DNA of 64,000 bases from an uncultured Candidatus Saccharibacteria bacterium (GCA_964648765.1 CAZYLF010000002.1:68579-132578), one strand, 5' to 3'; positions 1 through 64,000 are shown, counted from the stretch's first letter. A program made the numbers and translations. Notes: generated by a model not told the origin, from the letters alone.

Positions 1-186
1 GAGAAGGGAGCCAAAGTGGAAAGCGCTGTGGCAATGGTGGTGACCAGGGAGTGCGTCATGATGTCGAAGCCCGACCTGGTGATTGACCGGCCGTTCGTGC
101 TGTGGATCCGTCGCCCCGGTTTGAGCCAACCATTCTTTGTGGGTTATTTTACAAAGGAAACCTGGAAAAAGCCGGAAAGTCTGTAG
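1..186 (+). CDS. Serpin (serine protease inhibitor), C-terminal fragment; 5' end lies outside the window
   Basis: Frame-1 translation ...EKGAKVESAVAMVV...LVIDRPFVLWIRRPGLSQPFFVGYFTKE*. It matches the serpin C-terminal signature (x-x-[DN]-[RK]-P-F-[LV]-[LF]-x-I). An RCL hinge-like E-x-G-x-x-x-A-A motif lies upstream. Stop TAG at 184-186. Confidence 0.5.
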   Translation, partial: EKGAKVESAVAMVVTRECVMMSKPDLVIDRPFVLWIRRPGLSQPFFVGYFTKETWKKPESL

Positions 187-220
187 ACGACTTTCCCTGG
201 AAGAAATAAATATCGAATCA

Positions 221-255
221 GCCCCCGACACTTTGTCGGGGGCTTCTTTTTGTTT
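221..255 (+). terminator. Rho-independent terminator after the serpin gene
   Basis: Hairpin gcccccgaca-cttt-gtcgggggc followed by ttctttttgttt. Confidence 0.6.
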
Positions 256-333
256 ATACGGTTGTGAATTTTACTATTGAATAAAAACTTGACATTATTA
301 TCATAATCTACTAAAATATAAACAGTTCGATAT

Positions 334-723
334 TTGAGATCTTGGGCCATTCTATGGAGAAAAAACATGTGGATGCAGATCTTATGGGTCGTTGTGGTCA
401 TCGCGATAATGGTCGGCTTGTTTATGTTAGTTCAAGGATTACACACTTTTCCTTTTAACAGACCGCCATTTCAAACTTTACGAAGAATAGGCTTTTGGAC
501 GATGGTATTTATGCCGTTATTCCTCAATATAGCTCTAGCCTTATTAGCAAGCGTAAAAATCACCAACATATGGGCCTTCTACATTGGGGCTCTTTGGTCA
601 GTAGCATGGATCTGTAGGCTCATTTTCATACTAATATCTGATTACATAGAAGTAATAAACTGGCGAAAAAAAATGGCCCGTTATAAAGCAGAAGCAGAAC
701 AAAAGAGAAAAACTGTCTCTTAA
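334..723 (+). CDS. Small hypothetical membrane protein, 3-4 predicted TM helices
   Basis: ORF of 129 aa, hydrophobic segments, own terminator at 737-770. No recognisable family. Confidence 0.4.
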   Translation: MRSWAILWRKNMWMQILWVVVVIAIMVGLFMLVQGLHTFPFNRPPFQTLRRIGFWTMVFMPLFLNIALALLASVKITNIWAFYIGALWSVAWICRLIFILISDYIEVINWRKKMARYKAEAEQKRKTVS

Positions 724-736
724 GCAACTATTTAGT

Positions 737-770
737 GCCCCCGACACCGCGTCGGGGGTTTTGTTTTTTT
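737..770 (+). terminator. Rho-independent terminator
   Basis: Hairpin gcccccgacac-cgc-gtcggggg followed by ttttgttttttt. The stem is nearly identical to the one at 221-243. Confidence 0.6.
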
Positions 771-835
771 AATAAAACGTGATAGTAATTAGTTAGGTTA
801 GTGAGTTTTTTTGAATCTTTTAAGGGAGGAAAACG

Positions 836-1165
836 GTGGCAAGTTACAGTCAAACTAAGGGTGATCATTACAATACCAACTGTCCGCATTGTGGTAAAAA
901 CAATTCCTATGTAACCCAGGGCGTAGCCGTAATATGTGGTGAAGTGAAGAGATTTCAAAAATCTTGCTTTTATTGTCGGCAGACCATTTTCTACCACGCT
1001 TCACATGAGATTATGGTGACGGCGTATGCAGTAGATCCTTTGCCAAATTCCGAGGGAGTTCAGAGGCTCCCATCATGCCCCAACTGCAATGCCCCTGATT
1101 ACAATGGTCTAGCTTGCTTGCACTGCGGCAGTAATCCTAAAATTGGACAAACAAAAGCAAACTGA
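836..1165 (+). CDS. Double zinc-ribbon protein with four CxxC pairs
   Basis: CPHCGKN...CFYCRQ...CPNCNAP...CLHCGSN. RBS GGGAGGAAAACGG before the GTG/ATG start. Confidence 0.5.
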   Translation: MASYSQTKGDHYNTNCPHCGKNNSYVTQGVAVICGEVKRFQKSCFYCRQTIFYHASHEIMVTAYAVDPLPNSEGVQRLPSCPNCNAPDYNGLACLHCGSNPKIGQTKAN

Positions 1166-1190
1166 AGAAACTCTTAAATAATTCCTGATT

Positions 1191-1222
1191 CACCCCCAGC
1201 ATTACGTTGGGGGTATTTTTTT
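1191..1222 (+). terminator. Rho-independent terminator
   Basis: Hairpin cccccagc-attac-gttggggg followed by tattttttt. Confidence 0.6.
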
Positions 1223-1254
1223 ATAAAAAAAGCCAGGGGTATACACACCCTGGC
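1223..1254 (-). terminator. Rho-independent terminator for the minus-strand speE-like operon, back-to-back with the plus terminator
   Basis: Minus strand reads gccagggtgtgtatacccctggc followed by ttttttt. Confidence 0.55.
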
Positions 1255-1276
1255 TAGTTGTTCCAAACTTTACTTT

Positions 1277-2959
1277 CTAATCGATTTGCCAACCCTGTTT
1301 GGTATAGAGTTGGAGTAGAACCGGATTCATCAAGGAATTAACTTCAGAGGATGCGGACGTTAAACGGTCACGGCCAAACTTTGTCCCAGACCTAAATACA
1401 TCCCCTGTGAGATAACGTGTCTCCACCAAACACTCAAAATGAGATGCTCGATGCAAAACCACTAATTGATCCTCAGGTCGAGTGAACAAAATCCATCCCC
1501 AGTCCCCAAATGACGGAACGTTATCGTGGTAAGGCAAGGTAGCCCAACCAGCCGCCTCCATTGTCCTTTGGATACAGAGGAACGCCTCCTTCGCATGGTA
1601 AGGCGATGTAGCTTGCGCCACAATCACCCCGCCCGGAGCTAAGCGCGCCCGGATCTTGAGGTAGAACTCTCGGCTATAAAGCTTTGCGAGTTCAATTGAG
1701 TTTGGATCAGGGAAGTCGATGATAATTACATCCCACTCCCCTCCCACTTCCTCCACAAAACGATCGGCATCGACGTTGTAAATCTGAACCTGGGTTAAAC
1801 GCTCCACTTTGGGTTTACCGTCGAGTCCAAATTCCTCCGTCTCATGCCAAACTATCCGAGCTGGCCCAGACTCCACCGCCTTAGGTTCATACACCTGAAC
1901 GCGGGCATCATCAAAAGCACCCTTATTCAGTTTCCGCAAAAGCGGATTCTCTTTGGCCAATTGAGTCATTCCTGGATCTAAATCAACCAAAGTCACCTCC
2001 TCAACATCAGGATACTTCAGCACCTCACGAAGCGCCAGACCATCACCTCCACCCAAAATGAGTACTGAGGAATGATTCTGGGAAACGGTCATCACAGGAT
2101 GCACTAATTGCTCGTGATAGACCGCCTCATCAACACTCGAAAACTGAAGATTACCATTTATAAACAATCGATAATCATCGAGTTTTTTGCCGTGAGTCAT
2201 AATGAGACGTTGGTATTTGGTTTGCTCAGCCAAAACAATCGGTTGATCGTAGAGTCGTTGTTCGAGTTTAGTGCTCCACACACGATTGTATTGATAGCCA
2301 ACCACAAGTAACACAGCACACAAAACAATCATGGCTCCGATCGATTTGCTCCGCCGCAAGTCACCACGACAAAGAAAAAATATGTAAGCAAGTATTGTGA
2401 TCACAATGATCGTACCCGCCACAATAAATCCAATCTCCGTCAGTGGAAATTTTGGCAAAAACCAGAACACCCAAATCATCGCGCCCACAAATGCACCGGC
2501 GTAATCCAGACTCAGGATATTGGCCAAGTTAATCCGCAACTCCGAAACGTAACGCGCACTAATGCGTGTCACGAGTGGAATCTCAAGACCAACCAAGAAG
2601 CCAATCGCCACCATAAATCCATACAGCACCAAAGAAAAATGATGCTCCAATAAACCGAAGGCGGCGTACGACGCAATCGGCGCAAAGCCGATCAAGAGCG
2701 CAACCACGATCTCAATAAGAAGAAACTGATCAATTAATCGATCCTCCCGTTTGAGAAACTTCTGCGCCCAAGCACCCACGCCCATCATGAACATCATCAC
2801 AGCAATTGTGATCGACATCTGCTCGATCGAGTTGCCTAAGATATATGTGGCCACCGCGCCAAGAATATACTCAGCAACTAAGCCACTACCACCAGTGATA
2901 AACATACACAAACCCAGCAGAAAGGCTGCCCGTCGGAACTTCCACTTGTTTTCTACCAT
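1277..2959 (-). CDS. speE: Polyamine aminopropyltransferase (spermidine synthase) fused to an N-terminal polytopic membrane domain
   Basis: C-terminal half carries LILGGGDGLALREVLKYPDVEEVTLVDLDPGM, the SpeE GGGDG SAM-binding core. N-terminal ~200 aa has multiple hydrophobic helices. Same architecture as mycobacterial membrane SpeE. Confidence 0.8.
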   Translation of the reverse strand: MVENKWKFRRAAFLLGLCMFITGGSGLVAEYILGAVATYILGNSIEQMSITIAVMMFMMGVGAWAQKFLKREDRLIDQFLLIEIVVALLIGFAPIASYAAFGLLEHHFSLVLYGFMVAIGFLVGLEIPLVTRISARYVSELRINLANILSLDYAGAFVGAMIWVFWFLPKFPLTEIGFIVAGTIIVITILAYIFFLCRGDLRRSKSIGAMIVLCAVLLVVGYQYNRVWSTKLEQRLYDQPIVLAEQTKYQRLIMTHGKKLDDYRLFINGNLQFSSVDEAVYHEQLVHPVMTVSQNHSSVLILGGGDGLALREVLKYPDVEEVTLVDLDPGMTQLAKENPLLRKLNKGAFDDARVQVYEPKAVESGPARIVWHETEEFGLDGKPKVERLTQVQIYNVDADRFVEEVGGEWDVIIIDFPDPNSIELAKLYSREFYLKIRARLAPGGVIVAQATSPYHAKEAFLCIQRTMEAAGWATLPYHDNVPSFGDWGWILFTRPEDQLVVLHRASHFECLVETRYLTGDVFRSGTKFGRDRLTSASSEVNSLMNPVLLQLYTKQGWQID

Positions 2960-3115
2960 CTTTCGGTCTCCTATTTAGGTTAACTTTTGGTCAAAATTCA
3001 CAAAGAACACCGCTATATTAATAGCATACTTCAATGAAAAAGTCAACAAAAAGGCCCTTCGACACGAAGTCGAAGGGCCAGGTAAAACGAAAGACCAAAT
3101 TCTAGCTTAATGCGG

Positions 3116-3967
3116 CTAGAGAACGCCGGCAGCCACAATAATTGCCACCACTATCATCGGTGCCACCAAAAGAAGAGCCGAAGCCGCATTCTTCTGTGTA
3201 ACCACTGCTCCACTCAGGGTTGTAGTTGGGAGGAAAAAATGATCCGCCAACCAAGTACACGCCCAAAGCAAAACAGCACCCACTCCTGCATACAAGCTAA
3301 ACGACATAATGTCTGCCGTCCAACCAGTGAATGGTCCAGTCAGACTGGCGCCGAGGATAATCCCCATACTCACCAGAAATCCACCGAAGACCACTCCCGC
3401 AGCTTGGTTTCCGTGACCCACCTGAAAGGCAGGATCAAAACCGAAACCATAAGAAGCCAAAGCGCTGATGATAACCAGCAACGCTTGACCAATAGCAAAG
3501 AACACAATCGCGCTACCCAACCCCCCACCATCTCCAGAAAAGGATCCGGCGGCGATCAATCCGGTAGCCACGTAACTACCCATCTCCACAATGCCGACTG
3601 CGATGTTATTCTCCTGCACCGCCTTGTTATTGTCGACACTATGCAAAATCAAATGGTCATTGATGTACGAGGAAATGGTCAAGAGTCCAATTACAATCAG
3701 ACCCTCAATGAACATATTCTGCACATCAAGCCAAAAGCTTTGCGACGCTCCACTCAAGGGGCCAGTTAGAGCAAAACCTAGACCCACAAGGAGTCCAACT
3801 TGCCGCAAACTGACCGCCATATTGCCCTTGTCTTCAATTTCCATTCGGTCATCGAATGGGGTCATTGCATCAGCCACCTTCTTCATCAGAAGAAGTTGTC
3901 CGAATGCAATCCCCAGCAAGACTACCGAACCCGAGATATGACCCAAATGAGTTGTCACAAAATCCAT
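3116..3967 (-). CDS. Membrane protein with repeated DUF350-like modules
   Basis: Internal repeat FDDRMEIEDKGNMAVSLRQVGLLVGLGFALTGPLSG versus DNNKAVQENNIAVGIVEMGSYVATGLIAAGSFSG, resembling the YjfL/DUF350 N-[IV]-A-V-G motif. Highly hydrophobic. Confidence 0.45.
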   Translation of the reverse strand: MDFVTTHLGHISGSVVLLGIAFGQLLLMKKVADAMTPFDDRMEIEDKGNMAVSLRQVGLLVGLGFALTGPLSGASQSFWLDVQNMFIEGLIVIGLLTISSYINDHLILHSVDNNKAVQENNIAVGIVEMGSYVATGLIAAGSFSGDGGGLGSAIVFFAIGQALLVIISALASYGFGFDPAFQVGHGNQAAGVVFGGFLVSMGIILGASLTGPFTGWTADIMSFSLYAGVGAVLLWACTWLADHFFLPTTTLSGAVVTQKNAASALLLVAPMIVVAIIVAAGVL

Positions 3968-4013
3968 TTGCTCAATCCTCCTTTTTTGAATTCTTCCTCA
4001 GTTTTGATAGCGA

Positions 4014-5666
4014 CTACTTGCCGCCACCACCAGGGCCACCACCACGACGGGCGGGTCCCGAACCACGAACAGAAGAGTCTGCTCTGCGGCCATTTGTCCC
4101 ACTACTCCCGGCCGTTTTCACTTCCCGGGCAACCTCTTTAAAGCCGCCCTGAGAAGCAAATTTACCCTGATTATATCGCCGAGATGAACGCACCGCACCG
4201 CTTGCGGTGCCGTAACGATTCTCCTCTCCGTCCCTTTCTCCGTAGTAATTTTTTGACCGGCCGCGATAATTGCTGTTCCAGTCATCCCACTCACTACGTC
4301 GGTAATAATGCGGCTGTCCGTCACCCAAGAGCATAGACATGAACCTATACTGTCCATACCATTCCCAAAAGCTATTGCCAGTCGCATCTTGTTTCCACGT
4401 GCCGTAACGTGCGTTACCCACTTGAGCCATCCCGGGAGGCGATGCTTCCTTAACTGCTTCGCTTTCGAAGCTGCCATAAGGCTTGGAGAGCAAAGCCATC
4501 CCAAGATTACCCCAATGACTGTCAAAGGTTCCAGCTGAAACTTCTTCCCAGTCACCTTCACTTTCTTTTTCATTTTTAATGAAAGTGTACTTGTGAAAAT
4601 ATTTTGGGGAAGTATCAACCAGATAGTATTCGGCATCGCCATGACTCGAGGATGGCCAATTTTCCTTTGGCTCAATCCCGAGAACATTCCACTTACCTTG
4701 ATCTATCTTAGTTGACAGGCCGCCCCAACCTCCGTAGCTGGCCACCAAACCGTCATCGGCCAGATCATCAAAGAAGTCAAAGACCTCCTCGCTAACCTGT
4801 CGCGGCTTGTAGTCATACTCCTTCTCAGTCGACCAGTCGGAACTCTCATCCCAACTAGTTCGACCAACAGTCACAAAGTAATCAGCGCGCATGTCGGCCA
4901 AAACTTTTGAATAGTCCTGGTACAGCTCACCAATTCCTTTTTCATACTCCGACGCTTGCTCACTGATAGTCGACGTTGCCGCCGCCACCAACTTGCAATT
5001 GTCTGCAAGCAACAACCAATCGGCATTTTTGCCTTTGGCCAGCTCGGCTTTAACGGTCGCTAAAGCCGTTGTGGCATCGCGACCTGTTTTTTGCACTGGG
5101 CTAAAGCGCTTCAAGATCTCATCCTTCTTGGGTTCATGATCCTTAAGCGCAGCCTCATGCTTAGTGAGAGACGTTTTAAGCCTCTCACTAATTTGCCTTA
5201 ACTCCTCCTCAGCTTTGGCTGCCCATTTGTCAGCACTGGCCTTAGCCTCAGAAATCAAAGCTACCCGCTCCCTAGGAACCTTGGCTTTGGTTGTCGCCTC
5301 CTTAATAGAGAGCTCAACTTGATCCAATTTTCCCTTCAACTTGGCGACATCATCACTATCATTGTTCTTGATGATTGCCGCCACGTCTTGATCAAAGATT
5401 TGACGTCCATGCTTGATCGCTTGATCAGCTTCAGCCAAAGTCCCCGACCACTTTTCTCGCTCGTCATAACGCTTGAGCTCAGCATAGTCTCCCGAAGCCA
5501 CCAGGGTTTTGTAACTCTGATTAGCATCATTGACCGCCGTCGTCGCTCTCGCCAAACTGTCTCCCACCAACTTCGCCTTCTCTTTGTCGGCTTTGGACAA
5601 GCCGCAGCCACCAAGAGAGAAAATGAGGAGAATCAGCGGCAATACCTGAAATTTCAATCGATTCAC
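4014..5666 (-). CDS. Lipoprotein, coiled-coil plus Trp/Tyr-rich domain, Gly/Arg-rich C-terminus
   Basis: Signal peptide with lipobox LIFSLGG-C. Long helical region rich in K/E/A. C-terminus ...RRGGGPGGGGK. Confidence 0.5.
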   Translation of the reverse strand: MNRLKFQVLPLILLIFSLGGCGLSKADKEKAKLVGDSLARATTAVNDANQSYKTLVASGDYAELKRYDEREKWSGTLAEADQAIKHGRQIFDQDVAAIIKNNDSDDVAKLKGKLDQVELSIKEATTKAKVPRERVALISEAKASADKWAAKAEEELRQISERLKTSLTKHEAALKDHEPKKDEILKRFSPVQKTGRDATTALATVKAELAKGKNADWLLLADNCKLVAAATSTISEQASEYEKGIGELYQDYSKVLADMRADYFVTVGRTSWDESSDWSTEKEYDYKPRQVSEEVFDFFDDLADDGLVASYGGWGGLSTKIDQGKWNVLGIEPKENWPSSSHGDAEYYLVDTSPKYFHKYTFIKNEKESEGDWEEVSAGTFDSHWGNLGMALLSKPYGSFESEAVKEASPPGMAQVGNARYGTWKQDATGNSFWEWYGQYRFMSMLLGDGQPHYYRRSEWDDWNSNYRGRSKNYYGERDGEENRYGTASGAVRSSRRYNQGKFASQGGFKEVAREVKTAGSSGTNGRRADSSVRGSGPARRGGGPGGGGK

Positions 5667-5671
5667 CTTTT

Positions 5672-6241
5672 CTAACTCCTTTCCGTTATTACTGTTGTTT
5701 CAGTGAAAACAATCGTGTTTTCATTTGGGTAAGAGTGAGCAGTTCTTGCGAACGCACCTCCACCTTGACGTGGACCAACATAAATCAATGTTTGAGGTAT
5801 CCACGGATCTTCCGACTTCTTAGGGAAGTCGTGACTCAAACCAATTTCACGAACAGAGTTCTTCGCGATCCCAATATCCAGTTGCAATTGCCCCAGTTTA
5901 TCAAGAGCCGAATCACCTGTTCTAACTTCGGAATCGAAGTTATAGGTTAGTCCACCCAAATCAAACTTCACCTGATCACGCGGAAGTGATTTAGCAACCA
6001 GCAATGGACGACCGCTAGTTGCTACATCCATGCAAGCAAACACTTCATTAAGAGCTTCGCCATCTGTGGTCGTAAAACGCAACACATGACTAGCCCCAAT
6101 GATTGCCGCTTGCACAAAGATCCCTCCACACCAACGTTCACGGACTTCGAGCAGATTAAACTGATCGAAATTCAGCGAGTCTTTACAAACCGTTAGGCGG
6201 AGTTCAACTGCAGATTGGTCGACATATACTGGTTCGCTCAT
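5672..6241 (-). CDS. Hypothetical protein in the speE-linked operon
   Basis: 189 aa ORF; 5-nt gaps to both neighbours. Confidence 0.45.
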   Translation of the reverse strand: MSEPVYVDQSAVELRLTVCKDSLNFDQFNLLEVRERWCGGIFVQAAIIGASHVLRFTTTDGEALNEVFACMDVATSGRPLLVAKSLPRDQVKFDLGGLTYNFDSEVRTGDSALDKLGQLQLDIGIAKNSVREIGLSHDFPKKSEDPWIPQTLIYVGPRQGGGAFARTAHSYPNENTIVFTETTVITERS

Positions 6242-6245
6242 ATCA

Positions 6246-6878
6246 CTATTTCTCCTCGTCGCCTGTAGCGATCACCTCAATTGACCGAACCGGTAGGCTA
6301 ACCGAAAGCCATGCCTCATAAGAATCTTCTTCACCCTCTTGCCACTCCTCAATGGTAAGATTTTCACCATCGCTTGCGGCAAACTCGTAGAAGTAGACCT
6401 TAATGGGCTTAGCATCAGCACTGCGCTTATACACCGCAGGCCAATCATCATCGTATTCGTAGACTTTCCGGTTCACCTTCAGTTCTTCACCAGCTTCACA
6501 GTACTCATCCAAATCCTCGGTGTCGACGGCGTTGCCATCTTCATCGATGATTTGGGTAGTTTTGACCTTACTTACGCTACGCCAGACCGTGACTTCATCA
6601 TCACGATCCCACTCAACGTAAATTGTCTCGCCAGTCAGAACATTAAACAGTGCCAGTTCAGTGGAAACAAAACTGAGCTTCTTCTTGAAGCTGTCATCCG
6701 TCTCCTGATATGTACTGACCTCTGTTACTTGGTACACCTGGCCAGAAAAGCGAATAAATCCGCCCTTCTTAACCGAGGTGATGTCGAAATTCGAACGCTC
6801 TGCTCGAGCAATCGGTTTCGTTAATGTCCGGATTGAACCAAATTGTCGATCCAGACGAGCTTTCGCTGTCACGTTCAT
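6246..6878 (-). CDS. Acidic hypothetical protein, possibly DUF4178-like
   Basis: 210 aa, D/E-rich C-terminal half. Its operon position is analogous to the small soluble proteins of mycobacterial speE clusters. The family assignment is from memory only. Confidence 0.4.
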   Translation of the reverse strand: MNVTAKARLDRQFGSIRTLTKPIARAERSNFDITSVKKGGFIRFSGQVYQVTEVSTYQETDDSFKKKLSFVSTELALFNVLTGETIYVEWDRDDEVTVWRSVSKVKTTQIIDEDGNAVDTEDLDEYCEAGEELKVNRKVYEYDDDWPAVYKRSADAKPIKVYFYEFAASDGENLTIEEWQEGEEDSYEAWLSVSLPVRSIEVIATGDEEK

Positions 6879-6930
6879 CAGAGCTCTCCTTTCTTTTCAA
6901 GATTTTAACTTGAAATGAGAAGTTTGATTT

Positions 6931-8088
6931 TTAAGAAGCAGCCGGCAACAACGCCGCTGCTTCGGGTTGATCTAGCGCTCCATATTGCGCCTTCACTTCC
7001 GGTTCCATTGCTCGGCTAAGTTCAGCCAATTTGGCTGAAACTTCCCGGGCTTGGGTCGTTCCCATCCTGATGGTATTTTCAACAGTACCGATGGTATTCA
7101 TCAGACTAGTGTGCGACTCTTCCAACTTGTCCAATGCAATCACTGGATTGTTGTAGAGGTCGCCGATTTCCACCGCCTGCGTTTCGAGCGCTTTCGCGTT
7201 TTCAACCATCATTGTTCCAAGAGTACCTTGGAACTCCTTGAGAGCATGTGCCACCCTTCTTTGGGTAGACAGAGCTTTATGAATGCGCAGACCATTCTGA
7301 AGAACACTTGGTCCTATCATAAGGGCGCTCTGCACTTGTTCATCGAGTAAGTTATTGGTCCGGAGTGCTTGCGTAATGGTAAGAGCAAACTGATTGTTTG
7401 CCTGTTCCATAGTACGCAAATCGCGAATGCGACGAGCCACCCGATCCAATTTACTGTCAAGCATTTTGATCTCAGTTTGGTCCGTTTCCGCCACCTTAAG
7501 AGCGCTCAAACGTTCCCAAACTAGCTCACCGACGTAAATCCACTTTTTGACTTCCAACTGACCGGAGTCAAGATCTTGGAATTGCTGGTGCATACCGATG
7601 GTTTGCTCCAACAACTGATCCTTTCCCGACCGTAAGCCGTCCAAAATAGTGGTAACATTGGTTTGCTCCGACTGCCAACGACCAGCAAAACGCCGGACGA
7701 TATGACGTCGAACCTTTGCCCCAAGCGGCAAATAACGAAACCACCAAGAATTGGTCAGGGAGTGGGGATTTAACTCCTCCATTACCGACCGAAGCTCAAG
7801 TAGCTTACTTGCCACAGGTGACTCTTCACCCTCAAAACTGCTTAAGAGCGACTGAGTACCGGCTCCAACTCGACGATTTACTTCTTCCATCTTTGTGATA
7901 GCTGAATGTCCAAACTTCCTCATAATATTGGAAACCTGGAATTCATCAGCTGCCCCGCCGATTTCGGTGGAAATAACCTCGGCATCCTGCCGAAGTGTAA
8001 TCTCCTTGGCATCATCAACGCCACGAGGACGCTTTGCAGCAATCACGGTGATTGCTTGGCTTTGCACATCATTGGGCATTTCACTCAT
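6931..8088 (-). CDS. All-helical protein, tentatively TelA/YaaN-like (toxic anion resistance family)
   Basis: 385 aa, the same size as TelA/YaaN. Predicted coiled-coil throughout. Preceded by an XpaC-like small TM protein, as in B. subtilis xpaC-yaaN. No diagnostic motif confirmed. Confidence 0.35.
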   Translation of the reverse strand: MSEMPNDVQSQAITVIAAKRPRGVDDAKEITLRQDAEVISTEIGGAADEFQVSNIMRKFGHSAITKMEEVNRRVGAGTQSLLSSFEGEESPVASKLLELRSVMEELNPHSLTNSWWFRYLPLGAKVRRHIVRRFAGRWQSEQTNVTTILDGLRSGKDQLLEQTIGMHQQFQDLDSGQLEVKKWIYVGELVWERLSALKVAETDQTEIKMLDSKLDRVARRIRDLRTMEQANNQFALTITQALRTNNLLDEQVQSALMIGPSVLQNGLRIHKALSTQRRVAHALKEFQGTLGTMMVENAKALETQAVEIGDLYNNPVIALDKLEESHTSLMNTIGTVENTIRMGTTQAREVSAKLAELSRAMEPEVKAQYGALDQPEAAALLPAAS

Positions 8089-8133
8089 TGTTTTTTCTCC
8101 TGTTTTAGACTTGTTCGCCTAGTTCACAATAAT

Positions 8134-8667
8134 TCAGACCGACAGAAATCGTGCCTTCATAAAGGCCGCTGCCGTATCAAATTCAGCCACCTGATCGCGT
8201 TCGACCAGGCCAGCAATCCGACCAAGCTCATTATCTAAGACATTAAGTGTTTCCAGCACCTCACTTTCCTTTGCTCGCTGATTTGCCAAAGGCAAATTAA
8301 GGAAAGGGTAGACGGTCTTTTCTGGCAAATAAACCCTGGCCAACTGATTTGCTGTCCAGGTTAGATCTTTACCAGCAAAGCGGCTGTTGAGTACTGGCAA
8401 CATCTCACGCAGTCGATCAATTACTGTTTCAACTACGCGGATGATATCTTGACTCAGACCAGCCTCTCGCACAGATAAATTTAAACGCGCCAGACCATCC
8501 AGCAATGGAGTCGGATCCTCTTGTGAGGCCGTCTCCCGTTTCGGGGAAACTTCCCCCACTGGGCCAGAGGTCGAACGTTTGAGCGGGGGCTTTGACCCCT
8601 TGATCGCCTGTCCAACCACATACACAATAACCCCAACAACAGCTAAACCAACAATCACTCCAACCAT
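8134..8667 (-). CDS. Small membrane-anchored protein, XpaC-like by position; first gene of the operon
   Basis: N-terminal TM MVGVIVGLAVVGVIVYVVG followed by a soluble domain. Confidence 0.35.
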   Translation of the reverse strand: MVGVIVGLAVVGVIVYVVGQAIKGSKPPLKRSTSGPVGEVSPKRETASQEDPTPLLDGLARLNLSVREAGLSQDIIRVVETVIDRLREMLPVLNSRFAGKDLTWTANQLARVYLPEKTVYPFLNLPLANQRAKESEVLETLNVLDNELGRIAGLVERDQVAEFDTAAAFMKARFLSV

Positions 8668-8786
8668 TTTTTTCTCCTTTCAAGAGAATTAGATTTTACT
8701 ACTTTTGTCTATTAAATTGACAAGGAACTGCCAGACGAACCTAGCATACTTATCATGTTTTGTCAACATTTTAGGCCTATTTTACG

Positions 8787-8814
8787 AAGAAAAAACCCGC
8801 ACTTGATGTGCGGG
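8787..8814 (-). terminator. Rho-independent terminator of the K+ channel gene
   Basis: Minus strand reads cccgcacatcaagtgcggg followed by tttttt. Confidence 0.6.
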
Positions 8815-8839
8815 TCGAAATAACCATATTATTAGCCAC

Positions 8840-9889
8840 TTAACTGACAAAAGAGGACCATTCTACTTGAGAATCAACTAATCGTTGATTTGCCAAATAA
8901 AATATCGACATTCCCCCTTTTACCAGACTGTCATTTCTGGGGTTAAGATCGACCTGGGCATTTGCTGACCAGTTCTGGGCCAAGCCAGTCACAATTGCAT
9001 CGTAACCTGTCTTGAAGCCGATGAATATTTGCCAAAATTTCACCTCTGAAACCCCATCAGGAATATTCATACGATACATAGTGGCATCTTGATCTTGATC
9101 ACTGGTCAAAAGCTGAAACACCCGACTTGAACCAGGATCTTGCATTGTCTGAACGATCATAGCCGAGGTCATTGAGGTAACCAGATCCACACTTTGATTG
9201 ACTCGGCGGAGCAAATTACCACTTTCTGAAGATCGGAAATAGGCAACCACATGAGCTTCTGGTGATGCTACTTGACTCACTGCAATTCCAATCGCCAAAG
9301 TGTGATCGTCATCACTACCATAAATCAAGATGACCCTGGCTCGTGATGCACATGCCTGCTCTAACACCTTCGATGAAATTAGATCTCCCTTCACAAAATC
9401 CACATGATCAGTGGCAAAAGGATTCTCCGGAGCAGTGGCTGAACACAAAACAATTGCTAATTTGCTCGTCTTAGGATCAGCCTTCAACTCTTTCACAATT
9501 TCTTCTGTTTTTCCGGGACGATATCCCATCAAGACAATGTGATTATTGAGCTTCAATTGAACCATGCCTTTTCTCCTTCTTTGAGAAAATTGAATGATGC
9601 TTTCGGCCATTTTTGTTAAAATGGCAGCAAAAAACCCGATACCGAAAAAGATGTCTACGGCACCAACTAGCCGCCCACCCAAAGTCGCAGGCGTGAAGTC
9701 ACCATAACCAACTGTTGCTACGGTGACAAGAAAATACCACCAGTAAACATCCGGACGAGAAATTGGACTACTTGGTTCAAAGTAAAGCATTAGCGACCAG
9801 CTAATGCCGAATAAAACCACAAGTCCGATTACGAGCACAGCCCAACTAATACGACTCAATACAAAGAGTGTTCTTTCGATTAGCCTCAT
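8840..9889 (-). CDS. Two-TM potassium channel with a C-terminal RCK/TrkA-N domain (MthK-like)
   Basis: Selectivity filter TVATVGYGD. RCK Rossmann region IVLMGYRPGKTEEIVKELK. Confidence 0.85.
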   Translation of the reverse strand: MRLIERTLFVLSRISWAVLVIGLVVLFGISWSLMLYFEPSSPISRPDVYWWYFLVTVATVGYGDFTPATLGGRLVGAVDIFFGIGFFAAILTKMAESIIQFSQRRRKGMVQLKLNNHIVLMGYRPGKTEEIVKELKADPKTSKLAIVLCSATAPENPFATDHVDFVKGDLISSKVLEQACASRARVILIYGSDDDHTLAIGIAVSQVASPEAHVVAYFRSSESGNLLRRVNQSVDLVTSMTSAMIVQTMQDPGSSRVFQLLTSDQDQDATMYRMNIPDGVSEVKFWQIFIGFKTGYDAIVTGLAQNWSANAQVDLNPRNDSLVKGGMSIFYLANQRLVDSQVEWSSFVS

Positions 9890-10063
9890 TAGTCCCTCCT
9901 TTCTTTAAATTTAGAGAACATTCCATTTCCGACAATACACTATTATGATAAATTGTCAATGGCACTAAATTAGTTCCAAATTAGTATCCCATAAACTTGC
10001 GGTGAGATAGGGTTGTAGTAGAATAACGGGGTATTTAAGCTTATAAAATTAAACAAAAAACAT

Positions 10064-10594
10064 ATGGAAGAAATAAATCAAGTTCAGGAAGGAGGGTCAA
10101 AAAAGGGTTTATACATCGTAATTGCCATCGTGGTGATTCTTGGAATTTGGTATTTTATGAGTGGTTCATCAAGCAATAATGCTGAAAACACAGTTGAAAA
10201 CGCTCTGGAGGGCGCGGTGGGAGGCTCAACCACCTTCTCAAACGAGGAGGGCACCGTAAACATTGGTGTAAACAAACTCCCCGACAATTGGCCGTCAGAT
10301 GCCCCAATTTACAAAAATGCCACTATTCAATATTCAGGATCATCTAATCCACAAACTGGCGAAAAAGGTTCAATGGTTGTGTTTATGACCACAGATAATG
10401 CTCAAAACGTAGTTGATTTTTATAAAGCAGAGCTAGCAAAAAATGGCTGGACAGTGGAACAAACTGCCTCAATTGGAGGTATGACGGTGTTGGGAGCTAA
10501 AAAGGATACTCGTAGCCTTGGGGCCCAAATTGCTGATGCTGGCGAAGGGCAAGTGAGTGTTTCTATCGGTATCTCAAGTCCAGACTTACAATAG
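10064..10594 (+). CDS. Hypothetical secreted or membrane-anchored protein
   Basis: N-terminal TM/signal anchor LYIVIAIVVILGIWYFM followed by a Gly/Ser-rich soluble domain. Confidence 0.45.
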   Translation: MEEINQVQEGGSKKGLYIVIAIVVILGIWYFMSGSSSNNAENTVENALEGAVGGSTTFSNEEGTVNIGVNKLPDNWPSDAPIYKNATIQYSGSSNPQTGEKGSMVVFMTTDNAQNVVDFYKAELAKNGWTVEQTASIGGMTVLGAKKDTRSLGAQIADAGEGQVSVSIGISSPDLQ

Positions 10595-10597
10595 TAA

Positions 10598-10822
10598 ATG
10601 TACGTTAAGGTTAACGTCACCCCGGATTCTAAACACGACACACTCCGCAAAGTAGGAGCAAATATTTTAGTAACAGTTAAAGATAAAGCTATCCGTAATT
10701 TGGCGAACAACAGGGCCAAAGAGTTAGTGGCCGGTCATTACGGAATCACAGCTAAACAAATAAGAATTGTGTCTGGTCACCGTTCGCCTTCAAAAATCTT
10801 CAGCATTGAAACCGACAAATAA
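10598..10822 (+). CDS. DUF167 / YggU (UPF0235) family protein
   Basis: 74 aa; VKVNVTPDSKHD...LVTVKDKAIRNLANNRAKELVAGHYGI...IRIVSGHRSPSKIFSI matches the YggU pattern. Confidence 0.55.
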   Translation: MYVKVNVTPDSKHDTLRKVGANILVTVKDKAIRNLANNRAKELVAGHYGITAKQIRIVSGHRSPSKIFSIETDK

Positions 10823-11387
10823 AAAATTAGCCGTTAAACTTCTAAAAACTGGCAAAGTGGGAGTAATCCCTACCGACACGCTTTATGGCCTAGTGGGCTC
10901 AGCCATGAATCCAAAAGTGGTGGAGAGAATTTATAAAATAAAGGGTCGTCATTACAAAAAACCTTTTATTGTTTTAATTGGTTCTGAACTTGAACTATTA
11001 AAGTTTGGGATAATCCTCACCAATCAACTTGAAGAAACCGTACACAAACTTTGGCCTGGCCCTGTCACTATAGTACTCCCCTCACCTTTAGTTAACTTTA
11101 GGTATCTTGATCGTGGCAAAAAAACCATCGCCTTCCGCTTGCCAACTGACGAACGCTTACAGAAATTTTTATTAGCCACAGGGCCGCTCGTGGCCCCAAG
11201 CGCAAACCCGGCTGGCAAATTACCCGCCTCAAACTATAAAGAGGCGCATGAGTATTTTGGTGATCAGGTAGACTTTTATTTGAGAGGTCCGGAACTACTT
11301 GGAGCGCCCTCAACTATTGTGGCAATACGGGATGGACAAGTGAAAATTGTACGCCAAGGTGTAGGTGTGATAAAGTTAGCAGAATAA
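10767..11387 (+). CDS. tsaC: L-threonylcarbamoyladenylate synthase (YrdC/Sua5 family). Start is uncertain; an in-frame TTG at 10806 would reduce the overlap with the upstream gene
   Basis: LLKTGKVGVIPTDTLYGLVGSAMNPKVVERIYKIKGRHYKKPFIVLIGS, the YrdC signature. Confidence 0.8.
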   Translation: MCLVTVRLQKSSALKPTNKKLAVKLLKTGKVGVIPTDTLYGLVGSAMNPKVVERIYKIKGRHYKKPFIVLIGSELELLKFGIILTNQLEETVHKLWPGPVTIVLPSPLVNFRYLDRGKKTIAFRLPTDERLQKFLLATGPLVAPSANPAGKLPASNYKEAHEYFGDQVDFYLRGPELLGAPSTIVAIRDGQVKIVRQGVGVIKLAE

Positions 11388-11401
11388 TTTAAATATAAAA
11401 T

Positions 11402-12148
11402 ATGAACGAAAATAAAACTAATTGGAGTATGCCAATCGCTATTGTATTGGCAGGAGCATTAATTGCTGGAGCACTTTATTTGAGAGGCGGAAGCGCCCCA
11501 GCAGGTGGACAAGCCGTGGCCACAAATAACTTAAAGAAAATTGAAAAGCTGAGCTCCTCAGACCACGTGCGCGGTACGTTAAAAGCTCCACTTAAAATTG
11601 TGGAGTACTCCGATTTAGAATGTCCATTTTGCAAAGCTTTTCATAAAGCAATGGAGAATGTTTTCATCAAACATAACAGCGCAAAGGTTGATAGCCTAGC
11701 TTGGGTTTATCGCCACTTCCCTCTTGATAGCATCCACCCCAAAGCCCGCAAAGAAGCTGAGGCAATAGAATGTGCAAACGAACTTGCTGGGCCAGAAGGT
11801 TTTTGGAATTTTACAGACAAGATTTTTGCTATCACTCCCTCAAACGATGGTCTTGATCCAGCTCAGTTGCCTGTTATTGCAGGGCAAATTGGTCTTGATA
11901 CCACTAGATTTAATGAATGTTTAGAGAGTGGCAGAATGGCAGATAAAATTGAAGCTGATTATCAAAATGGTTTAGAGATTGGCGTAGATGGCACACCCAC
12001 AGTGATCGTGGTGATGGAAGACGGCAAAATGTTTATGCCATTTAAAGAAGCGGTACCAAAAGACGCCAGCGAAGAAGTGAAAGCTCTCACCGCCGACGTC
12101 TTCTCTATCTATCAAGCCGAGATTGAAAAACTCCGCTCGGGGAACTAA
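11402..12148 (+). CDS. DsbA-family thiol:disulfide oxidoreductase, membrane-anchored
   Basis: N-terminal TM. Thioredoxin active site LECPFCKAF. Confidence 0.75.
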   Translation: MNENKTNWSMPIAIVLAGALIAGALYLRGGSAPAGGQAVATNNLKKIEKLSSSDHVRGTLKAPLKIVEYSDLECPFCKAFHKAMENVFIKHNSAKVDSLAWVYRHFPLDSIHPKARKEAEAIECANELAGPEGFWNFTDKIFAITPSNDGLDPAQLPVIAGQIGLDTTRFNECLESGRMADKIEADYQNGLEIGVDGTPTVIVVMEDGKMFMPFKEAVPKDASEEVKALTADVFSIYQAEIEKLRSGN

Positions 12149-12149
12149 A

Positions 12150-13355
12150 CTAGTACCCCATTAGTTTTTTAACTTTGTCGTTTTGGCGGATTTTTTCGTG
12201 AGCTTTGGCCTCAATTTGGCGAATACGTTCGCGAGTCACACCAAACTCTTTACCCACCTCTTCAAGCGTGCGCATCACACCATCGGTTAAACCGTGACGC
12301 ATTTCTAAAATCCGGCGCTCTTTAGGTGAGAGGTCAGAAAGAATCTCCTGAATTTGATCGTGCAAAATCCGGCGTGAGGATTCCTCACTCGGTGAAGCAA
12401 TTTTATTATCCGCAATAAATTCTCCTAAAGTTGATTTTTCTTCTTCAGAATTTGTCGGCTTATCTAGCGAGGCGGTGCTTTGATCAATCTTTTCAATCAC
12501 GTGCACCTTCTCTACCTCCACGCCCATCTCAGTGGCAATCTCAGTTGGCAATGGCTCTCGGCCAAGATCTTGGATCAAGCGACGTACTACTTGTTTATAT
12601 TTAGCAATTGTTTCCACCATGTGCACGGGGATACGGATAGTACGTGATTGATCAGCGAGCGCGCGAGTTACCGCCTGACGGATCCACCAAGTAGCATAGG
12701 TTGAGAATTTATAACCACGAGTGTAATCAAATTTATCTACAGCTTTAAAGAGCCCAAGATTCCCCTCTTGAATCAAGTCTAGCAAGGTGAGGTTAGAACT
12801 TCGGCCCATATATTTTTTGGCAATAGAAACTACTAAACGTAAGTTAGCATTGGCGAGAGCCTTTTTAGCCTCCTCATCTCCAGTTAAGATTTTTTTAGCT
12901 AAATCAATTTCTTCTGACGCATGAATGAGCCGATGTTTACCGATTTCTTTAAGATACATCTGCACTGAGTCCATACCACTTCCGGCATAACGCGTGACCT
13001 TTGTTTTACCAGCCACCACCACATCATCCGCTTCATCAAGCAATCCAGTATCTTCTAAAATATCAATACTAATTTTATCAAATCGGTCATAGAGTTCGTC
13101 TAAAAAGAGAATATCATTCTCGATAAGTGGGAATTCTTTAAGAATTTCCGCATAGGTCACAAAACCACGCTGCCGGCCTTTAGCCAGAAGATGGGATAAC
13201 TTTTTTTCGATAGCAGGCTTATTTTTTACTGGTTTAACCTTAACAACTTTTTGCGCTTTTTTTACAACCTTTTTGGGTTTTTTGACTTTTGGCTTTTTAG
13301 GTGTTGATTTCTTTATTACCTTGACCTTTTTGGCTGTTTTCTTTTTTTTATTCAT
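12150..13355 (-). CDS. rpoD: RNA polymerase sigma-70 factor RpoD with a Lys-rich N-terminal tail
   Basis: Region 2: [41 protein letters not shown]. Region 4: [30 protein letters not shown]. Start overlaps the dnaG stop (TAATG). Confidence 0.95.
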
Positions 13356-15082
13356 TATCTGAGATTATTGATTTCGCGTGAGATATCTTGGCATTTTTTT
13401 AACCATTTGTCTATTGATGGATTATCGCCAGATGACTCCGCGGCTTTTAATTGCCGAAGACTTTCGGTTAATTCTTCTTTCAAACTTTCGATGTCTAATT
13501 GATGTAAAAGATCCTTGAACTCTGCTTCCAAGCGATCACTACCGCCATAGGAAATCTCGGATTCAAGAATCAACTTTTCTTTAAGTGTCGTCCAGTTAAC
13601 TGGAAGCGAAGCACCAAAAAAAGGATGATTTTTAAAACGTTCTCTGGTTTCGGCCAAAGGCAGAGTGCTTAATTTAAGCAACTCCTGCCAAAAAATTAAA
13701 CCGATGACCTTCTCTTCTAAACGCTCCCGTCTCGTATGCTTGCGTGGCTCATCCGGCGCGGGCGCAGCTCGTGCCGGTGACACTTCACGAAGTTGATTGG
13801 GGAGCTTAACTTTAAGTTCGGCCACATCTTGGGCTACCACGTTTTCTGGTAGGCCTAGGTTATCTGCTACCTTACTTACAAAAATTGATTCATCAATTTT
13901 TGAACTCATCACCGCCAAAAATGGGTAGAGTTCTTTTTGAAATAAATGCGCACGCTTTCTTCTGTCTGGCTCAATCTTGGTGTATGAGTTTAAGTAAAAG
14001 TCTATTACTTGTCTTGACTCCTTTACTGCTCGTAGCCACTCATTAGCATCTTTATGCGCAAGGTCAGCCGGGTCCACCCCTGGTGGCAATTCAGCAACTT
14101 TAACCTCAAAGCCTTCAGCCAAAGCCATCATCACCACTCGCCGGCCCGCATTTAATCCGGCAGAATCTGGATCAAACGCCGCTACAATATTATTAGTAAG
14201 ACGTTTAATTAGGTTTAGATGCTCACGAGAGAACGCCGTACCCGATACTGCCACTGCTTGCTTTAGTCCTACCTGGTGAGACATTACAAGGTCAAATTGC
14301 CCTTCCACAAGCACCACATAATCCGCCCGCTTGATGGCCATCCGCGCCTTATCATAACCAAAGAGCAAACGAGATTTGCCATAAAGCAAGGTTTCAGGAG
14401 AGTTTACATATTTAGCGGTATCACTTTTTGCGTCTCCAAAGATTCTACCCGAAAATCCCACTGGTCGGCCCGAAGAGTCGTTGATAGGGAACATGATTCG
14501 CGAGCGGAAACGGTCATAATATTTTAAGCGACTCACCTCCTTAGTGCTCTTAATCGTAAGGCCAGCTTTTTCAGCAAGCTCCAGCGCATAACCTTTTTTT
14601 ACTAAATAATCACAAAGATCTTGCCAGTCTGCCGGAGCAAAGCCGATTTGGAATTCCTTAATCGTCTCTTCTTTTACTCCTCTGCTTGTTAGATAATTTT
14701 TAGCGTCAAGATTTTCAGAAAGTTTTTGTGAGTAAAATCTTACCGCCTCGGCCACCACCTCGTAAAGTTTTTCTTTTTCACTTGCGTCGGATCCCTGAAA
14801 CGGCTCAAGCTCTACTCCCGCACGTTCGGCCAAAACTTTTAATGCCCCCATAAAATCCAGACCCTCAATTTCTTCGACAAAAGTTAAAATGTCACCACCC
14901 TTACTACAACCAAAACAGTGGAAGGTGTCTCGACTTGGGGAAACAAAAAAGGATGGGGATTTTTCGTTATGGAAGGGGCAGCAAGCACGGAAGTTTGCAC
15001 CAGCTTTTTCAAGCTTAATATAAGAGCTAACGACTTCTACTATATTAAGTCGGGATTTTATTTTCTCGACTGATGATGACAT
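13355..15082 (-). CDS. dnaG: DNA primase DnaG
   Basis: CHC2 zinc finger [36 protein letters not shown] motif [11 protein letters not shown]. Confidence 0.95.
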
Positions 15083-15086
15083 TGAT

Positions 15087-18000
15087 TTATGCCTGCTCTT
15101 TTACCTCTTTGTCCTCATATTCGTGACGTTTGAGGCCGGTCCCGGCAGGGATCAAACGGCCAATAATCACGTTCTCCTTTAACCCGCGGAGGCGATCTAA
15201 ACCGCCACGCACCGCAGTTTTAATAAGGGTACGAGTTGATTGTTGGAAGGACACTGAGGCTAAGAAGCTACCAGAATTTAATGCCACTTCAGAAATACCG
15301 AGGATTGTATCTTCAACCAAAGCACCGGCACCACCCAACTTTTTGGCTTCAGCATTTGACTCAGCTAAGTCCACGGCTTCTACCACTTCACCAATTTCAA
15401 AGTTGGTGTCACCAGGATTTTTAACTCGCTTACGAGAGAACATTTGTTTGATGATGATCTCTAAGTGCTTACGAGAGATCGAAGCGCCTTGCAGTTCATA
15501 AATTTTATTAATCTCGCTGATCACATATTCTTCTGCGGCACTGCGTCCAGCCAAATTAAAGAGTTCTGCCAAACTAAGTGGTCCATCAGTAAGCACTTGC
15601 CCTTTCTTAATATTCTCACCCTTTTTCACCAAGCAAGTTCGAGTAGGTACCGTTGTAAATTCCACCGTTCCGCCAGTTTTGGATCCAGCTAGTTCATCAG
15701 CTAAAACTTCAATCATCATTTCCTTTTCACCAACTTTTATTTCAGTCACTGTGCCATCACAAGTAGAGATCACACCATTATTTTTAGGAATCCGACGTTC
15801 AAAGATTTCTTCAACTCGTGGCAAACCTCCTACGATGTCTCCACCAGTGTCCACACCTCCAGAGTGCTTAGTTCTCATTGTTAGCTGAGTACCAGGCTCA
15901 CCAATAGCTTGAGCAGCCACAATACCCACCGCCTCACCAATCTCTACGAGTGGGCCACGTCCGAGGTCTGCACCATAACACGCTTGGCAAATACCCGGTG
16001 AAGACTCACAAGTAAGCACCGTGCGTACTGCGACTTCTTCAATCCCTAAAGTATCAATCATCGCCGCTTCATCACGAGTTAAGAGATGGCCTTTTTTGAA
16101 GATTACTTTATTTTGTTTGTCTTTCAAATCTTTTGAAAGCACGCGACCGCGGATAATATTAGCAATGCCAGTTTCAAGTTGTGAGACGTTGGCGCGAGTG
16201 AGCACCTTGCCCTCTTTGTTTCCGCAATCAGCCTCACGCACCACCACTTCCTGCGCCACGTTTACCAAACGCTGCGTTAAGTAACCAGCTTTAGCGGTGT
16301 TAAGAGCGGTGTCAGTAAGAGTTTTACGCGAACCGTGAGTGGTGATGAAGTATTCAATCGGTGAAAGTCCCTCTTTGTACGATGGGATAATTGGGAAGTC
16401 GATCAAACGGCCAGCTGGGTTAATAATTAAACCTTTCATTCCGGCCATCTGCGACACCTGACTAATAGATCCTCGAGCACCAGAGGTAAGCATGTAACTC
16501 ACCGAACCATTGGCTTGCAAAGTTCCTGGCAACATCTTTTCAATTTTAGCTTTGGCTCCAATCCAAATTTTGGTACTCATTTTATAACGCTCATCTTTTG
16601 AAAGTAAGCCGTCATTATATTTTTCTTCAAGGTCTCTTGATTCAGCTTTAGCGTCGTCCACAATTTTATTCTTCTCTTCAGGCACCATCACATCATCAAT
16701 ACCCCAAGTTACGCCTGAGCGAGTAGCAAATCGGAAACCGAAGCTCTTCATCTTGTCCAAAATGTTAGGCAGGTCAGCGATACCGTATCTAGAGATAAGG
16801 TCATCAAGAATTCTGTTTACCTCCTTACCATTTACCTCTTTATTAATAAAATTAAAACCTTCAGGCAAAGTCTCGTTGAAAAGGAGACGACCCACCGATG
16901 TTTCAATATAATTTTCAGACTCGTGAGCTTTATACTTTTCCACGCCATGGGGCACAGCCAACTTAATCTTGGCTCGGAGATCTACGATCTTGTAAGCTTC
17001 AGCGGCAATAGCTTCAAGTGGGCTTGCAAACACTTTACCCTCGCCCGTTGCTCCAGGGATGATGGAAGTAACCCAAAAACATCCAAGTACAATATCAAGA
17101 CGGAGTGACACAATTGGATTGCCGTTTCCTGGCTTCAAAATATTTCTGTGAGCAGCAATAATCCGATCTGCCTCCTTTTGCGCAGGTTCAGATAATGGCA
17201 CGTGCACGGCCATTTGGTCACCATCGAAGTCAGCGTTAAAGGCCGCACAAACTAGTGGATGCACTTGGATAGCGCTACCCTCAATTAAGATTGGACGGAA
17301 TGCTTGAATACCCAAACGGTGAAGAGTTGGAGCACGGTTTAAGAGTACATATTTATCTTTAATAACATCTTCCAAAATTTCCCAAACCTCTGGAATCTTT
17401 TCATCAATTAAACGGCCAGCACCACGCACGTTGAAGGCCAGCTCATCACGAAGAATTCGAGAAATAATAAATGGTCGGAAAAGTTCCAAAGCCATATGCT
17501 TTGGCAAACCACATTCAGAAATTTTTAAGTGCGGACCAACCACAATTACAGAGCGACCAGAATAGTCCACGCGCTTACCAAGCAAGTTTTGGCGGAAGCG
17601 ACCTTGTTTACCCTTTAAGCTATCTGAGAGAGATTTAAGTGGACGACGTTGAGCTTGGCTCATGGCGCCAGCGCTTGAAGAACGACGAATTGAGTTGTCG
17701 ATAAGTGCATCAACCGCTTCTTGCAAAATACGCTTTTCGTTACGCAAAATTACTTCAGGAGCTGAGAGCTCTTTGAGCTTACGTAAACGATTGTTGCGGT
17801 TAATTACTCGACGATAAAGATCGTTCACATCGCTTGTGGCATGGCGACCACCCTCAAGCGCCACCATTGGGCGAAGATCTGGAGGGATAACAGGCACCAC
17901 AGTCATAAACATCCACTCTGGGCGCACACCAGCGCGCTTCATGGATTTAATTAAATTAAAACGCTTTTGAACTTTGATTTTTTCAAGCCCAGTTACTTTA

Positions 18001-18722
18001 TCTAAAGTCCCACCAATTTCTTCAAGCATTTTATCGAGATCTGCTTTAACACAGAAATCATAAATTGCCTCAGCGCCAATTTCTGCATCAAAAACCATTC
18101 CGTACTTAAGCGAGAGTTTATGGTAAGTTACCTCATCAAGCACTTTGCCTGGAGCCAAAGCAAGCAAACTCTTTTTAGCATTTAAAAACGCTTCTTTAAG
18201 ATGATCCTGACTGCGTTCATCCTTCAAACTTTTGATTCGAGTTTTGTATTCGCTGTCTAAATCTTTGAGCATCTTGGCGCGATCATCCTCGTGCACTTTG
18301 GTAACAATGTAACCAGCAAAATAAATTACCTTTTCCAAATCTGCTACCGAAAGGCCCAAGAAAAGTCCAATACGAGATGGAATACCGCGTAAAAACCAAA
18401 TGTGCGCTACTGGGCTCGCGAGTTCAATGTGGCCCATGCGCTCACGACGCACAATTGAGCGAGTTACCTCCACTCCACAGCGTTCACAAATAATATCTTT
18501 ATAACGAATTCGGCGATACTTACCACAATAACATTCGTAATCCTTTTCAGGACCGAAAATTCGCTCGTCGAAAAGACCGCCACGTTCGCTACGGCCTGTG
18601 CGGTAGTTAATGGTTTCAGCGCGCATGATCTCGCCGTAAGACCACTCCTTAATTCGCTCGGGTGAAGCCAATTTGAGCGAGATAGCATTGAAGTCTACTT
18701 TTTCTGCTGGTTTTTTGTTCAT
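15087..18722 (-). CDS. rpoC: DNA-directed RNA polymerase subunit beta'
   Basis: [16 protein letters not shown] catalytic motif. Zn-binding [23 protein letters not shown]. 1211 aa. Confidence 0.97.
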
Positions 18723-18740
18723 GATGTGAGTTTTTATTAA

Positions 18741-21700
18741 TTAAACTTTTTTAAGCTCAACATCGAGCGCCAAGCCGCGGAGCTCATTTAACATTACATT
18801 AAATGAAGCCGGTAGATTTGGCGGTCTGATTGGTTCACCTTTAATAATCGAGTCGAAAGCTTGTGAGCGTCCTACAATGTCGTCTGATTTAATCGTGAGC
18901 ATTTCTTGCAAGGTATAAGCGGCCCCGTAACCCTCAAGCGCCCACACTTCCATTTCTCCAAAGCGCTGACCTCCGCGTTGGGCCTTACCACCAAGAGGTT
19001 GCTGGGTAATGAGCGAGTACGGACCAATTGAACGCATGTGGATTTTATCTTCCACCATGTGGTCAAGCTTAAGCATATACATATATCCAATGGCGATATC
19101 TTGCTCAAAAGATTCTCCAGTGAGACCATCAAAGAGTTGGACCTTACCAGTTTCTGGCACGCCGGCCTTCTTTAATTCCTGCTTAATTTCTTGATCGGTC
19201 ACACCCATAAATGGCGGAGTAATAGCCTGATAACCGAGCTCATGAGCGGCCATACCTAAATGCATTTCAAAAATCTGACCTAAGTTCATACGACTTGGCA
19301 CGCCAAGCGGAGTAAGAATGATATCGATTGGGCGACCATCGGCGGTGTAAGGCATATCTTCTTCTGGCAAAATTCTGGAGATTACACCTTTGTTACCGTG
19401 GCGTCCGCAAAGTTTGTCTCCTACTGAAACGTTACGCACTTCAGCCACTTCCACATGAATTGACTTGGTGATTCCGGATTCTAGTTTGTTGCCAGCATCG
19501 CGAGAGAAAACTTTAACTCCAACCACTTTACCCTTTTTACCATTTGGCATTCGCTTTGAAGTATCTTTAACGTCACGAGCTTTTTCTCCAAAGATTGATC
19601 GGAGTAAACGCTCTTCAGGAGTTAATTCTGTTTCACCTTTTGGTGTAATTTTACCAACCAAAATATCGTTAGGCGAAACTTCAGCCCCGATTTGCACAAT
19701 ACCCTCTTCATCTAAGTTACGGAGTTTGGCCTCACCTACGTTTGGAATATCGTGTGTGGTTACCTCTGGTCCGAGTTTAGTATCACGAACATTAGTTTTG
19801 AATTCTTCAATATAAACACTTGAGAAAATATTATTTTTTACGAGACGCTCAGAAATAATAATCGCGTCCTCGTAGTTAGCACCGCGCCAAGACATGAAGG
19901 CCACAAGCACGTTTTGTCCAATCGCCATTTGGCCCTCTTTAGTTGAGGAAGTGTCGGCGAGCACTTGACCCTTTTTCACCTTATCACCCACGAGCACAAT
20001 TGGCCGATGATGGAAAACTCCATTCTCGTTGGTCTTCATATAGTTGAGCAAACGATACTCGTCCATCTCATCTTTATCGTTCTTTACCACCACATGACGG
20101 CCATCTACCGCCGTTACAGTGCCGGCAGTTTTAGCCACCACCAAACGTCCAGAGTCGCGGGCCACCTTCTCTTCCATACCGGTAGCCACAAGAGGAAATT
20201 GAGGTTGCAAGCATGGCACGGCTTGTTTTTGCATGTTCGATCCCATCAACGCGCGGTTAGCATCATCGTGTTCCAAAAATGGAATAAGTGACGTGCCGAT
20301 TGAGTAAGCTTGGTAAGGCGCTACATCAATATAGGTAACATCATTTGCTTCAGCGAGTCCTGGCTTACCAGAAAAACGTACCTCAATTTTACCTTCTGGT
20401 AATTTTAGTTTTTCATCATACTTCACGCCACCGTGAGCGATGTTGTGTTGTTCTTCTTCTAACGCATTTAAATACACAACCTCATCAGTGATCTGACGAT
20501 TTTTAACTTTTCGGTAAGGAGTCTCGATTACTCCAAACTCATTTACGCGAGCATAATTTGATAAGTGCAAAATTAAACCAATGTTTGGACCTTCAGGAGT
20601 GTGGATAGGACAAACCCGACCATAATGTGATGGGTGCACGTCACGCACTTCAAGACCTGAACGCTTACGTGTAAGACCGCCCGGTCCGAGAGCTGAAAGT
20701 GTGCGCAAATGTTCCACCTCGCCCAGAATGTTTTTCTGGTTCATGAACTGTGAGAGTTGGTTGGTGGTGAAGAATTCTTTAAGCCGAGCCTGAAGTGGTC
20801 GTGGGCTGATCACTTGGATTGGCAAAGTGGTGCTGGTATCCACGGTCGACATCCGATCTTGGATGTTGCGACGCATTTGGATCATACCCACGCGGAGTTT
20901 TTGTTGGAGCATTTCTCCCACGCAACGCACGCGGCGTAAACCTAAGTGGTCAATATCATCACCCACCGCATCTTTGGTGTTGTTGAGTGTAATAATATGA
21001 CTAGTAATTTTAACAAGGTCATCAAAAGTTAGTGTGCGACCCTCGCTTACTTGATCCTCAAGAGCAATTAAATCAGAGGTTTTGGTAAAACGTTTATCCA
21101 AACCCAAACGACCCACCACAGAAAGGTCATAGCGCTCACGGCTAAAGAGATTAGTGATAAATTCACGAGCTGAAGCCACAGTTTCAAGATCGCTGTCGCG
21201 GAGACGTTTATAAATTTCCAAATAACAGTCGTCTACAGACTCCACATGGTCTTTGGCGAGAGAATTTTTAATATAATTTACCTCACTTGGCACGCCTTCA
21301 AATAGTTTAGCGATGTCTTCATTGGTGATCTTTTTGCCTTCAATGTCAGCAAAAACTTTTAAAAGAAAACTGACAGGGAACTTGCGCTTGCGGTCGATAC
21401 GTACATATACAATGTCGTCACCCTCAGTCTCAATCTCAATCCAAGCACCGCCTGAAGGGATAATTTTAGCGCCGAAGTATCTGCGTCCGCGGAGTTCCGC
21501 TTCAGTGAAAAATACGCCATAACTACGAGCGAGCTGTGGTACCACCACGCGCTCGTTACCATTAATAATGAAGGTGCCGTGGCCCGTCATCACCGGAAAA
21601 TCAGCAAGAAAAACTTCTTGCTCCTTTTCAACATTTAAAATTTTATTTTTGAGCAACACTTTAACCCGAAGTGGTGTCTCATACGAAAGCTGATTAACGA

Positions 21701-21917
21701 TGGCGTAATGCTCATCGTATTTTGGCTTATCGATCTCAAAACCATTGAAAGCCAACTCAAACTTCTTTTCTGAATAGTCCTTAATTGGCGAAAACTCTTT
21801 AAACAACTCCTTTAGACCCTTGGTCACCAACCACTCATACGAGTCACGCTGAGTCTTGATGACATCAGGCATGGCAAGCAACGACTCACGATGTTTGGAA
21901 AAGTATTTTTTATTCAT
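18741..21917 (-). CDS. rpoB: DNA-directed RNA polymerase subunit beta
   Basis: 1058 aa. Conserved rif-cluster-like and C-terminal blocks ([27 protein letters not shown]). Confidence 0.97.
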   Translation of the reverse strand: [1058 protein letters not shown]

Positions 21918-22048
21918 TGAAAAAATAAGCTACCCACTTAAAAAATGGGTAAAAAGCTTAGGGTTTTAACTTATTTATAAATTGGTCTAATAAACTAAAA
22001 AACCTAATAAAATAAGCCAGCCGTAACACAATCGGGCGTATTACAGAG

Positions 22049-22076
22049 AGTATAATCATTTCACGCGAGTTGTCAA
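22049..22076 (-). promoter_or_regulatory. Sigma-70-type promoter for the rpoB-rpoC-dnaG-rpoD operon
   Basis: Minus strand reads TTGACA, a 16-nt spacer, then TATACT. Leader of about 130 nt to the rpoB ATG. Confidence 0.45.
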
Positions 22077-22123
22077 ATTTAGACCTGTCAAGATGTGGAT
22101 AATTTCATTTTTAGCCCTGAAAT

Positions 22124-22154
22124 GAAAAACGCCGTCAGGTCTCGTGACGGCGTT
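22124..22154 (-). terminator. Terminator of the 116-aa gene
   Basis: 10-bp stem aacgccgtca/tgacggcgtt followed by a short T-run on the minus strand. Confidence 0.45.
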
Positions 22155-22176
22155 TACTAATCGGCGATCAATTTGT

Positions 22177-22527
22177 TCATTTTTCGTATCCTTTCAAAAT
22201 CAAACGGGTTTCGATGAGTTCGGCAGCTTGGAGTCCGATCCTTCGCAAAATTTCTCGATTGGCGCCCCATGTTTTTGCACCAAAATAAATAAACATGAGA
22301 TCAAGATCCGAGGGACTGTCCCCAAGCAACGCTCGCCAAGCTTCTTCCACTCCGCGATCATCCAAGCTCTCGTCAAACAAATGACGACAAAGTGATGAAT
22401 GATCGTGTTTGGCCAGAGACTCAGTTGTCTCCTTCACCATCAATGACGCATGGTGAATTTCTTCTTCAAGTGCGTTCACTCGACGACACGAAAAGAAGTA
22501 CTCCGTCATCCGATTCTCACTCCCCAT
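22177..22527 (-). CDS. Hypothetical small protein
   Basis: 116 aa ORF with its own terminator downstream. Confidence 0.4.
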   Translation of the reverse strand: MGSENRMTEYFFSCRRVNALEEEIHHASLMVKETTESLAKHDHSSLCRHLFDESLDDRGVEEAWRALLGDSPSDLDLMFIYFGAKTWGANREILRRIGLQAAELIETRLILKGYEK

Positions 22528-22607
22528 TAGAACCCCTTTCTTAAAAAAGAACCGGCGATTTCTAAAAATTATCCTATCATACTTAGTATAAAAAGTAAAG
22601 GGGTGGA

Positions 22608-22641
22608 ATAAAAAAACACGCGGATCCGTAGGAACCGCGTG
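22608..22641 (-). terminator. Terminator of the 194-aa gene
   Basis: Minus strand reads cacgcggttcctacggatccgcgtg followed by ttttttt. Confidence 0.55.
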
Positions 22642-22671
22642 CGTGATTTTGGTTGTTGTTTATGATGGCTA

Positions 22672-23256
22672 CTACAGTAGCGTCTCCACGTCAGGATAGG
22701 ATGGAACAATGCGTAGGGCACTGTAATCCGCGTCCATAATCTTGCAGTGATCATGACCTTGCCGCTTAACTTCTAAGCCAGGTGGCACAATCACATTAAA
22801 GGCCCGACTACCGCAAGTTCCCTCTAAAATCGTGAATGATCCTTGGGCCACAAGAAATTCTTCTTGTGGCATTGCGTAGTCATACGGATGAGTTATCCTA
22901 CCGCCACGCTTCAGATATTCTCGGAGCCAGTCAGCGTATTCTTTCACCGTTGCCTGCCTGGCTAGGCCGATTTTGATTAGATTGTCTTTTTGGACATAAT
23001 CACCTCCGGCGCGGAAGGGATTTCTAATCATTTCCCGCTCCATTCTCCGCGGCGGTGGCGTCTGTTTCTTATTACCAGACACAAGTGCCAAAATGGCGAT
23101 AACTGGCACCCCAACAAAGAGCGTCCAAAACATCGTGTAGCCCAGCCACTTAGGTGCTCCGGCTGCCGCCAAGACAACTAAACTGCCAAATGAGCCGAAC
23201 AGCCAGACGACAAGAAACAGTAATGGGGTTGGTATCGACTTCGACGAACTTTCCAT
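22672..23256 (-). CDS. Hypothetical membrane-anchored protein
   Basis: Two N-terminal TM helices followed by a soluble domain. Confidence 0.45.
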   Translation of the reverse strand: MESSSKSIPTPLLFLVVWLFGSFGSLVVLAAAGAPKWLGYTMFWTLFVGVPVIAILALVSGNKKQTPPPRRMEREMIRNPFRAGGDYVQKDNLIKIGLARQATVKEYADWLREYLKRGGRITHPYDYAMPQEEFLVAQGSFTILEGTCGSRAFNVIVPPGLEVKRQGHDHCKIMDADYSALRIVPSYPDVETLL

Positions 23257-23404
23257 CTTCGCTTACCTCCTTAGGTTAGAGTTATTTAAAAGTCCAAGTT
23301 TTAAAGAGATTTCAATCTCTCAAACTTCTACCCAAGATTATACACATTTACCGTCACCTGTCAAGGATTACATGCCACTTGTGTATTGAGGACTTATCAG
23401 CGAT

Positions 23405-24325
23405 TTACCAACTACCACTAGAGCCACCACCGCCTGAGGAACCGCCGCCAAATCCTCCTCCCCCACCGCCGCCACCTGACCATCCACCAAATCCTCCGCC
23501 ACCTATCCACCAAGGTGGTTTAGTCCCATTGTTCTTGCTTTTACGAAAAGTCCGAGAGACTAAAAAATCAAAAAGAAAACCAAACAAAGTTAAAAATAAA
23601 GCAAACAAAGCCACTGAAAGAGTAGGTTCAAAATATAAAACTAAGGCGCCCAACACACCTCCAAGCACTCCCCCTAACCACCATGATTTTGATCTGGCTA
23701 AAATACTAATTAAGAATACTGGAATGAACAATAATAATTCAGCGAGTCCAAAAAACATAACAACAATCATCCCAGCATAATAATCAAGACTTGATTTATT
23801 ATTATCAGCAATTGGCTGTTCACCAGATGTGACAAGATTGTTAAGCGCATGAAACCCCAATTTTAGACCTTCACCAAAATTACCCGCTTTAAATTGCGGG
23901 ATAAAATAGTTATCAATAATTTTTTTACTTGCCAAGTCAGTGACCACCGGCTCAAGACCATAACCTACCTCAATTCTTACTTCGCGATCATCTTTAGCAA
24001 CTAAAATTAAGAGTCCATTATCATCTTTGGCTTTACCAATTCCCCAAGTGTTAAAAATTTGTTCTGCCACCTCTTCAACTGTGTAATCATTGAGCGTGGA
24101 AATCGTAACAATCGCCACCTCAACCCCTGTCTGACTTTCAAGCTCCGTAATCTGGCTCTCAAGCAAAGCTTCGTCGTCACTTGTTAATAAATCAGCATTG
24201 TCAGTGACATAATTTGAAGTCGTCTCAGGCAAGCCAAATAAAGATAAGTTAAACGCACCAGCAAAACCCGCACTCGCGGTTAAAACAGAAAGAGAAAATA
24301 TTAGGCTAAGAAGGATCTTTTTCAA
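23405..24325 (-). CDS. TPM-domain protein (YgcG/TLP18.3-like) with C-terminal TM and Gly-rich tail
   Basis: Signal peptide. TPM core YVTDNADLLTSDDEALLESQITELESQTGVEVAIVTISTL...GLLILVAKDDREVRIEVGYGLE. Tail GGGGFGGWSGGGGGGGGFGGGSSGGGG. Confidence 0.8.
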   Translation of the reverse strand: MKKILLSLIFSLSVLTASAGFAGAFNLSLFGLPETTSNYVTDNADLLTSDDEALLESQITELESQTGVEVAIVTISTLNDYTVEEVAEQIFNTWGIGKAKDDNGLLILVAKDDREVRIEVGYGLEPVVTDLASKKIIDNYFIPQFKAGNFGEGLKLGFHALNNLVTSGEQPIADNNKSSLDYYAGMIVVMFFGLAELLLFIPVFLISILARSKSWWLGGVLGGVLGALVLYFEPTLSVALFALFLTLFGFLFDFLVSRTFRKSKNNGTKPPWWIGGGGFGGWSGGGGGGGGFGGGSSGGGGSSGSW

Positions 24326-24881
24326 GATCGAGATTTACGGCTGGAGCAACTTCTGAACCTTCCACTGCATCAAAGTATGAGCGTTCCTCAAACCCAGTTA
24401 AGCTGGCAACTAAACTTGAAGGAACTCTTTTAACCATTAAGTTATAAACTCGTACTTCTTCATTGTAACGTCGGCGTTCCACACTTACGCGATTCTCTGT
24501 GCCCTCAAGTTGAGTCATTAGCGAGGTCACTGCTTCCACTGACCTAAGTGCTGGATAATTTTCTACAATTACTAACAAGCGGCCCAAAGCAGATTCCACT
24601 TGTGTGGCGGCGGCGGCCTTTTCATCCACACTTTGAGCACCGGCATATCTGGTGCGAGCATCGGCAATAGCAGTGAAAACTTCTTGCTCTTGGGTCAAAA
24701 TCCCCTTCACTGAAGCCACAAGATTTGGCACCAAATCAAACCGTCGTTGATATTGTGTCTCCACTTGCGCCCACTGGGTATCAATATTTTCATTGCCAGA
24801 AACTAAACGGTTATAAACGCTAAACCCATAAAAACCAAACACCACCACGATTATTAAGATAATGAGTAAAAGTTTTTTCAT
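24306..24881 (-). CDS. lemA: LemA family protein
   Basis: N-terminal TM then NRLVSGNENIDTQWAQVETQYQRRFDLVPNLV...ADARTRYAGA. Forms the canonical lemA-TPM pair. Confidence 0.85.
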   Translation of the reverse strand: MKKLLLIILIIVVVFGFYGFSVYNRLVSGNENIDTQWAQVETQYQRRFDLVPNLVASVKGILTQEQEVFTAIADARTRYAGAQSVDEKAAAATQVESALGRLLVIVENYPALRSVEAVTSLMTQLEGTENRVSVERRRYNEEVRVYNLMVKRVPSSLVASLTGFEERSYFDAVEGSEVAPAVNLDLEKDPS

Positions 24882-24910
24882 AAAATTTATTTAGTTATTA
24901 ACTTTTCAGA

Positions 24911-25570
24911 TTATAAACTTTCTTCTGACTTTTTCAACTTTTCTTGCCGCCACTCTTCAATATTTTTGTGATTGCCAGAGAGAAGAACTTTGGGTACGCG
25001 ATATTTTTTCTTTTTATAAATTAAAACTTCTGGGCGAGTGTAAACTTCCGGACTTGCTGTCCGAGATTCTTCAAGCGACTCAAGCTTACCAAGCACGCCA
25101 GGGATCTGACGCGCCACCGCGTCCATCACCACGAGCGCCGGCAATTCACCGCCTGTTAAAACATAAGGACCGATCGAGATTTCTTCAGCCCTTAAAATCT
25201 TCCCAACTCGGGCATCCAAACCTTCATACCTTCCGGCGATTAAAATAATATCTTTTTCTTTTGCCAATTTAGCTGCCATCTCATTATCAAACTGTTTCCC
25301 CGATGGCGAAAAAATAATAATTTTGGGCTTTTTAGCTAATTTTTTTGTTACCTTCTCCACAGCTTTAAGAAGCGGCTCAGCACGGAGAACCATGCCCGGT
25401 CCACCAGCATATGGTCTATCATCTGGCCGCTCGTGCTGCCTCAGCAAAAAATCAAAGACGTTTATCGCTTTGATTTTAAGCTTACCTATTTTGATCGCTC
25501 GACCGATTATGGAACTTTTTAGATACGAGTCGAGAGAATCAGGAAAAAGTGTAACAACGTGAAAGTTCAA
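24911..25570 (-). CDS. trmD: tRNA (guanine37-N1)-methyltransferase
   Basis: MNFHVVTLFPDSLDSYLKSSIIGRA...RPYAGGPGMVLRAEPL. Confidence 0.9.
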   Translation of the reverse strand: MNFHVVTLFPDSLDSYLKSSIIGRAIKIGKLKIKAINVFDFLLRQHERPDDRPYAGGPGMVLRAEPLLKAVEKVTKKLAKKPKIIIFSPSGKQFDNEMAAKLAKEKDIILIAGRYEGLDARVGKILRAEEISIGPYVLTGGELPALVVMDAVARQIPGVLGKLESLEESRTASPEVYTRPEVLIYKKKKYRVPKVLLSGNHKNIEEWRQEKLKKSEESL

Positions 25571-25571
25571 A

Positions 25572-25889
25572 TTAGTTCTTGAGGTCCTCCATCACTTGGT
25601 CTACAGAATCGCTGGTACTCACTCTCTCGCGACCACCTTCTGGTTCATTAATTTTCAAATTTACGCGAGCATTATTCTTCATTCCTACCACGCGGAGTAA
25701 GGTGCGGATGGCTTTGGCAGTATTACCTTGGCGACCAATGATCTTACCCATGTCAGCTGGGTTAACGTCTAGAGTCATGAGCACGCCCATCTCATCTACT
25801 TTGCGATTGATCTTCACATCGCTCGGATTATCAACTAAAGATTTAACTACATAATCAAGAAACTCTTGATCGAGAAGCTTTTCAGTCAT
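25572..25889 (-). CDS. khpA: KH-domain RNA-binding protein (YlqC/KhpA, UPF0109)
   Basis: VGMKNNARVNLKI...GKIIGRQGNTAKAIRTLL KH GxxG motif. Classic position between rpsP and trmD. Confidence 0.7.
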   Translation of the reverse strand: MTEKLLDQEFLDYVVKSLVDNPSDVKINRKVDEMGVLMTLDVNPADMGKIIGRQGNTAKAIRTLLRVVGMKNNARVNLKINEPEGGRERVSTSDSVDQVMEDLKN

Positions 25890-25935
25890 ATTATCAATTA
25901 TCTAAACTTACTAGTAATGAGAGGACAGTCGCGAC

Positions 25936-26304
25936 TTATTTTTCTGTCTCTGCTCCAGTTAATTGTACCTCGGCTGGAACCGGAGCGTCAACAACTTTTT
26001 CAACTACTGGCTCAACTGGTTTAACCGGCTTTGGTCCGAGCACATTAATTTTTTTACCTGTGGTAACTTTTTTATCGATCAATAAATTGTGCACTGTGGG
26101 TGTGGCTTGAGCACCATGAGAGAGCCAATGCTTAACGCGTTCAACCTTGAGATTGGTTAAACCTCCACGGCCTTTGCGTGGATCGTAAGCAGCAAGGAGT
26201 TCATTGAACTTACCGCTTTTAGTGCTGTTTTGAGAATCGGTAGCCACAAGCCGAAATACCGGTTCATGCTTCCTACCAATCCGCTGTAACCTTAACTTAA
26301 TCAT
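25936..26304 (-). CDS. rpsP: 30S ribosomal protein S16 with a Lys/Pro/Val-rich C-terminal extension
   Basis: MIKLRLQRIGRKHEPVFRLVATDSQNSTKSGKFNELLAAYDPRKG. Internal ATG at 26304 chosen over the longer ORF-track start. Confidence 0.9.
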   Translation of the reverse strand: MIKLRLQRIGRKHEPVFRLVATDSQNSTKSGKFNELLAAYDPRKGRGGLTNLKVERVKHWLSHGAQATPTVHNLLIDKKVTTGKKINVLGPKPVKPVEPVVEKVVDAPVPAEVQLTGAETEK

Positions 26305-26337
26305 GGGGCTAAAATTAGCATAGCTAACTAAAAAAGG

Positions 26338-26379
26338 CAAGAAAAAAGCCCCGCTCACCTTGTGAAAGGTTCGCGGGGC
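26338..26379 (-). terminator. Rho-independent terminator of the GHKL-ATPase operon, immediately upstream of the rpsP start
   Basis: Minus strand reads gccccgcgaacctttcacaaggtgagcggggc followed by ttttttc. Confidence 0.55.
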
Positions 26380-26405
26380 AAATACTACATGATACGCTGT
26401 GCAGA

Positions 26406-28139
26406 TTAGCCGAACACTTTTTTGGGCAACTTTTGTTTACCCTTAGCCGTCGTCGGTTTTCTTGCACCCTTCGCATCGCTATTCAGAATAAGAAAGACCT
26501 CTGCCTGGATCAAACGATCAAAGGCTCGTTTCAGAACCATTCGATCACCCGGCAAGAGAGAGTAAAGGGTGAGGACCTGAATCGCCACAAATTGCTGAAA
26601 GCGTGTGAGGGCCGCATCGCTACGTTCATCACAAGCCACAAACAATTCGTTGGCGATGTTATAGGTTAGGAGCCCAGTCTGATCATCAAAGCTCCAGACC
26701 TCAGAAGCCAACAAACGCTGGTAGTCAAACTGAAGTCCAAGACTGTTTGACTTAACAATCGTACGCTTGGTACCACGGCCACCAAAAACCGAAAGTGGGA
26801 TATGATCTGGACGCTCCTTCTCACCGGGGCCACTCGGCCCTCGACCACCACTAGGTGAATTAGGGGTTTTACCCTTATCATCACCTACCGCAAGAGAGGT
26901 CTCGGATTGCTCGCCCTTGACCTTCTTTTCTGGCACATCAGCATGATTGACACCAACACTGCCAAACTTAAGCCCCTTAACCACTCCAAGAAGATGGGCT
27001 TGCTTCGGATCACCGAAGAGCTTCTCCAGCAAACTCATGGCACGAGTGCCAATATCTTGCCAGCGAGTACTCTTCTTGGCCTGCTTTACTTCCGAATAAA
27101 GCACCTCGCCCCAACGCTTCCACCACTCTTCAATGGCAACAGCAAAGGAAATCCAGGCGTCGTCCTTGGCAAAGGAATTACGGTCTGCTAAGAGCGTAAC
27201 CTTTTCCGCCAAAATCTCACCTTCAAAGAATCCAGAATTCAAAGCATCAATGATCTCTTCATCCAACTGCCCCTCAAGCGACCGCAAAAAATAGAACATC
27301 GGAAAACGGAAGTCATTACCGAGGACACCGGTTACGATTTTCCCCTTGCGATCCTTCGGGACAAAGAGGGTGAACTTTACTCGACCCGCAAGTGAATTGC
27401 TAACCACGCGCTCTTCGAGCGGAGTTCCGTTGAAGATTGGTGCGCTCACATTGAGACGCTCCTCCTTCTTGCCATCTGGGCGCACCACAATCACATTAAC
27501 CTTAACGCGATTGCGACGCATCGTCACTCGAAAACGGTCTTGAATTGCATGCACCAGATTATCAATGGAGATAGCGCTGATCGAATCATCTTTGACAAAA
27601 CCATCAAGTGCCATCTCAGAACGCCATTCGAGCCTCTGGCCAGTCTTGCTATTGACGTTACCAAAAACCAGATCCCGTCGCTCCTCCATCGGAACCGACA
27701 GGCGGTCGCGACTTGCGATCAATTTAGCACTGTCAAACACCCATTGATAGTACGGGGTCTTCTGCCCTACCGGGCAGGAGGTAAAGGTGTGCTGTCGGCA
27801 TTTGCCAACTGGGCTCACCAGACCAATACCAAACTGACCAAGCGCATCCTTACCTTTGCGGTTGGGGTCAGCAATCGTCCGAAGAGCAGCGTTAAACTGC
27901 TCCTCTGTCGTACCGTTCCCATTGTCGCGCACCGTCAACCGACGAGTCGCAAAGTTGACATAAATGTCAACACGCGTGGCTTGAACATCGGTATCAATTG
28001 CGTTCTGCACCAACTCAAGGATGGTGTCAAAAAGTGTCGGGTAACGACCCGCCAAATGACCGAGAATTGCCCCCATATTGAAACCAAGGGGCACAAATTT
28101 CGGCGACGGATTAACAGTGGCACTACTTGCCATGACCAT
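26406..28139 (-). CDS. GHKL-superfamily ATPase of the MORC/HtpG/MutL-like (HATPase_c_3-type) group; the C-terminal ~380 aa is unassigned
   Basis: Bergerat motifs: N-box ILELVQNAIDT, G1 box VRDNGNGT, G2 box GQFGIGLVSPVGK. 577 aa. 17-nt overlap with the upstream HTH gene. Confidence 0.7.
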   Translation of the reverse strand: MVMASSATVNPSPKFVPLGFNMGAILGHLAGRYPTLFDTILELVQNAIDTDVQATRVDIYVNFATRRLTVRDNGNGTTEEQFNAALRTIADPNRKGKDALGQFGIGLVSPVGKCRQHTFTSCPVGQKTPYYQWVFDSAKLIASRDRLSVPMEERRDLVFGNVNSKTGQRLEWRSEMALDGFVKDDSISAISIDNLVHAIQDRFRVTMRRNRVKVNVIVVRPDGKKEERLNVSAPIFNGTPLEERVVSNSLAGRVKFTLFVPKDRKGKIVTGVLGNDFRFPMFYFLRSLEGQLDEEIIDALNSGFFEGEILAEKVTLLADRNSFAKDDAWISFAVAIEEWWKRWGEVLYSEVKQAKKSTRWQDIGTRAMSLLEKLFGDPKQAHLLGVVKGLKFGSVGVNHADVPEKKVKGEQSETSLAVGDDKGKTPNSPSGGRGPSGPGEKERPDHIPLSVFGGRGTKRTIVKSNSLGLQFDYQRLLASEVWSFDDQTGLLTYNIANELFVACDERSDAALTRFQQFVAIQVLTLYSLLPGDRMVLKRAFDRLIQAEVFLILNSDAKGARKPTTAKGKQKLPKKVFG

Positions 28140-28938
28140 TCTCCTTCTCTTTCTGTTTCAGCTCATCACAGTAGGACTCCGTGGCCCGTTCACCGCAAAG
28201 AGCATTCAAAACTATCGAACAATCTGCAATGGAGTGACCACTTCTTTCACAAAGCGAACGCAAGAAACGTCGCTCAGCGGGAGTATATTGCTCAGTTACC
28301 ACCTGGCTTGCCAAGCGATGAACGGCTGACACAATATCAACCAAAGTTAACACTACAGCACTGCGCGCTTCTGAATTTTCTGCACTGTTTTGCGTATCTT
28401 GTTTGTGCTGAGGCGATGGTTTGGAGCCTTCGAGTTCAGCATCATCCATAATAACTGCAATCTCTTTTTTCCAGTGACTCATCAGCTCATGATTTCTTGA
28501 CCGCAGCCGAGCGTTGATTTCTTCCATGATCGAAAGCTTATCGGGCGATAATGGTGAATCCCCATTAATCATCCGGTAAACGGTAGATTCATTTAAATTG
28601 AACTGCCTCACCAACTCAGAGGTCGAAACCAACCCAAGGGCGACGTTGGAGAAAAGTTCCCTAACTTCACTACCCGATCGCTCTCGCTCCAACTGATGAT
28701 AACCGGCCAACTCAAGAAAAAGCTTCAGTTTAGGCGAGACCTTCTGAAGCTCAAACTTGTCGTCCCTACTACCACGAAACCAACGTCTCATGGTTGATTC
28801 ATCAACTTCGAGTAGATTCTCAATGCGCTTGCGCACATTAAAAAGACCGTCTGTCTCGTTTCTTTTTTGAACAATATCTCTCAAAAATGCTGAGAAGCAT
28901 TCGGATGTTGTTCCACGAAATCTTACCTTGTTTGGCAT
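28123..28938 (-). CDS. HTH-domain protein co-operonic with the GHKL ATPase
   Basis: Helix-turn-helix-like segments ...LEVDESTMRRWFRG... and ...LVRQFNLNESTVYRMINGD... Acidic/basic C-terminal half. Confidence 0.5.
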   Translation of the reverse strand: MPNKVRFRGTTSECFSAFLRDIVQKRNETDGLFNVRKRIENLLEVDESTMRRWFRGSRDDKFELQKVSPKLKLFLELAGYHQLERERSGSEVRELFSNVALGLVSTSELVRQFNLNESTVYRMINGDSPLSPDKLSIMEEINARLRSRNHELMSHWKKEIAVIMDDAELEGSKPSPQHKQDTQNSAENSEARSAVVLTLVDIVSAVHRLASQVVTEQYTPAERRFLRSLCERSGHSIADCSIVLNALCGERATESYCDELKQKEKENGHGK

Positions 28939-29201
28939 TGTTCCCCCTTTCTGTTTCTGATTTCTATTGGTTTAGCAAAACCCGCTCTCAAGCCTCCAGC
29001 AAAGAGCATGATATTTCCGAGTTCAACCATTTGTCTTCTCTCGGGTTCACCATCCCCTTGCCAGTTGGATATCGAAAAAGTAACACTGTCACCTTCATCA
29101 ATTCCCAACTCAACAGCTTGATCATCAAGCACCGGCCAAGTCACGGCATAGCGACTATCGCTAGGCCCAGTAACTAAAGCCACCTCTGCTTTGATTACCA
29201 C
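28923..29201 (-). CDS. Small protein, possibly a SpoVT/AbrB-type swapped-hairpin domain; first gene of the island operon
   Basis: GTG start with RBS AAGGAGGAG. Segment RYAVTWPVLDDQAVELGIDEGDSVTFSIS resembles the AbrB/MazE V-x-I-P-x-x-x-R-x-x-L-G-I-x-x-G-D pattern. Confidence 0.35.
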   Translation of the reverse strand: MVIKAEVALVTGPSDSRYAVTWPVLDDQAVELGIDEGDSVTFSISNWQGDGEPERRQMVELGNIMLFAGGLRAGFAKPIEIRNRKGEQCQTR

Positions 29202-29312
29202 ATCTCTCCTCCTTTCTAATTCTTATTCTGAAAAGTTTTCAAAGACCATCCCCATCCACCCAATGTGGATTTCTAAGTACTTAACTATCATGTTAAAGTA
29301 ATAAAGTCAATT

Positions 29313-29341
29313 CTTGACAAGGGTTTCAATAGATGCATAAT
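29313..29341 (+). promoter_or_regulatory. Sigma-70-like promoter for the divergent plus-strand gene pair
   Basis: TTGACA, 16-17 nt, then cATAATg. Confidence 0.4.
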
Positions 29342-29403
29342 GTCCAACAGTTAAGCAAGGTTCTTTGGAAAGTTAGGAGGTGGTTTATCTGGATGAAGTT
29401 GTA

Positions 29404-29682
29404 ATGGCGATGGTAAAAAAGATTGTATCAAAGCCAGAACGTGGACCGCCGTACGCGGTGGCCAAAGCCGTTGGGATTAAGGGTTCAATAACCTTTAGGT
29501 TAACTCCCCCAGTGTGGTGTGATGACTCACCCCCAGAGGAAGGGGTTGCCGTCCGACTCACAAAACTTAAAAAGTTAGAGCGCGGATGGCGAGCAATGTC
29601 TGGACGGTTGTGGAAGCCGTCAGACGAAATTAAGCAGGGCCAAGAGCCCAAGCAGTCGGCTAAGCCGACAAGGAGCAAGTAG
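29404..29682 (+). CDS. Hypothetical small basic protein; start uncertain (the ORF track begins at GTG 29380 inside the RBS)
   Basis: RBS AGGAGGTG at 29375-29382. ORF ends TAG and overlaps the next GTG start by 1 nt. Confidence 0.35.
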   Translation: MAMVKKIVSKPERGPPYAVAKAVGIKGSITFRLTPPVWCDDSPPEEGVAVRLTKLKKLERGWRAMSGRLWKPSDEIKQGQEPKQSAKPTRSK

Positions 29683-30248
29683 TGAATAAACACGAGGTAA
29701 CGAAATTGCTGCTGAATCAATTTGGTGAAAATTGCAAACAGCTCGAAAAGCTGTGGCAAAACGCGATGAAGATGGTTAACGTTGAGCGAGAAAGGCTCAA
29801 CAAAATACACGGCGAGAAACTGGTCGACGCTCTGTTCAACACCCTTGGGATTACCCTCCCACCCATGTCGACCAAGAAAAAGGTAAAGGTGCCCAATGAG
29901 GACCAAAACCAAGCAAAGATGGCCAAAAAGTCCGCTGTCACCGTAACGCCCAAGAAGAAAAAGCGGCCGACGCCGAAGTATGATTTGCCTTACAACCAGT
30001 TGCGTGACCACGTATTGCAGTGGCTCACAGAAAATCCACCCCAGGATCAATTCACCAGTAAACAAGCCGTTGAGATCATGAGGATACGTCTCGGCAGCAA
30101 CTCATTTGATTCAGGGCACGTTTCTTTGGCACTCTTACATCTCACTGGCGTCAAACATATCGGTAGGCTGAGTCAGAATGGTGGGCCCCAAATCAACGTC
30201 TACCAGTTGACTGGCGAACAGATTGAAAAAAAGAAAGCCGGAAAGTAA
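29682..30248 (+). CDS. Hypothetical protein with a Lys-rich central linker
   Basis: GTG start with AAGGAG RBS. 188 aa. Followed by a strong terminator. Confidence 0.45.
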   Translation: MNKHEVTKLLLNQFGENCKQLEKLWQNAMKMVNVERERLNKIHGEKLVDALFNTLGITLPPMSTKKKVKVPNEDQNQAKMAKKSAVTVTPKKKKRPTPKYDLPYNQLRDHVLQWLTENPPQDQFTSKQAVEIMRIRLGSNSFDSGHVSLALLHLTGVKHIGRLSQNGGPQINVYQLTGEQIEKKKAGK

Positions 30249-30274
30249 CAACTTTCTGGCCGTTTCAAACCCCG

Positions 30275-30312
30275 CCCCCCAGTGCCAATGTGCGCTGGGG
30301 GGATTTTTTTAT
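30275..30312 (+). terminator. Rho-independent terminator closing the island on the plus strand
   Basis: Hairpin ccccccag-tgccaatgtgcg-ctgggggg followed by atttttttatt. Confidence 0.6.
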
Positions 30313-30341
30313 TTAAATACAAGCGTGCTATAGTGATAAAT

Positions 30342-32273
30342 ATGAATGAAATTGAGGGGATACTGAAAGTATCAATGAAAGGCACTGGGTATGTGGATTT
30401 GCCTGGTGAAGAAACTAAGCGAAAAAATAAACGAGAAGCCGCTGAAATTGATCCGAACTTTTTAAACGCCGGAATGAACGGCGACAAAGTGCGCGTGATG
30501 CTCCATCCGCGCAAAGGTGATAAACCTCAAACTGGTGAGGTGGTGGCGATTTTAGAACGCGCCAAAATGGAGTATGTGGGCGTGATTGAAGAAGAAAATG
30601 GTTTCTTCTTTCTTGTGCCGGACGATAAGCGTTTATATAAAGATATTTTAATTGCGAGTAACAAACTGGCGGGTGGTAAAGCGGGCGATAAAGTTTTAGC
30701 CAAAATTACCAAATGGGAAGATCCTAAAAAAGAACCGATTGGTGAAGTGGTTGAAGTGATCGGCAAACCGGGCGAACACGATGTGGAAATGCGCGCCATT
30801 GTGCTTGACCGCGGTTTTCGTCCACCCTTCAAGCCAGAGGTTGAGGCAGAGGCAGCCACACTTAAAGCTGGCTCAGAAGCTGACCTCGCAAGCGAAGCTA
30901 AAATCCGTAAAGATTTCCGCAAAACTCTCACCTTCACCATTGACCCAGTTGACGCTAAAGACTTCGACGACGCAATCTCGTTTAAAGATTTAGGAAATGA
31001 TAAATATGAAATCGGAGTGCACATTGCCGACGTGTCGCATTATGTGCGCCCCGGCACTAAACTAGATGAAGAGGCTCGCCACCGCGCCACGTCTATTTAT
31101 TTAGTAGACCGAACAATTCCAATGTTACCGGAGATTCTCTCCAACGAACTTTGCAGTTTGCGACCTAATGAAGACAAACTCACCTTCTCCGCTGTTTTTA
31201 CAATTGATAAAAATGGCAATATTAGCGACAAATGGTTTGGACGCACCATCATCCACTCCGCGCGCCGCTTTACTTATGAGGAAGTTCAGAAAATTTTAGA
31301 TGATAAAAAAGGCGATCATTATGAGGAATTAAAGACCGTTAATGAGCTGGCAGAAAAGTTAAGAAAGGGGCGTTTTGCGGATGGAGCTATTGCGTTTGAA
31401 AAAGATGAAGTTAAATTTATTTTAGACGGCGCTGGCAAACCAGTAGATGTGTACCGCAAAGTGCGCACCGCTTCACACTTATTGGTAGAAGATTTTATGT
31501 TGCTAGCCAATAAAGAAGTGGCGAGCTACGTGTCGACATTGGTGAAGAATCAAGCGGGCAACTTTGTGTACCGCATTCATGATTTGCCCGACAGTGACCG
31601 CTTAATGGAACTATCAAATTATCTGGCGCCGTTAGGTTACCATTTAAAGCTTAAAGATGGCCGAATTGATTCTGGCGATTTTAATAAATTTTTAGAAACT
31701 ATCAAAGGCAAGCCTGAAGAATACTTGATCCAAACCGCCGCCGTGCGCACTATGGCTAAAGCCGTGTACTCTATGAACAATATCGGCCACTACGGTTTAG
31801 CCTTTACTCATTACACTCACTTCACCTCCCCTATTCGTCGTTACCCTGACGTGATGGTGCACCGCTTACTCGACATTTATTTAAAAAAGGAAACACCACC
31901 ACCCTCAATGCTCACCGATTACGGCGAGTTATGTATTTATGGTTCACGCATGGAGGGCGAGGCTTCAGAAGCGGAGCGCGAAAGTATTAAATATAAACAA
32001 GTGGAATATTTGCAAGGTGGCGTGGGCAAAACCTTTAAAGCCACGATCTCCGGTATCGCCAAATGGGGAATTTATGTAGCAGAGGAGAAAACCGAAGCCG
32101 ACGGAGTCATCAGACTCTCTGAGATGAAGGATGACTTTTACATGTTAGAAGAGGATGGGATTTCTTTAGTGGGGAAATCTTCTGGCAAACGTTATCGCTT
32201 AGGCGACAAAGTTAACGTTAAACTAATTAAAGCCGATATTAAGGAGCGTCAACTCGACTTCATATTTGTTTAA
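30342..32273 (+). CDS. rnr: Ribonuclease R (RNB family 3'-5' exoribonuclease with C-terminal S1 domain)
   Basis: RNB motifs DFDDAISF, IADVSHYV, HYGLAFTHYTHFTSPIRRYPDVMVHR. S1-like C-terminus. Start set at MNEIEG because the longer ORF overlaps the terminator hairpin. Confidence 0.9.
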   Translation: MNEIEGILKVSMKGTGYVDLPGEETKRKNKREAAEIDPNFLNAGMNGDKVRVMLHPRKGDKPQTGEVVAILERAKMEYVGVIEEENGFFFLVPDDKRLYKDILIASNKLAGGKAGDKVLAKITKWEDPKKEPIGEVVEVIGKPGEHDVEMRAIVLDRGFRPPFKPEVEAEAATLKAGSEADLASEAKIRKDFRKTLTFTIDPVDAKDFDDAISFKDLGNDKYEIGVHIADVSHYVRPGTKLDEEARHRATSIYLVDRTIPMLPEILSNELCSLRPNEDKLTFSAVFTIDKNGNISDKWFGRTIIHSARRFTYEEVQKILDDKKGDHYEELKTVNELAEKLRKGRFADGAIAFEKDEVKFILDGAGKPVDVYRKVRTASHLLVEDFMLLANKEVASYVSTLVKNQAGNFVYRIHDLPDSDRLMELSNYLAPLGYHLKLKDGRIDSGDFNKFLETIKGKPEEYLIQTAAVRTMAKAVYSMNNIGHYGLAFTHYTHFTSPIRRYPDVMVHRLLDIYLKKETPPPSMLTDYGELCIYGSRMEGEASEAERESIKYKQVEYLQGGVGKTFKATISGIAKWGIYVAEEKTEADGVIRLSEMKDDFYMLEEDGISLVGKSSGKRYRLGDKVNVKLIKADIKERQLDFIFV

Positions 32274-32276
32274 AAG

Positions 32277-32438
32277 ATGCTTGTACTAATTCTGAAAGTT
32301 ACGATTATTCTTTTATTCCTCTCCACTTTCTCTTGTTTTTACTTTTGGACGTGGAAGTTTATCGTGCCATTTTTCTCCTCCCTACTTTTGCTTGGCGCCG
32401 TTTTCGGCGTACACCATTTGTCGGATATGCTTACTTAA
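32277..32438 (+). CDS. Possible 53-aa two-TM micro-protein immediately after rnr
   Basis: ATG 3 nt after the rnr stop. Highly hydrophobic (LVLILKVTIILLFLSTFSCFYFW...LLLLGAVFGV). Below the ORF-track size cutoff. Confidence 0.25.
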   Translation: MLVLILKVTIILLFLSTFSCFYFWTWKFIVPFFSSLLLLGAVFGVHHLSDMLT

Positions 32439-32691
32439 AATATCCTTCGGCTTTAAGTAAGCTAGTTTTCTCGGCCTGCCCGCCACGATTGTAAGCGCCA
32501 ATTTTGCCATCACTTCTGACCACACGATGACACGGCACACTTTTATCAAAATTCCCTTTCATAATATTCCCCACTGCTCGCGCCGCACCAGGTGAGCCGG
32601 CCATTTCCGCCACTTGTTTGTAGGTTAGAACTTCACCCTTCGGAATCTTCTTCACAATATCCTGCACTCGAGATTTAAAAGTGGACTTCAT
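32431..32691 (-). CDS. Stand-alone methylated-DNA-protein-cysteine methyltransferase C-terminal (DNA-binding/active-site) domain
   Basis: Active-site VPCHRVV plus GAYNRGG and HTH-like KQVAEMAGSPGAARAVG. Only 86 aa. Confidence 0.7.
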   Translation of the reverse strand: MKSTFKSRVQDIVKKIPKGEVLTYKQVAEMAGSPGAARAVGNIMKGNFDKSVPCHRVVRSDGKIGAYNRGGQAEKTSLLKAEGYFK

Positions 32692-32820
32692 AATTCAAAT
32701 ATAACAAAAAGCGATTCTTTTCCAAAACATCTTAATGAAATTACGACCGTTGAGACAGTAAGATATTAAATGAAAATAAAAAACCGCCGGAGACGAGATT
32801 GCTTTCTCGTTCCGGCAGAG

Positions 32821-33216
32821 TTACTCATTACGAGTAGAGTTCTTGGCGACCATTCTGATTTGTTCCAAAGTGAGAGAGCCGAGGCGTTTGTATAAATCGA
32901 GCAACTCTCCAAATTCTGGTTCCTCAATTTTCTCCAGCTTTGCCTCCACTATAGATCCAAGTAGCGGGAGGATATTCAACCCAGTGCGATTTTCCTGCGG
33001 CGTTTCTTTTTTTAGTAAGTCCTCCATCTCCTTAACTGTTACGCCGTAAGCTTTAGCAATCTTGGGCATATTACTTGAGTTGGGATAGTACTTCCCATTT
33101 TCCCAACTCGAAACGCTAGCCTGTTTTGATCCTATTTCCCTCGTAACATCCTCCTGTTTTTTACCTAACTCCTTCCTTTTTTTCCTCAGAAAATCACCGA
33201 GGTCTTTCTTAGACAT
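32821..33216 (-). CDS. XRE-family HTH transcriptional regulator
   Basis: GKKQEDVTREIGSKQASVSSWENGKYYPNSSNMPKIAKAYGVTVKEM. Confidence 0.75.
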   Translation of the reverse strand: MSKKDLGDFLRKKRKELGKKQEDVTREIGSKQASVSSWENGKYYPNSSNMPKIAKAYGVTVKEMEDLLKKETPQENRTGLNILPLLGSIVEAKLEKIEEPEFGELLDLYKRLGSLTLEQIRMVAKNSTRNE

Positions 33217-33311
33217 ATCATTTCTCCCTTATCATTTTCTGAAATTTGGTCTTTACCCAGTCCTTCTTCTTAACTATCATTAAAGATTGCTCAAGTCAAG
33301 CAGATAAAAAT

Positions 33312-35528
33312 TTACTTGGCATACACAGTCGCGTCGTCGAATTTGATGGAGAGTAAGCGTGACACGCCATCTGAGCCCATCGTCACACCGTAAATCACCG
33401 AGGCGCGACTCATGGTCTCGCGATTGTGAGTAATCAAAATTAATTGGGAATGCTTAGCTAAATTCTCAATCATGTCGCCATACTTACGCGAGTTGGCTTC
33501 ATCAAGCGCGGCGTCCGTTTCGTCTAAAATTAAAAATGGTGGCGGGTTCACCTGCGACATGGCGAAAAGTAACGCGATGGAAGTAAGTGCGCGTTCGCCA
33601 CCCGAGAGCATCTCAAGCGCGTGAACTTTTTTACGTGGCAGATTAACTTTTATCTCTATGCCAGATTTAGTTTCTGTTTCTTCACCAATCGCCATTAAAT
33701 TTGGGATATCTTCACCGCCCTCCTCCATCTCATTTTTTCTTTTGCTCTTTGGCTCAGCGATCGCCTTCAACTGCGCCTCACCACCGCCAAACATTAGTGA
33801 AAAATATTTTTGAAAGTTTATATTAATTTTTTCCAAACCAGTTTGGAATTCTTTATCAATCCGTTCTCGCAATTCATTAATCACCGTCTCAAGTGATGTG
33901 CGGCTCGCCGCCAAATCTGTTAGCTCTTTGGTTAAAAATTCATCCCTCGCCTCCACTTGCTTGTGCTCCGTAAGCACACCGCTTGAATCCACGCCCATGT
34001 CCTCAAGTCTTATCTTTAACTTTTCTATTGCTCGCAAACGCGCAATTTGTTCCTCGCGAGATTCTTCATTTACCTCACTCGGAATTTCCGCCTCATTAAA
34101 ATTTAAAATTTCTTGATCCACCAACACCTGACCCTCGGTCAGTTCTTTTTTAAAAGCATTTTCTTCCAACCTTAATTTATCATCCCGACTTTGCCATAAA
34201 GCCATATGCGAGTCGCTCTCCCGACGGCGCGCTAAGAGCTCATAACTCTCCCGATCTGCTTCCCTGGCCTCATTCATCTTTGACTCTAACTCGATATTTA
34301 TTTGCGCTTCTCTGTTGAGATATTCCTTCTCCTCATTTTTTATTTCACCAATTTTTGATTCCAGTTCATTTTGATCAGATTTAAGTTTCGTTAACTCCTT
34401 GTCTCTCGCCTCAGCCTCATCGTCATTAGATTCTTTTGTTAACTTTTGCCAAAAGTTTTTAATTAAATCTTTAATTTTTTGCCAAGCGCCTTCGGTGGCC
34501 AATCTCTCAATTTCGTCAGTCAAAGTCGCCACCTGATCGCGCGACAAGTAACCACCCTCAACCTCTTTGGGTAGCTTTACTTCAGACTTAAATTGGATCA
34601 AGCCTTCAAGCCGCCCGAGCTGGCGTTCTGAATCTGCTAATTGCTCTCGGCATGCTCTTAAATTAGTTTGGATCTGTCCCAACTCTTTCCGTAAATTACC
34701 CAGCAAATCTTGGTTTGGGTTAGTAACAGAACTTATACTTTTTAATTTTTGCTCTAGATATTTTTTGTCACTTTCTAACTTAGTTTTCTCACTATCAAGT
34801 AAGGCACGAGAATCTTTTAAATACTTGTCTTCAATTTTTAAGTATATTAAATACAGTCTTTTTAATTCAAAGCGTAAATCGTCCGCCTTTTTAATTTTCT
34901 CTACTTCACGGCGCAAAAATTTAAGGTGCGGAGCAATTTCTCGCCTGAGCGATTCCACTTGTTTAATATTTTCTTCAGTTTTCTCTAACTTTTTTTCACT
35001 CTCACTAATCTTCCATTGATAAAGTCGGAGGCCTAGGGCATCTTCCACCATGGTTCGCCGAGAGGCAATATCAGTATTTAAAATTCTATCTGCTTCACCT
35101 TGGCGAATAATTGTGTGCCCTGAGGCACCAAGTGAACCACCAGCCAAAAGTTCCACCACATCCCGCAAACGTACCTCACTGCCGTTAATTGTGTACACGT
35201 TTGTACCATCGCGGTGCACCTCGCGACCAATCGTAAGTTCCGGAAAGTCGACATTAAACTTCCGATCATGGTTATCGAATGTTAGCGTCACTCCGGCGCG
35301 ATTTACTTTACTCTGATTCCCAGCTCCATTAAAAATTAAATCTTCACCCCTCTTACCGCGCAGTGATTTAAGCGACTGCTCACCAAGCGCCCAGCGGAAA
35401 GCTTCCGCCACATTCGACTTGCCCGAACCATTTGGCCCCACCACCGCGGTTACCGGTGCATCGAAAGTTAAAACCGTTTTTTTATTAAAAGATTTAAAGC
35501 CAGAAAGTGTTAACTCTTTAAGCCGCAT
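33312..35528 (-). CDS. smc: SMC-family chromosome segregation ATPase, short form (738 aa)
   Basis: Walker A GPNGSGKSNV. Long coiled coils. ABC signature LSGGERALTSIALLFAM. Walker B FLILDETDAALD. Confidence 0.8.
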   Translation of the reverse strand: MRLKELTLSGFKSFNKKTVLTFDAPVTAVVGPNGSGKSNVAEAFRWALGEQSLKSLRGKRGEDLIFNGAGNQSKVNRAGVTLTFDNHDRKFNVDFPELTIGREVHRDGTNVYTINGSEVRLRDVVELLAGGSLGASGHTIIRQGEADRILNTDIASRRTMVEDALGLRLYQWKISESEKKLEKTEENIKQVESLRREIAPHLKFLRREVEKIKKADDLRFELKRLYLIYLKIEDKYLKDSRALLDSEKTKLESDKKYLEQKLKSISSVTNPNQDLLGNLRKELGQIQTNLRACREQLADSERQLGRLEGLIQFKSEVKLPKEVEGGYLSRDQVATLTDEIERLATEGAWQKIKDLIKNFWQKLTKESNDDEAEARDKELTKLKSDQNELESKIGEIKNEEKEYLNREAQINIELESKMNEAREADRESYELLARRRESDSHMALWQSRDDKLRLEENAFKKELTEGQVLVDQEILNFNEAEIPSEVNEESREEQIARLRAIEKLKIRLEDMGVDSSGVLTEHKQVEARDEFLTKELTDLAASRTSLETVINELRERIDKEFQTGLEKININFQKYFSLMFGGGEAQLKAIAEPKSKRKNEMEEGGEDIPNLMAIGEETETKSGIEIKVNLPRKKVHALEMLSGGERALTSIALLFAMSQVNPPPFLILDETDAALDEANSRKYGDMIENLAKHSQLILITHNRETMSRASVIYGVTMGSDGVSRLLSIKFDDATVYAK

Positions 35529-35532
35529 GAGT

Positions 35533-36234
35533 TTACTTTTTCCATCCTTTTATTTCTAAACCACTTCGAGCTGCCTCTTGTTCAGCTTCTTGTTTTGAAG
35601 GCCCACTGCCCTCCGCCACCAAATCATTATTTATATAAACTCCCACCACAAAAGTTTTATTGTGATCCGGACCAGTTTGCTTGATCACCTCATAACGAGG
35701 AGTAGTGCCGGCCACCTCTTGTGACTTTTCTTGAAAAAAACTTTTAGCATCTTGCCACAGTGCCCCTTTAATTATTTCGGTTAATCGAGGGAAGAGAGTT
35801 CGGCGCACAAAGCTCTCGGCTTCAGCATAACCTTGATCTAAATATATTGAACCAATAATAGATTCGTAAGTGTCGGCCAATATCACCTGCCTTGCTCGGC
35901 CAGTATCCCGCGCCTCACCTTTTGAGAGTAAGAGGAAATCGTTAACGCCAAGTTCCTCAGCCACCTTGCCGAGCTCCACCGTGTTTACCATTGCCGCGCG
36001 ATACACCGTGAGCGCGCCCTCATTCGCATCGCTATATTGTTTGTATAAATGGTCACTGACCAAAAGTTCAAGTACGGCATCGCCTAAAAATTCTAAACGC
36101 TCGTTGTGCGCAATATCGGCACTTTTGTTTTCATTTAAATATGAACGGTGAGTTAACGCCTGTTTTAAATAATTGATGTCTTTAAACTTAACACCTAAAA
36201 TCGCTTCCAAATTTTGCCAATTACTTTCGCTCAT
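35533..36234 (-). CDS. rnc: Ribonuclease III
   Basis: ERLEFLGDAVLELLVSDHLY signature. C-terminal dsRBD. Confidence 0.92.
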   Translation of the reverse strand: MSESNWQNLEAILGVKFKDINYLKQALTHRSYLNENKSADIAHNERLEFLGDAVLELLVSDHLYKQYSDANEGALTVYRAAMVNTVELGKVAEELGVNDFLLLSKGEARDTGRARQVILADTYESIIGSIYLDQGYAEAESFVRRTLFPRLTEIIKGALWQDAKSFFQEKSQEVAGTTPRYEVIKQTGPDHNKTFVVGVYINNDLVAEGSGPSKQEAEQEAARSGLEIKGWKK

Positions 36235-36238
36235 GAAA

Positions 36239-37150
36239 TTATTGATTACCCTTATCCAATAAAACCTTTACTGCCTTAGTAACGATGGGCACAATATCGT
36301 CATACATTCGTAAATCTGGGATCTCCTCAAGTGGAAACCATTTTGCATCATTCAAACCTTCTTGTTTGGTGAGCTTCAGTTGTTTTTTGTCTTTGGCCTC
36401 TGCTAAATAATAGTGAACTTGCTTGCGAATTTTGCCCTTTTCTGGATGTGAGGCTACGTACTCATTTTTACCAATATCTTTTTTAATTTCAATATCTAAA
36501 GAAATTTCTTCTTTAACTTCTTTGGCAGTGCCTTCTTCAGTATTCATCCCCTCTTCAATATGACCTTTTGAAAGCGTCCAGTATCCAAACATATCGTGTA
36601 CTAGCGCGAGCTCTAATTTGTCTCCATCGCGAGAGTAAACTACAGCACCACCTAACTTTTCAACTGGCATTTGTTCATATGGCACGTCATTTACTCGGCG
36701 CTTTTTGGCTGGCACTTCATCCTTACCAGGCTCGCCAAGTTCTTTATAAATTGTGCCGAGCACACCGTTTACAAATCTACCACTATTTTCTCCACCAAAA
36801 GTTTTAGCTAGTTCGATAGCTTCATTTATTGCCACGCGCGCTGGCACCTCTTTACGATCCGCAAAAAGGAGCTCATAAAGTCCGAGCCGTAGTACGTTGC
36901 GATCCACATAAGCTATCTTTTCAATCGGCCAATCTGGGGCCGCCTTTTCAATAATAGAGTCTAATTTGTCTTGCTTACCCACAATGCCATCTACCAAATC
37001 ATCCACAAAATCCGACTCGTCTATACCGGGAGCAAACTCCTCAATGTTACGTTTAACTATCGACCGAAGGGTCGAATTGTTCATGCCACAGAAATCCCAC
37101 TCAAAGAGGGACTGCATAGCAATGCTCCGCGATAGGTGCCGGTTGGCCAT
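36239..37150 (-). CDS. nusB: Transcription antitermination factor NusB fused to a C-terminal NUDIX hydrolase domain
   Basis: NusB: RSIAMQSLFEWDF...VDRNVLRLGLYELLF...AINEAIELAKTFGGENSGRFVNGVLG. NUDIX box: SKGHIEEGMNTEEGTAKEVKEEISL. Confidence 0.8.
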   Translation of the reverse strand: MANRHLSRSIAMQSLFEWDFCGMNNSTLRSIVKRNIEEFAPGIDESDFVDDLVDGIVGKQDKLDSIIEKAAPDWPIEKIAYVDRNVLRLGLYELLFADRKEVPARVAINEAIELAKTFGGENSGRFVNGVLGTIYKELGEPGKDEVPAKKRRVNDVPYEQMPVEKLGGAVVYSRDGDKLELALVHDMFGYWTLSKGHIEEGMNTEEGTAKEVKEEISLDIEIKKDIGKNEYVASHPEKGKIRKQVHYYLAEAKDKKQLKLTKQEGLNDAKWFPLEEIPDLRMYDDIVPIVTKAVKVLLDKGNQ

Positions 37151-37171
37151 ATTTAATTTTTATAAATGTTC

Positions 37172-37390
37172 TTACTTTGAAGACGCTTTGGCCTTCTTTG
37201 CCTTCTTATCTAATTTGGCAAGCACGTTTATGACCTCTCGGCCACGGTAAGTTCCGCAATTCAGACAAACCCGATGCATCAGATGCATTTCACTGCATTT
37301 GGCGCACTTTAAAAGCCGCGGGGCTTTAAGCGCGTGATGACTCCGCCTGTTGGCGGTATGGGATCGGGTATGACGCATTCGTACAACCAT
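37172..37390 (-). CDS. rpmF: 50S ribosomal protein L32
   Basis: [20 protein letters not shown]...[25 protein letters not shown]. Confidence 0.9.
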
Positions 37391-37429
37391 AGTGCTTTTG
37401 AGTATAACCTAAGCCACAAAAAAAGGCAA

Positions 37430-38077
37430 TTACAAATAGCTTTTTCGGTGGATTACTGAGATTCCGAGCTTTTTAATCGCTTTGTAATGGGCTTTTATGC
37501 CGTAGCCTTTATGAACTTCAAAACCGTAACCTGGGTACCTTTTCGCTAAATTTACCATTGTTCTATCGCGGGTTACTTTAGCCACGATGGATGCCAAGGA
37601 AATAATTGGCTCACTTTCATCACCCTTTATTATAGTTTTTTGATTTACAAATTCCGGTGGCGCCTTTAAACTACCATCTAACAAAATCTCGACTGAATCG
37701 GGATCTGCTTTTAACTTTTTTAAACAATTACTAATTCCAATTTTAATCGCCTTCACAATCCCCTGTTTATCAATCACTTTTTCACTCACTAACGCCACGG
37801 CAAAATTTAAATTCCCTTGCTTTTTTTCTTCCTTTAAAAATTCAAACCACACCTCTCTCTGCTTTTCACTCAACTTTTTTGAATCCTTCAATTTCGGCAA
37901 ATTCCCGAAGTTCGACTTCCAAAATTTTGGAGTGTGGTGTAATTTTAAAATTATCACCGCTCCCACTGCCACGGGTCCAGCTAATGGTCCTCTGCCAGCT
38001 TCATCGATACCTATGATCATTTCCCTAGAGTGTGCCAATGTATTCACCTTGATTTGGGAAATCAGCCCGGTAATCAT
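37430..38077 (-). CDS. rnhB: Ribonuclease HII
   Basis: IIGIDEAGRGPLAGPVAVGAVI active-site motif. Confidence 0.9.
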   Translation of the reverse strand: MITGLISQIKVNTLAHSREMIIGIDEAGRGPLAGPVAVGAVIILKLHHTPKFWKSNFGNLPKLKDSKKLSEKQREVWFEFLKEEKKQGNLNFAVALVSEKVIDKQGIVKAIKIGISNCLKKLKADPDSVEILLDGSLKAPPEFVNQKTIIKGDESEPIISLASIVAKVTRDRTMVNLAKRYPGYGFEVHKGYGIKAHYKAIKKLGISVIHRKSYL

Positions 38078-38483
38078 TTAGTAACTTTTGAGTTAACTTA
38101 GCCGGAAACAGATTGGTTGGCAGATTATCTAGCGGGAGCCAGGTTAGCCACTTTTTATCTCCATCTTCTGGGTCAAGCATTTTTTCCAATTCTTCAAACT
38201 TATTTATCTCACCTAAAACAAAAAACTCAACACTATGTTCATCCTTTTCAGGTAATATAAAATCTCTGACATATAGAATCTTGTTAAAATCAAAAGTAGT
38301 ACCATCGCCACACTCCTCTTTTACTTCTCTTCTGCAACAATCAGCAAGGGTCTCACCATACTCCAACTTTCCTCCAATATAATAATAGTAATCCCCAACC
38401 GAGTCATACGTTACAAGTAATTTATCATTTTTTATCACCACCAATCGAGCTCTCACTTTTATAGCATTTTCCTTTTTATCCAT
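38025..38483 (-). CDS. NUDIX hydrolase
   Basis: NUDIX box GGKLEYGETLADCCRREVKEECG. Overlaps the rnhB start by about 50 nt. Confidence 0.7.
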   Translation of the reverse strand: MDKKENAIKVRARLVVIKNDKLLVTYDSVGDYYYYIGGKLEYGETLADCCRREVKEECGDGTTFDFNKILYVRDFILPEKDEHSVEFFVLGEINKFEELEKMLDPEDGDKKWLTWLPLDNLPTNLFPAKLTQKLLNDYRADFPNQGEYIGTL

Positions 38484-38559
38484 ACTTTTTATTTTATCAT
38501 CTCACAAAAAAAGCGCGATCTGACAAACAGATCGCGTATAATTAGGAATCTGTCAAATT

Positions 38560-38590
38560 TTGGGGAGGTGGGAATTAGTCTGCTATAATT
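38560..38590 (+). promoter_or_regulatory. Putative promoter for dnaE; a -10 TATAAT lies 5 nt upstream of the ATG, suggesting a near-leaderless transcript
   Basis: tgcTATAATttgccATG. A weak -35 TTGGGG sits 18 nt upstream. Confidence 0.3.
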
Positions 38591-38595
38591 TGCCC

Positions 38596-41500
38596 ATGTC
38601 GTTCGTCCATCTCCACAATCACTCCAATTACTCGCTGCTCGACGGTTTGAGTCGTTTGGACGAGATGGTGGCTAAGGCCAAAAAGTTGGGCATGCCGGCG
38701 CTCGCCCTCACCGATCACGGCAACCTCTATGGCGCGATTGAGTTTTATAAAGCTTGTGAAAAAGCCGGTATCAAACCGATCATCGGTGTGGAAGCTTACG
38801 TAGCCATGCGCACACGATTCGACAAAGAACCAAACGTCGACAGTCGGCGCTATCACCTAACTTTGCTCGCCAAAAATAAAGTTGGTTATCAAAATCTCCT
38901 GCGCATGGTTAGCGCCTCATATCTTGAAGGCTTTTATTACAAACCACGGATGGATAAGGATTTACTCCGCGCGCATAGTGAGGGAATTATTTGTCTCTCC
39001 GGTTGCATGGGCTCGGAACTTGGTCGCACCTTGTGGGCTCGTGATTTAGATAAAGCCAAAGCAGTAATTAAAGAACATCAAGAAATCTTCGGCGTGGAAA
39101 ATTATTATTTAGAAATAATGCACCACCCGAAAATTGAACGGCAAATGGAGATTAAAGAAGCCACCATTAAACTAGCGCGCGAATTAAACATCCCGCTCGT
39201 GGCCACCCAAGACGCGCATTATCTAGAACCTGAAGATGCTAAAGCTCACGACACTTTAGTGGCCATACAAACTCAAGCCACCGATGAAGATAAAAGGTTT
39301 TCTAATCAAATGGAAGACTTCTCATTTATCACACCCGAACAAGCGATGGAATATTTTAAGGACACGCCGGAGGCCATTGAAAACACTGTAAAAATCGCCG
39401 AGCGCTGTGAGCTTAAACTGGAATTGGGTAAATGGGTTTTTCCAAATTATCCAAAAATTGAAGGTTCAAATTATGAGGATATGCTCCGCGCTGATGCTCG
39501 CGCCAAACTTAAAAAATATTTAGAAAAGTATCCAGAGAAAAATACTGAGGCCACCAAACGCCTTGAGCACGAGCTCGACGTCATCACCACCAAAGGTTAC
39601 TCGCCTTACTTCCTCGTGGTCGCCGACTTAATTAATCACGCACATAGCGTCGGAATTTTTACCAACACCAGAGGTTCCGCCGCTGGATCTTTCACCTCTT
39701 TCCTTTTGGGAATCACCGGCGTGGATCCGCTAATTTATGAATTGCCTTTTGAACGCTTCCTCACTAAAGATCGTCCATCACCGCCCGATATTGATATGGA
39801 CTTCGCCGATAAACGTCGAGACGAGATTTTGGATTATGCGCGCGCTAAGTATGGCCACAATCATGTGGCCCAAATTGGAACCTTCGGCTCGATGATGGCA
39901 AAAGGCGCCGTGCGCGATGTGGCGCGAGCGCTTGGTCACCCATATTCTGTTGGTGATCGCTTATCAAACTGGATTCCGCTCGGCTCACAAGGCTTCCCCA
40001 TGACGATCGACAAAGCGCTAGAAATAACCCCCGAACTCAAAGATTCTTATGAAAAAGAAGCCGACACAAAAATAATTCTTGATCTGGCTAAAAGGATTGA
40101 GGGTGGCGCGCGGCACATCTCGGTGCACGCGGCCGGTGTGGTGATCTCGCCCACGCCGCTCACCGACTACGCGCCGATCCAGCTTGATCCGAAAGGCGGC
40201 AAAATTATTACCCAGTATGACATGTATTCAATTGAGGAAGCCGGCTTGCTCAAGTTCGACTTCCTCGGTATTCGTAACCTCTCCATTCTTGAAGACGCCG
40301 TACGCTTGGTGCAGAAAATTTTAAATATTAAAGTTGATATTAACGACATTTCACTTGATGACGCCAAGACTTTTGAAATGCTCGCGCGTGGTGAGACCAT
40401 GGGTCTCTTCCAACTTAACGGCGCGGGCATGACGCGTTGGCTTAAGGAGTTGAAGCCGTCACGGATCCACGACATCAACGCCATGGTGGCGCTCTATCGC
40501 CCAGGCCCAATGGAATCGATCCCGGATTATATTGAGCGTAAACACAATCCCGACAAAATTCGTTATCTTGATAAACGTCTAAAAACGATTCTCGATCAAT
40601 CTTACGGCGTGATCACCTACCAAGACGACGTCATGTTAATCTCCATCCACATTGCTGGTTACTCGTGGGTGGAAGCCGACAAACTCCGCAAGGCGATGGG
40701 TAAAAAAATTCCGAAAGAAATGGAAGAGCAAAAAGAAAAGTTACTGAAAGGCTTCGTCGCCAATGGTTTGAACGAAAAGAAGGCGCAACAATTGTGGCAC
40801 TTAATCGAACCCTTCGCCGCTTACGGATTTAACAAAGCGCATGCGGCGAGCTACGGTAAAGTGGCGTATCAAACGGCCTACATGAAGGCCAATTATCCCA
40901 CAGAATATATGACGGCTGTGCTCACCGCGGAGTCAGGCGATGTGGAAGAAATCTCGCGGATAATCGAGGAGTGTAAACGGATGAAAATTCCGGTACTCTC
41001 ACCAGATGTTAATGAAAGTTTTGGCGACTTCACCGTAGTAAAAGGCGAACAAGATTCAATCAGATTTGGTTTATTTACGATTAAAAACTTAGGTACAGAA
41101 ATTGCTGAAGCAATCGTGCAGGAACGAAAAAAAGCTGGAAGATTTATTTCATTTGCTAACTTTCTCGATCGAGTTAAACATAAAAATTTAAATAAAAAAT
41201 CACTAGAGTCGCTGATTAAAGCCGGCGCGATGGATAGTTTAAACGAAGAGCGTGGAAAATTAATTGCCAATATGGATGAGGCGCTCTCCTACAATCGTGA
41301 AGCTGGTTCTGCCAATTCCAATCAAGATTCCTTATTCGGCCTGATGAGTGATAAATCAACAATTCCAATTTTGAAATTAAAAGACGCCCCCACCGCCACC
41401 GCCACGGAAAAGTTGGCTTGGGAAAAGGAATTACTTGGCCTCTATCTCTCCGGTCATCCGCTCGATAAATTCCGCGACAAGTTTGAGAAGACGGAAAATA

Positions 41501-41778
41501 CAATTACTAAAGCTAAAACTTTAAAAGACGGTTCAGGCGTTGTGATTGCTGGGTTAGTGGAAGAAGCCAAAGTAATAAATACTAAAAAGGGTGATCGCAT
41601 GGCCTTTGTGCGCCTCGCCGACTTCACCGATAAAATCGAGTGCGTCGTCTTCTCCCGCGTCTTCGTCGCCCACAGAGATCTCATCCTCCCCGAAAAGTGC
41701 CTCGCCATCCGCGGCAAAATCTCTTACCGCAACAACGAACCAAGCATTATTGTAGAAAGTTTGAAGGAGTTGAGTTAA
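38596..41778 (+). CDS. dnaE: DNA polymerase III alpha subunit (DnaE-type, compact)
   Basis: PHP domain MSFVHLHNHSNYSLLDG...LALTDHGNLYGAIEFY. Polymerase core and OB fold follow. 1060 aa from ATG 38596. Confidence 0.93.
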   Translation: MSFVHLHNHSNYSLLDGLSRLDEMVAKAKKLGMPALALTDHGNLYGAIEFYKACEKAGIKPIIGVEAYVAMRTRFDKEPNVDSRRYHLTLLAKNKVGYQNLLRMVSASYLEGFYYKPRMDKDLLRAHSEGIICLSGCMGSELGRTLWARDLDKAKAVIKEHQEIFGVENYYLEIMHHPKIERQMEIKEATIKLARELNIPLVATQDAHYLEPEDAKAHDTLVAIQTQATDEDKRFSNQMEDFSFITPEQAMEYFKDTPEAIENTVKIAERCELKLELGKWVFPNYPKIEGSNYEDMLRADARAKLKKYLEKYPEKNTEATKRLEHELDVITTKGYSPYFLVVADLINHAHSVGIFTNTRGSAAGSFTSFLLGITGVDPLIYELPFERFLTKDRPSPPDIDMDFADKRRDEILDYARAKYGHNHVAQIGTFGSMMAKGAVRDVARALGHPYSVGDRLSNWIPLGSQGFPMTIDKALEITPELKDSYEKEADTKIILDLAKRIEGGARHISVHAAGVVISPTPLTDYAPIQLDPKGGKIITQYDMYSIEEAGLLKFDFLGIRNLSILEDAVRLVQKILNIKVDINDISLDDAKTFEMLARGETMGLFQLNGAGMTRWLKELKPSRIHDINAMVALYRPGPMESIPDYIERKHNPDKIRYLDKRLKTILDQSYGVITYQDDVMLISIHIAGYSWVEADKLRKAMGKKIPKEMEEQKEKLLKGFVANGLNEKKAQQLWHLIEPFAAYGFNKAHAASYGKVAYQTAYMKANYPTEYMTAVLTAESGDVEEISRIIEECKRMKIPVLSPDVNESFGDFTVVKGEQDSIRFGLFTIKNLGTEIAEAIVQERKKAGRFISFANFLDRVKHKNLNKKSLESLIKAGAMDSLNEERGKLIANMDEALSYNREAGSANSNQDSLFGLMSDKSTIPILKLKDAPTATATEKLAWEKELLGLYLSGHPLDKFRDKFEKTENTITKAKTLKDGSGVVIAGLVEEAKVINTKKGDRMAFVRLADFTDKIECVVFSRVFVAHRDLILPEKCLAIRGKISYRNNEPSIIVESLKELS

Positions 41779-41779
41779 A

Positions 41780-41821
41780 CAAAAAAGCCGGGAGCTGGAA
41801 GATAAATTCCAAACTCCCGGC
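41780..41821 (-). terminator. Terminator for the minus-strand 183-aa gene; its hairpin could also pause dnaE transcripts
   Basis: gccgggag...ctcccggc stem. T-run only on the minus strand. Confidence 0.5.
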
Positions 41822-41842
41822 CGCAACATTTAATGCGATGAT

Positions 41843-42394
41843 CTACTCCAGATCTTCTTCCGGAACAATCATGTGATTCTTATCAGAAGTATCTGATATC
41901 GGCACATAGCCGAGAGGCACCTTCCCCAACATCTCATCTCGTACATACACCAAACCCAGCGTCTTGTGACGAGCACATTTCCCTGCCAGATAATTGCCCC
42001 AAATTAATGAACGGATACCGCGAATCGCGAGTGGATCCCTTTTCCGCAGAGCGCCGGCAAAGCTATCGTAGTTGATATAGTCCATCACTTCGACTAACCC
42101 ACAGGACACTTTAACCCGGCAACTGGGTGGGACAAATACCATAAACTGAGCCCCTTGCGGACTGCTGTGATGAACTAAACCAAAGTTATCTACAGCAAAA
42201 ACGAGAGTAAAGTCACCGTGCCTTCTGTAGCCGATTGATTGATCAATGCCGAGCAAAGTCTCTAGCCCGCTCATAGAAACCCACAACAGTCCGTCAACTA
42301 CTATCATTGACGGCACTTGGTTCGGCGGCAGATTAGCCACCACCTTACAATTTTGGATACCTTGGACAGTTGCGTTCATCGCAGACCTCCTCAC
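41843..42394 (-). CDS. Hypothetical protein
   Basis: 183 aa ORF. No recognisable motifs. Region appears GC-richer than the flanks. Confidence 0.4.
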   Translation of the reverse strand: MRRSAMNATVQGIQNCKVVANLPPNQVPSMIVVDGLLWVSMSGLETLLGIDQSIGYRRHGDFTLVFAVDNFGLVHHSSPQGAQFMVFVPPSCRVKVSCGLVEVMDYINYDSFAGALRKRDPLAIRGIRSLIWGNYLAGKCARHKTLGLVYVRDEMLGKVPLGYVPISDTSDKNHMIVPEEDLE

Positions 42395-42555
42395 TCAAAG
42401 ACCCTCGCGGCCCGGGGGACACCCTTGACCACATAGTCAACTACTACAATTCGTTGACCAAACTGCTCGCTATTTTACATACATAAAGCAAGATGTCAAG
42501 ATTGCTCAACATAATAAAAGAGCGGGACGGAAAATGAATTCCGCCCCGGCAAATA

Positions 42556-42855
42556 TTACTTACTGTTGTCACTACCGTAGATTTCTTCAAGAAGCTCGGC
42601 ACCGAGACAGTCGTCGTCATCCTCAAAAAAGATCATTTCTTCGACAGTCTCCTTTTCACGGTGGTCTTCAGTGGCAATCTCAGGTGGTGGAATACCAGAC
42701 ACTACCGGTGCCAATTTGTCTTTTCCGCAGTTGCCACAGAACTTCCATTCTCGACCCTCACTATTCCAGCCACACTGGGAACAAAAGAGGATTTGTGGAC
42801 TTTTAGGCTTACCCGGCCGATTGTACATAAACTCATGCAATTGATAGATGTCCAT
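42556..42855 (-). CDS. Zinc-ribbon protein with an acidic C-terminal tail
   Basis: CSQCGWN...CGNCGK followed by a D/E-rich tail. Confidence 0.45.
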   Translation of the reverse strand: MDIYQLHEFMYNRPGKPKSPQILFCSQCGWNSEGREWKFCGNCGKDKLAPVVSGIPPPEIATEDHREKETVEEMIFFEDDDDCLGAELLEEIYGSDNSK

Positions 42856-42963
42856 TCAGCACCTCCCTCAATTTTTTCATTTCACAATTCCACCTTAAAT
42901 ATACTCAGTTTTATTATCCATGTCAACCATTCGTAATTTTAAAATTTCTGCTATGATTTACGA

Positions 42964-44208
42964 ATGCAAGAAAAAGAGGAGGAGAAAAAGCTGGCCGAGG
43001 ATGATCATAGGAGGATTGGAGCAGAATTGGGTCTGTTCACCTTTTCTGACACCGTTGGAAAGGGGTTACCTCTTTGGACACCAAAAGGGACAACAATTCG
43101 CCGGATACTCGAGCGCTTTATTGTCGACGAAGAAATTCGCCGTGGTTACCAGCATGTTTATACACCTGACATCGCCAAAATAGATTTATTTAAAAAGTCT
43201 GGCCACTATCCATATTACAAGGATTCGATGTACGCCCCGATCAAAATTGATGAAGAAGAGTTTATGCTCCGCCCCATGACCTGCCCACACCACTTTGAAC
43301 TCTATTTATCTAAGCCTCATAGCTACCGCGAGTTGCCAGTTCGGATTGCTGAAATGGGTAAACTCTACCGTTATGAACTTTCCGGCGTGCTCACTGGTCT
43401 CACTCGCACTCGCTCCTTCTGCTTATCTGATGCCCATGTGATCTGTGCTAATCCTGAACAAGCTAAATCAGAGATTGAGCGCGCCCTCTCGCTTATCTTC
43501 TTCATGACCGAAAAATTTGGCTTAAAATCTGGTGAAGACTTTTCATATCGCCTTTCTTTAGGCAACCGCAAAGATGATAAAAAATATTACAAAGACGACG
43601 CCGCCTGGGATGAAGCCGAATCAATTCTCCGTGAAGTTCTAAAAGGTCAAGATGTGCCATTCACTGAAGCGGAAGATGAGGCCGCCTTCTACGGACCCAA
43701 AATTGATATCCAGATGAAGGATGCTCGAGGCAAAGAAGATACGGCCTTCACCGTGCAATACGACTTCGTAATGCCGAAGCGCTTTAATCTTACTTACATT
43801 GATTCTGATGGTCAAACCAAAGAGACGGTGGTGGTACATCGTTCTTCAGTTGGATCACTTGAACGGATCATCGCCTTCTTGATTGAAAAGTATAAAGGCG
43901 CCTTTCCGGTGTGGCTTGCGCCCGTGCAGGTGGCGGTGATTCCGATTGCGGAGGCGCATCAAGAATTTGCTAAAAAAGCTTTTGAAGAATTAAAACAAGT
44001 AAACATCCGCGCCGAAATTAATTTAGATAACGAAACCTTGGGTAAAAAAATCCGCGGTGCTAAGCTCCAAAAGATTCCCTATTTAATAATCATTGGCGAT
44101 AAAGAAGTGACGGCGAATGCCCTCACCGTCGAATCCCGCGACGGCGAAAAGTTAGAAAATATCTCTGTGGGAGATTTAGTAAAAAAGATTCAAGACGCCA
44201 ACAAATAA
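42964..44208 (+). CDS. thrS: Threonyl-tRNA synthetase, catalytic core plus anticodon-binding domain only (no N-terminal TGS/editing domains)
   Basis: Begins at the class-II core (DHRRIGAELGLF...), has motif 2/3 regions and a C-terminal anticodon-binding domain. 414 aa versus about 640 for canonical ThrRS. Confidence 0.88.
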   Translation: MQEKEEEKKLAEDDHRRIGAELGLFTFSDTVGKGLPLWTPKGTTIRRILERFIVDEEIRRGYQHVYTPDIAKIDLFKKSGHYPYYKDSMYAPIKIDEEEFMLRPMTCPHHFELYLSKPHSYRELPVRIAEMGKLYRYELSGVLTGLTRTRSFCLSDAHVICANPEQAKSEIERALSLIFFMTEKFGLKSGEDFSYRLSLGNRKDDKKYYKDDAAWDEAESILREVLKGQDVPFTEAEDEAAFYGPKIDIQMKDARGKEDTAFTVQYDFVMPKRFNLTYIDSDGQTKETVVVHRSSVGSLERIIAFLIEKYKGAFPVWLAPVQVAVIPIAEAHQEFAKKAFEELKQVNIRAEINLDNETLGKKIRGAKLQKIPYLIIIGDKEVTANALTVESRDGEKLENISVGDLVKKIQDANK

Positions 44209-44245
44209 AAAAACCGCTGAATCTCATAAGGGAGAGACTCAGCGG
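44207..44245 (-). terminator. Rho-independent terminator on the minus strand, overlapping the thrS stop
   Basis: Minus strand reads ccgctgagtctc-tcccttat-gagattcagcgg followed by ttttttt. Confidence 0.6.
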
Positions 44246-44430
44246 CTACGTGTTTGGGGCTTTCTGGTATCTGTCGGTGATCCCGAAAGTCGAGATCCTT
44301 ACCGCGGTCTTGCGTTAACAAGAGAGTGGTCCGAGAGGAAACAGTACCCTTATTTACTCGAGAGTTCCACCTAAACCCTAACACGTGGCCTGTACGCTAG
44401 GCGCAAGACTTCTGCGCTTCGGTCAGGTTT
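44246..44430 (-). ncRNA. Candidate small RNA of about 190-220 nt, class unassigned, bounded by its own promoter and terminator
   Basis: No ORF of 60 aa or more on either strand. A consensus promoter lies upstream and a strong terminator downstream. Several internal hairpins, e.g. gcgcagaagtcttgcgc. Confidence 0.3.
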
Positions 44431-44433
44431 CTA

Positions 44434-44463
44434 CATACTATACTACTTAGTTTAATTTGTCAA
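44434..44463 (-). promoter_or_regulatory. Sigma-70-like promoter overlapping the gyrB stop codon
   Basis: Minus strand reads TTGACA, a 17-nt spacer, then TAGTAT (alternatively TATAGT with a 15-nt spacer). Confidence 0.4.
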
Positions 44464-46490
44464 ACATCCAAGTTGGCCATCTTGGCGTGGGTTTGGATGA
44501 AGATTTTACGAGGTTCAACTTCTGAACCCATAAGCACGGTGAAGGTTTTGTCGGCTTCCGAAGCCTCTTTAATATCCACACGTTTAAGTACGCGCTTCTC
44601 TGGATCCATGGTTGTCTCCCAAAGTTCTTCTGGATTCATTTCTCCAAGACCTTTATAACGCTGCACAGAAACTTTAGCTACCTTAACTTCTGCCTCGGGC
44701 ACGTCCGTTTCAGTCTCCCTTTCAATTAAATCTTCTGGCTTGCCACCCAAACGTTTAACGATTTTATTTTTATCGTCTTCAGAGAATGAATAAACAATTT
44801 CTTTACCCTTTTTAATTTTGAAAAGTGGTGGTTGCGCAATGTATAAATATCCGCCGGAAATAATGGTGGGGAAATGACGATAGAAAAGAGTGAGAAGAAG
44901 CGTGCGGATGTGCGCGCCGTCCACGTCGGCATCAGTGGCGATAATAATTTTGTGATAGCGCAATTCTCCAAGGTCAAAGTTCTCACCAATTGACGTACCA
45001 AGAGCGATAATCAAGGACTTAATTTCTTTAAATGCGAGCATTTTATCGAGCCGCGCACGTTCAACGTTTAAAATTTTACCTTTAAGTGGCAAGATGGCTT
45101 GCGTGCGACGATCACGACCTTGCTTAGACGAGCCACCGGCTGAATCTCCCTCAACGATAAAAAGTTCTGCTTCCTCGGCCTTTTTAGTTTGGCAATCCGC
45201 GAGTTTACCTGGCAACATTAAACCTTCAAGTGCGCCTTTACGTAAGATAGAATCTTTAGCCGCTTTAGCTGCCTTGCGCGCGCGCAGTGCAATAATCACT
45301 TTATTTACAATTGCTCGCGCGTCTTCAGGATTCTCTTCTAAAAAGAGTGAGAGAGAATCACTAAAGGCCGTCTCCACCGCACCACGCACTTCAACGTTGC
45401 CGAGTTTAGCTTTAGTTTGACCCTCAAATTGTGGGTTACGAAGTTTAACCGAGATTACAGCCGTGATACCCTCGCGCACATCGTCGCCAGTGAAGGCGCC
45501 GTCGGCATCTTTAGCCATATTATTCTTCTTAGCGTAATCATTTAAGCCACGAGTGAGCGCTGTGCGGAAACCGGTTAAGTGTGTGCCACCTTCGGGCGTG
45601 ATGGTGTTGTTGGTGTAAGTAATTTCGCGAGCAATAATGTCGTCGATGTATTGGAAAGCAATTTCAATATTAATTTCATTTACCTCCTTCTCCGCGTAGA
45701 AAACATTTTTATGTCCCGGCTTCTCATTTTGGTTTAAGAAGCGCACGAGCGACAAAAGTCCACCTTCAAAGTAAAATGTTTTAGAAGGTAAAGGTAAATC
45801 CAATTCTCTTAAATATAAAACTTTTTCAGCCTCAATTTTGCCGGTGTAACCACGGGCATCAATGGCGCGAACTCTTAATTTTTTAACTAAATAGGCTTGG
45901 CCTCGGAGATGATTGGTGATCCTATTAAAATCGTAAATTAAATCTGAGAAGATCTGGGCGTCAGGTTTAAAGGTGATCACCGTGCCGTGCTCTTTAGTCT
46001 TGCCGATTTGTTTAACATTTGCCTTCTTTTTACCACGAGCAAATTCTTGAAAGTGAATTCCACCTTCACGATACACATGAGCTTGTAACCACTCAGAAAG
46101 CGCGTTCACCACCGATGCTCCCACACCGTGGAGACCACCGGAAATTTTATACCCCTCACCTTCAAACTTTCCACCTGCGTGGAGCACCGTGAGCACTGTC
46201 TCGAGTGCCGAGACTCCAGTCTTTTTATGTATCGTCACGGGGATACCGGCGCCGTTGTCGGCTACGCGGATCACATCACCAGGCAAAATTGCCACCTCGA
46301 TTTCATCACACGAACCGTTCATCGCCTCATCGCGTGAGTTGTCGAAAATTTCTACGAGCAAGTGATGGAGGCCATCAGTGCCTGTGGAGCCAATATACAT
46401 ACCTGGGCGCTTACGCACCGGTTCTAGGCCCTCAAGGACTACGATATCTTCAGCGTCGTATTTACGTTGTTTAGGGCTCTCTTTAGGCAT
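44460..46490 (-). CDS. gyrB: DNA gyrase subunit B
   Basis: GHKL N-domain LHAGGKFEGEGYKISGGLHGVGASVVNALS. TOPRIM EGDSAGGS...PLKGKILNVE. Ends ...ANLDV-TGA. Confidence 0.96.
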   Translation of the reverse strand: MPKESPKQRKYDAEDIVVLEGLEPVRKRPGMYIGSTGTDGLHHLLVEIFDNSRDEAMNGSCDEIEVAILPGDVIRVADNGAGIPVTIHKKTGVSALETVLTVLHAGGKFEGEGYKISGGLHGVGASVVNALSEWLQAHVYREGGIHFQEFARGKKKANVKQIGKTKEHGTVITFKPDAQIFSDLIYDFNRITNHLRGQAYLVKKLRVRAIDARGYTGKIEAEKVLYLRELDLPLPSKTFYFEGGLLSLVRFLNQNEKPGHKNVFYAEKEVNEINIEIAFQYIDDIIAREITYTNNTITPEGGTHLTGFRTALTRGLNDYAKKNNMAKDADGAFTGDDVREGITAVISVKLRNPQFEGQTKAKLGNVEVRGAVETAFSDSLSLFLEENPEDARAIVNKVIIALRARKAAKAAKDSILRKGALEGLMLPGKLADCQTKKAEEAELFIVEGDSAGGSSKQGRDRRTQAILPLKGKILNVERARLDKMLAFKEIKSLIIALGTSIGENFDLGELRYHKIIIATDADVDGAHIRTLLLTLFYRHFPTIISGGYLYIAQPPLFKIKKGKEIVYSFSEDDKNKIVKRLGGKPEDLIERETETDVPEAEVKVAKVSVQRYKGLGEMNPEELWETTMDPEKRVLKRVDIKEASEADKTFTVLMGSEVEPRKIFIQTHAKMANLDV

Positions 46491-46557
46491 GTTTTATACG
46501 ATCAGTGTAGCATAAAGTGGGTAGCAAATCTACTCTATTTCTGATATATTTGGGCGT

Positions 46558-47688
46558 ATGGAAATCGACATAAATTCTCCTGAAGAGGCTAAGTTGCGAG
46601 CCAAGCTAGCCGAGCGCAAAGATGCTGAGGCGCGACGCATGGAGCGATTTCTCGCTATGCCCGATCTCGCTCGTACGCCCGGTAGTCCGCTGCATGAAGT
46701 GGTAAGTCGCGCGCTCAAAGTTGAGGGGTTGAAGGACTTCGATATTATTAAAATCCCCGAGATCGTCCCCTCTTCCGTTACCTTCGACCTCTTCAACATG
46801 CCGCCGGGTCATCCAGCTCGCAGTAAGTCCGACACTTATTATGTAGACGACGATCACATCCTGCGCACTCACGACACCGTGATGTGGTACTACTATTTAA
46901 ATCATCCCGAGACTAAAAAGAAAATTGAGAATAAAGAAAATTTAGGTGTAATTTGTTACGGCAAAGTTTATCGCAAAGATGAAATTGATCGCCGCCACAT
47001 GAACGTCTTTCACCAATTCGGCGGGTTATTTTTAGTCCCTGATGATAAGCAAACTATTAAACCTGAAGATTTAAAATCTGTGCTTTCTGACGTGGCCAAG
47101 GCGATCTTCGGTGATAAAGTTAACTTTAGATTTTACGATCACAACTTCCCCTACACTGATCCGAGCTTCGAGATGGAAGCAGAAATTAATGGTCAGTGGA
47201 TTGAGATGCTCGGTTCCGGTTTACCTCGCAAAAGTGTGTTAGAAAACTTCGGTTTAACCGGTTACAACGGTTGGGCCTTCGGCTTCGGCCTTGAGCGCTT
47301 AGCAATTTCTAGTATGAGTTTGCCCGACATTCGCCTACTTTGGTCTGATGATGAGCGCGTAAAAAAACAACTTAAGTTGGGGCAAAAATTCCAAGAAGTT
47401 TCTAAATTCCCACCCATCACCCGCGACATCTCCTTCATTGTGCCCAACACCTTCGTGGTCAACGACTACTTCGATCTCATCCGCGAACTCGGCGGTGACT
47501 TAGTGGAAGAAGTAACTTTACTTGATAAATACGAAAACGCTGCCAAATTCGGCGAAGGTAAATTAAGCTACACTTACCGCATCATCTATCGCTCCATCGA
47601 GCGCACTCTCACCACCGACGAAATCGAACCCATCCAAAACCAAATCATCACCGAAACAAAAAAACAGTTCGTCGCGGAGATTAGGTAA
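46558..47688 (+). CDS. pheS: Phenylalanyl-tRNA synthetase alpha-type catalytic subunit with a C-terminal FDX-ACB-like anticodon-binding domain (monomeric, mitochondrial-type architecture)
   Basis: Class-II motifs including FNMPPGHPARSKSDTYYV and GWAFGFGLERLAI. C-terminal ~100 aa (FPPITRDISFIVPNTF...LSYTYRIIYRSIERTLT) resembles the FDX-ACB domain normally found in PheT. Confidence 0.85.
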   Translation: MEIDINSPEEAKLRAKLAERKDAEARRMERFLAMPDLARTPGSPLHEVVSRALKVEGLKDFDIIKIPEIVPSSVTFDLFNMPPGHPARSKSDTYYVDDDHILRTHDTVMWYYYLNHPETKKKIENKENLGVICYGKVYRKDEIDRRHMNVFHQFGGLFLVPDDKQTIKPEDLKSVLSDVAKAIFGDKVNFRFYDHNFPYTDPSFEMEAEINGQWIEMLGSGLPRKSVLENFGLTGYNGWAFGFGLERLAISSMSLPDIRLLWSDDERVKKQLKLGQKFQEVSKFPPITRDISFIVPNTFVVNDYFDLIRELGGDLVEEVTLLDKYENAAKFGEGKLSYTYRIIYRSIERTLTTDEIEPIQNQIITETKKQFVAEIR

Positions 47689-47689
47689 A

Positions 47690-48439
47690 TTATTTCTTGA
47701 TCGCAAAAAAAACTTTATCCAATAGAATACTTTTGACATACTTCCAATCAAAACCATTTTGCTTTAGGAGCTTCTCGTTCTCATCATCAGTAAACACTAA
47801 GTTGGGTTCTTCATCTCTTAAATAATGTTTAGTCCATTCAACGAATAAGTCTGGTCTATTGTGCTTCGTATAAAACAGGGATAAATCAAATAAGATTTGA
47901 GCTAAATCCTTTATTCTTTGATCTCCAGTATTCCCCAGTTTTTCCAATACTGCAAATACTCCGTGTGGTTTTAGAATTCTACTGACCTGCTCATAAATAA
48001 CCGCTCGCTTAACCGGTGGAAAATTATGTAACACCCATGCAGTGTAAACAGCATCGACCGATTCATCAGGGATAGTTTTTATAACTTCCTCAATGTCACC
48101 AACTTTCTTTTCATAATTATAAGACTCAAGATAAGCATCGGCGCGACTTAATAATTCCTTATCAAATTCATTCAGAATAAATTTTGCTTTTGGAAATTCT
48201 TTCGCCACTAATTTCGTGGTAAATCCATACCCTGCCCCAATATCAAGAAAAATGAGTGAAGACCCCCCATTTATACTTTCCTTAAAATGACTCTTAAGAG
48301 ATTCCGAAATGGTTTGTTGTAATTTACCGTGAGAAGGAAATACTTTTCCGAAAAGGTCATATTCTTCAACAAGAGTATCTGAGAAATTGTTTGTTTTCAT
48401 AAATTTTATTTTATTTTCCAGCATTCCATAATTCTTCAA
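47690..48439 (-). CDS. Class I SAM-dependent methyltransferase
   Basis: Motif I FLDIGAGYGFTT. Acidic motif II FILNEFD. Confidence 0.7.
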   Translation of the reverse strand: MKNYGMLENKIKFMKTNNFSDTLVEEYDLFGKVFPSHGKLQQTISESLKSHFKESINGGSSLIFLDIGAGYGFTTKLVAKEFPKAKFILNEFDKELLSRADAYLESYNYEKKVGDIEEVIKTIPDESVDAVYTAWVLHNFPPVKRAVIYEQVSRILKPHGVFAVLEKLGNTGDQRIKDLAQILFDLSLFYTKHNRPDLFVEWTKHYLRDEEPNLVFTDDENEKLLKQNGFDWKYVKSILLDKVFFAIKK

Positions 48440-49541
48440 AAAACCTCATATAAGAATCAGCGATTGATTGATTTTTAACCTGGATTATGGTTGGCTCTTC
48501 TTCAAAGATTTGAGTAATAACAGTATCGCCAAAAACATTGTAATTAGCCGGATTTTGAATACTCCTCGGCATGCTTCTAAATTGGTTTAACTCAGGGTAC
48601 TCCTTTGCCAACCTTCGATCGGTTTCGCCTTGATCATAAGTAACCATTTTCCAAATTATCCGCTTTTTAATTCTTAATTCTTCATAGTGTTTATAGAACT
48701 CGCCCATCGGAGCAAACCAAGCGTCGCCGACTGCTCCGGCAACATGAATAGTTGACCCCTCCGGCAATCTCCTTATTAAACCTAAATGATATGCCTGGAA
48801 TTGTTCTCGCCCCTTAAACACCTCAATAGATTCATCGCGCCTGGCAATGTCTAAAATGAAAGATTTAATTTCTGGATTTTCTTGTCCAGAGAAAAACTGA
48901 ACAGTATTTTGGTCTTGTAAGATAGACCCATTTTTGAGAAAAATAATTCTATCAGCAACCGACATAGCAAATGACATGTGGTGAGTCACAATAATCATTG
49001 TATAACCGTCTTTTGCTAATGCTCGAATAAGATCAAGCACGCTTTTCGTAAGTTCAGGATCAAGGGCAGAGGTAATTTCGTCTAAAAGAAGAACTTTCGG
49101 TTTAACCATAACGGCGCGCAAAAGTGCGACTCGTTGTCTTTGCCCTCCAGAAAGTTCCGCTGGATAATTATTTGAATATTCACTCAGACCAAAGCGTGTT
49201 AGCAGATTCTCTGCTTCTTCTTTAATGGCTTTTCCCTGACTTTTTGATTTTAATTTTGGTGCAAGTGTGAGATTTTGTAAAATTGTTAAGTGTGGCCAAA
49301 GCGTATATTCTTGTGATACATAACTAGCTAACTCATCTTTATCAACTCCCAATACTCCTTCATCTAAAGAGATAAGCCCCGCAAGAACTCGAAGTAAGGT
49401 GCTTTTGCCAGATCCACTTTGCCCTAGAACGCAGACGATTTCGCCCTGAGAAACAGTGAAAGAGACATTCTTTATGCCACGAAAATTACCGCGATCTGTA
49501 TACTTTACTGTTGCATTGTTTATTTTAAGCATACACAGCAA
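48411..49541 (-). CDS. ABC transporter ATP-binding protein with a ~130-aa C-terminal extension
   Basis: Walker A GQSGSGKST. Signature LSGGQRQRVAL. Walker B LLLDEITSALD. Extra C-terminal domain of unknown type. Confidence 0.85.
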   Translation of the reverse strand: MLCMLKINNATVKYTDRGNFRGIKNVSFTVSQGEIVCVLGQSGSGKSTLLRVLAGLISLDEGVLGVDKDELASYVSQEYTLWPHLTILQNLTLAPKLKSKSQGKAIKEEAENLLTRFGLSEYSNNYPAELSGGQRQRVALLRAVMVKPKVLLLDEITSALDPELTKSVLDLIRALAKDGYTMIIVTHHMSFAMSVADRIIFLKNGSILQDQNTVQFFSGQENPEIKSFILDIARRDESIEVFKGREQFQAYHLGLIRRLPEGSTIHVAGAVGDAWFAPMGEFYKHYEELRIKKRIIWKMVTYDQGETDRRLAKEYPELNQFRSMPRSIQNPANYNVFGDTVITQIFEEEPTIIQVKNQSIADSYMRFFEELWNAGK

Positions 49542-50178
49542 TATATTTCTTTTGTAATCGAGAAATTAGTAAATGTAGAGGTGATAAAATTATTAGGAAG
49601 AATATCACCAATAAAGAGTAAATCTCAACGGGCTTATAGATCATAGCGTTTATGGTTTGAGCCGTTCTAAATAACTCAGGGACAGAGATAAGACTAGCAA
49701 ACAAAGTGTATTCAAGCATCGAAGCCTGATTGAGTAAGAGTTGTGGCAAAGTCCTTCTGACCAATAAAGGTAGCTCAATATGTTGCACAACTTGGTTTTT
49801 AGACATTCCCAGAGTTACCCCTGCCTCGCGGTATGATTTGGGAAGTAACTCTAGTTCAACAGTAACCACATTTGCCGTTGCGATAATATTAATAATTCCC
49901 AAAGCAATCACTGTGGTCCAAAATGGATTTATTACAATTCCCAACAACCCTTGTAATGGGTAATGTAACCAAAATAGAAACACGAGCACAGGAATAACTT
50001 TTGTCACAAAACGTAAAATTTTAATTATTTTACCCACTTCCGGATTGTACCTTCCACCAATAACACCAATAAGAGTTCCAAGTGGAACTCCAATTAATAT
50101 TATAAGACCGAGAAGTTCTAATGTGGTCAAAAAACCTTCTAGGAACAAGTAATGATATTGAATCAAAACCTGTATCAT
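49525..50178 (-). CDS. Amino-acid ABC transporter permease (HisM/GlnP-like)
   Basis: Five or more TM helices. EAA-like loop SYREAGVTLGMSKNQVVQHIELP. Confidence 0.8.
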   Translation of the reverse strand: MIQVLIQYHYLFLEGFLTTLELLGLIILIGVPLGTLIGVIGGRYNPEVGKIIKILRFVTKVIPVLVFLFWLHYPLQGLLGIVINPFWTTVIALGIINIIATANVVTVELELLPKSYREAGVTLGMSKNQVVQHIELPLLVRRTLPQLLLNQASMLEYTLFASLISVPELFRTAQTINAMIYKPVEIYSLLVIFFLIILSPLHLLISRLQKKYIAVYA

Positions 50179-50186
50179 AATTTATT

Positions 50187-51014
50187 TTATTTGTTCAGAG
50201 AGTAGTCTCCACTCACATTATACTTTTCTAAAACTTTTGCTGTTACCCCTTCATTAATGAGTTCTCTTATTGCGACATTCCACATTGAGACCATAGATTC
50301 TTGACCACGGGCAAAAGCAAAGCTATTGCCAAACTTACGAATAGGAGTATCCCCAACTCTCACAATCTTCCCAGGATTTGTCTTTAAGAAATCGTTTGCC
50401 CCTGAAGGCTCAACGAAGGTTATATCCGCCTTGCCATTAATTATATTTAAGAATATTTCAGCGTATGAAGAAGTTTGGGGCAATGAATTTATTTTCGCTA
50501 ATGGATAATCTTCACTAGCAATAAATTGTGCCATCTCACCATCAAGCGCACTGATTGAATATTGATCAGAATTTAACGACTGAAGATTCCCAAAAAACCT
50601 ATTATCTCCAGTTTTAACGTATGGATAGACCACACTATCCATCGGAGCAATCGTGAAAACAGCTTCCCGTGCACGAGCCGAATTTGGCCACATTTGTGTG
50701 CCTAAAATATCGTATCTTTTTGTTTTAAGGCCTTCAATTGCTGAACCCCAACCTACCTCCTCCACCCAATTTGTTTTTAAATTTAATTTTTTAGCAGCCG
50801 CTTCTACGAGATCATATGAGATACCAGACAGTTGACTCGTAGCTTGATCCTTAAATAAAAGTGGTGGGTAAACAATGTAACCAATTCGAATTTCCCCCAT
50901 ATTAATAACTTTATCCGCAACTGATTGTGAACTGTTTTGTTTCATCGCTGAGAAACTAATAATTAGAGCCACTATCGCAATTAAACCGACAATTATACTT
51001 CCGTAACTTCTCAT
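50187..51014 (-). CDS. ABC transporter substrate-binding protein, family 3 (polar amino acid type)
   Basis: Signal anchor, periplasmic-binding fold. Completes the SBP-permease-ATPase operon. Confidence 0.7.
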   Translation of the reverse strand: MRSYGSIIVGLIAIVALIISFSAMKQNSSQSVADKVINMGEIRIGYIVYPPLLFKDQATSQLSGISYDLVEAAAKKLNLKTNWVEEVGWGSAIEGLKTKRYDILGTQMWPNSARAREAVFTIAPMDSVVYPYVKTGDNRFFGNLQSLNSDQYSISALDGEMAQFIASEDYPLAKINSLPQTSSYAEIFLNIINGKADITFVEPSGANDFLKTNPGKIVRVGDTPIRKFGNSFAFARGQESMVSMWNVAIRELINEGVTAKVLEKYNVSGDYSLNK

Positions 51015-51160
51015 ATTTTTATATAAAAGCTAATAATCTTGAATTATACTACATCCCCCTTTCATGAGCTAATCACCCATCGCCGAAACCAAAAAACAAT
51101 TCACCGCGGAGGTTAGATAAACGTTGGTTTTTGAAGCCTAAATGTAAGGCTATTTTATCA

Positions 51161-51189
51161 TTGACATACAAGTATTTTGGGTGTATAAT
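51161..51189 (+). promoter_or_regulatory. Consensus sigma-70 promoter
   Basis: TTGACA, an exactly 17-nt spacer, then TATAAT. RBS GGAGG about 8 nt before ATG 51248. Confidence 0.55.
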
Positions 51190-51247
51190 TATAAGAGTTG
51201 AATTGTTCTTCGTAATGTAAATCTTTGACCCTGAAAGGAGGTCCAAA

Positions 51248-51901
51248 ATGTCTTCGAATCAAAAGAAGATGCTTGCGGACTCCCTTTTCGGAGTCCAGAT
51301 CATCTGCACCTTAGTGTGGGGCGTCAGTCAGTGCTATCGCATGATGACAACCGCACAGGGTGTAAGTGTAAGTTGGTTCGTTTGCTGGGAAGTATTTCTC
51401 GTCCTCAATCTGGTTTTGTGTGTCCGAGCTCATCGGAACCAACCAAGTCGAGTAACTCTTCAGACCATCACTAGCTACGTATTGTGGACCATTGTTGCCA
51501 CACTATGCTTGATAGTTATGGTATGGAAAGGGACTGGTGAGTGGAATGAGCGAGATACCTGGACGATGATACTTGCGGCCGTTGGTATCGCCGCAACACT
51601 CATTGTTGCCCACAACAGACAGCTAACGATTGCTGACCCAATTGTGAAAGGTTATCTGGCGCTTTTCTTCAAGGCTGTTCCGCAACTAGCATTCGCATAT
51701 AACATGCTGGTGTTGGGCGGAGACGGTTTGGCAGGAATGACGGTGATAGCCGGACACATCACGGTTTCTACCCGGATTGGCCAGCTTTGGTTTTCGATCA
51801 AAGAGGCTGGTTGGGATCGCAATCGAATTGGTTCAGCTATCAGCGAAGTAGGAAATGAATTGAGCTGGATAATCGCAACGATCGTCTGGCTCGCAGTATA
51901 A
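51248..51901 (+). CDS. Hypothetical polytopic membrane protein
   Basis: 217 aa with about 6 TM helices. Confidence 0.5.
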   Translation: MSSNQKKMLADSLFGVQIICTLVWGVSQCYRMMTTAQGVSVSWFVCWEVFLVLNLVLCVRAHRNQPSRVTLQTITSYVLWTIVATLCLIVMVWKGTGEWNERDTWTMILAAVGIAATLIVAHNRQLTIADPIVKGYLALFFKAVPQLAFAYNMLVLGGDGLAGMTVIAGHITVSTRIGQLWFSIKEAGWDRNRIGSAISEVGNELSWIIATIVWLAV

Positions 51902-51963
51902 AAGAGGCCTAGTCTACCAAGACAAAGGCCTCTTTCTTTTTTGCCTAAAATTTTCTACAAAAC

Positions 51964-52039
51964 TGGAGCCGGTGGTCGGGCTTGAACCGACGACCTACGG
52001 TTTACAAAACCGTTGCTCTACCAACTGAGCTACACCGGC
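51964..52039 (-). tRNA. tRNA-Thr (anticodon UGU), CCA encoded
   Basis: Minus strand reads GCCGGTG-TA-GCTCAGTTGGTAGAGC-A-ACGGT-TTTGTAA-ACCGT-AGGTC-GTCGG-TTCAAGC-CCGAC-CACCGGC-T-CCA. All four stems pair. Anticodon loop U-U-UGU-A-A. Confidence 0.9.
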
Positions 52040-52482
52040 AAATTTTATCTACGCATCAATTCTCCCCGGCCCTGTTTGATCTCTGAAATTTTTAATCTCA
52101 GTAAGAAAAAAGGATGCCTTACCCGCCTCCGGCGTCTGCCGTCTTCCATTATGCACCGAATGAATCATTTTACTAAACCTTTGATCAATACGGGCAATTG
52201 AAAGGTGAAAGAAAAGAAAAACCTTTCGACTTAAAACTAAAAAGTAAAAATAAAATAATCGAGAAATTGTCCTAAATCCCAAATTTACTTTGATTGTAAA
52301 AGAATCGATTTTTCTCCTCAGAGCATCCATCAATAATGGATTACAAGCCTCCCCCATTTGCCCCTTACGCACACAATTTATCTGACACCAAATCAAACCG
52401 ATAGTCATTAGGCTTGAGACAATCGTGAGCGCTATTAAAATGATAGTGGTAATCATATTAGCCCCAAACCCTTGGGGCAAGG

Positions 52483-52938
52483 CTATGCCAAAGCGTCGAT
52501 GCGGACAAATTGTCCCACCTCAATACGCTCACCAAATTTGTGCACCGCAGCCTTCACCATATCTGCCACAGTTGAGTCCGGATTCTTAATGAATGGTTCA
52601 GCCAAAAATGATTCTACATTTTCTGGCGCTGTGGCTGCCACCTGCATGGCGAGATCTTCTGCTAAAGCCTTAAATTCTGCATTCTTGGCCACAAAGTCTG
52701 TCTCTGACCGAAGCAAAAGCATTGTACCGATCTGACCACCATTGTGCAGATAGGTGGCCACTGTGCCCGCACCTAAAGTACGGTCAGATTTTTTGCCTGC
52801 CACCGAGTCGCCTTTGGCGTGCAAGAGTTCAATAGCTTTAGCTAAATCACCTCCAGCGTCCTCCAAGGCTTGTTTACAATGTCCGAAGGATAGGCCCGTT
52901 TGATCTCTTAATTCTTTGATCCCCTTAGCGTCTATCAT
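52483..52938 (-). CDS. tsf: Elongation factor Ts, very short form (151 aa)
   Basis: N-terminal UBA-like domain IKELRDQTGLSFGHCKQALEDAGGDLAKAIELL. Core begins TDFVAKNAEF. Lacks the duplicated dimerisation subdomain. Confidence 0.8.
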   Translation of the reverse strand: MIDAKGIKELRDQTGLSFGHCKQALEDAGGDLAKAIELLHAKGDSVAGKKSDRTLGAGTVATYLHNGGQIGTMLLLRSETDFVAKNAEFKALAEDLAMQVAATAPENVESFLAEPFIKNPDSTVADMVKAAVHKFGERIEVGQFVRIDALA

Positions 52939-52949
52939 AATATTTTAAA

Positions 52950-53708
52950 TTATTTAACTTCTTCTACCTCTTTTTCTTTTTGTACTTCTTTGGCCACAAC
53001 TGCTGCCGCTTTGCCAGCCTGGTAAGACTTCATCAATTCTTCGAGTAAAAATTTAATCCCTTTCATTGCGCTGTCGTTTACCACAATTGGATAGGCAATC
53101 TGACTAATATCGCAATCAGTACCAGACAAGCTGATGACCGGAATCTTCATTTTAGTAGCTTCGGCAACGGCAATCTCTTCAGCTTTTGAGTCCACTACAA
53201 GCACAGCATCAGGAAGACGCGTGAGTAAGGAGATCTTAGAGAAATAGCGTTCGAGTTTAGCGATCTCACGATCATAAAGGAGTTTTTCTTTTTTAGTATG
53301 ACCTTCAAAGCCACCGGTTTTACGCTTTTCTGTTAGTTCCTGCAAACGAGTTATTCGCTTTTTAATTTCAGGGTAGTTGGTGAGTGTGCCACCAATCCAA
53401 CGATTAATAACGTAAGGTAAAGCTAAACGCTCACCTAGGGACTCCACCGCGGCTCGTGCCTCAGCTTTAGAACCCACCATTAAGACCATTTTATTTTCAC
53501 TACCGAGTTTGTGTAAAAATTCTCCAGCAGTTTTAAGAGACTCTGAGGCCTTTCCGAGGTCAATAATCGTGCCTCGGTTCTTAAACCCGAAGATAAAACT
53601 CTTTACTGAAGGGTGACGGCGTGAGCGCGAGAAGCCGTAATGAGCCCCGACCTTAAAAAGGTCTTGGATTATGCTATCGCTCCCCGACTTAACTCCTGTT
53701 TTATTCAT
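52950..53708 (-). CDS. rpsB: 30S ribosomal protein S2
   Basis: VGAHYGFSRSRRHPSVKSFIFGFKNRGTIIDL...INRWIGGTLTN. Forms the rpsB-tsf operon. Confidence 0.93.
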   Translation of the reverse strand: MNKTGVKSGSDSIIQDLFKVGAHYGFSRSRRHPSVKSFIFGFKNRGTIIDLGKASESLKTAGEFLHKLGSENKMVLMVGSKAEARAAVESLGERLALPYVINRWIGGTLTNYPEIKKRITRLQELTEKRKTGGFEGHTKKEKLLYDREIAKLERYFSKISLLTRLPDAVLVVDSKAEEIAVAEATKMKIPVISLSGTDCDISQIAYPIVVNDSAMKGIKFLLEELMKSYQAGKAAAVVAKEVQKEKEVEEVK

Positions 53709-53743
53709 CCCGCTACTATAGCAAATAGCCTATAAATTGGCAA

Positions 53744-55486
53744 TTACTGAGGCTCGAAAGTTAGTGGTTGATATTGGAATTCAATATACTTATCATAGGT
53801 CCCACTATCACCACAAACTCCAACCCTAACGCCATACGGTGAATTATCTTTTATTTCAATAAGCTTAACGGGTACCATAATCGAAAAATCAGCCGTATCT
53901 GACATATTTCCGCCAATCACAGTACCTTTAGGAGCTAAGGTAACGCTGCTGATACTCACTCCACCATTTGCGTCTGTGTAATCACAAGTTTTATCAGAGT
54001 TATCATCATTATTGAAATAACATCTAACAAGTTGCTCAATAGGTGTAGCTGGCAAAACAGTACCTGAGGCATGAGTTGGCGAATGATCTTTATTTAACCC
54101 CTTATCTGTAACTTTAGAGATAACTTCCTTGACACAGAAGGTTAACGGTTCATCCGTATTATTACTAATTTTGACAGATGGAGACCTTACCGATAGACCA
54201 GAATTGTGAGAATCGATTTTGATTATACTTGAACTAACACCCAGTGTGTTAGCGTCAATCGGAGGTGGTGTAAGTGTTGGCCAAAAGGTAGCAGAAACTG
54301 ATCGATTTTGATTCATATTCACATTACAAGTTGCAGTTCCACCTGTTGGATCACAGCCAGGCACATCACCTGTCCAACCCTTAAACGAACTTCCTGACGC
54401 CGGAACTGCTGTTAAGGTAACGAGAGTATTTGAAGCATAATCATCCTCACATGATCCAACATTTGAATTACAATTAATATCACCGGATGGGTCATTAGGA
54501 ACTTCCCCAGTTGAAGTAACTACCCCATCACCATTAATATTTAAAGATAATTCTTTGGTCGGACTTGCGGCCGTCACATCTACCGAGCAAATTGCGTGGC
54601 CATATTGGGTATTTGGCTGGAGAGTTGAATCAAAAACCTCAACGTCTAAAGTAACCTTGCCATCAGATGGCAAAACACTTGGCTCTAATGTTGTAAAACT
54701 TTGGGCATAAGTTATTGGATTACCAGACTCAAAAGGTATAATAGCGCCTGCAACATTAACTCGGTAAAACATCCCACTTAAAGAACTATAATTACCAGTC
54801 ACCGTAAGATTCCAAGTTATGTCATTTGGCCCACTGCCAAGTATTGCAGGATTGGGAGTACCGCTACAACTCACATTTAGGCTATCAACTAAAACGCAAC
54901 CTTGAGCCGGTAAGCCACTATCGCCTGGGCAAAAATCAATCCACCCAATCACATCTCCCCCCCACGCTTCACCATATAATGAATTAGGAAAAGATTGGCC
55001 CGGGCTAGAACCAACGGCAACACCGTAACTCTGCGGTTCTGTTTGATCACTAGACATCTTAATCCACCCATCCCAACCGCCAAGTTGAATATTGCTTTTA
55101 AGCGCCCCTGAACATCCACTTAAAAACACGGAGCAAGCTCTTGCCCAGCCCGTTACTGGACTACCAGTTATTGGCCCAGTAATTTTTGTTGAATGCTGTG
55201 CAAGATTAGCAGGATAATTCGGTGGTGCAGGATACGGCCCAGGTGGGTCTAATCGGATCCAACCAATATTGTTGTTCCAAGCATAACCAAGAATATTACC
55301 AGTGGCGGTTTCAAGTCGGACTCTATTTGGCCATGAGCCAAAAGCTATCCAGCCCACATTTGAACTCCAAGCCCAACCTGAGATATTTTGAACTTGTGGT
55401 GGTGTTTGTGCGTAGGATGTAAAGTTGCCACTAAACCACCCGCACACTACAAAAACTAATATTAGAGCAATTATAGACTTCCTCAT
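53744..55486 (-). CDS. Secreted repeat protein with a GW-rich module and an InlB B-repeat-like domain
   Basis: Signal peptide. GWAWSSNVGWIAFGSWP...GYAWNNNIGWIRLDPPGPYP...GWARACSVFLSGCSG...GWDGWIKM. Domain TLVTLTAVPASGSSFKGWTGD...NVNMNQNRSVSATF. Confidence 0.6.
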   Translation of the reverse strand: MRKSIIALILVFVVCGWFSGNFTSYAQTPPQVQNISGWAWSSNVGWIAFGSWPNRVRLETATGNILGYAWNNNIGWIRLDPPGPYPAPPNYPANLAQHSTKITGPITGSPVTGWARACSVFLSGCSGALKSNIQLGGWDGWIKMSSDQTEPQSYGVAVGSSPGQSFPNSLYGEAWGGDVIGWIDFCPGDSGLPAQGCVLVDSLNVSCSGTPNPAILGSGPNDITWNLTVTGNYSSLSGMFYRVNVAGAIIPFESGNPITYAQSFTTLEPSVLPSDGKVTLDVEVFDSTLQPNTQYGHAICSVDVTAASPTKELSLNINGDGVVTSTGEVPNDPSGDINCNSNVGSCEDDYASNTLVTLTAVPASGSSFKGWTGDVPGCDPTGGTATCNVNMNQNRSVSATFWPTLTPPPIDANTLGVSSSIIKIDSHNSGLSVRSPSVKISNNTDEPLTFCVKEVISKVTDKGLNKDHSPTHASGTVLPATPIEQLVRCYFNNDDNSDKTCDYTDANGGVSISSVTLAPKGTVIGGNMSDTADFSIMVPVKLIEIKDNSPYGVRVGVCGDSGTYDKYIEFQYQPLTFEPQ

Positions 55487-58400
55487 TTACAATCATCAGG
55501 ATTACCTTCACAAATACCTGGAAAATTAACTAAGAGATTGCTTTTCTTGACGTTATTTGGATGAGTCGCAGTTTCATTACACACATACACCTTGAGATCA
55601 TATGGGCTGGCAAGCTCAATATCAGCAAGACATGTTGATTGATAGATATGAATATTAACTTGACTAGAACTACCAGCATTTACAGTGCCTGATGGCCCCG
55701 CAATATCATTACTTGGAGTACATATTTGTAAACCATTTCCATCACTAGTTTTAAAATCACAAACTGGATGAGAAACTTGACCACAACCAGAATCATTTAT
55801 AATAGTCTGCATAGATTTTCCGAAATAATCAGGATCTTGGTCTCTGGAAACAATTGAGCTAATACAAAACTTTGCATTAGATGTGTCATCATTAAAGATC
55901 CTAAGGGCAGCAAATTGTGGATCAGTTGATGTAATTTGAGTTGTGGCTGAAACTCTGAAATTGATTCCGCTTGCCGTGGTCTGACCAAAAGTAGCGATTA
56001 CGTCTTTTACACCATCCACATTTACAGTACAAGTATTACCACTACAAGCTGAACCTGCTCCCGACCAAGTAACACTCCTATTTAATCCTGCTGGATTTGC
56101 AGTAAGTGTGACACTTGTCGTGGCTGTGTAAGTTTTGGAACAACTTGCAGTACAATTAGTTCCGAGTCCAGTTACGTACTCTCCAGGATTTTCACCAGCC
56201 ACATCTAGATTTAGAATAAATCTTTTAAACGTAGCTGTAACTGTTTTATCTGAATTCAGTGTGCCTAGATTACAAAGAATTCCTGGTCCACTACATCCTC
56301 CACCGCTCCATCCGGTAAACACGGTTGGCGACAAAGTTGAAACAGATGGTACGGAAAGTACCACACTTGTGCCAGCAGGGTAAGATTTCGTACAGCCGGA
56401 AGCGCCATTTGTTAGACAACTTATTCCAGTACCATTCGTCACTTGACCGTTTGTCACGCCATCCAATTCTTGCAGATTGACTGTCACAGTATAATTCGTT
56501 CCCCCGCCACATGGTGGAGAAGAGCAACCACCGTCATCAAGGTCGAATTTCCCTATTGATGTTTGAATCCCATTATTTTTAGTAAATATAAATGTTTGGG
56601 TGTCACAAGCGCCGGTAGTGGCTGTGCCACAAGCAGAACCGGTCCACGGACTAACAAACTTGCTACCCGAAACAGGATTACCAGTTACTGTAATAACAGT
56701 ACCTAGATCATACATATAACAACCCGCTACCTGTGGAGCACATGGAGAACCTACTGGTGACACCGCAATATTTCCATCTCCAGTACCAATCTTGATGGTA
56801 CTAAATTGATATTTCTGAACATCAAATCTGGCAATTGCCAAATCTAAAGAACCACTTTTAGGAAATGTGAACGACGCAGTATTGCAGGAACCAACCGTGG
56901 CATTACTACAAGCGACTCCAGTCCAAGGAGAAATAAACTTACTACCTGAGCTTGGGTTGGCAGTAACGGTTACCAAAGTTCCAGCTGTGTACCTATAACA
57001 ACTAGGAGATGGGGTTGCGCACGGTAAACCTGCTGGTGACACACTAATTGAACCTGTACCAGTGCTTTGTGGGCTAATCACTGTCCTTAATTCAAAAGTA
57101 GGAAGAGGTTGGGTCACAGGAGGTAAATTTGTACAGTGAGTACCCCCAGCTTCATCACAAAAACTTACCCAACCAAGATTATTTGATCCCCAAGCATAAC
57201 CCACAAGATTGCGTGCACCAGAGGTTGCATCTACCTTAACTGCTACACCGTTTGACCAGGTTCCGTTCATTTTGATCCAACCATCCCATTCCCCACGTAG
57301 AGCCACATGACGCATATTACCCATACAACCAGTTACAAATACCGAACACGCCCGTGCCCAACCTTCAATTTTTTGATTTGGAGTTACACCAGTAAGACGA
57401 GAACTGTAAGGTGGGGTATTAGAATCAGGGTAGGGCCCTGAAGGATCAAATTCTATCCAACCAATATTCGGTCCCCAAGCGAAACCATTTAAATTATTGT
57501 TATTGTTTTCATCAACTTTTACCCCGTACTCATCAAAGAATGAAGTAGAGTTGGCTGGTCCGAAATAAATCCAACCCATTCCAGAACTCCAAGCCCAACC
57601 TGTTAACCTATCTGTACCAGTAGAATGATAATTTCCATAATTGTTAGTGATAGTGAACATCCCACTGCGACCTGGTGCAATATCTAAAGCTCCAATATTT
57701 GCCGTGTCTAATTCATAATAATAATTACCAGTTGGAACAGTGGGAACAAGGCTGGCATAATGCCCATCATTTACTCCCAAAGAAAACGGTGCTTGTTGAG
57801 GAATTCCCTGTTCAGTAAAAAGTTGAGCTGAGATACTTTGCGTGGCTGGAACTATTGATGGGGCATTCCATCTGACTGAATTTATAGGTAATGGCGAGAC
57901 ACCGGTACGCCAAATTTCACCTGATTGTGGAAAACTAACGCTAATCTTTAGCGATGCAATTTTAATCTTTCCAAGATAGTCACATGTGATTGGTACGATG
58001 CCCGACACGGGTAGAGCACAAACTTGTATGTCATAGTCACCGCTTGGATAACCACCCGCTTGAGCTAAACTTTGCGGTATTGTAATTGTAAAATGATCAT
58101 TGAATGAAATTGGTGTGGGAGTAAAATCGTGGAATATAGCTGGTTGCGGAACACTATTAAATGATTGATGGAGGGTAACGGTAAACCGACTAGTATTTGG
58201 AATATTATTGTTATTCCAATTAACCAAATAATTTTGACTGATATAAAGTGGTAATGTACTTGGAGAACTTGTTGGACTAGTAATACTTATACTTGGTGCA
58301 CCACTGCCAACAATATTAAACACTCCGCTCTCTCCACTTGAATTTGGACGACCAAAAGCTGAGCTCAAACGATACTTGTAGGCACCTGGAGCATTTGGCA

Positions 58401-60027
58401 CCGGATTAACTACATAATTCCCCGCACTAGGATTGGTATTAGGGATATCACGCACTGTGGCTACCACCTGTCCAGTGCTCGCATTTAATCTTTCAAGATT
58501 CAACTTTTCTGTGGTTGGCAAATTGTTGCTCCAGGCCACAACTTGGTTTGAACCTGCTGGCCAATTTGCACCAGCTAGTGGTGAGGTGAAATTGATATTA
58601 TAAGTTGGCGCTGTGTACGGCACCACATCAAACACACCACTTTTGGCCACTTGAACTAGTACACCAGAAACAAGATTCACTGGGGCAACTTCAAAATAAT
58701 ATTTACCGGCAGTAATATCGCTTGGCAAAATTTGGATGCTCTGATTGCTATCATTTGGACTAGTAACTTGTAGTATTTGAGTGCCAGCCGAGCTCCAGGT
58801 ATTAAACTTCATTAATCGGACATTCATTTGTGTGTTTGCGAGAATATCGGGCGTTGTTTGCCAAGTCACATTTACAAAATCTCCACCCATAAATTGGCTT
58901 GAATTATATTGACTTTGGCCAGATGGTGGCCACTGGTCCCCGCCCAAAGGAGCAGTTACTGTAGCATTATAAATACTAGGATTTACCATCTTGATAGTCA
59001 CCGGTGACACGACTTTGGCACCTGTAAACACTCCTGGTGCAGAAATTTCTCTGACCTCTAAAGTGTAATCACCCGTTGGAATATTTTGTAAAGTAGAAAT
59101 CTGTGGCACAACCCCATAACAAGTGCCATTTGCGGCAACACCACTTGATCCAGCAAGATAGGTGTTAGCGGTAGCGGTTTTTCGTATAACATAAGCCTCA
59201 ACGTTTCTTGTTGGGTTAACACCAATACAACCGATTGTTGCTGGCGAAGCTGTATTATTCCAAAAAGTTGTCCCTGTACTCCCGTCATATGGAGCACTTA
59301 AAGTAATATTACTTGGAGCAACAATAGTAAATGGTGGGGTAAATCCTGTTATGGTGTAACTGCCATAACTACGATAAAGCTCGAGCTGGAATTGCCCTCC
59401 TCCCCATGCGTTAGCGGGAACTGGGATCGTCATTGATCCAGTATTGGGAACATTTGATCCTTGGGCCACCGATAGACCAGTTGTTAAACTATAGAGTTTC
59501 CAATTAAGAGTAAAACTTGAAGAAACATTGGGAGAAGTCCAGGTGACGTTGGCTGAAGTCCCTGCCGTCCACTGCGTTGAAGAACTGGGATTAGAGATGT
59601 TAATCAAGCGAGCGCTGGCCGTTGGCGCCACAGTAATCACTGGAGTTTGGCTTTCATAAAGTGTCCCAGGCAAACCATACCTTAAACGAAGAAAATACTT
59701 CCCTGGCATAATCACCCCAGGAGAATTAAAAAGTGGTGGGACAGTGTAAGTAAAACTTTTAGGATCTGGATTTGGTTGAGAAAAATCGCTAAAAATAGTG
59801 TACTGAAGGGAAGGGAAATCTTTATTAACTAAATATGCCCGATTGGGTGATGTCGAAATATTTGGGCTAGACCAACTCACAGTGTAAGTTTGGCCAGGCT
59901 GCCAAGTTGTATCAGATGATGGTGAAGTAAACGTTGCTGCGAGTGGCGTCTGAGCTTGGGTTAAAGAAAACAAACCAAAAAATACTACGAGACTAACTCC
60001 GGAAGATAATAATATTTTTTTTAACAT
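55483..60027 (-). CDS. Giant (1514 aa) secreted surface protein: N-terminal tandem ~100-aa beta modules, GW-rich module, tandem InlB B-repeat-like domains, Cys-rich C-terminus
   Basis: Signal peptide. Repeats xFTSPxxxxxWxxGxxxxVxW occur at least 5 times. GWAWSSGMGWIYFGP...GFAWGPNIGWIEFDPSGPYP...GWARACSVFVTGCMG...EWDGWIKM. Repeated TVTANPSSGSKFISPWTG..C...F units. Confidence 0.65.
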   Translation of the reverse strand: MLKKILLSSGVSLVVFFGLFSLTQAQTPLAATFTSPSSDTTWQPGQTYTVSWSSPNISTSPNRAYLVNKDFPSLQYTIFSDFSQPNPDPKSFTYTVPPLFNSPGVIMPGKYFLRLRYGLPGTLYESQTPVITVAPTASARLINISNPSSSTQWTAGTSANVTWTSPNVSSSFTLNWKLYSLTTGLSVAQGSNVPNTGSMTIPVPANAWGGGQFQLELYRSYGSYTITGFTPPFTIVAPSNITLSAPYDGSTGTTFWNNTASPATIGCIGVNPTRNVEAYVIRKTATANTYLAGSSGVAANGTCYGVVPQISTLQNIPTGDYTLEVREISAPGVFTGAKVVSPVTIKMVNPSIYNATVTAPLGGDQWPPSGQSQYNSSQFMGGDFVNVTWQTTPDILANTQMNVRLMKFNTWSSAGTQILQVTSPNDSNQSIQILPSDITAGKYYFEVAPVNLVSGVLVQVAKSGVFDVVPYTAPTYNINFTSPLAGANWPAGSNQVVAWSNNLPTTEKLNLERLNASTGQVVATVRDIPNTNPSAGNYVVNPVPNAPGAYKYRLSSAFGRPNSSGESGVFNIVGSGAPSISITSPTSSPSTLPLYISQNYLVNWNNNNIPNTSRFTVTLHQSFNSVPQPAIFHDFTPTPISFNDHFTITIPQSLAQAGGYPSGDYDIQVCALPVSGIVPITCDYLGKIKIASLKISVSFPQSGEIWRTGVSPLPINSVRWNAPSIVPATQSISAQLFTEQGIPQQAPFSLGVNDGHYASLVPTVPTGNYYYELDTANIGALDIAPGRSGMFTITNNYGNYHSTGTDRLTGWAWSSGMGWIYFGPANSTSFFDEYGVKVDENNNNNLNGFAWGPNIGWIEFDPSGPYPDSNTPPYSSRLTGVTPNQKIEGWARACSVFVTGCMGNMRHVALRGEWDGWIKMNGTWSNGVAVKVDATSGARNLVGYAWGSNNLGWVSFCDEAGGTHCTNLPPVTQPLPTFELRTVISPQSTGTGSISVSPAGLPCATPSPSCYRYTAGTLVTVTANPSSGSKFISPWTGVACSNATVGSCNTASFTFPKSGSLDLAIARFDVQKYQFSTIKIGTGDGNIAVSPVGSPCAPQVAGCYMYDLGTVITVTGNPVSGSKFVSPWTGSACGTATTGACDTQTFIFTKNNGIQTSIGKFDLDDGGCSSPPCGGGTNYTVTVNLQELDGVTNGQVTNGTGISCLTNGASGCTKSYPAGTSVVLSVPSVSTLSPTVFTGWSGGGCSGPGILCNLGTLNSDKTVTATFKRFILNLDVAGENPGEYVTGLGTNCTASCSKTYTATTSVTLTANPAGLNRSVTWSGAGSACSGNTCTVNVDGVKDVIATFGQTTASGINFRVSATTQITSTDPQFAALRIFNDDTSNAKFCISSIVSRDQDPDYFGKSMQTIINDSGCGQVSHPVCDFKTSDGNGLQICTPSNDIAGPSGTVNAGSSSQVNIHIYQSTCLADIELASPYDLKVYVCNETATHPNNVKKSNLLVNFPGICEGNPDDCK

Positions 60028-60030
60028 TTT

Positions 60031-61344
60031 CTATTTGAAACAAATTGCCTCACAGGTCGCTCCACGGTATTGGAGCACCCAGGGTTTGGTGGCGCCAGCA
60101 GCCATAGAAGTTCCAGGATCTAATATTACTTTGCATAACCCTGGGCCAACCTGGGCATCATCTGGTATATCTTGCACACCAGTTAAGAAGCATAACTTAG
60201 CGTTTATAAAAAATTCCTGTGGAAGAGTGTCGATGCTGCCAGTATCAGAATGTGTCTGTGAATAAACCGTAAAAGTATCGCCGATCGGCAAGCTTTTCCA
60301 CTCCGCATTCCCGGAAGTGTCTTTTGATGCTAGAACCTTACCAACTCCAGGTGTGCCACCACCAATTCTAATATTGTTATTGACATCCAGATCACTCCCA
60401 ACAAGCAGACCACCACTAAAAGTTCCCTTGCCGACTGAATTCATGGTCAGGCCCTCATTGTCATTATCACCAGAAATCCAATGGCCGTTTAGATTAAGTG
60501 TCTGTAGGGCAACATGATTCCCTAAATTATCTGGTTGGGTTCCACCTGTACCTCCAGCGTTATCGATAGCACATTGCCAACCTGAACCCGTATTTTTAAG
60601 AATATAGTTAGTGGGGCAAGTTTTGAGAGATAGAATTGGATTTGATTGAGTGCCCGATAAAATTAAGCCGTCACCAGCACCCACACTCACACTACTACCA
60701 GTAGCAGTACCACAAACCCAAGCCGAGCCATTCCACTGTAGAACTTGGTTGAGGCCGCAATTACTTGGTGGCTGGAATCCTCCGCCTCCACCACCCGAAT
60801 TAGTATCAGTATTTAGAATAACAAGGGTTTCCTCTGTGGTTCCGTCGCCGTCGACATCCCTCATACTCCTCACAAATCCAATTGGCCCACCAGAGTCCAG
60901 CATTAAGTTACCTTTAGAGTTCGTTGGGCTCATTGAAGTTAATTGGCCAGTACCAAAATTAGCCAACTCTTTAAAAATAATTTTTTTATAACCTCCCAAA
61001 TCTGCTGCCTTCGTACAATTATTACCATCCTTATCACAGTAATCAGTGGCACCAACTTTACCCTCAACATCTAAGAGAAGGTTAGGGCTGGGGGTTTCGT
61101 TGGCAGCACCACCTACTACCATGCCAGTGAGAGCGCGGAAGAGGCCGAGGATGCTTAAGCCACCATCTTTGATTTGGGGAGTAGCTGATGAGTCGATAGG
61201 TGGATTACAGCCTGGGTAGCCATCTGGGCACAGTGGGGCTTGGCCACTGCCTGGTGGGGGGTTATAGGCGGCGTGGGTGGGAGTAATGGAGAAAATTAAA
61301 ACGCTAAGTAAAATAAAGAAAGAAGTAACAATTAACTTTGCCAT
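60031..61344 (-). CDS. Secreted Gly/Asn/Thr-rich protein with paired-Cys motifs (adhesin or fibre-like)
   Basis: Signal peptide MAKLIVTSFFILLSVLIFSITPTHA. Motifs C-x5-L-x-W-N-G-S-x-W-x-C. First gene of the three-gene secreted-protein operon. Confidence 0.55.
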   Translation of the reverse strand: MAKLIVTSFFILLSVLIFSITPTHAAYNPPPGSGQAPLCPDGYPGCNPPIDSSATPQIKDGGLSILGLFRALTGMVVGGAANETPSPNLLLDVEGKVGATDYCDKDGNNCTKAADLGGYKKIIFKELANFGTGQLTSMSPTNSKGNLMLDSGGPIGFVRSMRDVDGDGTTEETLVILNTDTNSGGGGGGFQPPSNCGLNQVLQWNGSAWVCGTATGSSVSVGAGDGLILSGTQSNPILSLKTCPTNYILKNTGSGWQCAIDNAGGTGGTQPDNLGNHVALQTLNLNGHWISGDNDNEGLTMNSVGKGTFSGGLLVGSDLDVNNNIRIGGGTPGVGKVLASKDTSGNAEWKSLPIGDTFTVYSQTHSDTGSIDTLPQEFFINAKLCFLTGVQDIPDDAQVGPGLCKVILDPGTSMAAGATKPWVLQYRGATCEAICFK

Positions 61345-61395
61345 ATATTTAGTTTTATTCTCTAAATAATAGCAAACAAAACTTAACTTATCTTA

Positions 61396-62373
61396 TTACT
61401 TATCCACATTAAGTGGCTTTGGTACCAACTTTTCTTTCAAAGTTGCCACGATCTCACCAATTTCACCTTGAAAAATTTTAGGTAAGTTATGCCAATTCTC
61501 TTTTATTCGATGATCGGTGAGACGATCTTGGGCAAAGTTGTAAGTGCGGATTTTCTCCGAGCGATCAGCGGTGCCAATTTGCTCTTTACGCTTCACGCTA
61601 TCGCTCGCACTTGCACGCTCTTTTTCTATCTCCTCAAGTTTACCAGCCAAAATCAACATGGCCTTCTCTTTGTTTCTGCCCTGACTACGCTCACTCTGGC
61701 AACGCACCACAATCCCTGAAGGTTTATGTAAAACTCTCACAGCTGTTTCCACTTTGTTCACATTTTGCCCCCCTGCTCCACCAGAGCGCGTGGTAGTAAT
61801 TTCTAAATCATTTGGATTAATTTGAATTTCACTAACTTCTCTAATCGGCATGATCGCCACTGAAACAGTACTAGTATGAACTCTCCCCTGCTTCTCCGTG
61901 GCCGGAATCCGCTGCACTCGATGCACACCAGTTTCAAAACGTAAATCACTGTAAGCCCCCTCACCTGCCACTTCAAATGAGGCATCTTTAAAACCACCCA
62001 TCGTGGACTCCGATTTATCTACTAAAGTGTAAGTCCACCCCTTTAAAGTGGCGTAACGTTCATACATCTCCGATAGTTCAGTAGCAAAAAGTGAAGCTTC
62101 ATCACCACCAGCGCCAGCGCGAATTTCTAAAATCAATGCTGTTGGGTCCCCCTCGTCGAGAGAATCCTTATTTGTAATTGACTCCATCTGCTTCACCAGC
62201 TCCGCTTTCTCTGCTTCAAGTTTTGCCACCTCATCACTTACCATTGTTTTAAGTGACGGATCCGATTCATCTTTATTCAAGTCTAAAACACCTTGGATAT
62301 CTAAATCCAACTTATCGTACACACTCATCAAATAGGAAGTTTTATGATTTTTTCTCCAGGCTTCGAGATTCAT
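61396..62373 (-). CDS. prfA: Peptide chain release factor 1
   Basis: GGQ motif [19 protein letters not shown]1-type PxT tripeptide [17 protein letters not shown] (not the RF2 SPF). No internal frameshift site. Confidence 0.85.
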
Positions 62374-62376
62374 TAT

Positions 62377-62682
62377 CTAAGCAACATTTGCTGCTTCACT
62401 TTCTTCAACTTTTTCTTCTTTTTCTGCGCGAACTTTTTTAGGGGCTTTTTTAGGAATCGCACTTGACTTCTCACGGCGATTTTTAAACTTCTCTACACGG
62501 CCAGCGCTATCAATAACCTTTTCGTTACCCGAAAAGAATGGGTGACAATTACTGCAAATTTCAATTTCTAATTTTTCTTTAGTTGAACCCACAGTAAAAG
62601 AGGCGCCACAAGCGCAAATAACCTTTGCTTCAGGGTAAAATTTTGGGTGAATATCCTTTTTCATAGTAGCCAAAACTAACAT
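62377..62682 (-). CDS. rpmE: 50S ribosomal protein L31 with a Lys/Glu-rich C-terminal extension
   Basis: [46 protein letters not shown]. Confidence 0.9.
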
Positions 62683-62686
62683 TTAT

Positions 62687-63994
62687 TTAACTATTTTGCA
62701 ACACGTTGATCATATTCTCTTGGATATCAGCCGCTTTTTGCATTACCTGGTCACCATAAAAGGCGTTTGACTGTTTAAACCAATTTCCCCCCGCATAATA
62801 GCGTAAGGCCGCCTCGCGCTCGGCTGTGTAACCGCCACGCGCCGCGCCCAGGTCACGTAAAAAGAGGGCGGAGGCGGTAAATGCGTGTTCCGGTTCCCAA
62901 GGATTGGCCGCAGTTTTGCCAAGCAAACTAGCTACCTTTGGCGCGTAACTTTCCCAAGTTGTAGGGATAAATTGTGACGGTCCCATTGCCCCACCCCAGC
63001 CATTGCCCCACGGGCAAGAAAGCGGCATTAATTCCGGATCCAAACCAAGAGCTTTGGTAATACGTAAATAAGCAGATTGATCATCACGTGATGACTTCCC
63101 CGCGGCCTTATCTTGTGGCCCGGGCATAATCAACTTCCAATGTTTGGCTGGTGGATCAATTGGACGATTACAGGTGCCCACATTTTCACCCAAATTAGTT
63201 TCTTGTTTTAAAATCGCCAAGAGGAAGGCAGGTCGAACCCCGGTTTTAGCAAAAGCTTGGTTGGCATACTTAAGCGCTGTGCCAAACGGAATAGCGGCTG
63301 TGTCGCGAAGTGCAAAAAGTGCGGTTCTGATCTCTGCCGCTCGTCTTTGCCGGGCCTGAAGCACGGTATTGTAAGCCACCTCTTGAGATTTACTCATCGC
63401 TAAAAGATTTTTCTTTTCTGCTTCTTTGGTAGCAATCAATCTCCTCTCAACTTCAATTGCTTTTTGAGCATCAATCTCAGCTTTTTGACGACCCTCTAAA
63501 CCTACCCGCTCCTTTTCTGTTGTTGTTTTATTTTCCCTCATCTCCTGAAAAGATTGGTGGATAGAACCTTGCACAAACTCGAGTTCATCCACCCCAGATG
63601 AAATTGTGGAAAATTGGTCTTTTGAAAGCACTGCCTCCACTAAAGAGATCGAGTCAAACTCTCTAGTTTTACGTAAAAGTTCTGCTAGCGACTTCTTCTC
63701 TTCTTCAATTTTTTCTTCTAAAGTTTTGATTGCGGCTTTCTTTTTATTAATATCCCCACCAAGTTGTTCAATATTAATTTGCTTAGCCTTAATATTTAAT
63801 TTGGCCCGCTCAATTTGCGCAGTGAGAATCGCTACATCTCGGCCAATACTTGCCGTTTCCGCTTGTTTAGTTTGAAGAAGGATCGACTGGATCTGAATCT
63901 GCCTCTCCACATCTTTTAATTCAGCCTCCAAGACGGCCTTTTTAGCTTGCGCCACATCTGTTTGTGCCTCCACGTAAGTAAACGAGGTAGCCAA
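62687..63994 (-). CDS. Coiled-coil protein with a C-terminal lysozyme-like/lytic-transglycosylase-like domain; may extend beyond the window at the N-terminus
   Basis: About 230 aa of heptad-like K/E/A/L-rich coiled coil, then AILKQETNLGEN...GAMGPSQFIPTTWESY, which resembles an SLT/GH23 catalytic Glu region. Confidence 0.4.
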   Translation of the reverse strand: MATSFTYVEAQTDVAQAKKAVLEAELKDVERQIQIQSILLQTKQAETASIGRDVAILTAQIERAKLNIKAKQINIEQLGGDINKKKAAIKTLEEKIEEEKKSLAELLRKTREFDSISLVEAVLSKDQFSTISSGVDELEFVQGSIHQSFQEMRENKTTTEKERVGLEGRQKAEIDAQKAIEVERRLIATKEAEKKNLLAMSKSQEVAYNTVLQARQRRAAEIRTALFALRDTAAIPFGTALKYANQAFAKTGVRPAFLLAILKQETNLGENVGTCNRPIDPPAKHWKLIMPGPQDKAAGKSSRDDQSAYLRITKALGLDPELMPLSCPWGNGWGGAMGPSQFIPTTWESYAPKVASLLGKTAANPWEPEHAFTASALFLRDLGAARGGYTAEREAALRYYAGGNWFKQSNAFYGDQVMQKAADIQENMINVLQNS

Positions 63995-64000
63995 AAGTAC

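What the first reader, a model, noticed from the sequence alone, without database searches (positions are those of the whole stretch)
53744..61344. Three tandem giant secreted proteins sharing GW-rich and InlB B-repeat-like modules
A single minus-strand operon (437, 1514 and 580 aa, all with signal peptides) makes up about 12 percent of the window. The 580- and 1514-aa proteins share a paralogous about 150-aa module with highly conserved strings: GWAWS..GWI.FG, G.AW..NIGWI..DP.GPYP, GWARACSVF..GC.G and WDGWIKM. Both also carry one or more copies of a ~70-aa unit (V/T-L-T-A-x-P-x-x-G-x-x-F-x-x-W-x-G...C...V-x-A-x-F) resembling the divergent InlB B-repeat (Flg_new_2) fold. The 1514-aa protein additionally has five or more N-terminal ~100-aa repeats (F-T-S-P...W..G...V-x-W). 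The 437-aa protein has repeated C-x5-L-x-W-N-G-S-x-W-x-C motifs. Such proteins are candidate host- or episymbiont-attachment factors. The conserved GW module has no name that I know of.
Basis: seen in the sequence. Interest (0 to 1): 0.5.

Follow-up and report, generated by a model that had tools for sequence, protein, structure and literature searches.

The report
Unnamed Trp-rich barrel surface proteins
Three back-to-back genes in an ultrasmall (CPR/Patescibacteria) bacterium encode fast-evolving secreted surface proteins; two contain a widespread but unnamed tryptophan-rich beta-barrel domain that in related genomes is encoded inside type IV pilus operons, which makes them good candidates for host attachment.

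Summary
Three co-directional, tightly coupled minus-strand genes (437, 1514 and 580 aa) each begin with a signal-peptide-like segment. The 1514-aa protein also has six Kre9_KNH-type Ig-like repeats.

The GW module matches nothing in Pfam, NCBIfam, PHROGs or PDB sequences. It nevertheless defines a very large family restricted to Patescibacteria (8,024 50%-identity clusters, all "hypothetical"). AlphaFold predicts a small beta-barrel built from four "G-W-A-W…G-W-I" hairpins, with generic fold matches only.

GW genes recur in three contexts: the same prfA|rpsB slot as here; immediately beside fibre-like genes of the 437-aa protein's family, whose profile matches Bdellovibrio MAT fibres; and inside type IV pilus operons next to PilD and minor pilins. 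Full-length homologues of the 580-aa protein occur in the pilus context.

Against a close relative, flanking housekeeping proteins are 88–96% identical, but these proteins are 61% and 35%. There is no DGR in the window.

Best reading: a non-covalently docked surface or pilus-associated adhesin set. The function is inferred, not shown.

The parts
60031..61344 (-). C437: 437-aa secreted fibre-like protein, member of 'F1', an unnamed Patescibacteria family with a conserved N-terminal motif and a variable remainder
   Evidence: ORF. Clusters with 48 locus-derived proteins by BLAST. The family profile (A3) hits Bdellovibrio fibre Bd2133 (PDB 8ond) at E=1.4e-6. Some F1 members carry Peptidase_S74, Collagen or Gly_rich_2. 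C437 itself has no Pfam, NCBIfam or PHROG hit.
61270..61344 (-). C437 signal-peptide-like segment (aa 1-25, MAKLIVTSFFILLSVLIFSITPTHA|A)
   Evidence: Only one N-terminal hydrophobic stretch, apart from a single weak 17-mer at aa 65. By inspection; no predictor was run.
61156..61269 (-). C437 conserved F1 N-terminal motif (aa 26-63; family consensus AWxxPxxxPPxxNxxxPxNxGxxxQxKxGxL)
   Evidence: A3 alignment consensus; P40, P49, Q57 and K59 are at least 90% conserved across 47 members.
61048..61092 (-). C437 single copy of the fibre repeat (PSPNLLLDVEGKVGA), matching the 'GNVGIGTxxPxxKLxVxG' beta-helix repeat of MAT/tail-fibre-like proteins
   Evidence: Profile alignment to 8ond and 8ojn lies on this motif. 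For C437 alone this is one motif copy read by eye.
60712..60759 (-). C437 Cys motif copy 1 (CGLNQVLQWNGSAWVC, aa 196-211)
   Evidence: Regex. Only 2 of 49 F1 members have such motifs.
60571..60618 (-). C437 Cys motif copy 2, divergent (CPTNYILKNTGSGWQC, aa 243-258)
55483..60027 (-). B1514: 1514-aa secreted multi-domain protein (signal peptide, 6 Ig-like repeats, GW barrel, 4 Flg_new_2, C-terminal Ig-like domain)
   Evidence: Starts 3 nt after the C437 stop codon.
57697..59952 (-). B1514 N-terminal Ig-like (Kre9_KNH-type) repeat region, six detected copies (aa 20-122, 131-226, 344-452, 466-563, 570-675, 688-777)
   Evidence: Pfam PF10342, E=1.8e-13, 4 stretches. Self-BLAST. Iterated profile.
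57127..57621 (-). B1514 GW barrel module (aa 803-967)
   Evidence: 40% identical to the A580 module, E=1e-30. Profile coordinates.
55975..57069 (-). B1514 four Flg_new_2 (divergent InlB B-repeat) copies (aa 987-1070, 1080-1163, 1189-1272, 1280-1351)
   Evidence: Pfam PF18998, E=3.9e-8. Self-BLAST 49% identity, E=9e-30 between copies 1 and 2. Profile.
55486..55974 (-). B1514 C-terminal domain, homologous to the A580 C-terminal Ig-like domain but lacking the terminal tail motif
   Evidence: BLAST colinearity. Aligned as the last row of A4.
53744..55486 (-). A580: 580-aa secreted protein (signal peptide, GW barrel, middle region, Flg_new_2, C-terminal Ig-like domain, tail)
   Evidence: Start codon overlaps the B1514 stop codon (ATGA). 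Full-length homologues occur in the prfA/rpsB slot and in T4P operons of other genomes.
54908..55396 (-). A580 GW barrel module (aa 31-193): four Trp-rich hairpins (GWAWSSNVGWIAF, GYAWNNNIGWIRL, GWARACSVF…GWDGWIKM, GEAWGGDVIGWIDF)
54524..54907 (-). A580 middle region (aa 194-321), no family match, most variable together with Flg_new_2
   Evidence: 52% identity to the orthologue, against 73% for GW. No Pfam hit. Fold not tested.
54272..54523 (-). A580 Flg_new_2 copy (aa 322-405)
   Evidence: Pfam PF18998, E=4.4e-12, aa 345-403. Profile.
53747..54253 (-). A580 C-terminal Ig-like (PapD/ASH/MSP-type) beta-sandwich domain (aa 412-580)
53747..53785 (-). A580 extreme C-terminal strand and tail (IEFQYQPLTFEPQ), the subfamily version of a C-terminal motif specific to GW-module proteins
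   Evidence: Alignment A4: F and Y at least 90% conserved, and most rows end in a Pro at or next to the C-terminus. Across loci the strict tail motif occurs in 12/88 GW proteins against 1/1037 other ORFs, Fisher p=3e-13.

Best explanation
This is a cell-surface gene cluster of a Patescibacteria (CPR, Paceibacteria/Parcubacteria-type) chromosome. It sits in a conserved slot between prfA and rpsB.

All three products are exported by Sec. None has a membrane anchor or sortase signal, so any retention at the cell surface must be non-covalent.

C437 is a fibre-like protein. It has a conserved N-terminal docking motif, a tail-fibre/MAT-type repeat, and a variable distal part.

B1514 and A580 are rods of beta domains built around the 'GW barrel'. 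This is a ~165-aa domain made of four Trp-rich hairpins and predicted to close into a small beta-barrel. It is the hallmark of a very large, unnamed family restricted to Patescibacteria.

I infer that the conserved ends act as docking elements: the GW barrel, and in A580 the C-terminal Ig-like domain with its tail. The Ig-like and Flg_new_2 repeats would then be the variable, fast-evolving spacer or contact part.

Full-length homologues of A580 are encoded inside type IV pilus operons in other genomes, between the major pilins or PilD and four minor-pilin-like genes. I therefore infer that the A580 type most likely acts as a non-pilin pilus accessory, in a role like PilY1 or TM7x PilX, or docks next to the pilus. 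Together with the fibre, the set would mediate attachment to the host cell.

Shown: gene structure, domain content, family size and taxonomic range, predicted folds, gene neighbourhoods, and divergence rates. Inferred: export, surface retention, the docking role of the GW barrel, pilus association, and adhesion.
For: The domain architecture is typical of surface proteins: Ig-like Kre9_KNH repeats, Flg_new_2, and a PapD/ASH-type Ig domain. There is a single N-terminal hydrophobic segment and no other anchor. Cysteines are conserved (ACSVF..GC in A2; C78 and C90 in A4).

The GW family has 8,024 representatives at E<=1e-3 and 5,028 at E<=1e-10. The module starts within 60 residues of the N-terminus in 136/154 top members. 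All named members are Patescibacteria 'hypothetical proteins', and 453 loci in species-representative genomes are essentially all Patescibacteria.

Pilus link: the GW gene is immediately adjacent to a T4P gene in 21 of 82 loci. 30 of 32 adjacent pairs are on the same strand, with a median gap of 57 bp, and the order is fixed: pilins-GW-PilD-4 pilin-like, or PilD-GW-4 pilin-like. Pfam confirms the T4P identities. 12 of 50 metagenome loci repeat the pattern. A580 aligns over GW, middle and C-terminal regions to eight T4P-embedded proteins.

Fibre link: an F1 gene is immediately adjacent to a GW gene in 19 loci, median gap 13 bp, and in 14 of 50 metagenome loci.

Diversification: against the nearest relative, flanking proteins are 88-96% identical, A580 is 61% (GW 73, C-terminal 65, middle 52, Flg_new_2 47) and B1514 is 35%.

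Precedents: TM7x PilX1/PilX2 are large pilus-locus proteins without prepilin signals, proposed to be PilY1-like adhesins (PMC11623550). Bdellovibrio MAT fibres have an invariant N-terminal anchor and swappable tips (PMC10769870).
Against: No pilus gene lies in this 64-kb window. Here the link to pili rests on homology to genes in other genomes.

Many GW genes (17/88 and 19/50 loci) have neither pilus nor fibre neighbours, and other recurrent slots are next to housekeeping genes (rpmF-nusB-rnc, nusA, rny). The family is therefore not uniformly pilus-linked.

The loci examined were the best 80 of more than 440 hits in each collection, and the two sets partly overlap. The percentages are not unbiased.

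Confidence: 0.5

Rival explanations
1. The GW barrel is a self cell-wall anchor. It would bind peptidoglycan or a wall glycopolymer of the CPR cell itself, in the manner of SLH, LysM, Listeria GW or choline-binding repeats. It would hold varied passenger domains on the surface with no physical link to pili, and the pilus-operon adjacency would reflect only co-regulation of surface structures.
For: The module is the most conserved part of otherwise variable proteins. It is usually at the mature N-terminus. It combines with many different passenger domains: PKD, fn3, Big, TSP3, Flg_new_2. It is rich in invariant Trp and Gly in a hairpin repeat, as in aromatic carbohydrate-binding repeats. There is no other anchor. 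Many GW genes are not near pilus genes.
Against: No sequence match to any wall-binding family in Pfam at E<=1. The fixed position inside T4P operons, with short same-strand gaps, in at least 21 species-level genomes is hard to explain by co-regulation alone. Short proteins that consist only of the signal peptide, the GW module and the tail carry no passenger to display.
Confidence: 0.2
2. The GW barrel is a peptide-docking module. It would capture either the conserved N-terminal motif of the neighbouring F1 fibres, anchoring them, or the GW-specific C-terminal tail of another GW protein, giving head-to-tail chains or an autoinhibited form.
Confidence: 0.1
3. The GW barrel is a secreted small-molecule or nutrient-binding barrel, like hemophilin, avidin, lipocalin or YceI. 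It would scavenge a host-derived compound for a metabolically reduced cell.
Against: The matches are generic for any 8-stranded barrel. The module is fused to long Ig-like rods and embedded in pilus operons, which does not fit a soluble scavenger. No transporter genes recur next to it.
Confidence: 0.06
4. The GW barrel inserts into a membrane, either the host's (a pore or fusion-like contact) or an unrecognised outer layer, as a small transmembrane beta-barrel.
Confidence: 0.04

Closest known systems
PilY1/PilC-type non-pilin pilus-tip adhesins (Pseudomonas, Neisseria, Myxococcus) and the PilX1/PilX2 proteins of Saccharibacteria TM7x
   Same: These are large proteins encoded next to minor pilins in type IV pilus loci. 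They have an ordinary or non-canonical signal peptide instead of a prepilin leader, and carry an accessory beta-rich domain. This matches the GW genes embedded in Paceibacteria T4P operons (PMC11623550).
   Different: There is no sequence match, and the fold differs: a small barrel plus Ig-like domains instead of a seven-bladed beta-propeller or jelly roll. The window's own copies are not next to pilus genes. Neither pilus association nor a priming role has been tested.
Bdellovibrio bacteriovorus MAT (mosaic adhesive trimer) fibres, e.g. Bd2133 and Bd3182 (PDB 8ond, 8ojn), and phage tail fibres
   Same: This applies to C437 and family F1. Both have a conserved N-terminus and a variable remainder. 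They share the 'GNVGIGTxxPxxKLxVxG' repeat (profile E=1.4e-6). Some members end in a Peptidase_S74 chaperone and others do not. Both occur in a bacterium that lives on other bacteria.
   Different: C437 is short (437 aa) with one recognisable repeat copy and no S74 domain. The F1 N-terminal motif is its own and was not shown to be homologous to the MAT N-terminal domain. Trimer formation has not been tested. No PHROG match.
Listeria InlB: B-repeat (Flg_new/Flg_new_2) and C-terminal GW modules
   Same: A580 and B1514 contain Pfam Flg_new_2 'divergent InlB B-repeat' domains above threshold. Conceptually, InlB is also held on the surface non-covalently by Gly-Trp-containing modules.
   Different: The GW module here is unrelated to the Listeria GW (SH3-like) modules. 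There is no Pfam hit at E<=1 and the predicted fold is different. There are no LRR or internalin domains.
Aromatic hairpin-repeat wall-binding domains (choline-binding / CW_binding_1 repeats)
   Same: Both are short Gly- and aromatic-rich beta-hairpin units repeated in tandem in secreted proteins. Some GW-family members have 6-10 hairpin pairs.
   Different: No profile match. Here four hairpins are predicted to close into a barrel and not to form an open solenoid.
Small 8-stranded up-and-down beta-barrels (OmpA/NspA, hemophilin, TbpB/fHbp barrel lobes, avidins)
   Same: These are the best structural matches to the GW model, with ~90-105 aligned residues at rmsd 2.4-3.5 A.

Membership tests
Pfam Flg_new_2 (PF18998, divergent InlB B-repeat) | Score at or above Pfam's gathering threshold (23.6 bits) | tested here: met
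   A580 46.3 bits (aa 345-403); B1514 33.6 bits, 2 stretches. Four copies in B1514 by self-comparison and profile.
Pfam Flg_new (PF09479, Listeria-Bacteroides repeat) | Profile match | tested here: not met
   Not listed for any of the three proteins at E<=1.
Pfam Kre9_KNH (PF10342, Ig-like domain) | Score at or above the gathering threshold (24.6 bits) | tested here: met
   B1514 51.5 bits, 4 stretches. Six repeat copies by profile.
Listeria GW module (SH3-like cell-wall anchor) | Profile match to the Pfam GW/SH3-like families | tested here: not met
   No such family at E<=1 in the Pfam scan.
Listeria GW module (SH3-like cell-wall anchor) | SH3-like fold | tested here: not met
   The model is a ~165-aa barrel whose best matches are 8-stranded up-and-down barrels.
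Choline-binding / CW_binding_1 repeats | Profile match to the ~20-aa repeat | tested here: not met
   No hit at E<=1.
Type IV pilins / pseudopilins | Prepilin leader with G|F-T-L-I-E and the N_methyl motif | tested here: not met
   No N_methyl hit in A580, B1514 or C437. The regex flags no window ORF. One distant family member (P0098) does have a pilin N-terminus.
PilY1/PilC pilus-tip adhesins | C-terminal beta-propeller domain (Pfam Neisseria_PilC) | tested here: not met
   No Pfam hit. The predicted folds are a barrel and an Ig-like sandwich.
PilY1/PilC pilus-tip adhesins | Gene located beside the minor pilin genes of a T4P locus | tested here: inconclusive
   Met for full-length homologues of A580 in 8 or more other genomes. 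Not met in this window, which has no pilus genes.
PilY1/PilC pilus-tip adhesins | Physical association with minor pilins at the pilus tip, and priming of assembly | not testable with these tools
   Needs complex prediction, pull-downs or cryo-ET.
MAT / tail-fibre-like trimeric fibres (for C437) | Beta-helix fibre repeat shared with Bd2133/Bd3182 | tested here: inconclusive
   The F1 family profile hits 8ond at E=1.4e-6 and 8ojn at E=0.038. C437 alone gives no PDB or Pfam hit and shows one motif copy by eye.
MAT / tail-fibre-like trimeric fibres (for C437) | C-terminal Peptidase_S74 intramolecular chaperone (S74 subfamily) | tested here: not met
   Present in 1 of 47 F1 members and absent from C437. 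The MAT family also has non-S74 members.
MAT / tail-fibre-like trimeric fibres (for C437) | Trimeric assembly | not testable with these tools
   No multimer prediction was available.
DGR (diversity-generating retroelement) target protein | Nearby reverse transcriptase and a template/variable repeat pair | tested here: not met
   Window self-BLASTN finds no repeats at E<=1e-3. The only YxDD-type motifs are in pheS, nusB and gyrB ORFs. The rest of the genome was not available.
Sortase-anchored surface proteins | C-terminal LPXTG, followed by a hydrophobic segment and a basic tail | tested here: not met
   No C-terminal hydrophobic segment. The LPxTG-like strings are internal and have no TM segment.
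Outer-membrane 8-stranded beta-barrels (OmpA-like) | Fold similarity together with a lipid-facing hydrophobic exterior | tested here: inconclusive

The most novel reading that the evidence does not exclude
The GW barrel and the GW-specific C-terminal tail (…[FW]-x-E-[IV]-x-P-[RFQ], or …EF-x-Y-x5-P-[RE] in the A580 type) form a previously unrecognised docking system of monoderm CPR cells. The barrel would capture a short terminal peptide: its own family's tail, the N-terminus of the neighbouring fibres, or a minor pilin. This would let non-pilin proteins be mounted on type IV pili or chained head-to-tail into surface filaments. It would be a new way of building host-attachment structures, specific to Patescibacteria.
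Probability: 0.12. Interest if true: 0.8.

Novelty: new variant of a known kind. Interest (0 to 1): 0.55.

Why it matters
How ultrasmall CPR/Patescibacteria recognise and hold on to their hosts is largely unknown outside a few cultured Saccharibacteria, and type IV pili are the main suspects. This work points to one of the largest unnamed domain families of this radiation, with at least 8,000 sequence clusters.

The family is secreted, fast-evolving and often embedded in the pilus operon beside the minor pilins. It is also often paired with fibre genes resembling the prey-recognition fibres of Bdellovibrio.

If the GW barrel proves to be the piece that mounts variable adhesive domains on pili or on the envelope, it would give a concrete handle for studying host range in uncultured Paceibacteria: a domain model, candidate partners and hypervariable regions. 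At the least, the family deserves a Pfam or InterPro entry.

Tried and rejected
DGR-driven variation: rejected for the window, which has no RT and no TR/VR repeats.

Phage or prophage origin: no PHROG matches, and no GW module in IMG/VR contigs. The flanks are housekeeping genes.

Listeria-type GW, choline-binding, LysM or SLH anchors: no profile hits.

Pilins: no prepilin motifs in the three proteins.

Sortase or TM anchoring: none.

Direct pairwise homology of C437 to the L001 484-aa protein: not significant by BLASTP (E=2.2). Family membership was later supported by clustering.

PDB sequence searches: nothing for the GW profile or the C-terminal-domain profile. The single beta-lactamase hit for C437 (E=0.0066) is a low-complexity, Pro/Ala-rich alignment, and I discounted it.

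Technical dead ends. The first word-indexed homologue search found only 2 hits. The third, with the C-terminal domain alignment, found none. The AFDB Foldseek library was unavailable. A4 was too divergent to seed a metagenome scan.

Literature: no paper contains the motif strings. CPR protein-family and T4P papers do not describe this domain.


Full report
**Observation**

C437 and B1514 are separated by 3 nt. The B1514 stop codon overlaps the A580 start codon (ATGA). This fits one translationally coupled unit, although simple promoter and terminator scans are uninformative.

The flanks are housekeeping genes: an SLT-domain protein, rpmE and prfA upstream, and rpsB and tsf downstream. The window also carries rpoB, rpoC, dnaE, gyrB, dnaG and smc, so this is chromosomal DNA. 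Related loci and all named homologues come from Patescibacteria/CPR. The window's own B1514 is on record only in an unnamed read-archive assembly.

**Anatomy**

Each protein has a single hydrophobic segment at the N-terminus, followed by an A-x-A-like site. None has a further TM segment or a sortase signal.

B1514 consists of:
- six Ig-like repeats matching Pfam Kre9_KNH;
- the GW module (aa 803-967);
- four Flg_new_2 copies;
- a C-terminal domain.

A580 is colinear with the C-terminal half of B1514. It consists of:
- the GW module (aa 31-193);
- an unassigned middle region;
- one Flg_new_2 copy (E=4.4e-12);
- a C-terminal domain.

The two GW modules are 40% identical (E=1e-30). C437 shares nothing with the other two proteins. 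Its Cys motif is present twice.

**The GW module as a family**

It has no match in Pfam-A, NCBIfam, PHROGs or PDB sequences, and the motif strings appear in no paper held. An exhaustive profile search over 1.84 billion cluster representatives found 8,024 proteins at E<=1e-3 and 5,028 at E<=1e-10.

In 136 of the 154 sequences examined (the top hits plus the window's own two proteins), the module begins within 60 residues of the N-terminus, directly after the signal peptide or anchor. Some proteins contain 3-10 copies of its first two hairpins.

Co-occurring domains are typical of surface proteins: PKD, fn3, Big, Rha78A-type Ig, TSP3 and Flg_new_2. Every source name is 'hypothetical protein', from Parcubacteria, Paceibacterota, Wolfebacteria, Nealsonbacteria, Portnoybacteria and similar groups. 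One conserved peptide pattern alone found 453 confirmed loci in species-representative genomes, essentially all Patescibacteria. None was found in viral contigs.

**Predicted structures**

With a 43-sequence alignment, AlphaFold2 gives a confident all-beta model of the A580 module (pLDDT 86.4, pTM 0.84). The strands coincide with four repeats of the pattern G-[WYF]-A-W-x(3-4)-G-W-I-x-F. Nearly all invariant columns are Gly or Trp.

**Genomic context elsewhere**

I called ORFs in 80 loci from species-representative genomes, plus two loci fetched earlier and the window itself, and clustered them. Three contexts recur.

1. The window's own slot. The order SLT-rpmE-prfA-[one or two GW genes of 470-620 aa]-rpsB-tsf appears in about 15 genomes.

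2. Fibre pairing. Family F1, which includes C437, lies within three genes of a GW gene in 32 loci. It is immediately adjacent in 19 loci, with a median gap of 13 bp.

3. Type IV pilus operons. A GW gene is immediately adjacent to a pilus gene in 21 loci. 30 of 32 adjacent pairs are on the same strand, with a median gap of 57 bp. The orders are fixed, for example PilB, PilT-like, PilC, pilins, GW, PilD, then four pilin-like genes. Pfam confirms T2SSE, T2SSF, Peptidase_A24 and N_methyl for an example operon.

A580 aligns over its whole length to slot proteins and to eight pilus-embedded proteins. Both groups share its C-terminal ending …EF-x-Y-x5-P-[RE].

A second sample of 50 usable metagenome loci shows the same patterns: 12 pilus, 14 F1 and 5 slot. 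It overlaps partly with the first sample, and both are 'best 80' subsets, so the percentages are indicative only. A further slot, upstream of rpmF-nusB-rnc, also recurs.

**Rate of change**

A close relative (L084-L087) has the same slot with a 1208-aa and a 561-aa GW protein but no F1 gene. Seven flanking or nearby housekeeping proteins are 88-96% identical between the two genomes. A580 is 61% identical to its orthologue, and B1514 only 35%.

| Region of A580 | Identity to orthologue |
|---|---|
| GW module | 73% |
| C-terminal domain | 65% |
| Middle region | 52% |
| Flg_new_2 | 47% |

GW-module identities show that the A/B duplication predates the split of the two genomes: A to its orthologue 73%, A to B 44%. 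B's module is closer to a protein from elsewhere (60%) than to its positional orthologue (51%). This points to replacement or very fast change at this position.

There is no DNA-level repeat and no reverse transcriptase in the window, so a DGR is not the cause here.

**The fibre-like protein**

F1 members share a conserved N-terminus directly after the signal peptide (AWxxPxxxPPxxNxxxPxNxGxxxQxKxGxL) and are otherwise very variable. A few carry Peptidase_S74, Collagen or Gly-rich domains.

The family profile matches the Bdellovibrio fibre Bd2133 (8ond, E=1.4e-6) on the 'GNVGIGTxxPxxKLxVxG' repeat. C437 has one such copy. The MAT fibres of Bdellovibrio are surface trimers with an invariant N-terminal anchor and exchangeable tips (PMC10769870), which is a close analogy. 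Membership of C437 itself is not established.

**An unexplained coupled feature**

More than half of the sequences examined end in a short conserved tail. Pro is at position -2 in 51/154 and Glu at -2 in 37/154. Across all locus ORFs the strict motif is almost exclusive to GW proteins (12/88 against 1/1037, p=3e-13). It is also present in minimal proteins made only of signal peptide, GW module and tail. It is therefore tied to the module and is not a general sorting tag.

**Interpretation**

*Shown:* structure, content, distribution, contexts and rates.

*Inferred:* these are Sec-exported proteins retained non-covalently at the surface. The conserved GW barrel, and in A580 the C-terminal Ig-like domain with its tail, serve as docking ends, and the repeats in between are variable. 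The A580 type works with type IV pili as a non-pilin accessory, comparable in role to PilY1 or TM7x PilX1/PilX2 (PMC11623550). Together with the fibre, the set mediates host attachment. I give this 0.5.

*Main rivals:*
- a self-wall anchor unrelated to pili (0.2);
- a peptide-docking barrel for fibre N-termini or GW tails (0.1);
- a ligand-scavenging barrel (0.06);
- a membrane-inserting barrel (0.04).

**Novelty**

The kind of system, multi-domain surface adhesins and pilus-locus accessory proteins, is known. The defining domain, its size as a family, its restriction to Patescibacteria, its operon position and its coupled C-terminal tail were not found described in the libraries and papers available here. 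I rate it a new variant of a known kind, of moderate interest.

Noticed in passing
GW-family proteins generally (P0001, P0002 and about half of P0003-P0152); window 53747..53785 for A580: A short conserved extreme C-terminal tail (…P-x-[WF]-K-E-[IV]-x-P-[RFQ], or …[FY]-x-E-[FI]) is almost exclusive to GW-module proteins (12/88 against 1/1037 ORFs). It occurs even in ~240-aa proteins that consist only of signal peptide, GW module and tail. Its role is unknown.
   Followed up: partly
L084-L087 compared with window 60031..61344: The closest relative has prfA followed directly by the large GW gene. The F1/C437 fibre gene is absent, so its presence in this slot is a recent gain or loss.
   Followed up: partly
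window 55483..60027 compared with L084 3620-7246: The positional orthologue of B1514 is 1208 aa and only 35% identical, while the flanks are about 92% identical. B's GW module is closer to a protein from another source (P0037, 60%) than to its positional orthologue (51%). This suggests gene replacement or hypervariability at this slot.
   Followed up: partly
L001 10001-14563; L054; L065; L129: A recurrent small cluster follows nusB-rnc: a short GW-only protein (~245-268 aa), a ~100-127-aa protein that is proline-rich with an N-terminal hydrophobic segment in L001 (only that one was read), an F1 fibre, and sometimes an fn3/Flg_new_2 protein.
   Followed up: no
L088, L097, L098, L146, L150, L152, L156; window about 36239..38077: A further conserved slot for GW genes lies just upstream of rpmF-nusB-rnc, after RNase HII in L088. 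The window has the same housekeeping order but no GW gene there.
   Followed up: partly
L041 1-12217 and similar loci (L012, L038, L043, L081): Paceibacteria T4P operons have a very regular order: three small membrane proteins (possibly PilM/N/O-like; not checked), PilB, a ~130-aa protein (possibly a response regulator; not checked), a PilT-like ATPase, PilC, 1-3 pilins, GW, PilD and four pilin-like genes, followed by ligA.
   Followed up: partly
L037 (chromosome OZ246403.1): In this complete 716-kb genome, a PilC gene and a pilin gene lie only about 5 kb upstream of the SLT-rpmE-prfA-GW-rpsB slot. The two contexts may be related by rearrangement.
   Followed up: no
P0098 (651 aa): One family member has a genuine prepilin N-terminus (MKGFTLIELV…), followed by fn3 and GW hairpin repeats. 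It is a modular pilin that carries the GW repeat directly.
   Followed up: no
window 52483..52938 and 33312..35528: EF-Ts is only 151 aa and SMC only 738 aa, much shorter than in typical bacteria. The short EF-Ts is conserved across the syntenic loci (149-199 aa).
   Followed up: no
window 52049..52480 (-) and family f23 in the syntenic loci: A ~125-160-aa ORF with an N-terminal hydrophobic segment follows tsf in most syntenic loci. It has no annotation.
   Followed up: no
window 51967..52039 (-): This is the only Rfam hit in the window, a tRNA gene (74.9 bits).
   Followed up: no
L053 (CAZXEW010000046.1): A contig labelled 'uncultured Gammaproteobacteria' carries GW, pilins and ligA in the Patescibacteria arrangement. 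It is probably mis-binned or mislabelled. Many 'Candidatus Saccharibacteria' labels in the same project also look generic.
   Followed up: no
L084 9077-9765 compared with L086 9007-9765: In one assembly of the relative, rpsB is called as two pieces (52 + 179 aa) instead of 252 aa. This is probably an assembly frameshift or strain variant.
   Followed up: no
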